A stretch of DNA of 37,583 nt, taken from positions 1 to 37,583 of the IMG/VR virus record IMGVR_UViG_2651869525_000001, one strand, 5' to 3'. The translations under genes were made by a program, and so were the position numbers. The notes under the pieces are model-generated. The model saw only the letters and a list, made by a program, of their open reading frames with translations. It was not told the origin of the DNA and did not search any database. Positions within the stretch are counted from its first letter, which is position 1. The number at the start of each line of letters is the position of its first letter. Of the stretch, positions 1 through 37,583 are shown piece after piece. Source of the stretch: a virus.

Positions 1-101
1 ACTTTTTTATTATATAAACTATCTTCTAAACTTAATTGTTTATCATCTTTTCTATATAACCACATTTCATTTTCATTTTTATAATATGGTGATTTTTTAA
101 A
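1..101. repeat. Terminal direct repeat, copy 1 (assembly overlap of a circular or terminally redundant genome)
   Basis: Positions 1..101 (acttttttattatataaact...ggtgattttttaaa) are identical to 37483..37583, checked base by base. Confidence 0.95.
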
Positions 102-167
102 TCTAATATCATAATCATTAAAGTTTATATGTGGAGATAGTTTTTTTACAAATTCGTCAAAGTGCAT
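1..167 (-). CDS. 5' part of a hypothetical gene that wraps the contig junction (continues at 37583..37296)
   Basis: The frame of ORF 37296..37547 stays open to the window end. After collapsing the repeat it runs back to an ATG at 167..165 (MHFDEFVKKLSPHINFNDYDIRFKKSPYYKNENE then MWLYRK...). That ATG lies 4 nt after the stop of gene 172..495. Confidence 0.7.
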   Translation of the reverse strand, partial: MHFDEFVKKLSPHINFNDYDIRFKKSPYYKNENEMWLYRKDDKQLSLEDSLYNKK

Positions 168-171
168 AATT

Positions 172-495
172 TTAATTTATTATTTTATCTAGTAAAAGTT
201 TACAATTATTAATTTCTTCTTTACAAATATTCATTACTTCTTGACTATTTATTTTTAAACCCCTTTTATATAAATCAGTAAATACAATTATTCCTTCGTT
301 AATCCATAAAAGTTTCTTTATATTTTCATCACATTTACAATCACTGTATCTTATAGGAAAACACTCTAAACAATAATAATAATTATCTATTGCTTCTTTT
401 TCTTTTCCATTTTCCTTAAATTCATAATTACCAGCTAAGAAAAAACCTTTATCTTCTTCTATATCTTTATACAACATATTTTTTAGGTTTTGCAT
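172..495 (-). CDS. Hypothetical Cys-containing protein (107 aa)
   Basis: ORF in the tightly packed minus-strand array; contains YYCLEC and CKCD motifs; no family recognised. Confidence 0.6.
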   Translation of the reverse strand: MQNLKNMLYKDIEEDKGFFLAGNYEFKENGKEKEAIDNYYYCLECFPIRYSDCKCDENIKKLLWINEGIIVFTDLYKRGLKINSQEVMNICKEEINNCKLLLDKIIN

Positions 496-1390
496 TATCT
501 ATTTTTGATTGATTATCAGAAATTTCTAATTGATCAGCTTCTCTATATTTTCCTTTATCAAAAAATAATTTTATATCAGTTCCAGTTCCTCCTTGTCTTG
601 ATATATCTATTCTTAAATTTACAAGTCCTGTATATTCTATTTTTCCATTTACCTTTACACATTCACGCCATAAAAATAAAGTTATATCTGATAATTTAGC
701 AATACTACTACTTTCTGCTAAGTGAAAATGTGTTGGTTGCTCTTCTGCTGGAAGTTTATTTATATGAGATATTAAAAATATAGTTATATTTAATTTTCTA
801 GACATTAGTTTTAAATCTTCCATTACTTCTTGAATTTGTAAATGTTTATTAGCATGTTTTTGATTTTTTTCAATAAAATCTAAGTGGTCTATTACAACTA
901 CCTTAGTTCCATTTTTCAAAAAACTTTCTAAAATTCTATCTTCAAGCCATTCTATGGAAACTCTAGTAAATGATTTTGGTGAATATATCAAAGGAATTTC
1001 ATTTCCATAATATAATTGCTCTCTAATTAATTCTTCTGGTAGTTGCTCTAAAACAATCATACAAGGATTATAAGATTCATATTTTCTCATCAAATCTATT
1101 GCTATTGTGGATTTTCCAGATTTTGTTCCTGCTGATAAAATAACTAAACGCCCTATTTCTATACCACCTCTTAATGCTTCATCAAAAGTATTTAATCCAG
1201 ATATAAGCCTTTCTGGTTCTCCTTGTGCTTTTACTTTTTCTGCTATATTTATCCAAGATTCTATTTTATCTTCTCCTTCATAATATTTTAAAAGACTTAC
1301 TTTTCTTTCTTCAATTATTTTTTTTTGGATTTTATTTTCTGTCTGCTCTTTAAATAATTCTGCTTTTTTTAATATTTCTTTTACTTTCAT
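467..1390 (-). CDS. DnaB-like replicative helicase (RecA-fold P-loop ATPase)
   Basis: Walker A LSAGTKSGKST, Walker B-like VVVIDHLDFI and an IFLISHINK motif, as in the DnaB C-terminal domain. Lies directly downstream of the initiator gene. Confidence 0.75.
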   Translation of the reverse strand: MKVKEILKKAELFKEQTENKIQKKIIEERKVSLLKYYEGEDKIESWINIAEKVKAQGEPERLISGLNTFDEALRGGIEIGRLVILSAGTKSGKSTIAIDLMRKYESYNPCMIVLEQLPEELIREQLYYGNEIPLIYSPKSFTRVSIEWLEDRILESFLKNGTKVVVIDHLDFIEKNQKHANKHLQIQEVMEDLKLMSRKLNITIFLISHINKLPAEEQPTHFHLAESSSIAKLSDITLFLWRECVKVNGKIEYTGLVNLRIDISRQGGTGTDIKLFFDKGKYREADQLEISDNQSKIDNAKPKKYVV

Positions 1391-1392
1391 AT

Positions 1393-2316
1393 CTATTTCA
1401 TTTTCATTTTAATAATTTCATAATTTTTTAATAAATAATATGGTGTATCAAATCTTGATATAAATTTCTTATCTTCTAAACTAGACTCTTCAACTAATTC
1501 TAAACAATAATCAAGCATATTTGATACTTTTTCCACTCCTTTTAACTTAAATAATTCAATAGCACTTTTTCTCTCATTTTCACTTTCTAAAATATTCTTT
1601 GGAATAAAAATGTTATGTTTTTCAAAAATAGATATAATTTCTTTAAATTCATCATTGTTTTCTATGCAATTCTCTTCATAATCATCTTCCCATTTCTTAT
1701 TATTTAAATAAGTTGAAGTCATAGGAATAAATTGTCCTTGATTTTTAATCCATTTATAATCTTTAACTTTTCTATCTTTTATATCTTGAATTATTTTTTT
1801 TTGAGTTTCAATATCTAACTTTAAGAATTTATCTTTACATTTTGGTTTATCCACTCTTCTTTTAGGGTATTCTTTCCAAAAAGAATTAAAATTATTATCT
1901 TTCTCTTCTTCGTTAGAAGAAGTAATATTATATGTATTATTATTTTTAATATTATATGTATTATTATCTTTAACTTTTCTTAATACCCCCCTTTCAGTTT
2001 TCTTAATACCCCCTTTAACTTTTCTTAATACCCCCTTTAAGTTTTTTTGGCTAGCAATATATAGTTTTCTATCAAAATTATCTTCTATTTTACTATCAAT
2101 ATAACCATTGTCTACAAGTTTCTTAATCCATAAACTAATAGAAGTTTCAGATACTTCATATAATTCAGCAAAATATTTATTTGAAGCCCAACAATAACCC
2201 TTTTCATTACAAAGAGCTGTTATTTCTCCATATAATAATTTTGAGTTAGGATTTAGATTTTTATCATATCTAACATTTGCTGGTATTATTGCGTAATAAG
2301 ATTTTTGTTTATCCAT
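1393..2316 (-). CDS. Replication initiator / replisome organiser with N-terminal winged-helix domain (DnaD / phage O-like)
   Basis: The N-terminus YYAIIPANVRYDKNLNPNSKLLYGEITALCNEKGYCWASNKYFAELYEVSETSISLWIKKLVDNGYI is typical of phage replication HTH proteins. The gene carries internal iterons and precedes the helicase. Confidence 0.6.
   Translation of the reverse strand: MDKQKSYYAIIPANVRYDKNLNPNSKLLYGEITALCNEKGYCWASNKYFAELYEVSETSISLWIKKLVDNGYIDSKIEDNFDRKLYIASQKNLKGVLRKVKGGIKKTERGVLRKVKDNNTYNIKNNNTYNITSSNEEEKDNNFNSFWKEYPKRRVDKPKCKDKFLKLDIETQKKIIQDIKDRKVKDYKWIKNQGQFIPMTSTYLNNKKWEDDYEENCIENNDEFKEIISIFEKHNIFIPKNILESENERKSAIELFKLKGVEKVSNMLDYCLELVEESSLEDKKFISRFDTPYYLLKNYEIIKMKMK
1924..1967. repeat. 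AT-rich direct repeat (2 x 20 nt AATATTATATGTATTATTAT, period 24), candidate DNA-unwinding element
   Basis: Copies at 1924..1943 and 1948..1967, immediately next to the iterons inside the initiator gene. Confidence 0.6.
1975..2040. repeat. Three iterons TTTTCTTAATACCCCC(C)TTT, candidate origin of replication
   Basis: Copies start at 1975, 1998 and 2020 (22-23 nt period). The C5-6 tract stands out in AT-rich DNA. The repeats encode the repeated peptide GVLRKVK in the initiator. Confidence 0.65.
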
Positions 2317-2420
2317 ATATTTATCTTCTATTAATTACATAATTCCAATATCTTCTAATTTGTTTTACTTCTTCTATATTCATATAGTTTTATAAGTTAA
2401 AATAAACGATTTATAATATC

Positions 2421-2518
2421 GCCTAGAAATTTAAATTACTTTAGTTTTTTCCTAAATTTCACCCACCACTCGTGATAGATGAGTGAAATTCAGGACACGA
2501 GTTAATCTATTCCTAGAC
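2421..2518 (-). promoter_or_regulatory. Structured 5' leader of the minus-strand replication operon
   Basis: On the minus strand 2518..2509 pairs with 2430..2421 (10 bp including G-U pairs). Inside this, an 11-bp helix (2488..2478 with 2467..2457) competes with a 7-bp helix (2502..2496 with 2474..2468). The G-U pairs form only in minus-strand RNA. Confidence 0.45.
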
Positions 2519-2525
2519 TGATATT

Positions 2526-2534
2526 ATTATATCA
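2526..2534 (-). promoter_or_regulatory. Extended -10 promoter TGATATAAT (minus strand) for the replication / early arm
   Basis: Plus-strand attatatca is the reverse complement of TGATATAAT. The predicted start near 2519 coincides with the 5' end of the leader's closing stem. Confidence 0.55.
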
Positions 2535-2535
2535 T

Positions 2536-2575
2536 AAATAAAAAGTCAAGAAATAAAAAGTCAAGAAATAAAAAC
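2536..2575. repeat. Tandem 15-nt repeat AAATAAAAAGTCAAG (2.7 copies) in the divergent control region
   Basis: Perfect copies at 2536..2550 and 2551..2565, plus a partial copy at 2566..2575. On the minus strand each copy carries TTGACT. Confidence 0.7.
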
Positions 2576-2650
2576 TGGGGAAAACTTTGTGTATAAAAAA
2601 TAACATAACTTTTAAAAAATAGTCTTACCTAACAAAAAATAATTAAAATA

Positions 2651-2661
2651 TGTGTTATAAT
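2651..2661 (+). promoter_or_regulatory. Extended -10 promoter TGTGTTATAAT
   Basis: Matches TGnTATAAT. The same 11-mer recurs at 4070 and 8156. Shares the 16 nt TGTTATAATATAAATA with the promoter at 17922. Confidence 0.6.
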
Positions 2662-2689
2662 ATAAATAGTAATTCATAAATGTAATATT

Positions 2690-2992
2690 ATGAAACCTAG
2701 AGTACTTCACCCATTTAGAAATACATTTCTCTCAAAACATCATCTTTTTCCAAAATGTAGAAATTTAAAACAAACATATAATCCTAAGTTTATTTTAAAA
2801 TTATGGAGAGATAAGCATGATTGCTTTCATTATATATTTCTTAATTATACAATAGACGAGATATTGTCAAATTGGTATAAATATAAAAAGTATTCTCAAA
2901 GTGATGATTGGAAGATGTTATTTAATAATTTAGATTTTGAAGAATCTAGAAGATTATTAAAGAGAATGTATAGAATTAAAAGAAAGATATGA
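2690..2992 (+). CDS. Small HNH (His-Me finger)-like protein
   Basis: KHHLFPKCRN...LWRDKHDCFHYIF resembles the short HHxxPxxxGG...H.AWH.LF HNH family (recalled). This is the only ORF in the window ending in TGA, and that TGA is followed directly by TAA. Confidence 0.45.
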   Translation: MKPRVLHPFRNTFLSKHHLFPKCRNLKQTYNPKFILKLWRDKHDCFHYIFLNYTIDEILSNWYKYKKYSQSDDWKMLFNNLDFEESRRLLKRMYRIKRKI

Positions 2993-3014
2993 TAAATAAT
3001 CGTATCTTTTTTTA

Positions 3015-3023
3015 TGGTATAAT
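3015..3023 (+). promoter_or_regulatory. Extended -10 promoter TGGTATAAT; ATG 6 nt downstream (leaderless)
   Basis: TGGTATAAT at 3015..3023. The A of the 3030 ATG is the 7th nt after the hexamer. Confidence 0.55.
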
Positions 3024-3029
3024 ATATTT

Positions 3030-3851
3030 ATGAATAATCAGACAAATACATTTTCAATACCAAATCCACCAAAAGATATTTTTACTAATGTTAGTAATAG
3101 AGTTTTACAAGAAGACCAAATAACATTTTTAATGGAAAAAATAGAATACACAGACGGGATAAAAGTTTTTTATAAAGAAGCTCAATTTCCAAGAAGTGGA
3201 TTTCCTACTCCTGAAGCAATAGACGCTATAAATAAAGTTAAAAGATTATTAGTAAACTCTATAAAACTCAATAAAATAAGCCTTTTTTCTGTATTTGTCT
3301 TAAATAAAAATAAAAATCTTATTGAATGGTTTAATAATGTAGCTTATGAGATAATGTATCCTTTCATAATCAAAGATGAATTTTTAACAAAACCAGCTAG
3401 AGAAATAAAAAATATTTTATCTCCTATTGATGAAAAGTTAGCGACTATTTTAGCTCATCTTGTAGAATATGATGACGCTTATCGTTATAGATTTCAAGAT
3501 ATATTCAGTGAAATAAATTTAATATCTTACTCATATAATCCTTTAAGAGAATTAGGTAGAGTATTAAATATAGCTAAAGATAGAGATTTACAAGGCGTAT
3601 ATAATAAATATATAAACATATATAAAGTTTTAAAAGTTTTATCTTATATACCAGCTTATAAGAAAAAGATAAATAATATTTTATTAGAAATTTATCTTCC
3701 AAATATGAGATTTTCTGAATCTGACTGGTATTGGGTATGTCAAAGAGGAGATTATAAATTTGGAGGACTTACAACAGAAGAAAGATTTGCATATATAGAA
3801 AGTAGAAACTGGACTTTACCAGAGCCTTTTTTAGTAACATTTAATCAATAA
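3030..3851 (+). CDS. Hypothetical protein (273 aa)
   Basis: Long ORF directly after the promoter; no motif recognised. Confidence 0.7.
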   Translation: MNNQTNTFSIPNPPKDIFTNVSNRVLQEDQITFLMEKIEYTDGIKVFYKEAQFPRSGFPTPEAIDAINKVKRLLVNSIKLNKISLFSVFVLNKNKNLIEWFNNVAYEIMYPFIIKDEFLTKPAREIKNILSPIDEKLATILAHLVEYDDAYRYRFQDIFSEINLISYSYNPLRELGRVLNIAKDRDLQGVYNKYINIYKVLKVLSYIPAYKKKINNILLEIYLPNMRFSESDWYWVCQRGDYKFGGLTTEERFAYIESRNWTLPEPFLVTFNQ

Positions 3852-3856
3852 CCTAT

Positions 3857-4069
3857 ATGAAATATATAAGAACCAAAGGAGATAAAATAAAAACTTTTCC
3901 AAATTCTGTTAGTCATTCTTCAAAAGTATCTAAAGAAAGTCTTAAATCAGCTGGATATTATAAAATAGAAAATGGAGAAGTGAAAACTTATGATAAATCT
4001 CATTCATTTAATGTTTATCCACTAAAAACAGATAAAAAACTAATAGAAAAACACTTAAACAATAAATAA
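3857..4069 (+). CDS. Hypothetical protein (70 aa)
   Basis: ORF starting 5 nt after the previous stop, same strand. Confidence 0.5.
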   Translation: MKYIRTKGDKIKTFPNSVSHSSKVSKESLKSAGYYKIENGEVKTYDKSHSFNVYPLKTDKKLIEKHLNNK

Positions 4070-4080
4070 TGTGTTATAAT
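4070..4080 (+). promoter_or_regulatory. Extended -10 promoter TGTGTTATAAT
   Basis: Exact copy of the 11-mer, starting right after the stop at 4067..4069. Followed by AAAAATCAG at 4091..4099. Confidence 0.55.
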
Positions 4081-4157
4081 AAATATGAGGAAAAATCAGA
4101 TAAAATAAGACTTAAATTTAAACACAATTCAAATATATTATTTTAAAAGTAAAACTT

Positions 4158-4775
4158 ATGATAAAAAAATCAGTAAAAAATAAAATAGTTATTCTAGAAT
4201 TTAACACTCGTAAAGAGCAAGGTTTATCAATGTGTAGAATTTCTGAATTTTATGAAGGAAAAACTGGATTTATTGGAAAATACTTTGATTTTGATACATT
4301 TTTAGATAAATATTCAGATAGTAAAGGAAATATAGATTATTTTTCATTTTGGGACGGATTTAATATAATAGGAAAATCTATTTTAGACTTTTCTATAAAA
4401 TTTGCTGGAAAACTAACAAAAAGAGAAACTCAAGTATTAAAATGTATAAAAACTAACACAGAATATCTTATAACTTACACAAAAGGAGATATTATAACTT
4501 TAAGACATGAATTAGCTCACGCTTTATTCTCAACTAACGAAAGATATAGAAAAGCTGTATTAGAAACTCTTAAGGAAATAGACCCTAAATTAAAAAACAA
4601 ATTTGAAACTGGACTTTATAAACTAAACTACAATAAAAAAGTATATCTTGATGAAATAAATGCTTATATAGTCGCAGCAAATAAAAAAGAATTAAATAAA
4701 GAATTTAAAATCTCAATGCAAGAAATAAAACAAATAAAAGCTAAATTAAACAAACTTTATGAAAAATTTATTTAA
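4158..4775 (+). CDS. Hypothetical protein with HExxH motif (possible zinc metallopeptidase)
   Basis: LRHELAHALF contains HELAH; no other signature recognised. Confidence 0.4.
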   Translation: MIKKSVKNKIVILEFNTRKEQGLSMCRISEFYEGKTGFIGKYFDFDTFLDKYSDSKGNIDYFSFWDGFNIIGKSILDFSIKFAGKLTKRETQVLKCIKTNTEYLITYTKGDIITLRHELAHALFSTNERYRKAVLETLKEIDPKLKNKFETGLYKLNYNKKVYLDEINAYIVAANKKELNKEFKISMQEIKQIKAKLNKLYEKFI

Positions 4776-4879
4776 GTCAATAAAAGAAATACTATCTATA
4801 TTTAAAATGTTTATAGAAATAATAATAGATACTATCTTAACTGGAATAAAAGAAATATTTAAAAAGTAAATAAAAAAAT

Positions 4880-5422
4880 ATGGAAAATAATATAAATAAT
4901 GAAAACATATATAAAGGGTCAGGAATATATGGTTTGATAAATCCATATCAAAATGAACTAATTTATGTAGGTCAAGCAAAAAATATTCATAAAAGATATT
5001 TACAACATTGTAGTATTTCAAATAATATAGGAAATAGTAAGATAAAATCTTTTCTTTATGAAACTATAAAAGATAAAAAACTCCCAAAACTTGTTATTTT
5101 AGAAAAAACTATTAATTTAGATGATAGAGAAATGTATTGGATTAAATATTATAGAAATTTAGGTATAGATTTAGCAAACATGAATGATGGTGGAAAAAGT
5201 ATGATTCATACATCTAGAGCTAAAAAAAATAAACCATGGGGAAATAGTTGGTCACCTCTTCAAAGAATATTTATAAATTATAGAGATGCTATAAAGACTT
5301 TAAAAAAAATAGGTAAAGATACTTCAGAATTAGAGTTAAAATTTTTAAAAATACAAGAATTAATAAATAACTTTGGTCGAGATTATTTTAATGATAAATT
5401 ATATAAAAAATATGGAAAATAA
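4880..5422 (+). CDS. GIY-YIG homing endonuclease (free-standing)
   Basis: The N-terminus GIYGLINPYQNELIYVGQAKNIHKRYLQH, then REMYWIKYYR and NMNDGG, matches the GIY-YIG catalytic domain. Confidence 0.8.
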   Translation: MENNINNENIYKGSGIYGLINPYQNELIYVGQAKNIHKRYLQHCSISNNIGNSKIKSFLYETIKDKKLPKLVILEKTINLDDREMYWIKYYRNLGIDLANMNDGGKSMIHTSRAKKNKPWGNSWSPLQRIFINYRDAIKTLKKIGKDTSELELKFLKIQELINNFGRDYFNDKLYKKYGK

Positions 5423-5858
5423 AATAGGTAGACCTACAATATTTACTAAAGAATTAGGAGATTTAATTTGTAGTAAAATAGCAGAAGGAGAGTCTTTGCG
5501 TTCTATTTGCAGAGAAGAAGAAATGCCTAATAAAGCAACTGTATTTAATTGGCTTAGAACAAATAAAGAATTTCTAGACCAATACGAATTAAGTATGGAA
5601 GAAAGGACTATAGCAATGGGTGAAGAAACTATTGAAATATCTGATGATTCTTTAATTTTAGCTCAAGCATCAGACCCTAAATCAGCAGGAGCTATTGTGC
5701 AAGCACAAAAATTAAGAGTTGATACTCGTAAATGGTTAATGTCTAAAATGAAACCAAAGAAATATGGAGATAAACTTGATGTTATGTCAGACGGAAAAGC
5801 TATACAAGGAAATACTATAATATTTAAAGACTTTAAAGATGAAACAGATAATCAATAG
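5412..5858 (+). CDS. Terminase small subunit
   Basis: MENKIGRPTIFTKELGDLICSKIAEGESLRSICREEEMPNKATVFNWL...RVDTRKWLMSKMKPKKYGDK matches a widespread phage TerS family (recalled). I chose the start at 5412 rather than the track's 5373 to minimise overlap with the GIY-YIG gene. Confidence 0.75.
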   Translation: MENKIGRPTIFTKELGDLICSKIAEGESLRSICREEEMPNKATVFNWLRTNKEFLDQYELSMEERTIAMGEETIEISDDSLILAQASDPKSAGAIVQAQKLRVDTRKWLMSKMKPKKYGDKLDVMSDGKAIQGNTIIFKDFKDETDNQ

Positions 5859-7104
5859 TGCCTATAAAGAATTATTTACCACTGATAAAAGATATGTCTT
5901 TCTTCTTGGTGGTCGTGGAGCTGGAAGAAGTACTGTAGCTTCTCAATATGCTTTAGCTAATTTAATCGGTGATAAATATTCTAGAACTGCAATAATGAGA
6001 TATATACTCGGAGATATTCGTAATTCTATTTATCGTGAAATAAAAGATAGAGCGTCAGAGTCAGAAATACTAGATAACATTCAAGTCAATGATAGTCTTA
6101 TGTCTTTATCTTATGGAGCAAATACTATTAATGCTGTAGGATTTAAAAAAAGTAGTGGTGATCAAAAAGCTAAATTAAAATCTCTTGCTAACTATAACTG
6201 TATAATCATAGAAGAAGCAGATGAAATAAGTGAAGAAGATTTTATACAACTTGATGACTCAATAAGAACAGTAAAAGGAGATATTAAGATTATCTTTTTA
6301 CTTAATCCACCGTCAAAATCTCACTGGATAATTAAAAGATTTTTCAATCTATTACCGTCAGAAGCTAAAGACTTTTATATACCAGAGCTTAAGCCAAACA
6401 TGAATGCAACATTCATAAGAACTTCATATAAAGATAATATTAAAAATATTGATGAAGAAACTGTTTTAAGGTATGAGGGATATAAAACAAATAAGCCGGA
6501 CCACTATTACAATATGATAGCTGGACTTATACCAGAAGTAGTAAGAGGAAAAATATTTAGTGGCTGGAATATGATTGATGATGTGCCTTTTAACGCAGAA
6601 CTTATAGGATATGGACTAGACTTTGGATTTACAAATGACCCAGCGTCTATAATAGCAGTATATCGTTATGACGGGGGATATATAGCAGATGAGGTATGTT
6701 ATCAGACAGGACTTTCTAATAAAAAACTTGCTGATTTACTTTCTAATTTACCTAAAGCTGTGGTTGTAGCAGATAGTGCTGAACCTAAGAGTATTGAAGA
6801 AATAAAAACTTATGGAATAACAATAATACCTTGTGAAAAAGGAGCAGACAGTATTAGAAATGGTATTCAACTTATGCAAGGAGTAAAAATATCTGTAACT
6901 AAAAGAAGTCAAAATTTAATAAGAGAATATGAAAATTATAAATGGTGGACTGATAAGAATGGTGAAACTTTAAATGAGGCAGACCCAAGATGTGAAAATC
7001 ATGCAATAGACGCATTACGATATAGACTTGTCGCTTCTCTTAAGACTGCTAACTATAAACCACAACAACTTCAAGCTGAACTTCATCAAGGAAGGTGGAG
7101 ATAG
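5839..7104 (+). CDS. Terminase large subunit (PBSX/XtmB-like)
   Basis: Walker A GGRGAGRST, Walker B IIIEEADE and a C-terminal nuclease region with VVADSAEPK and HAIDALRY. Overlaps the end of TerS. Confidence 0.9.
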   Translation: MKQIINSAYKELFTTDKRYVFLLGGRGAGRSTVASQYALANLIGDKYSRTAIMRYILGDIRNSIYREIKDRASESEILDNIQVNDSLMSLSYGANTINAVGFKKSSGDQKAKLKSLANYNCIIIEEADEISEEDFIQLDDSIRTVKGDIKIIFLLNPPSKSHWIIKRFFNLLPSEAKDFYIPELKPNMNATFIRTSYKDNIKNIDEETVLRYEGYKTNKPDHYYNMIAGLIPEVVRGKIFSGWNMIDDVPFNAELIGYGLDFGFTNDPASIIAVYRYDGGYIADEVCYQTGLSNKKLADLLSNLPKAVVVADSAEPKSIEEIKTYGITIIPCEKGADSIRNGIQLMQGVKISVTKRSQNLIREYENYKWWTDKNGETLNEADPRCENHAIDALRYRLVASLKTANYKPQQLQAELHQGRWR

Positions 7105-7106
7105 CA

Positions 7107-7115
7107 TGTTATAAT
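7107..7115 (+). promoter_or_regulatory. Extended -10 promoter TGTTATAAT
   Basis: Lies immediately after the TerL stop. AAAAATCAG follows at 7125..7133. Confidence 0.5.
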
Positions 7116-7146
7116 AATAATATTAAAAATCAGTAATAATAAAAAT

Positions 7147-7569
7147 ATGTCAAAAGTAGTAAAACCTTTAAAACCAAGTAAAGCACAAAAAGAACACTGG
7201 AAAAAATTAGAAAAATTAAATCCATTTATTAAAAGAATTGAAGAAGAATGTAAACCAGAGCAAGCTATTAATTATATTCGTTTAATTGAAATGCTATCTA
7301 ATGAAATAATGCACTCATCAATAGGAGAAGCTAAGAAACTAAATATAAGTACAATACCAGTAAAAGAAACTAAAGCTGGAGATGATATAAACTATATTAA
7401 ACAACAAAAAGCTTTTGAAATATTAAAAGAAAGTGAAATGTCAGTCGGTAATATTTTAGAAGTATTAGAATATTATTCAAAGATACTTAATAACTTTACT
7501 AACGCTAAGCTTTATAAAGAATTAACATACAAAGAAATATTGCCTAAAAATGCAATCAACTTAGATTAA
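7147..7569 (+). CDS. Hypothetical protein (140 aa)
   Basis: ORF downstream of TerL; no motif recognised. Confidence 0.6.
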   Translation: MSKVVKPLKPSKAQKEHWKKLEKLNPFIKRIEEECKPEQAINYIRLIEMLSNEIMHSSIGEAKKLNISTIPVKETKAGDDINYIKQQKAFEILKESEMSVGNILEVLEYYSKILNNFTNAKLYKELTYKEILPKNAINLD

Positions 7570-7571
7570 AT

Positions 7572-7991
7572 ATGAAAGGAATTTATTTAAGATTAAAACT
7601 TAAAGCAATGAATTGGTTAGTAAAAGACTTAATGTTTTATCCAGAAAAGAATAAATTAATTCAATTTACTACAAAAGGAATATTTATTGGTGGAGAACAG
7701 ATACCAAAAGAAATGGAGAATAAACTAAAAGCAGAAGTAGAGCAATTTAATAATTCATTTCTTAAAACTATATTGATGTATAAACCTAAATATTCTGTTA
7801 TGGAGAATATGTTTATAAGTAATGAAGACGCTATCAATGATGTTTCAATCTTCAAAGGAAGTAAGAAAGAGCAAGCATTTAACAAAGGTATTTTATGGGC
7901 TGTAAGAATGCAAGAAAGTATAATAAATGATTTGTTACCAGCAGACCAAAGAGAAGTTAAATTTTCTCAATATAATCCTTATGACATATAA
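7572..7991 (+). CDS. Hypothetical protein (139 aa)
   Basis: ORF starting 2 nt after the previous stop. Confidence 0.6.
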   Translation: MKGIYLRLKLKAMNWLVKDLMFYPEKNKLIQFTTKGIFIGGEQIPKEMENKLKAEVEQFNNSFLKTILMYKPKYSVMENMFISNEDAINDVSIFKGSKKEQAFNKGILWAVRMQESIINDLLPADQREVKFSQYNPYDI

Positions 7992-8121
7992 ACCTAGACA
8001 AACAACTAACAGACAAACTGGCGTTATTAAAACTAAATTAGTTAAAGCTGGTATATTTGAAAAAGGACATAAATTTCAAAGTGGTGAAATGTTAGAGGGG
8101 ATTAGTAAATTAATACATTAA
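7981..8121 (+). CDS. Small basic hypothetical protein (46 aa)
   Basis: An internal ATG at 7981 (MTYKPRQTTNRQ...) in track ORF 7927..8121 gives an 11-nt overlap with the preceding gene instead of 65 nt. Confidence 0.35.
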   Translation: MTYKPRQTTNRQTGVIKTKLVKAGIFEKGHKFQSGEMLEGISKLIH

Positions 8122-8155
8122 AGTTATCAACATAAAAACATATAAATAAATATTT

Positions 8156-8166
8156 TGTGTTATAAT
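8156..8166 (+). promoter_or_regulatory. Extended -10 promoter TGTGTTATAAT for the head / structural operon
   Basis: Exact 11-mer in the gap upstream of the scaffold, decoration and capsid genes. Confidence 0.6.
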
Positions 8167-8187
8167 AATAATATATAAAATAAATAT

Positions 8188-8283
8188 ATGGCATTAAGCG
8201 GAGTAGCAAGAGCAATAAACAATAAGTCAAAAAACCCAAATGCAGAATTTGGAACTAAAATGATTGTAAAGAAAAAGAAGTAG
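8188..8283 (+). CDS. Possible 31-aa basic peptide (MALSGVARAINNKSKNPNAEFGTKMIVKKKK)
   Basis: Hand-translated ORF 22 nt downstream of the promoter; below the ORF-track size cutoff. Confidence 0.3.
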   Translation: MALSGVARAINNKSKNPNAEFGTKMIVKKKK

Positions 8284-8379
8284 TTTTTTTGAACTGAGGA
8301 CATAAATCACTTTGTGTCTTCTTTCAAGATAATTAAGTCTTGGCTAGCAAGTAGCAAAACTTGTCTTAAACAAAACTAT

Positions 8380-8877
8380 ATGGAAAACGATGTCAAAAAC
8401 GAGCAAGCATCTGCTCAAGAAAAGGAGTCAACAAACGATGTTTCAAAAACAGATAATTTAACAGACATTCAAAAACAAATTATTCAAGCTAAACATACTC
8501 TTAAAACTTTAGAAGAAAAGATTTCTAAAAAGTCTGAAGAAACTAAAGCGGAAGATGTAATTGAAGAATCTATAGATGATGTTAAAGATAATGTTTCAAG
8601 TAATAATCCTACTAGCGAAGAGTTAGAAGAATTAAAAACTTTAAATGAAAAGTTAAAATCTGTAAATGAGGAACTTCTACGCAACAATTCAGAAAAAGAA
8701 AATATACTTAATATCTCATCAAATCAATCAAATGAAGATGTAGATGTAGACGGTTATACTAAAGCTGAACAAGAAAAAATAGAAGCTCTAAAAAGAGATT
8801 ATCCTACTAGTCAAGAATGGAAACCTGAAAAATTTAAAGCATGGATTCAAGCTTCTAGAAAAGGAGAAACTCTATAA
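8380..8877 (+). CDS. Scaffolding-like acidic coiled-coil protein
   Basis: Glu/Lys-rich and helical, with low complexity, positioned upstream of the capsid gene. I prefer the ATG at 8380 (MENDVKNEQ...) to the GTG at 8314 used in the track. Confidence 0.5.
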   Translation: MENDVKNEQASAQEKESTNDVSKTDNLTDIQKQIIQAKHTLKTLEEKISKKSEETKAEDVIEESIDDVKDNVSSNNPTSEELEELKTLNEKLKSVNEELLRNNSEKENILNISSNQSNEDVDVDGYTKAEQEKIEALKRDYPTSQEWKPEKFKAWIQASRKGETL

Positions 8878-8934
8878 AATTTTGAAACATCGTTATATTA
8901 GCAATCCCAAAAGGAATCAGAAACTAATATAACT

Positions 8935-9498
8935 ATGTCATTTTTCGGAAATCAAGGCTTTCAAGCACAAAACAATGGCTCAAGAATATTCCCTGTACAA
9001 GCAAACACAGGGTCTACTGATAGTTACGGTAATTATTTACCAGCTATCACTCCTGGAGCTATTTTAAAAAGAACACTAGGTACATCTTTTGTAGTTGCAG
9101 CAGGTGCTGGAACTCCAGTAGTTGGAACTGATTACATTATTGGTATTGCTTCTTCTAATTCAACAGAAACAGCAACAAATAATGGACTTATAGAAGTAAC
9201 TCCCCTAAAAGACGGAGAAATTTTTAGATTCCAAGCTGACGCTTCACTTCTAACTGGTACAACTTCTATAGTTGCTATCGCAGGAACTACAACTCAAACT
9301 CAAGCTCAATTAAACTATAATGCTCTTATAGGAAAAAGAGTATTATTTGGAACTACATCAGTGGGTGGTGTTACTAGACTTACAGTTTTAGGAACAGACT
9401 CAGCTAATAATGGTCTTGTTGTTGAATATACAAGTACTGTAGCTAATGCAGGTACAGTTGCTGTATCTTTAAGAACAGGTGCTAAATATACTGCTTAA
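8935..9498 (+). CDS. Putative head decoration or minor capsid protein
   Basis: Gly/Thr/Ala-rich 187-aa protein between the scaffold and the major capsid gene (the position of lambda gpD). Higher GC than the early genes. Confidence 0.4.
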   Translation: MSFFGNQGFQAQNNGSRIFPVQANTGSTDSYGNYLPAITPGAILKRTLGTSFVVAAGAGTPVVGTDYIIGIASSNSTETATNNGLIEVTPLKDGEIFRFQADASLLTGTTSIVAIAGTTTQTQAQLNYNALIGKRVLFGTTSVGGVTRLTVLGTDSANNGLVVEYTSTVANAGTVAVSLRTGAKYTA

Positions 9499-9509
9499 TC
9501 ACAGTGTAT

Positions 9510-9543
9510 ATTATTCGTTATTAATTAAATTATTCGTTATTAA
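9510..9543 (+). repeat. Perfect 15-nt direct repeat ATTATTCGTTATTAA x2 upstream of the capsid gene
   Basis: Copies at 9510..9524 and 9529..9543 in the 60-nt spacer. ATTATTCGT recurs at 25921. Confidence 0.7.
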
Positions 9544-9558
9544 ATAAAATAAAAATTT

Positions 9559-10533
9559 ATGAACCCACAAAATGGTCCTATAATGACAACCTTTGATCAA
9601 AAGAACGCCTATGCTATAGAGCTAAATGATCGTTGGTATCAAATGTACGAAGTAAATAGAGCTCCTTCACAAGCTCATTACGACAATGAAGATATTTTCA
9701 AAACAAAGAAACTAAATACTGCTTATTACAATACAGCAGATTTTGGAGGAATTGGATTTTTGGAACAAGTTGGAGAAACAGGTAATCCATCACAAGATAA
9801 AGCTATACTTGGTAAAACAAGAAGTGTAAGAGTAGCTCAATTTTCTGTAGATGTAAAAATCTCATCACTTGCTCTTAGAACAAATCAACATTCAGAATGG
9901 GAGAAGACAATGCAATCAGCAGCACGTGCAGCATTCATGACACGTGATAGAACAGCTTTCTCACTATTTAACAATGGTGTACCAGGATTTGCAGGAGCTA
10001 ATCCTACACTTACAAATGCAGGTGAATTATGGTTTAGTACTTCTCACTCACTATTAAAAGGTGGAACTACATCAAATGCACTTCCATCAGGTACTCTAGT
10101 TAATGACGCTGGACTTTCAGCATTATTCTCTATTGCAGCAAACTTAGTTGACCAAGCAGGTATGCCTTTCATGGACGCACCAGAAATTCTTTTAACTCCT
10201 ACTGGTTCAGCTTATTGGAATGCTATCAAATATACTGACGCTAAGTTAGTTGCTGGTACAAACTTAAATGACCCTAACCCATTGAATGTATCTTATTCAG
10301 GACTTAAGGTTATGCAAAATGTATTCTTAGGAGCTAATTATGGTGGTTCTGATACTGCTTGTTTTGGTATCTCAAGAATAAATACTGCTACTCGTCTTGT
10401 AGAGCAAGAAATGTATACAAAACTATACGAGCCTACAGCAGAAAACCCTATGTATTGGAGTTTCCATGTAGAATATACAGAGCAATACTTTGTAGAATCA
10501 TACGAAGGAGCTTACTTTATCCCTGGAGTATAA
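9559..10533 (+). CDS. Major capsid protein (probable HK97 fold)
   Basis: 324-aa ORF after the scaffold and decoration-like genes, followed by a strong GC hairpin. Called from size, position and composition only. Confidence 0.6.
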   Translation: MNPQNGPIMTTFDQKNAYAIELNDRWYQMYEVNRAPSQAHYDNEDIFKTKKLNTAYYNTADFGGIGFLEQVGETGNPSQDKAILGKTRSVRVAQFSVDVKISSLALRTNQHSEWEKTMQSAARAAFMTRDRTAFSLFNNGVPGFAGANPTLTNAGELWFSTSHSLLKGGTTSNALPSGTLVNDAGLSALFSIAANLVDQAGMPFMDAPEILLTPTGSAYWNAIKYTDAKLVAGTNLNDPNPLNVSYSGLKVMQNVFLGANYGGSDTACFGISRINTATRLVEQEMYTKLYEPTAENPMYWSFHVEYTEQYFVESYEGAYFIPGV

Positions 10534-10559
10534 TATTCAGTCTAAGCCTTTATTGGCTT

Positions 10560-10595
10560 GGAGGGGGAGAGTTAATCTGATTCCTCTCTCCCTCC
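10560..10595 (+). terminator. GC-rich 12-bp hairpin after the capsid gene (attenuator or mRNA stabiliser)
   Basis: GGAGGGGGAGAG (10560..10571) pairs with CTCTCTCCCTCC (10584..10595) with one G-U pair and a 12-nt loop. No U-tract follows. Confidence 0.45.
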
Positions 10596-10614
10596 TAGCT
10601 AATAAAATAAATAT

Positions 10615-11022
10615 ATGCAAGATAATTTAATCATAAACAACTTAACATCAGACGGAAAATGGAGTTTAGAATATTCTAAGCCTCCTTATGATTTTAATAT
10701 TGTTTTAGGTAGTCAAAAAACTTCTTCTTCAATAGGACTTAAAAATTTTATTGCTGGAAGTAATCAATCTATTCTTTCTGTCTTTGGAAATACTTTTTCT
10801 TTCATAGGTCATTTAGAATTTTCAAATGATAATGTAAATTGGGTTAGAGATACTTTAGCTAATACAGATTTTACTACTGGAAGTATGACACTTAATCCAG
10901 TTGTTTTAAATGCAAGTAATTTTAATTTTACTTATGCTTGTCCTATTAATTATCAATTCATGAGAGTTGTATATAGTGGTACAGGTACAGTAACAATACA
11001 ATTAACATCAGGAAACGCATAA
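10615..11022 (+). CDS. Virion structural protein (hypothetical, 135 aa)
   Basis: ORF between the capsid and tail fibre genes. Confidence 0.5.
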   Translation: MQDNLIINNLTSDGKWSLEYSKPPYDFNIVLGSQKTSSSIGLKNFIAGSNQSILSVFGNTFSFIGHLEFSNDNVNWVRDTLANTDFTTGSMTLNPVVLNASNFNFTYACPINYQFMRVVYSGTGTVTIQLTSGNA

Positions 11023-11023
11023 T

Positions 11024-13033
11024 ATGTCATTTCATACTAAAGGAACAATACAAGGAAATGGTGGTGGTGGCTCATATACACTTCCCATAGCTTCTTCTAC
11101 AGTCCTTGGTGGTATTAAAGTAGGTACTGGTCTTTCAATAGATAGTGTTACTGGTATACTTAGCTCTACTGGTGGTGGATCAAGTCCTATATCTGTTATA
11201 AATACTGGTACTCTTATCTCTAGTGGTTTACCATATTCTGGTTTAGATTCAATAGCTAATAATTCAATTTTTCTTGGAAATTCAGCTGGAGCATACGCTA
11301 CTAATGCAGAGCAATCAGTTTTTCTTGGAGTAAATGCTGGAGTAGGTGCTAGTGATGCTTTCTCCTCTTTCTTTGTTGGTGCAGACGCTGGAAATGGTGC
11401 TAGTGAAGCTCATAATTCTATATTTTTAGGAGAGGCAGCTGGAAATAGTGCTTTCAATTCTTCTTATTCTATTTTTATGGGTTTAGCAGCAGGAGAAGGT
11501 GCTACTGACGCTAATAATTCAAACTTCTTTGGGCAAAGCACTGGAGAAGGTGCTAATAATGCTTCAGGTTCAAATTTCTTCGGAAATACAACAGGTTCAA
11601 ATGCGTATAATGCTCACGATTCAAATTTCATGTCTTATGGAGCAGGTATTAATGCAGAAAATGCTCATTATTCAAACTTCTTTGGATATTTAGCTGGTTC
11701 AAATGCAAGTAACGCTTCTAACTCAATATTTATAGGACAAAATTCAGGAGCAAATGATACAGTAAATAATATTGGAGATCCCGATGACTTTTCAATACTT
11801 TTAGGAAAAGATACAAACACAGGTGGATTTTCTAACTCAATAGCAATAGGTGGTTCTGCTGTAAATACAGCAAGTAATCAGTTTATGATAGGTTCTTCTA
11901 CTAGAGCTATTAATCAAATGGTATTAAATGGCTCAAGTGCATATTTTAACTTTGGAGCTACTGGTGGTACATCAGGTTATGGATTTAGAGATAATGCAGG
12001 TACAATGCAATTTAAAAACTCTGGTGGCTCATGGGCTAACTTTGGTGGTGGTACAATGCAAGATTTACAATCAGTATTAAATATAGGAAGTAATGCTTCA
12101 ATTTCTACTGGTTTTGGTTTAACAGCTCCTGTCTTTTCTTTTGTAGGAAGTACAAACTATCAAGACGGACTTATTATTGCAGATGATGGAAGTGGTATTG
12201 TAAGATTAGGAGATTATAACGGAGATTCTCAAGGTACAAATATATCTATAGATGACGGTAGCTCTACTATTAATCTAACAGCTTATACAGGTGGAATAAA
12301 TACTTTTGGTTATGCCTTAAGAATAAATAATCCAGTAGATATGGTTTATCTATATGGAGATGTTTATGGTGGAGAATCAGGACTATATAGTGGAAATAGC
12401 GACCAAAGAATAGCTGTGTCAAATGGTAATTTATACAATTATGGAGATGATACTTTAATTATCAATAATAATACTAGACAAACAATATCTCGTAATGACA
12501 TAATCTCAAATTTAGATGCTGGAGTATATCAATGGAATATTATTGCAGATGGAGTAGAAGCAAATATCTCTCCTTATCTACAAAGTAAAGGAAGTGGTGG
12601 AGCAACTTTATCTAGTGACCCTTTAGGTTCAGTTACTTCAATAATTAGAGCGTTGCCTGGCGACTTAGCAGCAACTACTCAAAATGGTAGTACTGCAGCA
12701 ACTGGCTGGGATTTAACCCCAGATTCTTTTGCTGTAATTGATGAATTACTTCCAGACCAGTATTTAATCTATCTATCTTCAAATGGAGATAATGAATTAA
12801 ATACTCATGTAAACGCAGGACATAAACTTAATCTTCATGCGTATAACACTACTACTGCTTCAATGGATGCTTATATAAGTCTTGTAGCAGGAAGTACTAC
12901 TTCAATGTTATTTCCACAATTAGCAGGAAGTGGTACAAGATATGTAACAGTAGATAATACAGGAAAAGTAAGTGCTACTGCTGCTGCTGGTCTTTCTAGA
13001 GCGCAAGCTTTAGCTTTAACATTAGGAGCATAA
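11024..13033 (+). CDS. Tail fibre protein with YadA-head-like degenerate repeats
   Basis: The N-terminal PIASSTVLGGIKVGTGLSIDSVTGILS motif is common in phage fibres. About nine repeats of the form NS-x-F-x-G-x-x-AG-x-x-A-x-x-A follow. Confidence 0.7.
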   Translation: MSFHTKGTIQGNGGGGSYTLPIASSTVLGGIKVGTGLSIDSVTGILSSTGGGSSPISVINTGTLISSGLPYSGLDSIANNSIFLGNSAGAYATNAEQSVFLGVNAGVGASDAFSSFFVGADAGNGASEAHNSIFLGEAAGNSAFNSSYSIFMGLAAGEGATDANNSNFFGQSTGEGANNASGSNFFGNTTGSNAYNAHDSNFMSYGAGINAENAHYSNFFGYLAGSNASNASNSIFIGQNSGANDTVNNIGDPDDFSILLGKDTNTGGFSNSIAIGGSAVNTASNQFMIGSSTRAINQMVLNGSSAYFNFGATGGTSGYGFRDNAGTMQFKNSGGSWANFGGGTMQDLQSVLNIGSNASISTGFGLTAPVFSFVGSTNYQDGLIIADDGSGIVRLGDYNGDSQGTNISIDDGSSTINLTAYTGGINTFGYALRINNPVDMVYLYGDVYGGESGLYSGNSDQRIAVSNGNLYNYGDDTLIINNNTRQTISRNDIISNLDAGVYQWNIIADGVEANISPYLQSKGSGGATLSSDPLGSVTSIIRALPGDLAATTQNGSTAATGWDLTPDSFAVIDELLPDQYLIYLSSNGDNELNTHVNAGHKLNLHAYNTTTASMDAYISLVAGSTTSMLFPQLAGSGTRYVTVDNTGKVSATAAAGLSRAQALALTLGA

Positions 13034-13051
13034 CAAATAACAAATAATAAT

Positions 13052-13897
13052 ATGATAGTTTTAACAAACACAACAGATAAAATACAAATAACTTTAGGAG
13101 ATACACCAACTACTCAAGCTCCTTGTCTAGCTAATTATAGAGATATAACTACAACAGCTTATACCCCAGCTAGAACTGTTTTACAAACAAATAGTACAAC
13201 AGCAGTAGATATAGTACCAGCTCCAGCTTCTTCAACTCAAAGAGTAGTAGATTATATTTCAGTATTTAATGTAGATAGTGCTTCTCATACAGTAACAGTT
13301 AGATTTAATGATAATGGTACATCTTATGTTTTATTTAGAGCTACTTTAGATACAAATGAAAAGTTAGAATATCAAGAAGGTAAAGGCTGGAGTGTATTTA
13401 CAAATGCAGGTTCAGTTAAAACTTCTCTTAATCAAGGTACAACACCAGCTTCTTCAACTTTAAATGCAGTAGTTTTATCTTCTGATGTAACAAATAATAA
13501 TGGTACAGCTAATACAATGCAAGATGTTACAGGGCTTTCTTTTGCAGTAAATTCTGGTTCAACTTATTATTTTAGAGGGGTAATAACTTATGATTCAGCT
13601 TTAGCTACAACAGGTTCTCGCTGGAGTATAAACGGTCCGACATTTACTCGTTTAGGTTATGAATCTTTCTATCCAACATCAGCTACAGCACAAGCAATTA
13701 ACTATGCAGCAGCTTATGATTTACCATTAGCTGCGAATGCATCTTCTTTTGGTACTTCAGGAAATACAGCTATTATAGAAGGCTTTATAACTCCTTCAGC
13801 TAATGGTACTGTTGTAATTCGTTTTGCTTCAGAAGTATCAGGTTCGGCTATAATAGCAAAGGCTGGGTCATTATTATTCTGGCAACAAGTATTATAA
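13052..13897 (+). CDS. Virion structural protein (putative fibre or receptor-binding component)
   Basis: Thr/Ser/Ala-rich 281-aa ORF following the fibre gene. Confidence 0.45.
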   Translation: MIVLTNTTDKIQITLGDTPTTQAPCLANYRDITTTAYTPARTVLQTNSTTAVDIVPAPASSTQRVVDYISVFNVDSASHTVTVRFNDNGTSYVLFRATLDTNEKLEYQEGKGWSVFTNAGSVKTSLNQGTTPASSTLNAVVLSSDVTNNNGTANTMQDVTGLSFAVNSGSTYYFRGVITYDSALATTGSRWSINGPTFTRLGYESFYPTSATAQAINYAAAYDLPLAANASSFGTSGNTAIIEGFITPSANGTVVIRFASEVSGSAIIAKAGSLLFWQQVL

Positions 13898-13901
13898 AAT
13901 T

Positions 13902-14219
13902 ATGGAATATATTTTAGCTAAACAATTAAAAGATAATGGATTTCCACAAACATATAATTCAAATTGTGAAGTATATGATACTGATGAAAATATACATTTC
14001 TTTCATATTGAAGAAGATGGAATGTATTTAGATGATGATATAATATCAGTACCAAGTCAAGATTGGATTAAAATACCAAGCATTACAGATTTGGTACAAG
14101 CATGCGGAGATAGTTACCCAAATTTAATAATAAATGAAAATGGGTGGTGCGTAGGGGAATTTAATAGTAAAACAAGCCCAAAAGAAGCAATAGCAAACTT
14201 TTGGTTAAATAATAAATAA
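13902..14219 (+). CDS. Hypothetical protein (105 aa)
   Basis: Acidic ORF embedded in the tail module. Confidence 0.5.
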   Translation: MEYILAKQLKDNGFPQTYNSNCEVYDTDENIHFFHIEEDGMYLDDDIISVPSQDWIKIPSITDLVQACGDSYPNLIINENGWCVGEFNSKTSPKEAIANFWLNNK

Positions 14220-14223
14220 AAAT

Positions 14224-14436
14224 ATGGATACAAATACATACACAAAAGCAACAGATAATAATGGTACAGAAATATTAGTAGTAACAAATGAATCAGGAGC
14301 TATAACAACTTATGTAGTTAAAAATCTTACAGCAAGTATAGCTAGTTTAAATAATCAAAAATTTGTAGAATCACAAAGACTAGATAAAATAATTGCAAGA
14401 CAGCAAGACTTGTTAGATAAATACAATGCTCTATAA
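14224..14436 (+). CDS. Hypothetical protein (70 aa)
   Basis: ORF embedded in the tail module. Confidence 0.45.
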   Translation: MDTNTYTKATDNNGTEILVVTNESGAITTYVVKNLTASIASLNNQKFVESQRLDKIIARQQDLLDKYNAL

Positions 14437-14444
14437 AATTATTT

Positions 14445-14726
14445 ATGAATTTAGACTCTGCAAATGTCGTAATAGGTTTAATAATATCAATACTCACTTT
14501 TTTTGGTGGGGCTTGGTTGTCAGCTTTTAACTTAGGTAAAAAAGCTAAAGCAACAGACGACATTTTAGACGAGCATACTAAAATAATAGAAAGACATGAT
14601 TCTGCTATTAAAGAAATTAATCAAAGATTTAATGACACTAAAGATTTGATAGTTAAATTAGAAAAAACAATGGAAGTGGGTTTTGCAGTAATCTCAACTG
14701 AAATTAAAAACTTAAAAGAAAAATAA
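14445..14726 (+). CDS. Small membrane-anchored coiled-coil protein
   Basis: N-terminal hydrophobic segment VVIGLIISILTFFGGAWLSAF followed by a charged helical region. Confidence 0.5.
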   Translation: MNLDSANVVIGLIISILTFFGGAWLSAFNLGKKAKATDDILDEHTKIIERHDSAIKEINQRFNDTKDLIVKLEKTMEVGFAVISTEIKNLKEK

Positions 14727-14730
14727 AAAT

Positions 14731-15921
14731 ATGTCAATGAATATAACACAACTTAAAAATTTGATAACTGCTGGTTTACATGGGACAACTCTTAATCAAA
14801 TTAAAAATATAAATGGAGTAATTCAAGCTGTATCATCTCAATTTATACTTGACCATGATTGGAGAGAAACTAAAACAACAGCAGAAATTGGAAATGTTTT
14901 TGTAAACAATTTAAACTATCCATGTCCTCCAGATTTAAAAGGAAATCGTGTTATTGACATATATCCTCAAGTAAATAGAAACTATAATTCTTTTAATGCA
15001 GAAAATACTCGTGCTTTTGATAGAGACTCTGGACTTTTAAATGGAAAAGAAAGAATGACTATAAAAGATAATAACGGAGTAAAGACTTTAAGAGTACAAT
15101 ATGTGAATGGAAATAGAAATCCTATCACAGTTGATAATTTGTCCTCTATAGAGAATTTTACAACAAGTGGTAGTATGACATCACTTAGTGTAGATTCGAC
15201 TACTGTAGTACCAAATTTTGGCTCTACAACGCTTAAATTAGACTTAGATAGTGGTACTGGCTCTATAGCTCAAACATTGACTAATATAAATGGAAATCCA
15301 CCTTTAAGTAATGATTATACTCGTGGAGCTTTCTTTATGTGGGTATATGTAGAAGACCCAAGTAAATTTACAAGCTCTACTATTCATATAGGTACAAATA
15401 ATACTAATTATGTATCTATAACTACAAGTAAAACATCATCAAATACTAATATAATAACTGGTTGGAATTTATTACAATATAATTTTAGTGCTAGTACTAT
15501 AACAGGTACTTTAACTAACGCTTTTACTATTAATTATATAAAGTTAGATTTTGCTGTTACAGATACTACTTCTCTTAACGCTTATAATCTAGTATTTTCT
15601 GTTGGAGATATTCTTATGATTGAATATTATTCTTCATATATGTTTAGAGATGCGGCAACTGGTGTATGGCAAGAAACTATAACTAACGACTCAAACTTAA
15701 TCAATTTAGATTTAGACGCAATAAATTGTTTTGTTTTACTTTGTCAGATGTATATTGCTAGAAATCAAGCAGGAGCTGATTCAATGTTTGATTATCAATT
15801 CTGTCAAAATCTATATCAGACATCACTTGAAAAATATCAAAGAAAATACCCAAGTGAAATAATGACTATTTATGATAATTATTATGATACTACTTTAACT
15901 TGGAATAGATGGAGTTTTTAA
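14731..15921 (+). CDS. Virion structural protein (putative tail or adaptor component, 396 aa)
   Basis: Large ORF in the structural block; the function is positional inference only. Confidence 0.5.
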   Translation: MSMNITQLKNLITAGLHGTTLNQIKNINGVIQAVSSQFILDHDWRETKTTAEIGNVFVNNLNYPCPPDLKGNRVIDIYPQVNRNYNSFNAENTRAFDRDSGLLNGKERMTIKDNNGVKTLRVQYVNGNRNPITVDNLSSIENFTTSGSMTSLSVDSTTVVPNFGSTTLKLDLDSGTGSIAQTLTNINGNPPLSNDYTRGAFFMWVYVEDPSKFTSSTIHIGTNNTNYVSITTSKTSSNTNIITGWNLLQYNFSASTITGTLTNAFTINYIKLDFAVTDTTSLNAYNLVFSVGDILMIEYYSSYMFRDAATGVWQETITNDSNLINLDLDAINCFVLLCQMYIARNQAGADSMFDYQFCQNLYQTSLEKYQRKYPSEIMTIYDNYYDTTLTWNRWSF

Positions 15922-15936
15922 TAAACAATTAAAATT

Positions 15937-17901
15937 ATGGCAAAACAAGATAATCCATTTCAAATAAAAACTAAACCAGCAAATAGAAGATTTGAATTAG
16001 AAACTAAATTTAAAGGTTATAGACATAGATTTGACTTAACTAAAGAAGAAGATGGTGTTTTAGTTGTAGGTTCTAAAAATGTTTTATGTAAATACGGTGA
16101 TCAAGTAGAAATAAGAAAAGGTTATGATTATTTAGGTCAAAAAGGTACTTTAAATAAACCTATAATTACTTCTTATGACTTTGATACATTTTCTGGTTAT
16201 GAGGCTCATTTAAGAGGTTATAACATAGGTGAAGCAGTAACTCTTTTAGAATATTTTGACCCTTTTACTGAAAAATGGTTTTCACTTATAGAAACTACGG
16301 GTATATCAGAGCAAACTTTTGCTACTTGGTGGGATAGTACAACTTATCAGAATAAAGCTATATGGCTTTCAAATAATCCAGTAGGTGGCGACCCATACAC
16401 ACAGACATATTCATATTTATATACATGGACTGGAGCAACAGCTAAAATATTAAGTTATTCAACTGGTACATTGACTATATCAGGCACACAAACTATACAA
16501 GCTTTAGGTTTTGCAACATCAGGTACTTTAAAAACTCAAGGTTTAGATATTACATATACAGGTATATCAACAGACGGTTTAAGCTTTACTGGTTGTACTT
16601 CATCTGCAACAATATTACCTAACTTTGCTGTAGTTGATAGCAATTTTAATCCTTTTAAATTGACCCCTGGAAATACTGGTGGAGCAACTGGAGTATTAAA
16701 AAACTTTGTTGCTGATATTTTAGCTATTAAAGATAATCATTTATATCTAGCTTCATATAATAGTCGTAATATTTATATATCTAAAGTAAATGATTTTAGT
16801 GATTATACTTTTGGAGGAAGTGAAATATTAGGAGGTTATCCAAGTTATGGTACAGCAAAAAGAGAGCAAGGAGAAGGAGCTATACTTCAAGTAGATGAAT
16901 TTCCTAGAGCTATGATAGTACAAGAAGATGATATGTATATTTCATGTGGAAAAAGTAAATGGTTTTATACAGTACAAGACCAAAATACACAATCTATAAC
17001 AGTAAGTGATACAGCTTTAACTTTCTATTATGAAAATATTTATCTTAAGCCTTTAAAGACTACATTCGGACAAGGAGCACAATCACAATCACTTTGTACT
17101 TCAATTTATAATAATATAGCTTTTGTTTCTTATGAGCCAACATTTACAACTATTGGAAGAATAAAACAAGTCAATCAAAAACTAGATGGAATGTTAGGAA
17201 GTCCGGCATTAAGTTCATTATCTGACCCAATAATATTAGACTTTCAAAATTATAATTTTACAGATGGACAAATAAAATATTATCAAGACTCTGTATATAT
17301 ATCTTTACCTAAAGAAGGCTTAGTCTTAATTTATAATACTCTTATGGAATGGTGGGAAGCTCCACAAACTTTACCAATAGGTAGATTTTCAGTTATAAAT
17401 GGTGATTTAATAGGACATTCTTATGATAAAAATGAGTCATATATTTTATTTAAAAATCAAAACGACATAAATTTTGCTATACCAGCAGTCGCCAGTTTTA
17501 GCTTTATGAATGGAAATGAAAGAGAGAGTTATAAAACTTTTGATGAATGGTATACAGAGGGATATATAAATAGTGCTACGCAACTTAAATTAAAAATGAC
17601 TTATGATTTTACTTCAGAAGTAGAAGTATCTATTGACGGAAGTAATCCAGATATAACTTTTGCTACAAAAGATTATAACTATTTAGGTAGTGGTTATTTA
17701 GGAAAATATCCACTGGGTACAATAAACAAAATAATTAATGGTGATTATAAATTTAGAAGTAAAAAAACTTTTGAAGATAAAGATTTCTTTGAAGTACAAT
17801 CAACATATTCAACAAATGAATTAAATGCTTATTGGTCTATTCTTGCTTATGGTGGAAATACAAAATTAAGCAAGAATGACACAGTTATTATTAAAGAATA
17901 A
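15937..17901 (+). CDS. Virion structural protein (putative tail tube or nozzle component, 654 aa)
   Basis: Large ORF in the structural block; the function is positional inference only. Confidence 0.5.
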   Translation: MAKQDNPFQIKTKPANRRFELETKFKGYRHRFDLTKEEDGVLVVGSKNVLCKYGDQVEIRKGYDYLGQKGTLNKPIITSYDFDTFSGYEAHLRGYNIGEAVTLLEYFDPFTEKWFSLIETTGISEQTFATWWDSTTYQNKAIWLSNNPVGGDPYTQTYSYLYTWTGATAKILSYSTGTLTISGTQTIQALGFATSGTLKTQGLDITYTGISTDGLSFTGCTSSATILPNFAVVDSNFNPFKLTPGNTGGATGVLKNFVADILAIKDNHLYLASYNSRNIYISKVNDFSDYTFGGSEILGGYPSYGTAKREQGEGAILQVDEFPRAMIVQEDDMYISCGKSKWFYTVQDQNTQSITVSDTALTFYYENIYLKPLKTTFGQGAQSQSLCTSIYNNIAFVSYEPTFTTIGRIKQVNQKLDGMLGSPALSSLSDPIILDFQNYNFTDGQIKYYQDSVYISLPKEGLVLIYNTLMEWWEAPQTLPIGRFSVINGDLIGHSYDKNESYILFKNQNDINFAIPAVASFSFMNGNERESYKTFDEWYTEGYINSATQLKLKMTYDFTSEVEVSIDGSNPDITFATKDYNYLGSGYLGKYPLGTINKIINGDYKFRSKKTFEDKDFFEVQSTYSTNELNAYWSILAYGGNTKLSKNDTVIIKE

Positions 17902-17921
17902 AAAAATCAGAGTAATAAATA

Positions 17922-17930
17922 TGTTATAAT
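17922..17930 (+). promoter_or_regulatory. Extended -10 promoter TGTTATAAT; ATG 6 nt downstream (leaderless)
   Basis: TGTTATAAT at 17922..17930. The A of the 17937 ATG is the 7th nt after the hexamer. Confidence 0.55.
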
Positions 17931-17936
17931 ATAAAT

Positions 17937-19814
17937 ATGTTAAAATCTATAAGAGCACAAAATATCACATTACAAGGAATAGGAGCAAATGCTGGAGATG
18001 TTTCTATTATCCTTAATCCTTTTTCATTTAAAGACGGTACTACTTTATCTATGTCAATGTTTGGAGATAAAGGTTTTTGTACTCTTGACCAAGGTGATAT
18101 AAATGAAGAAGAGATAAGTTTTACTGGAATATCAGTAGACTCTTCTTTAATGATAACTTTATCAGGTATACTTTCTTATTCTCCATATTATACTCCTTCA
18201 ACATTTCCAAGTGTATCAGGTTTAAAATATTCACATCAAGGAAATGTATCAGTTGTATTTTCTAATGGTCCAGCTGGAAATTTTGCATCTATAAATGAAA
18301 TAGATAATGATTTACTTTCTTCTAATAATGCGTGGACTGGTACAAATAGTTTTAATTCTCATTTACCTTCATCAACACAGACTCCAGTTAACTCAACTGA
18401 TTTAACTACAAAGCAATATGTAGATGATACAGCTATTGCTGGAGCTCCTAATGCTTCTACAACTGTAAAAGGTATTTCAAAACTTTCAGTAACTCCAGCT
18501 TCTTCAACTAATCCTATTGCTGTAGGAGATAATGATCCTAGAATGTTATCAACTGCTATTGCTAACTCTTTAAATAGAAGTTATACAACTGGTGAAGCTA
18601 TATCTATCGGAGACCCTATATATCTTGACCCAGTATCAGACCTTGTATATAAAGCTATATTTAATAGTACAGAGCCACAAACATATATATCTACTGGATT
18701 TTTAGGTTTTTCTACTGCTAATATAACAAGTGGTAATGTTATTACATCAGGACAAATTCAATCTAATGGAATTGTAACTGGATTATCAGGATTAACTGGA
18801 GGACAACAAACATATTTACCATATTATAATAATACTAATCTTACAGGTGGATTTTCAGTAACTTCTTATACTTCAGGTGTAGGAAATTTACCAGTTTATG
18901 TAGGTGGTATTTTAAATACTGGTGCGTCAGTAGGTAACCCTTTAACTTTATCAGGAATAACTAATCCTTTTGGATATTTAAACTCAACAGGTAATTTAGT
19001 AACTGGTACTCTTTCTATTTATAATGTATCTGCTGGATTACCAAGTGGCTCTCCTATATATACTTCTTCATCTCAATCAATGGCGACAACTATTTTCCCT
19101 ATAACTGGAATAACTACAACATCATCACAATTAGCATTTATATTTAATACTACTGCGGTATCAGGTACTCCAAATATTTATACAGGTGTATTAAGTAATT
19201 CAGGTTTCTCTGTAGGAGGAAATCTTGTAAGTATAATTAAAAGTAATGATGGTGTATCATGGTTAAATTCAGATACTCAAAATCTTTCTAATGGTACATT
19301 TAGATTATATTACAAAACTTATAATCCTATCTCAAATACTGGTTTTGGCTCTCCTATCGGAATATCTCAATCTTCATCAACAGTACTTTTATATGACAAA
19401 TCTTTTGGTTTAAGTTCAGGTACTCCATATATAGAAGCTTCAACAAATACATATCTTGACTCAGGAGTATTAAGTATTGACATGAATAATAGTACAGGTA
19501 ACTTCTTTAATTATTATTCTAAAAAGATATTAACATCAGGTACTTTAACAATAACTGTAACTGCTACAAATTCATCTACTTATCCTAATAGTAACTCAGG
19601 AGTAGTAATAGCAACTCAACATGCTTTAGGTACATGGAATACAGTGCAATCAAGTTTAGCAAGTGGCTCAACTGGAGATATAACAGCAACAAGTAATACT
19701 ATAACTGTAAACGCTGGAGATGTAGTAGCTGTAGGTATGGCTTCAGGTCAATCATATCTAAAGAATGTAAAATTTAATTTTAGTCCTAAAGTAAGTTCAA
19801 CATTTTTAATATAA
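17937..19814 (+). CDS. Tail fibre / tail spike protein
   Basis: TDLTTKQYVDDTAIAGAPNASTTVKGISKLSVTPASSTNPIAVGDNDPRM is a fibre-type motif, followed by a long Ser/Thr/Gly-rich C-terminus. Confidence 0.6.
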   Translation: MLKSIRAQNITLQGIGANAGDVSIILNPFSFKDGTTLSMSMFGDKGFCTLDQGDINEEEISFTGISVDSSLMITLSGILSYSPYYTPSTFPSVSGLKYSHQGNVSVVFSNGPAGNFASINEIDNDLLSSNNAWTGTNSFNSHLPSSTQTPVNSTDLTTKQYVDDTAIAGAPNASTTVKGISKLSVTPASSTNPIAVGDNDPRMLSTAIANSLNRSYTTGEAISIGDPIYLDPVSDLVYKAIFNSTEPQTYISTGFLGFSTANITSGNVITSGQIQSNGIVTGLSGLTGGQQTYLPYYNNTNLTGGFSVTSYTSGVGNLPVYVGGILNTGASVGNPLTLSGITNPFGYLNSTGNLVTGTLSIYNVSAGLPSGSPIYTSSSQSMATTIFPITGITTTSSQLAFIFNTTAVSGTPNIYTGVLSNSGFSVGGNLVSIIKSNDGVSWLNSDTQNLSNGTFRLYYKTYNPISNTGFGSPIGISQSSSTVLLYDKSFGLSSGTPYIEASTNTYLDSGVLSIDMNNSTGNFFNYYSKKILTSGTLTITVTATNSSTYPNSNSGVVIATQHALGTWNTVQSSLASGSTGDITATSNTITVNAGDVVAVGMASGQSYLKNVKFNFSPKVSSTFLI

Positions 19815-19820
19815 TAATTT

Positions 19821-21836
19821 ATGAATAACGAAAAAAAACTAGACTGGAGTGCTATAAACTATAACTGGGAACAAATTGAGCCTAAAAAAGCTAATATATC
19901 GGCTTATTTTCCTTTACAACAAGATAGTGAAGAATCACAAAAGATACTTAAGAAATTTTCTAAAGCATGGCTTGTAATGAGTAAGCCTAGACCAGAATTT
20001 GATGACCTTTCAGCTGTAGACGCTTATCAATACGACCTTTTAGTTTATAACAACTATCAAATGAATAATGGAATGCCTATCACTCCTAATCTTGACTGGA
20101 GAGATAACTCTACATCTCCTATCGCTAGAAATAGAAGTGAAGAATTGGTAGCAGACATCTTATCTAAGTTTCCAGACCCTAAAATAATTGCTAGAGATAG
20201 TAACAATAATCTAAATGAAGAAGGAGCTTTAATTATGGGCGACTTATTTGATATTGCTAAATATAAAAGTAAATGGAATTTCATAAAAAGAGATATGGTA
20301 TCTTCTCTTTCATATTCTCCAGCTTGTTATCTATATGTCGGTTACGAGCAAGTTATTAAAAAAGTAAAAACAAAAAATATACCAAAGAAAGACGGACAAA
20401 AAGGTGAAATAGAATGGGAGTATGATTTAAAAATAGATGAAGATAAATCAGGACAGAAAATTGTTAATGTGCCTTTTGACCAAATCTATATACCTAATGT
20501 ATTTGAAAAGAATATACAAAATCAATCATGTGTATTTTGGCGTAGAGTAATATCTTATGATGATTTTAGAAGTAAATATGCTAAATATGATAATGCTAAA
20601 TATGTAAAGCCAGGAGCAATGAATGTTTACATGCCTCAAAATAATTTCTTTTATGAAATAACAGATAGAGAATTGGGAGGAGATAAAGTAGAAGAATTAC
20701 TTTATTGGAATAAAGGAGAAGATTGTTTTCATATTATCTGTAACGGAATAAAACTAACTAAATTTGGAAATCCAAATCCTAGAATAGATAAAAACTATCC
20801 TTTTGCAAAGATAAGACCAGGCTTTATTAGAGATGACTTTTCTTGGGGAAAAAGTTATATCAGAATAGAATTACCAGATGACAGAATTTATAATAGAGCT
20901 AGACAAATGGTAACAGACGGACATGCTCTTGAAATAATGAGACCTTTACAATATACAGGAACTGAAACTGTAGACCCTAATGCTGTAAGACCAGGTAGTA
21001 TGGCTACATCATTAACTGGAGAATTTAAGCCTTTACTACCACCAAATAACTTAAGAGCAGGCGTACAATGGCTACAAGTTATTCAAAATCAAATAGAAAA
21101 AGACTTAGCAGGAGCAAATCCAAAAGGAGCGTCTGATACAGCTTATGGGGACGCTATGGAAGAGCAAAAAGCTAATAAGCTACTCTTAGCTTATCTATTA
21201 TCTTGTGCTGATTTAATGATGCAAGTATCAGAGCTTGTATTATCTGATATTTGTCAGTTTATGACACTTTTAGATGTTAAAAACTCTACAACAGCTGATA
21301 GAAGTTATCTTGTAACAGACGCTAAAACAGAAGACGGTATTAAAAATCGTAAAATAGTTTTAGACGCAACACTTGATACAGAGTTTACTAAAGACCAAGC
21401 TCTTAAACATGCTATTGATATAATGGAAGAAGAAGGAAAAGATGATGTAGAAATCTACAAGCTTAACCCTAAAATACTTCGTAGTTTAAAATATGACTTT
21501 ATTATAGAGCTTAATGCTTTTGTACCTATGAGTGAAGAAATTAGAGCTCAAATGGACCAAAATACATTTAATCAAGCAATAGGAATGAATAAGATAATGC
21601 CTATGAATAATAAAGAGTTATTAAAAGATTTAATATTCTCTCACAATGATAAGACTAAGAGAAATCCAGATAAATACTTTAAAGAAGAAGAGCCAACTCC
21701 AAGTCAACCTAATCCTATGCCTAATCCACAAGACCAATCAAACCCAATGGCTAATACTGGTGCTAATTCAAATACTCCAAGTCCTGTAAACAGTCCTATT
21801 AATAATTCTGGGCGTCCTTTAACAAGACAAAGATAA
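19821..21836 (+). CDS. Portal protein (T7 gp8-type head-tail connector)
   Basis: YPFAKIRPGFIRDDFSWGKSYIRIELPD resembles the T7 gp8 segment PYIPIRMVRLDGESYGRSYIEEYLGD (recalled). 671 aa with a Pro/Asn-rich C-terminal tail. Confidence 0.6.
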   Translation: MNNEKKLDWSAINYNWEQIEPKKANISAYFPLQQDSEESQKILKKFSKAWLVMSKPRPEFDDLSAVDAYQYDLLVYNNYQMNNGMPITPNLDWRDNSTSPIARNRSEELVADILSKFPDPKIIARDSNNNLNEEGALIMGDLFDIAKYKSKWNFIKRDMVSSLSYSPACYLYVGYEQVIKKVKTKNIPKKDGQKGEIEWEYDLKIDEDKSGQKIVNVPFDQIYIPNVFEKNIQNQSCVFWRRVISYDDFRSKYAKYDNAKYVKPGAMNVYMPQNNFFYEITDRELGGDKVEELLYWNKGEDCFHIICNGIKLTKFGNPNPRIDKNYPFAKIRPGFIRDDFSWGKSYIRIELPDDRIYNRARQMVTDGHALEIMRPLQYTGTETVDPNAVRPGSMATSLTGEFKPLLPPNNLRAGVQWLQVIQNQIEKDLAGANPKGASDTAYGDAMEEQKANKLLLAYLLSCADLMMQVSELVLSDICQFMTLLDVKNSTTADRSYLVTDAKTEDGIKNRKIVLDATLDTEFTKDQALKHAIDIMEEEGKDDVEIYKLNPKILRSLKYDFIIELNAFVPMSEEIRAQMDQNTFNQAIGMNKIMPMNNKELLKDLIFSHNDKTKRNPDKYFKEEEPTPSQPNPMPNPQDQSNPMANTGANSNTPSPVNSPINNSGRPLTRQR

Positions 21837-21960
21837 AATAAATATATGAAAAATAAAATATCACATAAAACATCAATTTTAACATCAAAACCAGCCTATA
21901 AACTTTTAAAGGAAGTGAAAGAAACTATAAAAAGGAATCATGATATAGACTTATAAATAT

Positions 21961-24072
21961 ATGGTAGATATAATAAAAAAAGATATTAATAATCAAATAA
22001 AAACTCCAATTACTAGTAACTGGTTTGGATTTAATAATGTAAACCCTTCTACAGTAAAAAATAATCTTACTACTCCAATCATTACACCTAATAATTCATT
22101 TCAAAAAAATGCTACAAATACAGGTATTGCTAATAATCTAACTTTTAATGATAGTAACATTGATAAAAATAAAGCTTTAAATGTTAATACTGATGCAAAT
22201 ACTAATTCAAATCCTAATACTGGTACTTCTTCTCCTTATACTTCTTCATCATCTGATGAAGCTACAAAAAATAATAATCCAGGTAATCTTAAAGATCCAG
22301 TAACTGGTAAATTTAGACAGTTTTCTACTCCACAAGAAGGTGTAAACGCTCAAATACATCAATTAGATTTATATAAAACAGGACAATCAAAGACTGGTAT
22401 TAATGGAAACTCTACTCTAGCTCAAATGATAGGTGTATATGCTCCTTCAAGTGATGGAAATAATCCAAATGCTTATGCTGAAAATGTAGCTAAACAATTA
22501 GGTATTAATATTAATACTCCTTTATCACAAATTGATACAACACAATTAGCTAAAGCTATGACATCAATAGAAAGTCCAGCAATGTATAAAACACTTTACG
22601 GACAATCTGATAGTACAGGTGCTAATACTGGTACTAATATGGGAAATACTGATACTGGTGTTACTACTGGTGCTACTCAAACATCAACAGAGCCAGCAGG
22701 TACAACTATAAAAAATACTGACGGAAGTATAGGAGTAGTACAAAATGACGGTACAGTTATAAATTATGCTTCTGATTCACCACAAGCTCAACTTAATAAC
22801 TTAGATACTTATCATCAACAAATAACTCAACAAATAGCTGATATACAAAGTGGTAATTTTAAACTTGACCCTATATCTCAAGACCAAATAAATACTTTAC
22901 AGACTACTTTAGGTACTACTTTAAATAGTATTAATCAATCAATCTATTCATCAAAAAATGCAACAGAAGAATTAGCAGCAAGAACTGGTGCTGCTATGAC
23001 TGGACCAGCTGAAATGATAGGCACACTTCAAAACATAACTCAAAATGGTATCAATGAAATAAACACTTTAAATAATACTATTAATAGTAAAATCACAGCT
23101 ATTAAATACGCAGCTCAACAAGGACAAATATCTACTTTACAGGAAAACTTCAAAGATTATCAAGACGCAGTGTTAAAAAGAATTGATACAGTGGAAAAAC
23201 TCAATAATGATGTGTTTGACCATCAACAGAAGATACAAGACTATAATATAAAAAAAGAAACTTTACAGCAAAAAATTGCAGATGATAAAATAAAAAATTC
23301 TATAGCTTATTCAAGATTAGCTATAGCACAACAACAAGCAGCTAGTGGTATTGATGCAACACAATTAACACCAGACGCAGTTAATTTATTAGCTACAAAT
23401 TATGCTATAACTGGTAATTTACCTAGTTTTGGTATGGGTAAACAAGGAGCAACTTTAAAAACTGCTATTTTAAATAAAGCTGCTACTTTAGGTAACTCAC
23501 AAGATATAATTAATGCACAACAAACATTTAAAACAAATTCACAAGCGTTAACAAAACTAACTACTTCATCAACAAAATTAGATAGTATAAATACTACAAT
23601 AAAAAATACTTTACCAACTTTAGCTACTTTAGCTGATAAAGTAAATATGCCTCTTTTACCAAACTTTGCAGAAAAAGCTTACATAGAAGCACAAGCATCT
23701 GCTGGTAATTCAGATGCAAGTAATTATTTATTAGCACTCAATACTATTCAAGCTCAACTATCAGGAGCAGATGCTGCTGAAGTAGGAAGCACAACAGGAG
23801 GACAAATGTATATCCAAAGAGCACAAGATGCTTTATCTGGTGGAATGACTGGAGAACAATATAGAGATTTAGTAAAAACTTTTGATGATATAGCTTCTCA
23901 ATCACATAAATCAATGCAAGATGAGATTACTAAAATTAAATCTCAACAAGGAGCATTTATGTACTCTACAGACGGGACTCCTAATACAGACCCGTTAGGA
24001 ATTGGTAATGATACTTATGTAGATAATAATTCTACTACAGATACTAGTGACCCGTTAGGAATAATGAACTAA
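21961..24072 (+). CDS. Internal virion / ejection-like protein with an NNPGNLK domain
   Basis: NNPGNLKDPVTGKFRQFSTPQEGVNAQIHQLDLY...IGVYAPSSDGNNPNAYAENVAKQLGI resembles a conserved phage virion-protein domain (recalled), followed by a long Gln/Thr-rich helical region. Confidence 0.45.
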   Translation: MVDIIKKDINNQIKTPITSNWFGFNNVNPSTVKNNLTTPIITPNNSFQKNATNTGIANNLTFNDSNIDKNKALNVNTDANTNSNPNTGTSSPYTSSSSDEATKNNNPGNLKDPVTGKFRQFSTPQEGVNAQIHQLDLYKTGQSKTGINGNSTLAQMIGVYAPSSDGNNPNAYAENVAKQLGININTPLSQIDTTQLAKAMTSIESPAMYKTLYGQSDSTGANTGTNMGNTDTGVTTGATQTSTEPAGTTIKNTDGSIGVVQNDGTVINYASDSPQAQLNNLDTYHQQITQQIADIQSGNFKLDPISQDQINTLQTTLGTTLNSINQSIYSSKNATEELAARTGAAMTGPAEMIGTLQNITQNGINEINTLNNTINSKITAIKYAAQQGQISTLQENFKDYQDAVLKRIDTVEKLNNDVFDHQQKIQDYNIKKETLQQKIADDKIKNSIAYSRLAIAQQQAASGIDATQLTPDAVNLLATNYAITGNLPSFGMGKQGATLKTAILNKAATLGNSQDIINAQQTFKTNSQALTKLTTSSTKLDSINTTIKNTLPTLATLADKVNMPLLPNFAEKAYIEAQASAGNSDASNYLLALNTIQAQLSGADAAEVGSTTGGQMYIQRAQDALSGGMTGEQYRDLVKTFDDIASQSHKSMQDEITKIKSQQGAFMYSTDGTPNTDPLGIGNDTYVDNNSTTDTSDPLGIMN

Positions 24073-24090
24073 AAATAAATAATTAAATAT

Positions 24091-25920
24091 ATGAACTTAA
24101 CACCACAAACAAATCCAATAACATCAGGAAATCCACAAACAGGAGTTTCTTCTAATCCTTCAGTTGCTAATTCATCAACACAAACTCAAAATGTATCAAA
24201 TCAAGCTCCTTTATCTGTAGATGATTTTGCTAATAAAATAAAACAAAAGTTTCCTCAATATATAAAAATGGATAATAAGACATTAACTGATAAAATGATT
24301 GCAAAATATCCAGCTTATAAAAATCAAGTTAATTTAAACCCTCAAAACAATTCAGTCGATAACACTCAAAATACACCAGATAAAAGTGCTTTAGGAGAAA
24401 TATTTGATTTTGGTAAAAATGTAGTAGGAGATATTGTAAAAGGAGTAGAGAGTCCAGGAAAGACAGCAGAAGCTTTTTCTTCTGCACTTGGTAACTATCT
24501 TAGTAATCATTCTAAGTACAGTGAAGCTGGTATGTCTTTTCATGATGTATATCAGAATTTTATAGAGCAAGCTAATAAAGAAAATACTTTATCAGGCACT
24601 ATCTCACCAGAAAATAAAGCAGAAGCAAGAGATATAACTACAGCTAAAGGTATAGAACAGACAGCTGGAGATATTGGCTCATCATTATTAAATATAGCTA
24701 CAGGTGGAGAAGGTGGAGCTTTAGGAAAAACTGCTCTTAAAGAGGGAGGAGAAGTACTTGTAAAAGACTTAGCAAAAACAGGATTTAAAAAAGCTATTGG
24801 AACTGGAGTAAAATATGGTGCTGGATATGGTGCATCTAGTGAAGCACAAAAAGGAGCTGGACTAGGTGATTTATTACTAGGAACTGGAGAAGGAGCTATA
24901 ATGGGTGGAGTATTAGGTGGAGTTGGAGAATTTGCATCTAAACAAATATCTTCTAGATTAAATAAAGAGGCTCAAGATTTAGCTTCTAATGTTGAGGGTA
25001 AATCTGTCAAAAAGACTGCTCCTATAAGCACAGCTATAATGGATAGAGTAGCGAGAGTGAACCCAACTGATGCTATTGAATTTAAAAAGATGACTGGAGA
25101 ATCTATAGGAGAATATCTAACAAAAACTGGTAATTTTAATGCTCCTGATAAAATAGTAACTAATGAAGCTGAGAAATTTACAAAAGCATTAAATATGAAA
25201 GATGAAGCTATAGCAAATCTTCCAGGCACATATAAAAATGGAGCAGTAGATGACGCATTAACTGGACTTATAGACAAAGCAAAATCAACATCTGGACAAA
25301 ATGTTAAATCTCCATATTTAGATAAGGTCTTATCATTAGAGAAGAAAGCTAAAACAGATGGTTTGTCAATGAAAGAAATAAGTGATGTTATAAGACTACA
25401 CGAAAGAGAAATTAAGCTTGGATACAGTAAAATGTTAAATACAGAAAAGGTAGATTTGGCAACTAATATAGATAAAGAATTAAGAGAATTTCAAGATAAA
25501 ACAGCTAAACAGTTAGGATTAGAAAATCTACCAGAATTAAATAAACAAATCCAAACTTCTAAATTATTAGTTGATAGTCTTGGTAAAAAACTAGTTACAA
25601 ATGAGCTATTAAATGGTATTAGTTTAACTGACTGGATAATGTTGTCTGGTGGAGAGCCTACATCAGTAGCAGGATTACTTACTAAGAAACTGTTTGCAAA
25701 TAAAACAGTGCAAGTAAGAATAGCTAGAGCAGCTAGAGCTTTGAGTAATGCAAAGACTGTGCCTGAATTAAAGGCTATTATAGGAGAAACCAAATTCCCT
25801 AGATTAGAAGCAGGAAAAACAACTATTCCAACACAAGATTTACCTATATATCTTACTGGAAAAGGTAAAACTCAATCTCAAGCAGATGAGAATTTACAAA
25901 AACTTATAAAAAATAAATAA
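24091..25920 (+). CDS. Internal virion / ejection-like protein (609 aa)
   Basis: Gly-rich, amphipathic and hydrophobic central segments (GGEGGALGKT...GAIMGGVLGGVGEF). Positioned after the portal and the previous large protein. Confidence 0.4.
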   Translation: MNLTPQTNPITSGNPQTGVSSNPSVANSSTQTQNVSNQAPLSVDDFANKIKQKFPQYIKMDNKTLTDKMIAKYPAYKNQVNLNPQNNSVDNTQNTPDKSALGEIFDFGKNVVGDIVKGVESPGKTAEAFSSALGNYLSNHSKYSEAGMSFHDVYQNFIEQANKENTLSGTISPENKAEARDITTAKGIEQTAGDIGSSLLNIATGGEGGALGKTALKEGGEVLVKDLAKTGFKKAIGTGVKYGAGYGASSEAQKGAGLGDLLLGTGEGAIMGGVLGGVGEFASKQISSRLNKEAQDLASNVEGKSVKKTAPISTAIMDRVARVNPTDAIEFKKMTGESIGEYLTKTGNFNAPDKIVTNEAEKFTKALNMKDEAIANLPGTYKNGAVDDALTGLIDKAKSTSGQNVKSPYLDKVLSLEKKAKTDGLSMKEISDVIRLHEREIKLGYSKMLNTEKVDLATNIDKELREFQDKTAKQLGLENLPELNKQIQTSKLLVDSLGKKLVTNELLNGISLTDWIMLSGGEPTSVAGLLTKKLFANKTVQVRIARAARALSNAKTVPELKAIIGETKFPRLEAGKTTIPTQDLPIYLTGKGKTQSQADENLQKLIKNK

Positions 25921-26039
25921 ATTATTCGTACCAAGATAACCAAGCAATAATTCCTAAAAACATTATTATAAATAGCATATAAACAAATAATATCACCACA
26001 AAATTAAAAGTCAAATAGTTATCCCAATAAATAAAATTT

Positions 26040-27548
26040 ATGACAAACACAATACAATCAAATAAAACAGAAAAAAAGAAAATAGTCTTATTCACTTTTG
26101 GAGGAGAAGGACTATCTATATGTGAAAAGTTAGCCAATGAAGGACACGAAGTCTATATAGGAATGGTAGATAATAATAAAGATATTCTTTTACCAGAAGA
26201 GAAATGGAAAAAAGAAGATGAAAACGACAAAGAAAAAAGATTCAAAAACTTTGACGGTATTGTAAAAAAAGAAGACGCTGTGGTGCTTTATAAATGGCTT
26301 ATAAAACAAAATCCAGAAGACTTTTTTGTATGGAGTGATTTAAATCAATGTTTTAAATATACAGAAAGACTATACAAGAAAGGTTTTACTGGACTTTTAG
26401 CGACTGAAGAAGATAGAAAAATGGAAGTCGATAGAGACTTAGCTAAGAAATTTGTAGAAGAAAACTATCCTAGTCTAAAAGTGGGTGATCATCATGAATT
26501 TACAGATATAGAAGAAGCTATAACATTCTTAGAAGAAGATGAAGAGAATTGCTGGGTATTAAAACCAAAAGGAGGAGAAGCTAAAGTTATAGCTAGAGAA
26601 GATGATGTTGAGATGAACCATAATGAAATCATTGAAGCTCTTAAAACTTATAAAAATGATTACGAAAGTAGTGGATTTATCCTTGAAAAGAAGATAATGA
26701 ATGTTTGTGAAATAACTCCGGAAATAGTCTTTTGGAATGGAGAGCCTTTATTTACTACAGTAGATATAGAAACTAAATATACTTATGGAGGAAATAGAGG
26801 AAGTCAATGTGGTTGCTCTTCTAATCTTATTGTAGAAACTAATATAAATGATAAAATCAATCAATTAGCATTTCCACCTATTATATGGGAAAAAGCAAAG
26901 GAAATTAGGGGTCTATCTATTTTTGACGCTTCACTTTATTTAGATGAAGACGGTGAACTTTATTTTGGAGAATATTGTGCTATGCGTGAAGGCTGGACTT
27001 CTTTATGGACTAAAATTTCAATGTCAGAAGGAGCTTCTAACTATTTTACTAAGATAATGAATGGAGAAAATCCTTTAAAAAATAAATATGGTGTAGCTGT
27101 TGCTTTATTTAATGATGAGGAAAAGGTAGATGAGTATATACAATATAAACCTTTTATTGAAGATGAAGTATGGCTTTATGACTGTTATAAAAAAGATGAT
27201 AAATTGTATACTACTGGAACTGGTAGAGATTTAGGAGCTATCACAGCAAGTAGTGATGACTTATTAGACTCTATTGAAGCTTTATATGAGAATGTAAATG
27301 ACTTTTCACAAAAGTTTACTTGTCGTACTAAAGAAGATTTCCTAGCTGATAGTTATTATTCTGCTCTTATATACAGATTAAATAAAGGTATAGAGCATAA
27401 ACTATTTAAAGGTGATTATATTTCAAATTATCAATTAGAAGAAAGTGAAAGAAATATAATGCAAGATGAAATGGGAGATGATGAAGATATGGAGAATGAT
27501 GTTGAACACCCTATATCAGAAGAAATGTCTATTGATAATATGATATAA
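26040..27548 (+). CDS. PurD-like ATP-grasp ligase
   Basis: KKIVLFTFGGEGLSICEKLANEG resembles the PurD N-terminal GSGGREHALAWKLA. Also present are CWVLKPKGGEAKVIA, GFILEKKIMNVCEITPE, and GELYFGEYCAMREGW (compare EFNCRFGDPE). Acidic C-terminal tail. Confidence 0.6.
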   Translation: MTNTIQSNKTEKKKIVLFTFGGEGLSICEKLANEGHEVYIGMVDNNKDILLPEEKWKKEDENDKEKRFKNFDGIVKKEDAVVLYKWLIKQNPEDFFVWSDLNQCFKYTERLYKKGFTGLLATEEDRKMEVDRDLAKKFVEENYPSLKVGDHHEFTDIEEAITFLEEDEENCWVLKPKGGEAKVIAREDDVEMNHNEIIEALKTYKNDYESSGFILEKKIMNVCEITPEIVFWNGEPLFTTVDIETKYTYGGNRGSQCGCSSNLIVETNINDKINQLAFPPIIWEKAKEIRGLSIFDASLYLDEDGELYFGEYCAMREGWTSLWTKISMSEGASNYFTKIMNGENPLKNKYGVAVALFNDEEKVDEYIQYKPFIEDEVWLYDCYKKDDKLYTTGTGRDLGAITASSDDLLDSIEALYENVNDFSQKFTCRTKEDFLADSYYSALIYRLNKGIEHKLFKGDYISNYQLEESERNIMQDEMGDDEDMENDVEHPISEEMSIDNMI

Positions 27549-27583
27549 TATAAGAATTAATAAAAAATAAACACAATAAAATT

Positions 27584-27964
27584 ATGCTAGACACATATAA
27601 AATAAATTTTACAAATGTAGTTAGAAATGATGATGGTACATATAACTTTGATGAAGCTGAAACTTCTTTAGATAATTCTTTTGAAGATGTAGTTACTCAA
27701 TCTTGTACTAATGTTGATTTAGGTGATGACGCTTTAGCTGGACTTTTAGAAAGATGTTCATCAAATGTAGAAGTACATGTTAACGCTGTATTCTTTGGAA
27801 GAGGAAGAGCTGGAGTAACAGAAACTACTTCTGAAGAAACTGTATCAGAAAATCCTTCTGAACCAGTATCAGAAACTGTAGAAACTCCTATAGAAACTCC
27901 TGTAGAAACTCCTATAGAAAATACTGTAGAGGATACTACAACTCAAACTGAAGTATCTGCTTAA
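27584..27964 (+). CDS. Hyper-acidic protein with a C-terminal Thr/Glu/Pro repeat
   Basis: By my count about 27 Asp+Glu against 5 Lys+Arg in 126 aa. The C-terminus reads SETVETPIETPVETPIENTVEDTTTQTEVSA. Confidence 0.65.
   Translation: MLDTYKINFTNVVRNDDGTYNFDEAETSLDNSFEDVVTQSCTNVDLGDDALAGLLERCSSNVEVHVNAVFFGRGRAGVTETTSEETVSENPSEPVSETVETPIETPVETPIENTVEDTTTQTEVSA
27872..27940 (+). repeat. 12-nt in-frame tandem repeat GAAACTCCTRTA (ETP-I/V)
   Basis: Units at 27881, 27893 and 27905, with degenerate units on both flanks. Confidence 0.75.
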
Positions 27965-27982
27965 TTAAAATTAGTTAAGAGT

Positions 27983-28012
27983 AAAATATCCTTATTTATT
28001 AAGGGTATTTTT
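27983..28012 (+). terminator. Intrinsic terminator candidate at the end of the late operon
   Basis: 12-bp stem (27983..27994 with 28000..28011, one G-U pair), 5-nt loop, and a U-run at 28008..28012. Confidence 0.5.
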
Positions 28013-28073
28013 ACTATACACTTAAGTTAAGTCTTAATATGTGGAAAACAAATTGTGTTTTAAAATATATAAA

Positions 28074-28082
28074 TGATATAAT
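28074..28082 (+). promoter_or_regulatory. Extended -10 promoter TGATATAAT
   Basis: Lies about 200 nt upstream of the 28283 ATG, after the late-operon terminator. Confidence 0.55.
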
Positions 28083-28282
28083 ATAAGAGTTACAAGTTTC
28101 GTCATTTGTAACAAAAAGTAAACTTAAATATTTTTTCATAATTAATTTTAAGCACATAACCTATTTGGGTTTTGTGTGAATGGTAGATTAACCCATGATT
28201 TACCATTCACAGAGTATCTAAATACTCAGAATAAATTGCATACTAATTGAGTATTAGTAGCTGATAGGTAAGCTATCCTAAA
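28083..28282 (+). promoter_or_regulatory. Long structured 5' leader (candidate cis-regulatory RNA)
   Basis: Five hairpins. (1) 28089..28095 with 28106..28112, 7 bp. (2) 28175..28185 with 28201..28211, 11 bp perfect. (3) 28212..28217 with 28222..28227. (4) 28240..28244 with 28250..28254. (5) 28263..28267 with 28273..28277, ending 5 nt before the ATG. The GAGTAT and ATACTC segments allow alternative pairings. Confidence 0.45.
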
Positions 28283-28801
28283 ATGAAAGTTTTAAAACAA
28301 AATAAACTGCTGATAATATTGCTAATCACTGGGATTATCATATTAGGGATATTGTTTCCAGTTTTACATACAGAGTCTAAAGAAGTAGTTATATCTAATC
28401 CAGTAACTATAACTAAAGACTTGCGAGCAGAAAAAATAGATAAGTATTTTAAAGATAGAAATGAAAAACTCGCTGGATATGGAAATAAATTTGTAGAAAT
28501 GGCTGATAAATATAATTTGCCTTATAATTTCCTACCTGCTATTTCTGTAAGAGAAACTACAGGGGGAAATGTAATGTGTACTAACCCTAAAGCAAAAAAT
28601 AATCCTTTTGGTTATGGCTCTTGTCGTATAGGTTTTAATTCTATAAATGAAGCTATAGAAACAGTAAGTTATAAGTTATCAAATCTTCCAGTATATAAAG
28701 GAAAAACAATTCAAAAGAAATTGTACTATTATAATGGGACTGTAATCCCCTCATATCCACAAGAAGTATTAAAGATAATGAAAGATATAGATAACAAATA
28801 A
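28283..28801 (+). CDS. Membrane-anchored peptidoglycan hydrolase (GH73 / transglycosylase-like)
   Basis: N-terminal signal anchor LLIILLITGIIILGILFPV. AISVRETTGGN...KNNPFGYGS resembles the catalytic Glu and NxFG motifs of glucosaminidase / SLT families (recalled). Confidence 0.45.
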   Translation: MKVLKQNKLLIILLITGIIILGILFPVLHTESKEVVISNPVTITKDLRAEKIDKYFKDRNEKLAGYGNKFVEMADKYNLPYNFLPAISVRETTGGNVMCTNPKAKNNPFGYGSCRIGFNSINEAIETVSYKLSNLPVYKGKTIQKKLYYYNGTVIPSYPQEVLKIMKDIDNK

Positions 28802-28849
28802 AAACCCCGTATAAGTCAGAATTTTGGCTTACACGGGGTGTTTATTTTA
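28801..28849. terminator. Bidirectional intrinsic terminator between the convergent arms
   Basis: 13-position stem CCCCGTATAAGTC (28805..28817) with GGCTTACACGGGG (28826..28838), containing one mismatch and one G-U pair. AAAA lies upstream and TGTTTATTTTA downstream. Confidence 0.75.
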
Positions 28850-29002
28850 TTAATACCTATCTTCTTCTAGCTCATTTTCTAAATCTATGGCTTTTTCTAA
28901 AGAATCTGGTAATTTTGGTATTTTTATTGAATGTTTTATAGAATATTTTATACCTTCTATTTTATTTTTATGATAAATTTTATCTAATATTTTTTTCTTA
29001 AA
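28850..29002 (-). other. 50-codon open frame without an ATG, in frame with and directly after the TAA of the zinc-ribbon ORF
   Basis: Hand translation: FKKKILDKIYHKNKIEGIKYSIKHSIKIPKLPDSLEKAIDLENELEEDRY, then a stop abutting the terminator. Confidence 0.25.
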
Positions 29003-29131
29003 TTACTCTCTAGTAACTTCTTTATTTCTATTTTGTCTACATGAAAAACAAACAGCTCCTTGAGATGTATTTTTTCTTTCACACATCTCATCACAATTTT
29101 TACATTTAATTAAAATATATCCATTTCGCAT
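29003..29131 (-). CDS. Small zinc-ribbon protein (42 aa)
   Basis: MRNGYILIKCKNCDEMCERKNTSQGAVCFSCRQNRNKEVTRE has CxxC...CxxC. The ATG at 29131 overlaps the end of the preceding gene. Below the track cutoff. Confidence 0.4.
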   Translation of the reverse strand: MRNGYILIKCKNCDEMCERKNTSQGAVCFSCRQNRNKEVTRE

Positions 29132-29634
29132 ATTTCTATTTCTTCTTTATTTTCTTGAAGTTTTTTTAATTCTTGTTTTAAAGCTATAAGCTCTAACTTT
29201 AAATCTATTTTATGAGATAATCTATCTTCTGATACTTTATCCCATAAGTTACTTCTTTCTTTACCTATAAATTCTTTAGCTAATTTATTATATTCATCAC
29301 TAAATTGTGGCTTATAATAAATATGATGTCTTTGACATACACAGACTACAAGTCTTGAATCTGAAAAAGAAATAGCTTTAGCTCTAGTATGTAAATGCTC
29401 TGCTTGAAGTATGAGATTTCCATCTTTTCTAAATCCACCACAATTTCTATATTGAGGTGTTATCTTTCCTTGAAACTTTCTTAAAAAACAACCCCCGTCT
29501 CTTAATATTACTATTTCTCTTAAAGTCGCTTGTATTTCTCTTTTCAATTCTGAACTTGTTGATTGTCCTAAGATATTTAACTTTGTTTGTTTAAGATTAT
29601 ATGGTTTTTTAACTATTAAAGGTGTTTTTTTCAT
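29110..29634 (-). CDS. NinG/Rap-like protein (possible structure-specific endonuclease)
   Basis: DGGCF...NCGG...LQAEHLHTRAKAISFSDSRLVVCVCQRHH parallels the lambda NinG pattern C..C...AGH...LRF.E.N..QC..CN (recalled). An AGGAG Shine-Dalgarno lies 7 nt upstream. Confidence 0.45.
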   Translation of the reverse strand: MKKTPLIVKKPYNLKQTKLNILGQSTSSELKREIQATLREIVILRDGGCFLRKFQGKITPQYRNCGGFRKDGNLILQAEHLHTRAKAISFSDSRLVVCVCQRHHIYYKPQFSDEYNKLAKEFIGKERSNLWDKVSEDRLSHKIDLKLELIALKQELKKLQENKEEIEICEMDIF

Positions 29635-29636
29635 CT

Positions 29637-29972
29637 TTAATCTCCTATAACATTATCAACTGTAACAGTATTATCTAAAATAGGTGTATTTGTTACCATT
29701 GGAGTTGATATAGGTGCTGTATCTACTACTGGACTTGATACTGGTTGAATATAATATGATTTTCTAATTAATCCCCATGCTGTAACTAGAGAACCAAGAA
29801 TTATTAAAATTTGATGAGATATACTAAGAATATTATCACTTGTAGTAATGATACCAAAATAATTAAGAGAGTTTACAAAAAAAGGAGATAGAAGTGTCAT
29901 AACTCCCATAAATGTAACTGATAATTTACCTGAACCATCTGAACTTTGTAATGCGTTTAAAATTTTATCCAT
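29637..29972 (-). CDS. Holin candidate
   Basis: Two hydrophobic segments (LSVTFMGVMTLLSPFFV and ILIILGSLVTAWGLI) in a 111-aa protein directly downstream of the lysin. Confidence 0.55.
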   Translation of the reverse strand: MDKILNALQSSDGSGKLSVTFMGVMTLLSPFFVNSLNYFGIITTSDNILSISHQILIILGSLVTAWGLIRKSYYIQPVSSPVVDTAPISTPMVTNTPILDNTVTVDNVIGD

Positions 29973-29983
29973 ATTTTTATTTA

Positions 29984-30448
29984 TTAATTATCTTTTAATC
30001 TAAAGAAATAGATACGGTATCCACCGTCTACTCTATATCTTTTTATCCAACTATCAAGAGTATAGTGAATATCAAATAATCCAGTATTTGAATTATTTGA
30101 CATAATAGTATTATTTAATCCTACAATACCTACATGACCATTTGTCATATTTGGATTATCAAATAACTTATTTAATCCAGTTGGAGATAAAATTATATCT
30201 CCAGCTTTTATATCTGTTGTAATTTTTTCAAATCTTGTATCATTTATAAATATATTATACAACTGTGTTGTTGAACCTGACCCTGTAAAATCCATAATAT
30301 CTTTAAGAATATTTGTAACACTAATAGCACAACCTACTTCTTTGTCTATTTGTCCGTGTTTATTTGTATTTAAAGATAACAAACCACTTACCAATAGTTT
30401 TTCACCATTTGATTTAAAATAGTTTGTTTGTAATAAATCTTTTATCAT
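29984..30448 (-). CDS. CHAP / NlpC-P60-type endolysin
   Basis: Candidate catalytic Cys in GCAISVTNIL and His in NGHVGIVG, with GDIILSPTG between them. Adjacent to the holin-like gene. Confidence 0.6.
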   Translation of the reverse strand: MIKDLLQTNYFKSNGEKLLVSGLLSLNTNKHGQIDKEVGCAISVTNILKDIMDFTGSGSTTQLYNIFINDTRFEKITTDIKAGDIILSPTGLNKLFDNPNMTNGHVGIVGLNNTIMSNNSNTGLFDIHYTLDSWIKRYRVDGGYRIYFFRLKDN

Positions 30449-30458
30449 ATTTGTATTA

Positions 30459-30734
30459 TTATTTATCTTTTATATCTTCTAGTAATAACTGACATTGACC
30501 TATAATTAGATTATTATAAACTTTAGTTTCTTCTACTTCTTTTTTAATAAGAGAAAGATCCGCTATATCTATTTCTAAAAGTTTTTCATTTGCTAATTTA
30601 TCAGCTAGTATATATATTTTCATTCCTCCTTTTGTTGAAGAATTTACTAATATTTGTCCTAAAGCTTGACCAAAAGTTAAATCAATATCTTTTCTATTTA
30701 AATCTTTTAATATAATTTTACAATTTATTTTCAT
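30459..30734 (-). CDS. Hypothetical protein (91 aa), first gene of the lysis transcription unit
   Basis: ORF downstream of the minus-strand promoter at 30774..30766. Confidence 0.55.
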   Translation of the reverse strand: MKINCKIILKDLNRKDIDLTFGQALGQILVNSSTKGGMKIYILADKLANEKLLEIDIADLSLIKKEVEETKVYNNLIIGQCQLLLEDIKDK

Positions 30735-30765
30735 TTTTTTTCTGATTAATATTTCTAATATCTAT

Positions 30766-30774
30766 ATTATACCA
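30766..30774 (-). promoter_or_regulatory. Extended -10 promoter TGGTATAAT (minus strand)
   Basis: Plus-strand attatacca is the reverse complement of TGGTATAAT. AATCAG follows in the leader (30747..30742). Confidence 0.55.
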
Positions 30775-30800
30775 TATAATCTAAAGTAGAATGTTTATAT

Positions 30801-30836
30801 ACACAAAAAACCACTTAATAAACTGGTTTTTTGTGT
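30801..30836. terminator. 13-bp A/U-rich palindromic hairpin, terminator candidate separating the early genes from the lysis unit
   Basis: ACACAAAAAACCA (30801..30813) pairs perfectly with TGGTTTTTTGTGT (30824..30836). The U-run lies within the 3' arm on both strands. Confidence 0.45.
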
Positions 30837-30866
30837 TTTATCTTCATTATTATAAATACATTTATA

Positions 30867-31058
30867 TTATAGTACATTTTTCTCATCTGCAATAATAATT
30901 TTTAATACATATTCCATACCTAGAATAAAAGCTCTTTGCTCGTTTATACTCCATTTTTGAGGTATTATACTATTTTCTTTTTTATATTTTTGTAAAAGTT
31001 GTTTTTTAGCTTTGAGAGTATCTTTTATCCCTTGTTTAGTAATACGATTGATTATCAT
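30867..31058 (-). CDS. Hypothetical protein (63 aa)
   Basis: ORF in the packed minus-strand early array. Confidence 0.5.
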   Translation of the reverse strand: MIINRITKQGIKDTLKAKKQLLQKYKKENSIIPQKWSINEQRAFILGMEYVLKIIIADEKNVL

Positions 31059-31065
31059 ATTATTT

Positions 31066-31293
31066 TTAACTTATATAATTTAATATAAACCTTAAAATTT
31101 CAGCATTATTTAATTTTCTAGAATTAAATTCTTCTTTAAATATTTCTACTGGAAATCCTAATCTTGTTTCAAAATCAAAAGCTATAATAGGTAAACTTTC
31201 TTTAATAAATTCAATAACTTCATTTTTATTATTTTTATCTAATTTATCTAAATTATATTTTATTTGTTTTTGATATTTATTTAGTTTTTTCAT
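31066..31293 (-). CDS. Hypothetical protein (75 aa)
   Basis: ORF in the packed minus-strand early array. Confidence 0.5.
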   Translation of the reverse strand: MKKLNKYQKQIKYNLDKLDKNNKNEVIEFIKESLPIIAFDFETRLGFPVEIFKEEFNSRKLNNAEILRFILNYIS

Positions 31294-31294
31294 A

Positions 31295-31597
31295 TTATTC
31301 TTTCATCTTATTTATTGTTTGTAAAATATCCTTAAATGCTTGATTATATATAAATAGTTTTTCATCTTCATCTGCTTTTCCTCCAAAAATATTAAACCAA
31401 ATTTTATCTGCATTTAACATTCGTCTTGTAAGTATCACCCTCTCCACTTCTTCTAGTGTTTGAAGGCGAGTTTCTTTCTTAACTTCTATTTCACAATTAA
31501 TTAAAAGTCTACCTATAAATTCTTCTAATTCAGTTTTACTAGCATATCCAAATAATTTATCCCATTCTTTACCCCACTTGTTTAGTTTTATGTCCAT
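31295..31597 (-). CDS. Hypothetical protein (100 aa)
   Basis: ORF in the packed minus-strand early array, with a 1-nt gap to the next gene. Confidence 0.55.
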   Translation of the reverse strand: MDIKLNKWGKEWDKLFGYASKTELEEFIGRLLINCEIEVKKETRLQTLEEVERVILTRRMLNADKIWFNIFGGKADEDEKLFIYNQAFKDILQTINKMKE

Positions 31598-31602
31598 AAT
31601 AG

Positions 31603-31836
31603 TTATTGTATATTTATAATTTCATTTAATAATAAATTTGATCTTATATGATTTGCAATTTCTTTTATCTCTTCTACAAACTCTTTTCTTCCTTCCTCCT
31701 TTCCTCTTTGGTATGATTCCTTTTCAACTTGTTTACAAAAACCTTTAATAATAAATCTTTCTTTTTTACTTAAATCTCTAATAGCTGGATAGATTTCAAA
31801 ATCCTCTTCCCATTTATTTTGTGTTTCTTTTGACAT
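31603..31836 (-). CDS. Hypothetical protein (77 aa)
   Basis: ORF in the packed minus-strand early array. Confidence 0.5.
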   Translation of the reverse strand: MSKETQNKWEEDFEIYPAIRDLSKKERFIIKGFCKQVEKESYQRGKEEGRKEFVEEIKEIANHIRSNLLLNEIINIQ

Positions 31837-31882
31837 AGGTTTAACAATAATTTTTATTTGGATTTTGACATATATTTGTTAG

Positions 31883-32041
31883 TTATTTAATGTTAAGTTT
31901 TTCTTTCATCTCTTTAATATCTTTTTCACAGAAATAAATTGGAAGATAGGCTCCATTAATTTTTAATTTATTCTTTTCTAATGTTGGATTTTTAATTTCT
32001 TCTCTACAAATTTCACAGAAAAATCTTGATGTTGTTTCCAT
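31883..32041 (-). CDS. Small Cys-containing protein (52 aa)
   Basis: Hand translation: METTSRFFCEICREEIKNPTLEKNKLKINGAYLPIYFCEKDIKEMKEKLNIK. A GGTGG Shine-Dalgarno-like sequence lies about 10 nt upstream. Below the track cutoff. Confidence 0.4.
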   Translation of the reverse strand: METTSRFFCEICREEIKNPTLEKNKLKINGAYLPIYFCEKDIKEMKEKLNIK

Positions 32042-32055
32042 ATTTTTATTTCCAC

Positions 32056-32241
32056 CTATTTATTGACTAGTGGAGTTATTATTTCTTCTGGGTATCCTAT
32101 AACTACTACATAACCAAATTCATCACACTTATTATTTTCACAATATTGTAGTATTCTGGATATTGACGGATTTAAAAAACTAAATCCGTCAAAACCTTGT
32201 GATATTTCTTTTAATTTTGTTTTACATTTTCTACATAACAT
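32056..32241 (-). CDS. Zinc-ribbon-like small protein (61 aa)
   Basis: CRKC...CENNKC motif pairs. Confidence 0.5.
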   Translation of the reverse strand: MLCRKCKTKLKEISQGFDGFSFLNPSISRILQYCENNKCDEFGYVVVIGYPEEIITPLVNK

Positions 32242-32245
32242 ATCT

Positions 32246-32569
32246 TTATTTTAAATTAATCATTTCATTTGTAAGGTGACTGATTTGTTCGTCTATGGAT
32301 TGATTATAACCTTGTTCTTTAACTTTAAAAGCTTTTACAATATCTACAATACCAATACCATCGTCAATCATTATACTTTCAGGTATTTCTTTCTTCATTC
32401 CTTTTAATCTCTCTACTTCTGCTTCTAGGATTTGTTTGATAGTATCGTTTAATATATTTATAGCTCTCGTAGAATTTATATACAAATCGCCAGTTGAACC
32501 TATATATTTTTCGTTAGAGTTTTTAAATATATTTGTCTTCTGCTCTTCAATTATTTTGTTTATTGACAT
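32246..32569 (-). CDS. Hypothetical protein (107 aa)
   Basis: ORF in the packed minus-strand early array. Confidence 0.55.
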   Translation of the reverse strand: MSINKIIEEQKTNIFKNSNEKYIGSTGDLYINSTRAINILNDTIKQILEAEVERLKGMKKEIPESIMIDDGIGIVDIVKAFKVKEQGYNQSIDEQISHLTNEMINLK

Positions 32570-32571
32570 AG

Positions 32572-32790
32572 TTATTTAATATCATTATAAATCTTCACAA
32601 CATCTTTATAAAAGTCTTCTAAAGTATAATCTGCTATATCACAATGACAACCTATTATTAATTCTAACCTAGATTTTATTAAAGGTAATTCTTTTATTCC
32701 TCTCTTATAACCTTTATCAAAACATTTACATATACATTCTCCATCATTAAATCTGCATATATGAGCTTTAAGTGCTTTATATTTTTTCAT
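32572..32790 (-). CDS. Cys-rich hypothetical protein (72 aa)
   Basis: HICRFNDGECICKCF and GCHC motifs. Confidence 0.5.
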   Translation of the reverse strand: MKKYKALKAHICRFNDGECICKCFDKGYKRGIKELPLIKSRLELIIGCHCDIADYTLEDFYKDVVKIYNDIK

Positions 32791-32794
32791 ATTA

Positions 32795-33268
32795 TTATTT
32801 AATCTTTACTTTATAACCTAACTTTTCTTCTAATAATGTTTCTGCTTCGGAAAGGGAGAGGGATTTAGGATTATGTATTGATAACCATTCGTTAAATCTT
32901 TCATAAACATTATGTATATCTTCTACTTTTTCTCCTTTATAGAAAAATTCATCATGAGTAAGTTTTAATATTTCTATTCCCTTTATATCAAATACCACAG
33001 TGTTTACTAAATTATTTTGAACATTAAAACATCCATCATTTTTAAATTCAATTTCTTTCACTTCCTCCTCTAGTTCTAAGTCATCTTCTGTGAAGCAACA
33101 AACACAATCAGTTATAAGTTTTTTATCTTTATCTAAAATATTGAAATAAGTAGTCCAATAATCATCTTCCCCAAGATATTCTACATATTTTCCATTTCTA
33201 TTTTTAAAGACTCTACATCTCCCCTCGTGTCCTTCTTTTACTTTATATATTTGATTGATTTTTAACAT
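32795..33268 (-). CDS. Hypothetical protein (157 aa)
   Basis: ORF in the packed minus-strand early array. Confidence 0.55.
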   Translation of the reverse strand: MLKINQIYKVKEGHEGRCRVFKNRNGKYVEYLGEDDYWTTYFNILDKDKKLITDCVCCFTEDDLELEEEVKEIEFKNDGCFNVQNNLVNTVVFDIKGIEILKLTHDEFFYKGEKVEDIHNVYERFNEWLSIHNPKSLSLSEAETLLEEKLGYKVKIK

Positions 33269-33278
33269 ATTAATTATT

Positions 33279-34088
33279 TTAATACCATTCTTCTTTAGGA
33301 ACTTCTCTTAATACTTTTAATTTTGATGTTCTTACTTTTCCATCACAATCTTTTGAAACAATAATATCTTTAGGATTTACTTCACATTCTAATAAAGCTA
33401 CATCTTCCCAATTTTTACCAAATAATATAGCCCAGTTTTTATGTGCAACATGTATTCCTTTAGAGCAAGAATTATTATTTTGATTATCTAATTCTTCTTC
33501 TTTTACTTCTCCTATTTCATAAGTAAATGATTTATTATAATCAGAAAAATATTTATTATTTTCTTTATGGACTGTTTTATACATAATTAACAATTTACCT
33601 TTATTTTCTATAGGATAATATTTTTGATATGTTTTTATATCTGGATTATTTTCTATTGTTTCTTTTATTTGAATAAAATTAACAGATTTAGATATTTCTA
33701 TATCTATTTTATTGATACCAATTTGTCTTATTAAATTCATACCTTTTGCTATAATTTTTTTAGCAGAATAAAGTAAAACTATTGAAGCAAGACCAGTCAT
33801 TAATAAGATAGTAGCGTTACCAGAAACATACTTGATAGTAGCGTTACCAGAAACAGACTTGATAGTAGCGTTACCAGAAACAGACTCGATAGTAGCGTTA
33901 TCAGAAACATGAATATAAGCATTATCAAACTTTCTATTAATAATAATACTTTCTGTTGTATCTTTTATAATAATTTTTCCAATAAAATCATCTTTTATAT
34001 TTTTAAATTCTTTTTGTGTTTTTACAATAATTTCTTTACTCATATTTTTTTTAAATAACTTATTAAATAAATTCATATTTTTTACCAA
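33279..34088 (-). CDS. Repeat-containing protein with a conserved phage C-terminal domain
   Basis: Four 9-aa repeats (SGNATIKSV-like), a hydrophobic segment, then ...NSCSKGIHVAHKNWAILFG..., which resembles a recurrent phage domain of unknown function (recalled). Confidence 0.55.
   Translation of the reverse strand: MVKNMNLFNKLFKKNMSKEIIVKTQKEFKNIKDDFIGKIIIKDTTESIIINRKFDNAYIHVSDNATIESVSGNATIKSVSGNATIKYVSGNATILLMTGLASIVLLYSAKKIIAKGMNLIRQIGINKIDIEISKSVNFIQIKETIENNPDIKTYQKYYPIENKGKLLIMYKTVHKENNKYFSDYNKSFTYEIGEVKEEELDNQNNNSCSKGIHVAHKNWAILFGKNWEDVALLECEVNPKDIIVSKDCDGKVRTSKLKVLREVPKEEWY
33807..33914 (-). repeat. 27-nt in-frame tandem repeat, 4 copies
   Basis: GATAGTAGCGTTACCAGAAACAGACTT-like units starting at 33807, 33834, 33861 and 33888. 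Only a few substitutions, and GC-richer than the flanking DNA. Confidence 0.9.
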
Positions 34089-34456
34089 TTTTCTGGTTTA
34101 ATTAAATTTTTAGGTGAACCTCCAATAAATATTGCTTTCATAAGTCCTTCAGTAAATCCAGCAATGCCACAACCAACTTTTGTTAATAAAAACTCTTTAT
34201 CATTATTTTCTTCACAACATTTATAAAGCAAATCTCTTGAACTTTGCAAATCTTTAATACTTACTTTATTCATTTCTTTATCAAGAGTTGGGAAAGCATA
34301 ACTTTGTCCTGTTAGTCCTTCTCCTATTTCACTTTCTGCACCAAACTTTTCATTTGCTAATTTAGCAGCTCCTCCAAAATGATTTCCATTTAAGTTACTA
34401 CCAAATACAAATATTTGATTATCTTTTAATTCTGTTATATTTTCTGGTGTGTGCAT
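34082..34456 (-). CDS. SLOG/LOG-like phage protein (A1S_2505-type family as recalled)
   Basis: IFVFGSNLNGNHFGGAA, GQSYAFPT and VGCGIAGF match the pattern GSNxxGxHGxGAA...YAIPT...GCGLAG that I recall for this family. Its stop overlaps the start of the downstream gene by 7 nt. Confidence 0.45.
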   Translation of the reverse strand: MHTPENITELKDNQIFVFGSNLNGNHFGGAAKLANEKFGAESEIGEGLTGQSYAFPTLDKEMNKVSIKDLQSSRDLLYKCCEENNDKEFLLTKVGCGIAGFTEGLMKAIFIGGSPKNLIKPENW

Positions 34457-34460
34457 AGTT

Positions 34461-34625
34461 TTATTTTATTAAATCAATATATCTAATTGACAATTTACTT
34501 AAAGAATAAAAAACAAAAGAAAATAATAATATACATAAAATTATAAATAATATATTTTCAATTCTTTTTTCTCTTTTTTCTACTCTTATTCTTGACCCAA
34601 AACCATTATTAATTAATTTTTCCAT
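34461..34625 (-). CDS. Small membrane protein (54 aa)
   Basis: Hand translation: MEKLINNGFGSRIRVEKREKRIENILFIILCILLFSFVFYSLSKLSIRYIDLIK. Fits exactly between neighbouring genes (gaps of 2 and 4 nt). Below the track cutoff. Confidence 0.5.
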   Translation of the reverse strand: MEKLINNGFGSRIRVEKREKRIENILFIILCILLFSFVFYSLSKLSIRYIDLIK

Positions 34626-34627
34626 AT

Positions 34628-35020
34628 CTATTTTACTTTTTTTAATTGTTCTTGATAAAATTCAAGCATTTTACTATCTACCCATTTACAAAAATCTAAA
34701 TAAACATCATTATGTGTTTTTTCTGATACATCTCTTATTTGATGTTTCCAAAAAGAAATTATTTCTTGTCTTTTTTCTTGAGCCCAACTTCCTTTTTGTG
34801 GTTTAATTTCTATTTTATTACCACCAACTTTTAAATCTAAAATTGATTGAGTTTTAAATTTATATTCATACATAAATTCTCCATTGTGTAGAGATTTTTT
34901 TCCAGTATCTGGTATTTCTCCTATTAGAGTTATAATTACTTCTTTATTTTCATAACCTTTTTCTAAGTGTTTTTCCATTTCAGCACCTCCTCCTATTTTA
35001 ATTTTAATTGTGTCTCTCAT
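34628..35020 (-). CDS. Hypothetical protein (130 aa)
   Basis: ORF starting 2 nt after the regulator gene. Confidence 0.55.
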   Translation of the reverse strand: MRDTIKIKIGGGAEMEKHLEKGYENKEVIITLIGEIPDTGKKSLHNGEFMYEYKFKTQSILDLKVGGNKIEIKPQKGSWAQEKRQEIISFWKHQIRDVSEKTHNDVYLDFCKWVDSKMLEFYQEQLKKVK

Positions 35021-35022
35021 AA

Positions 35023-35262
35023 TTATTTAAGTTTATATATTTTAGTCATTGTGTAATCTTTTCCTACAAAACCCACAACTTCTATAATTTCTACTTCTCT
35101 TAATTCCTTTATTAATATTCTTGCATTTGCAAAAGATAAATTAAGTTTTTCTTGCACTTCTCTTCTTGTTAAAGGTTTTTTACTTTTTTTAAATAACTCT
35201 ATAACAGGTTGATGTCTTTTTGTTATTTTTACTACTTTTTTTTTAATTGTTTTTTGCGTCAT
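35023..35262 (-). CDS. Winged-helix DNA-binding regulator (79 aa)
   Basis: HQPVIELFKKSKKPLTRREVQEKLNLSFANARILIKELREVEIIEVVG has a MarR/ArsR-like wHTH layout. It lies directly downstream of a motif-rich non-coding region. Confidence 0.5.
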   Translation of the reverse strand: MTQKTIKKKVVKITKRHQPVIELFKKSKKPLTRREVQEKLNLSFANARILIKELREVEIIEVVGFVGKDYTMTKIYKLK

Positions 35263-35342
35263 ATTCTGAATTTTTTATACTTAATGATACTTTCTATCAC
35301 TTTATTATTAAATCTTCTCTAAAGTCTAAATTTTAAGCTACA

Positions 35343-35388
35343 GAGTGTCTTATAGAGTGAGTATAGGATAGGAGTGTGCTAATCACTC
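35343..35388. promoter_or_regulatory. Cluster of GAGTG/CACTC half-sites (candidate operator or structured RNA)
   Basis: GAGTG at 35343, 35355 and 35372, and CACTC at 35384, giving GAGTG-N7-CACTC. A 9-bp long-range pairing joins 35363..35371 with 35425..35433. CACTC-N9-GAGTG occurs at 2467..2485. Confidence 0.4.
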
Positions 35389-35434
35389 GTAAGCATTGTT
35401 TAATTCTCCCATAAATAAACATTTCTATCCTATT

Positions 35435-35458
35435 TTCACCCTATAAGGTGAATTTTTT
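35435..35458 (+). terminator. Hairpin plus T6 that reads as an intrinsic terminator on the plus strand
   Basis: TTCACC (35435..35440), loop CTATAA, GGTGAA (35447..35452), then TTTTTT (35453..35458). On the minus strand no U-run follows the hairpin. Confidence 0.4.
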
Positions 35459-35459
35459 A

Positions 35460-35792
35460 TTAAAAAGGAATGTCGTCTACATTTAATTCTTTTTCAGTAT
35501 TATCTGTATTATCTTTTTTTAATAATTCGTTAAGATAACTTCTTGAAATTATTATATATTCATCAACTTTTGTCCCGTCTTTTCTTTCATATCCATTGTC
35601 TAATTTTCCTGAATAGAAAGCACCTTTATCAGTTTCTTTTAACCAAACACCACCAACTATTTTTTTATTCTCATATTTATCATCTGAGATTGATATATTA
35701 TGTGATTGATTTTTTGTATTTTTAAGTTCACTAAGTGGAGTATCATTTTTTCTAAAAAGAGATACATTTTTATAAATTGTTTTATCTATCAT
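35460..35792 (-). CDS. SSB-like protein with a C-terminal DDIPF tip
   Basis: Ends ...ELNVDDIPF, matching the bacterial SSB C-terminal DDDIPF tip. Adjacent to the ERF recombinase. The body (GGVWLKETDKGAFYSGKL) is short and atypical. Confidence 0.5.
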   Translation of the reverse strand: MIDKTIYKNVSLFRKNDTPLSELKNTKNQSHNISISDDKYENKKIVGGVWLKETDKGAFYSGKLDNGYERKDGTKVDEYIIISRSYLNELLKKDNTDNTEKELNVDDIPF

Positions 35793-35797
35793 AAATT

Positions 35798-36244
35798 TTA
35801 ATATTCTATTTCATTATTAATCTCTTTATTAATTTCTTTTGTTTTATTCTGAAATTCATCAGTATCGGCGTCTTTTGTATCATCAATACAGAATAATCCA
35901 TTTAAAGCATATTTTCTTGCATAAGAAGAAGTTGCTCCTGTTATTTGGCTATCATCCATTCCTTTTTTATCAAGACTTTCTCTTGCAAAAGCATTTACTG
36001 AAATATTATCTTCTCCATCTGAAAAAGTTGCTGTTGCTTTTACATAATATCTTTCTCCAATTTGGATTATGTCGTCTGATATTGTTAAAGATAATTTTCC
36101 ATTTAAAATAGGTTTTACTGCTTCTAAAATATCTTCCGCACTTCTATATTTATATTTTCCAAAATTATTTGTTTGTCCTTTTGGAGCTTTTAAAATATTT
36201 TGCACTTCTGCTAATTTTGTATGTATATTTGTTTTTTCTTCCAT
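35798..36244 (-). CDS. ERF-family single-strand annealing protein
   Basis: KLAEVQNILKAPKGQTNNFGKYKYRSAEDILEAVKPIL and GATSSYARKYALNGLF match ERF signatures (recalled). Confidence 0.75.
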   Translation of the reverse strand: MEEKTNIHTKLAEVQNILKAPKGQTNNFGKYKYRSAEDILEAVKPILNGKLSLTISDDIIQIGERYYVKATATFSDGEDNISVNAFARESLDKKGMDDSQITGATSSYARKYALNGLFCIDDTKDADTDEFQNKTKEINKEINNEIEY

Positions 36245-36252
36245 AATTTTAT

Positions 36253-36570
36253 TTATTCTTGTGTTATTTCTATATCACTTCCATCAAAATCAAATCTATC
36301 TACATCTGATTGATAATCTTCATCATTAAATTCTCCTTTCTTTTCTTTTTCTGTCATATTCTTTAAAGGATTATTTTTATAATAAATTTCTTTATTTAAT
36401 ATATATTCATTTATATCTTTTTTCTTTTCTTCTAAACCTTTTAATTCTATTTCTAATTCTTTTACTTCTTTTTGAAGAGAATCATTATCTAATCTATTTT
36501 CATTTTCAATTTGCCACTTTTTATTTTCTATAAGTATTTTTACAACTTTTATTTTTTCTTCGTTTGTCAT
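36253..36570 (-). CDS. Coiled-coil hypothetical protein (105 aa)
   Basis: Glu/Lys-rich ORF upstream of ERF. Confidence 0.55.
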   Translation of the reverse strand: MTNEEKIKVVKILIENKKWQIENENRLDNDSLQKEVKELEIELKGLEEKKKDINEYILNKEIYYKNNPLKNMTEKEKKGEFNDEDYQSDVDRFDFDGSDIEITQE

Positions 36571-36639
36571 ATTTATCTTGTTAATGAAAATCTTGTAAAA
36601 TTTACTGATACCATATCTACTATATTTGGTATATCATGA

Positions 36640-36789
36640 CTATATCCTGTTTTTAAATCTGTTTCCTTTATTGATGTTATTATTATTTTCATATATTTTT
36701 TTATTTCTACGATTTTGTTCTATTTCCATTTTTTCAACTGGAGTTACATATATTAAAGGTTCTATTAATTCTTCAAAAAATTCTCTCAT
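36640..36789 (-). CDS. Possible small protein (49 aa)
   Basis: Hand translation: MREFFEELIEPLIYVTPVEKMEIEQNRRNKKIYENNNNINKGNRFKNRI. The only minus-strand ORF in the 343-nt gap; the track shows only an antisense ORF here. Confidence 0.3.
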   Translation of the reverse strand: MREFFEELIEPLIYVTPVEKMEIEQNRRNKKIYENNNNINKGNRFKNRI

Positions 36790-36913
36790 AATTATTTTAT
36801 TATTAAATACTCCTAGTAATTGGAGATTAATTTATCTGATTTCTAACCCATGTTTTGTTTACAATTAACTTATCTATAATAAGTATATATCATGTTAGAA
36901 AATAATGCAAGTA

Positions 36914-37303
36914 TTATAAATTAATAATTGGGGATAACTCATTTTTTTCTTTATTTTTAAGCTTATCATCTGCTTCTCTGTGATGAACTGGACATAACCA
37001 AATAATTTTTAAAGGTTGATTATAATCTTCATGATGAGCTTGTCCTTTTGGTTTATCACATATAGCACAATTACCTCTTATTAATTTACCTGTATAAATA
37101 AGGTTATTGATTATACTTCTTGCTTTTACTTTTTCAGGGTATCTTTTTTGACTATTTATTTCATTATGATAACCATTTTCTTTTCTCCATTTTTTATTAT
37201 ATTCACGATTATAAGCTCTTAGTTTTTTTAAGTTTTTTTGTCTATATTCTGTATAATATTTATTATATTCTTCTTTTGTTTTGAATAATTTTAAATTAGG
37301 CAT
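36914..37303 (-). CDS. HNH endonuclease
   Basis: CAICDKPKGQAHHEDYNQPLKIIWLCPVHHREAD is a CxxC...HH..Y...LC..HH His-Me finger. The N-terminus has the Y/K/N-rich repeats common in phage HNH proteins. Confidence 0.7.
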   Translation of the reverse strand: MPNLKLFKTKEEYNKYYTEYRQKNLKKLRAYNREYNKKWRKENGYHNEINSQKRYPEKVKARSIINNLIYTGKLIRGNCAICDKPKGQAHHEDYNQPLKIIWLCPVHHREADDKLKNKEKNELSPIINL

Positions 37304-37583
37304 AAGTTAAATAATCTTTTAAATAATTTTCATCTGATAAAATTTCTTCTGTTATTAAAATACCCTTTCTAAATTTCTTATATCCATAAATTCTTTCGTA
37401 TTCATTTCTTCCACTTTTAAAATCTTTTATCATAGACTTTTTTGTTTTATATTCTTTACCATTAAAAAGATATCCAATAATAACTTTTTTATTATATAAA
37501 CTATCTTCTAAACTTAATTGTTTATCATCTTTTCTATATAACCACATTTCATTTTCATTTTTATAATATGGTGATTTTTTAAA
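37296..37583 (-). CDS. 3' part of the wrap-around hypothetical gene (5' end at 167..1)
   Basis: Track ORF 37296..37547, with the frame open to the window end. See feature 1..167 for the likely true start. Confidence 0.65.
   Translation of the reverse strand, partial: FKKSPYYKNENEMWLYRKDDKQLSLEDSLYNKKVIIGYLFNGKEYKTKKSMIKDFKSGRNEYERIYGYKKFRKGILITEEILSDENYLKDYLTYA
37483..37583. repeat. Terminal direct repeat, copy 2
   Basis: Identical to positions 1..101. Confidence 0.95.

Follow-up and report, generated by a model that had tools for sequence, protein, structure and literature searches.

A PurD-fold ATP-grasp ligase of a hidden phage family, followed by an orphan hyper-acidic protein, in a complete 37.5-kb phage genome

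In the present work, we examine two adjacent genes of a phage genome that a first-pass annotation had singled out as a pair, namely a 502-aa ATP-grasp enzyme laid out like PurD (GAR synthetase) and a small, very acidic protein proposed as its substrate. The reading to which we give slightly better than even chances is that the enzyme is a late-expressed carboxylate-amine ligase with the PurD fold and a non-purine substrate, and that the acidic protein is not a conserved partner of it. On sequence grounds, the ligase belongs to an unnamed family found in the virion-gene blocks of many phages.

The window, by which we mean the whole analysed stretch of 37,583 nucleotides (IMG/VR record IMGVR_UViG_2651869525_000001), has a 101-bp direct terminal repeat at its ends and is thus a complete genome. 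The features discussed below are the following:

24091..25920, plus strand: virion-module protein of 609 aa, directly upstream of the ligase (ORF)
26040..27548, plus strand: PurD-fold ATP-grasp ligase, 502 aa (ORF, family profile against PDB PurD, AlphaFold2, Foldseek)
27402..27545, plus strand: C-terminal tail of the ligase, acidic and modelled with low confidence, residues 455-502 (pLDDT, composition)
27584..27964, plus strand: orphan hyper-acidic protein, 126 aa (ORF)
27876..27930, plus strand: in-frame 12-nt tandem repeat encoding ETP(I/V) units (Tandem Repeats Finder)
27980..28015, plus strand: terminator-like hairpin followed by a U-run, directly 3' of the acidic gene (inverted repeat, folding)
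28283..28801, plus strand: probable lysin, beyond the hairpin (N-terminal hydrophobic segment, weak glucosaminidase match)

The two reading frames are present as annotated, with 35 nt between them. That they close the virion operon is very nearly upheld: a hairpin directly follows the acidic gene, but the plus-strand lysin gene lies beyond it. The inverted repeat is 92% complementary, and the 61 nt at 27960-28020 fold at -18 kcal/mol (z = -4.5), with 0 of 200 shuffles being as good. The late transcript probably ends at this hairpin; a simple terminator scan missed it because its stem is AT-rich. The match of the lysin to PF01832 (E=2.7e-4) is under the curated cut-off. Lysis genes follow the ligase in relatives too, as a GH19 protein in locus L001 and as amidase-like proteins, by sequence reading, in L005 and L006. 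A Shine-Dalgarno motif was found in none of the window genes, and A-rich sequence lies 5' of the start codons throughout, that of the acidic gene included. Scans of the window with Rfam and for tRNAs gave no matches, PADLOC found no defence-system family in either protein of the pair, and the 609-aa upstream protein has no significant Pfam or PHROG match.

The assignment of the 502-aa protein to the ATP-grasp ligases of PurD type is borne out by both sequence profile and predicted fold. The family profile matches nine PurD structures in the PDB, with E-values from 2e-10 to 4e-3, and nothing else significantly; in the best match (E=2.3e-10), ligase positions 102-430 align with PurD residues 91-422. 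The AlphaFold2 model (pLDDT 84.5, pTM 0.84) has PurD as its best 14 Foldseek matches, with E-values down to 1.9e-17 and alignments of ca 450-465 columns, which cover all four domains of the N-B-A-C architecture. After PurD, the 50 listed matches are biotin carboxylases, PurK, PurT and RizA, and a fold search in BFVD returned only remote generic ATP-grasp proteins. PurD (e.g. PDB 2QK4, 5VEV, 2YW2, 1GSO) is thus the best match by profile and by fold, and it shares with the ligase the residues that bind ATP, metal, and carboxylate or acyl-phosphate. The motifs quoted in the first-pass annotation are real, since in the family profile WVLKPKGG aligns to the PurD lysine strand and EYCAMREGW to EFNCRFGDPE.

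The family-invariant residues retained in the 502-aa ligase are E129, R132, K175, E224, E244, K246, D296, E311, C313, R316, R429, D433 and R446, and the catalytic residues are kept in 92-100% of 100 family representatives. Mapped onto PurD by means of the family profile alignment and the published residue assignments (PMC8880213), the correspondences are:

E129 and R132 of the ligase: E100 and K103 of PurD
K175: K143 of PurD
E224: the hinge Glu of PurD
E244 and K246: D212 and K214 of PurD
E311 and R316: E and R of the PurD EFNxR motif

With K175, E224, D296 and E311 all present and only ATP-grasp enzymes at the top of the Foldseek results, the ligase has the features expected of the ATP-grasp superfamily. 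The Asn that usually serves as metal ligand in ATP-grasp enzymes is, however, replaced throughout the family by Cys313, and the chemistry of the ligase may therefore be unusual. Near the active site, the 502-aa protein also deviates from the consensus of its own family, at N315M, D/N320T and E325K.

That the gene encodes a true, very divergent PurD, carried as an auxiliary metabolic gene raising purine synthesis, is a reading to which we give hardly any credence. It would account for PurD coming out on top by both profile and fold, for the retention of the residues that hold ATP and the glycine carboxylate in PurD, and for the name 'phosphoribosylamine-glycine ligase' given to one homologue (P0013) in one public source. 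The scores, on the other hand, lie far under the cut-offs, with 22.4 bits against 288 for TIGR00877 (NCBIfam) and 12.5 bits against 27 for PF01071 (Pfam); homologues of the ligase reach 18-19 bits on GARS_A or GARS_C. The residues that define PurD are Arg13 and Glu14 of GGREHA, the GLAAGK B-loop, Asp295, and Arg385 of GGRVL (PMC2978367). In the family columns (100 members), neither Arg nor Glu is conserved in the N-loop, whose correspondence to that of PurD is by fold position and without residue-level structural alignment; GLAAGK is absent, and, as placed by a reading of motif spacing, the Asp295 site holds Tyr or Trp and the Arg385 site Trp or a variable residue. The phosphoribosylamine-site residues are thus not conserved. 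The remark of the first-pass annotation that no other purine-pathway gene is present holds: no further purine enzyme was found among the scanned ORFs of the complete genome, and no pur genes lie near the cellular homologues, whose neighbours are housekeeping or unrelated genes. The partners of the family described below, a racemase and a protein of new fold, have no role in purine synthesis. Overall, the identity to PurD is only ca 15%, and R429, D433 and R446 form an extra conserved C-terminal motif, unlike in PurD. Because the phosphoribosylamine-site residues are lost, the scores fall far under the cut-offs and a pur context is missing, a bona fide PurD was rejected, and sequence comparison supports the view of the ligase as an enzyme outside the purine pathway. 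Automatic labels of 'phosphoribosylamine-glycine ligase' on such phage genes should not be taken to indicate purine auxiliary metabolic genes.

The ligase family is sizeable and effectively hidden from annotation. With clustering at 50% identity, at least 161 clusters have matches at E<1e-30, and their members are labelled 'hypothetical' or, wrongly, 'PurD' in public sources. No Pfam or PHROG family is significant for the ligase, NCBIfam gives only the purD model far under its cut-off, and tblastn against 50,697 GenBank phage records returned no match. The literature on PurD or ATP-grasp enzymes in phages, on ATP-grasp enzymes with aspartate racemase, and on amidoligases yielded nothing resembling the family. 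The earlier statement that no phage system of this form had been described agrees with these searches of annotation libraries, the GenBank phage collection and the literature. A separate, well-conserved clade is found in bacterial chromosomes, among housekeeping genes; the bacterial two-gene module occurs in Levyibacteriota and other Patescibacteria, in Udaeobacter and other Verrucomicrobiota, in Coxiellaceae-like Gammaproteobacteria and in Anaerolineales.

In five of 150 listed homologues, a LAGLIDADG intein splits the E-F-C motif precisely at the F312/C313 junction, and such inteins in an active-site motif imply that the gene matters to the phages. Many homologues have coiled-coil-like C-terminal tails or extensions of 250-300 aa, and the long extensions could mean that the enzyme is a physical component of the virion. 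Those of P0049, P0060 and P0068 show no similarity to any neighbouring protein (BLAST, phmmer, jackhmmer), and the idea that they are of tail-fibre nature was dropped. A domain of ca 115 aa fused to some ligases was considered as a HAD phosphatase, an identity that was not confirmed: one of 13 members matched a HAD Pfam model (E=0.004), and a PDB profile search gave nothing relevant. A second extension with HAD motifs (P0057, P0076) could likewise not be confirmed as a HAD phosphatase; that of P0057 has no PDB match and no detectable relationship to the ca 115-aa domain. A fusion to a phosphatase is therefore given no weight here.

The ligase of the window also has an acidic tail of its own, as had been noted, with 16 D/E in the last 48 residues, and 17 D/E against 3 K/R in the last 51. 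This tail lies beyond the conserved core, and residues 480-502 have a pLDDT below 50. Similar tails are seen on the ligases of L002 and L008, and in L010 the counterpart is a separate 41-aa ORF that overlaps the ligase stop codon; acidic C-terminal tails thus recur on ligases from neighbouring clades. Together with the acidic orphan, these tails leave room for a protein tail as substrate.

We now turn to the genomic neighbours in relatives. In almost all of 26 phage loci, the ligase or its cassette directly follows a same-strand virion-module protein of 467-1829 aa, often with overlapping stop and start codons, and the 609-aa protein of the window sits where the relatives have these giant proteins. 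Domain searches located LPD38 in the giant upstream proteins of two loci (L008, L010) and SLT in that of a third (L078). No LPD38 or other polyvalent-protein domain was detected by Pfam in the 609-aa and 703-aa upstream proteins of the window. In Iyer et al. 2017 (PMC5512222), LPD38 is described from polyvalent proteins of the phage type alone, for which packaging is predicted. ATP-grasp amidoligases are absent from the polyvalent-protein domains listed there, the mentions of ATP-grasp being of RNA ligases only (PMC5512222). The ligase loci thus resemble modules of polyvalent or ejected proteins in that the cassette comes directly after giant virion-module proteins, two of them with LPD38, but the ligase differs from the polyvalent-protein domains in being a separate gene and not part of the giant protein.

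Other neighbours bear more closely on the chemistry. A racemase adjoins the ligase in 10 phage or prophage loci, ca eight of them distinct; it is of the TIGR00035 asp_race class, with both catalytic Cys motifs intact. In one locus (L021), the ligase is adjoined by a peptidase of S51, the Asp-dipeptidase family. A third partner is a protein of 140-170 aa with invariant H48, E49, E52, D67, D70, H100 and E107, present in 28 of 86 sources, both phage and cellular. Its predicted model is confident and shows a new fold, with no PDB match at E<0.001 and hence no pointer from the fold to a function, and it is a putative metal-binding protein. The racemase, this partner protein and the mini-domain are absent from the six frames of the window, and no S51 peptidase was found in it either.

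For the proposed function, we start from the standard mechanism of ATP-grasp enzymes, in which a carboxylate is converted to an acyl-phosphate and the attack of an amine then gives the amide. In the ligase, ATP would be bound between the B and A domains, the carboxylate would be activated as the acyl-phosphate and held by the conserved Arg316, Glu244 and Lys246, and an amine would attack this species to form the amide. The family would have split from GAR synthetase with a change of substrates. The substrates would be other than phosphoribosylamine and glycine, most likely a small molecule and possibly an acidic amino acid. A link to aspartate is proposed because sister phage clades pair the ligase with the Asp-type racemase, once with the S51 peptidase, and with the new-fold protein; extrapolated from these clades, the substrate is possibly related to aspartate. 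Being transcribed with the virion genes, the ligase would act late in infection or be delivered with the large virion-module proteins.

A known pairing of this kind comes from Enterococcus faecium, where Bellais et al. are said to have described in 2006 a D-aspartate ligase, Aslfm, and a racemase, Racfm, by which D-Asp is added to the peptidoglycan precursor. The Aslfm/Racfm pair of ATP-grasp enzyme and racemase is mentioned in a review (PMC4155827). The sister phage clades are similar in that an ATP-grasp ligase is encoded beside an Asp-type two-Cys racemase, which by analogy suggests ligation of D-Asp onto an amine. The likeness is one of gene pairing, and the pairing is absent from the window; the phage genes, moreover, are in a virion module, and the hosts include Gram-negatives (Paraburkholderia silviterrae 4M-K11, prophage locus L078). 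We know of no Gram-negative bacteria that use D-Asp cross-bridges. L-Amino-acid ligases of the RizA type, which are ATP-grasp enzymes with three domains, couple amino acids to each other. RizA itself (PDB 4WD3) is a significant Foldseek match of the ligase model (rank 19, E=7e-14), weaker than PurD and without detectable sequence similarity, and this predicted likeness fits an amino-acid substrate.

The composition given earlier for the 126-aa protein is correct, with 27 Asp/Glu against 5 Lys/Arg. With a net charge of -22, it is the most acidic of the 42 ORFs of the window (-0.175 per residue, where the ORFs average -0.005 with an sd of 0.056). An open frame of 127 codons would be expected ca 0.03 times by chance at the base composition of the window. 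Tandem Repeats Finder confirms the in-frame 12-nt repeat that had been pointed out (period 12, 4.6 copies, 86% matches, score 82), and the C-terminal third of the protein is rich in Thr, Glu, Pro and Val. A search among 5.8 billion proteins returned only the protein itself; there was no match in the PDB or, by tblastn, in the 50,697 phage records, and Pfam, PHROGs, NCBIfam and PADLOC gave nothing meaningful. Judged by these comparisons, the protein is a lineage-specific orphan whose gene is inserted between the ligase and the lysis gene, and which shares the late transcript of the ligase but is no conserved functional partner of it.

The proposal that this protein is the substrate of the ligase, or a RiPP precursor, is therefore not supported, since it has no homologue, and what recurs beside the ligase is the racemase and the new-fold protein. 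Of the 26 phage loci, only L010 and L016 have a strongly acidic gene product following the ligase, so that an acidic neighbour is not a conserved trait. These two genes are unrelated in sequence, that of L016 being the conserved partner protein with an acidic tail. In the closest loci, L005 and L006, a lysin comes directly after the ligase and the acidic gene is absent. We accordingly hold it to be very improbable that the ligase acts on the adjacent Thr/Glu-repeat protein, either cross-linking it through esters or lactams as in graspetides or adding Glu or Asp in the manner of RimK, with a modified protein of the virion, a modified ejected protein or a phage RiPP as the outcome. The idea draws on the short distance between the genes and their common late transcript with the hairpin after the small gene, on the regular repeat of the Thr- and Glu-rich tail, and on the recurrence of acidic tails on related ligases, in L010 as the hyper-acidic ORF at the ligase stop. 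Like the ligase, MdnB/MdnC and RimK are carboxylate-activating ATP-grasp enzymes, and the neighbour of the ligase is Thr/Glu-rich; they belong, however, to another ATP-grasp clade. Neither RimK nor MdnB/C appears in the PDB profile search, which up to E of 10 gave PurD and noise, or among the 50 listed Foldseek matches, and the relatives that are listed there act on small substrates. The candidate precursor, unlike those of graspetide systems, is an orphan that does not accompany the ligase in relatives, and it has no recognizable leader motif. The graspetide precursors known to us are all far shorter than 126 aa. A wider version, which we consider quite improbable, is that the ligase is the first protein-modifying member of the PurD/PurK/PurT branch, late or virion-delivered, and that it uses Asp or Glu to lengthen or cross-link acidic tails. 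It would work on the C-terminal tail of the ligase itself, on the orphan with the Thr/Glu repeat or on some virion protein that is ejected, with the racemase-bearing relatives supplying D-Asp. In that case, the originally suggested pairing would be essentially right, in an unexpected enzyme clade.

Another option considered is an effector role, in which the ligase is associated with the virion or ejected from it and modifies a protein different from the orphan: perhaps the large virion protein encoded upstream, its own acidic tail or, early in infection, a protein of the host. The fixed place directly 3' of giant virion-module proteins, with stop and start codons that often overlap, argues for this, as do the LPD38 domains in two of these proteins, the tails and extensions of many homologues, and the inteins, which imply a gene important to the phage. 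The bacterial chromosomal clade among housekeeping genes is instead an argument for a reaction of general metabolism, partners such as the racemase, the peptidase and the putative metalloprotein suggest chemistry on small molecules, and the C-terminal extensions have no detectable similarity to neighbouring structural proteins. We thus find the effector role unlikely, and retain the late ligase with a non-purine substrate as the preferred assignment. What gives the family its interest is its fixed position in the virion-gene block of many uncultivated phages, with inteins hosted in the active site, and the sister clades in which it goes with an amino-acid racemase and with a small protein whose predicted fold is confident but unmatched in the PDB. 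Should it make a D-amino-acid amide or modify proteins, this would be a new kind of late or ejected phage function, conceivably directed at the cell envelope, at host defences or at a cofactor packaged with the virion, and the bacterial two-gene module would also gain a function.

As to the acidic protein, it may act alone, e.g. as a DNA mimic of the Ocr/ArdA type or another anti-defence decoy, encoded by a moron gene at the end of the late operon. This is compatible with our preferred explanation of the ligase, and we rate it as unlikely. A DNA mimic is disfavored by the lack of a sequence match to any known DNA mimic or PDB entry and by the C-terminal third, which looks disordered and not like a rigid, DNA-like array of charges; for an anti-restriction role, late-operon expression would be the wrong timing unless the protein is packaged. 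In favor of a stand-alone protein are its extreme charge and its position as an orphan at a module boundary where small charged ORFs vary in relatives, with a 41-aa Lys-rich one in L001 and the 41-aa acidic one in L010. The acidic gene is, furthermore, identical in four samples, which indicates that it is stably kept.

The best-supported reading of the 502-aa protein is that of a late-expressed carboxylate-amine ligase, which would be ATP-dependent and act on a changed substrate while retaining the PurD fold. As a single query, the ligase gave no significant match in Pfam, in PHROGs or in the PDB. A profile built from 15 homologues has nine PurD structures as its only meaningful matches in the PDB (E = 2e-10 to 4e-3), and the AlphaFold2 model calculated on the same alignment is confident (pLDDT 84.5, pTM 0.84). 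The best 14 PDB matches of this model are all PurD, aligned over ~450-465 columns that correspond to the four domains, and they are followed by biotin carboxylases, PurK, PurT and the amino-acid ligase RizA. The profile matches, the model and its fold matches confirm thus the PurD-like fold proposed in the first-pass annotation.

The ligase and PurD have not only the fold but also the ATP-grasp catalytic set in common. The residues E129, R132, K175, E224, E244, K246, D296, E311 and R316 are 92-100% conserved among 100 family representatives, and in the PDB profile alignment they fall onto PurD positions for which binding of ATP and of the glycine carboxylate has been reported (PMC8880213). The phosphoribosylamine residues, on the other hand, are not conserved in the family, which instead has invariants of its own in the same 100 representatives, namely Cys313 at the position usually taken by Asn, and a C-terminal motif made up of R429, D433 and R446. 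In human GARS, Arg13/Glu14 (GGREHA), the GLAAGK loop, Asp295 and Arg385 have been proposed to function in phosphoribosylamine binding and active-site closure (PMC2978367); conservation of these elements was sought in the columns of the ligase family and not found. The curated PurD models also score far under their thresholds on the ligase (22 vs 288 bits, and 12.5 vs 27 bits). The earlier view of the ligase as something other than a purine enzyme is therefore correct, and what is new is a PurD-fold ATP-grasp ligase whose substrate would differ from that of PurD.

When 1.84 billion representative proteins were scanned in full with HMMER, 821 sequences qualified as family members at E<1e-3, and 161 did so at E<1e-30. 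No member was found in 50,697 GenBank phage records, and BFVD contains nothing close to the family. The public names are 'hypothetical', with one case of 'phosphoribosylamine-glycine ligase'. In 5 of 150 listed members (P0042, P0074, P0103, P0108 and P0144), the E-F-C active-site motif is interrupted by a LAGLIDADG intein precisely after F312 and before C313, such that the conserved Cys is the +1 extein residue. Some ligases carry an extra domain of ~115 aa, N- or C-terminal depending on the lineage, with the pattern DxDG(T/V)...(I/V)TG...K...ED (loci L001 8001-8345, L007, L011 and L019, and the C-termini of P0023 and P0066). From this pattern a HAD phosphatase is suspected; searches for confirmation of that identity yielded none.

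We recovered 26 phage loci, and bacterial genome assemblies contributed a further 59. In a neighbour-joining tree, a compact cellular clade stands apart from several deep phage clades, and the window ligase belongs to a phage clade with L014, L019, L011, L009 and L022. The cellular clade includes Levyibacteriota and other Patescibacteria, in which homologues are common, Udaeobacter and other Verrucomicrobiota, Coxiellaceae-like Gammaproteobacteria, Anaerolineales and Fimbriimonas. Some of its genes lie on contigs of 1.1-1.7 Mb amid housekeeping genes, for example those of RNase HII and UppS.

The ends of the window (1-101 and 37483-37583) are identical, and this exact 101-bp direct terminal repeat shows that the phage genome, ~37.5 kb in length, is complete and was assembled as a circle. 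The GC content is ~28%, and the same phage is present in four metagenome samples. None of the genes has a Shine-Dalgarno motif; A-rich 'ataaaa(t)tt' stretches precede all starts (e.g. 26015-26039 and 27559-27583). The following features are relevant for the discussion:

4880-5422, + strand, homing-endonuclease-like ORF with PHROG matches including a GIY-YIG one (E down to 3e-7)
5839-7104, + strand, large terminase, at the start of a long + strand block
21961-24072, + strand, 703-aa protein, similar over its first ~220 residues to part of a 'tape measure' PHROG (E = 1.5e-18)
26040-27548, + strand, ligase, 502 aa
27584-27964, + strand, acidic protein gene, 126 aa
27980-28015, AT-rich hairpin with U-run directly 3' of the acidic gene (z = -4.5)
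28162-28224, near-perfect long hairpin (-29.7 kcal/mol, z = -7.8, 0/200 shuffles as stable)

In the + strand block, the large terminase is followed by a probable capsid gene and several 600-700-aa proteins, and the block extends to the ligase and the acidic protein. The replication and recombination genes (a DnaB-like helicase and ERF) are on the opposite strand. The homing-endonuclease-like ORF sits just upstream of the terminase. The coiled-coil middle of the 703-aa protein has a weak match to the PADLOC LmuB model (E = 3e-7), which probably reflects coiled-coil similarity only. Since the strong hairpin with its U-run comes right after the acidic gene, the ligase and the acidic gene probably close the late transcript. 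Their placing at the end of the virion operon holds in this respect, but not in full, as a probable lysin gene (28283-28801) still follows on the same strand. The second hairpin lies within the 318-nt gap between the acidic and lysin genes; it has no Rfam match and may regulate lysin expression.

We now turn to the proposal that the acidic protein is the substrate of the ligase. Its descriptive basis was accurate: 35 nt separate the two genes, the protein contains 27 Asp/Glu and 5 Lys/Arg, none of the 42 ORFs encodes a more acidic product, the in-frame 12-nt tandem repeat is present (27876-27930), and the ligase has an acidic tail of its own. The identical acidic gene occurs in contigs from four samples, and it is thus a stable gene of this phage lineage. 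No homologue was found among 5.8 billion proteins, in the PDB or in phage records. In the closest phage relatives (L005 and L006) a lysin directly follows the ligase; in phage locus L001 a 41-aa Lys/Ala-rich ORF with 17 K/R and 0 D/E comes after it (9974-10099), and in L010 a 41-aa hyper-acidic ORF with 18 D/E and 1 K/R overlaps the ligase stop codon (7371-7496). What lies between the ligase and the lysis genes is therefore a site for small charged ORFs that vary from phage to phage, and not for a conserved partner. The substrate proposal fails both the co-occurrence test and the clade test, and a phage RiPP-like or tail-modification pair is quite improbable. Ligases of neighbouring clades (L002, L008 and the window) do repeatedly have acidic C-terminal tails, and the L010 ORF resembles the acidic tail of the window ligase, including a common 'PISE'; this is suggestive of some link between the ligase and acidic peptides, although the sequences concerned are short and of low complexity.

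Recurrent partners are found elsewhere in the family. In one large phage clade, the ligase is part of a fixed cassette with a racemase and a small His/Glu/Asp partner protein. The racemase belongs to the Asp/Glu-racemase superfamily (PF01177 up to E = 3e-34), its best members exceed the NCBIfam TIGR00035 asp_race cut-off, and both catalytic Cys motifs are intact. The partner protein (140-170 aa, ~140 aa in the phage cassette) has the invariant residues H48, E49, E52, D67, D70, H100 and E107, in the pattern H-E-x-x-E, D-x-x-D, H, E. It adjoins the ligase in L012 (4939-5373), L055 (7442-7930) and 26 other loci, phage and bacterial; the cellular loci with this arrangement number 16. Its AlphaFold2 model (pLDDT 96) has no fold match in the PDB, and Pfam, NCBIfam and PADLOC contain no such family. 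L021 adds an S51 (PepE/cyanophycinase-family) peptidase to the cassette. In L030, L032, L035 and 13 other Verrucomicrobiota-type loci, an Amidohydro_2 (PF04909) gene, usually on the opposite strand, is the constant neighbour and occupies the place of the partner protein. The racemase, partner protein and S51 peptidase are all absent from the window.

Directly upstream of the ligase or its cassette, practically all phage loci encode a very large protein of the virion block (467-1829 aa) on the same strand, often with overlapping stop and start codons, and tail-fibre-like or lysis genes follow on the 3' side. The family is an unannotated one; it has a partner of new fold, and its place in phage virion modules is conserved. 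Two of the giant proteins contain LPD38, reported only from phage-type polyvalent proteins, for which packaging and injection are predicted (PMC5512222), and the equivalent protein of a Paraburkholderia silviterrae prophage has a lytic transglycosylase domain. Neither domain was found in the upstream proteins of the window (703 aa and 609 aa).

As to the substrate, the PurD/PurK/PurT/RizA-type fold and the housekeeping context of the cellular clade favour a small molecule, and the racemase and S51 neighbours in sister clades suggest a chemistry of aspartate or D-aspartate. Less probable is a role of the ligase in the virion or on a protein target, for which the fixed place behind giant virion-module proteins, the inteins in the homologues and the variable C-terminal tails leave room.

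The window itself holds only a stand-alone ligase and an orphan gene, but the family is experimentally tractable. In the prophage of Paraburkholderia silviterrae 4M-K11 (L078, NZ_SMRP01000001.1, 63370-76719), the ligase is encoded together with the racemase, the partner protein and an SLT-domain protein of 831 aa, and this full cassette in a cultured strain provides a cultivable system for testing the family.
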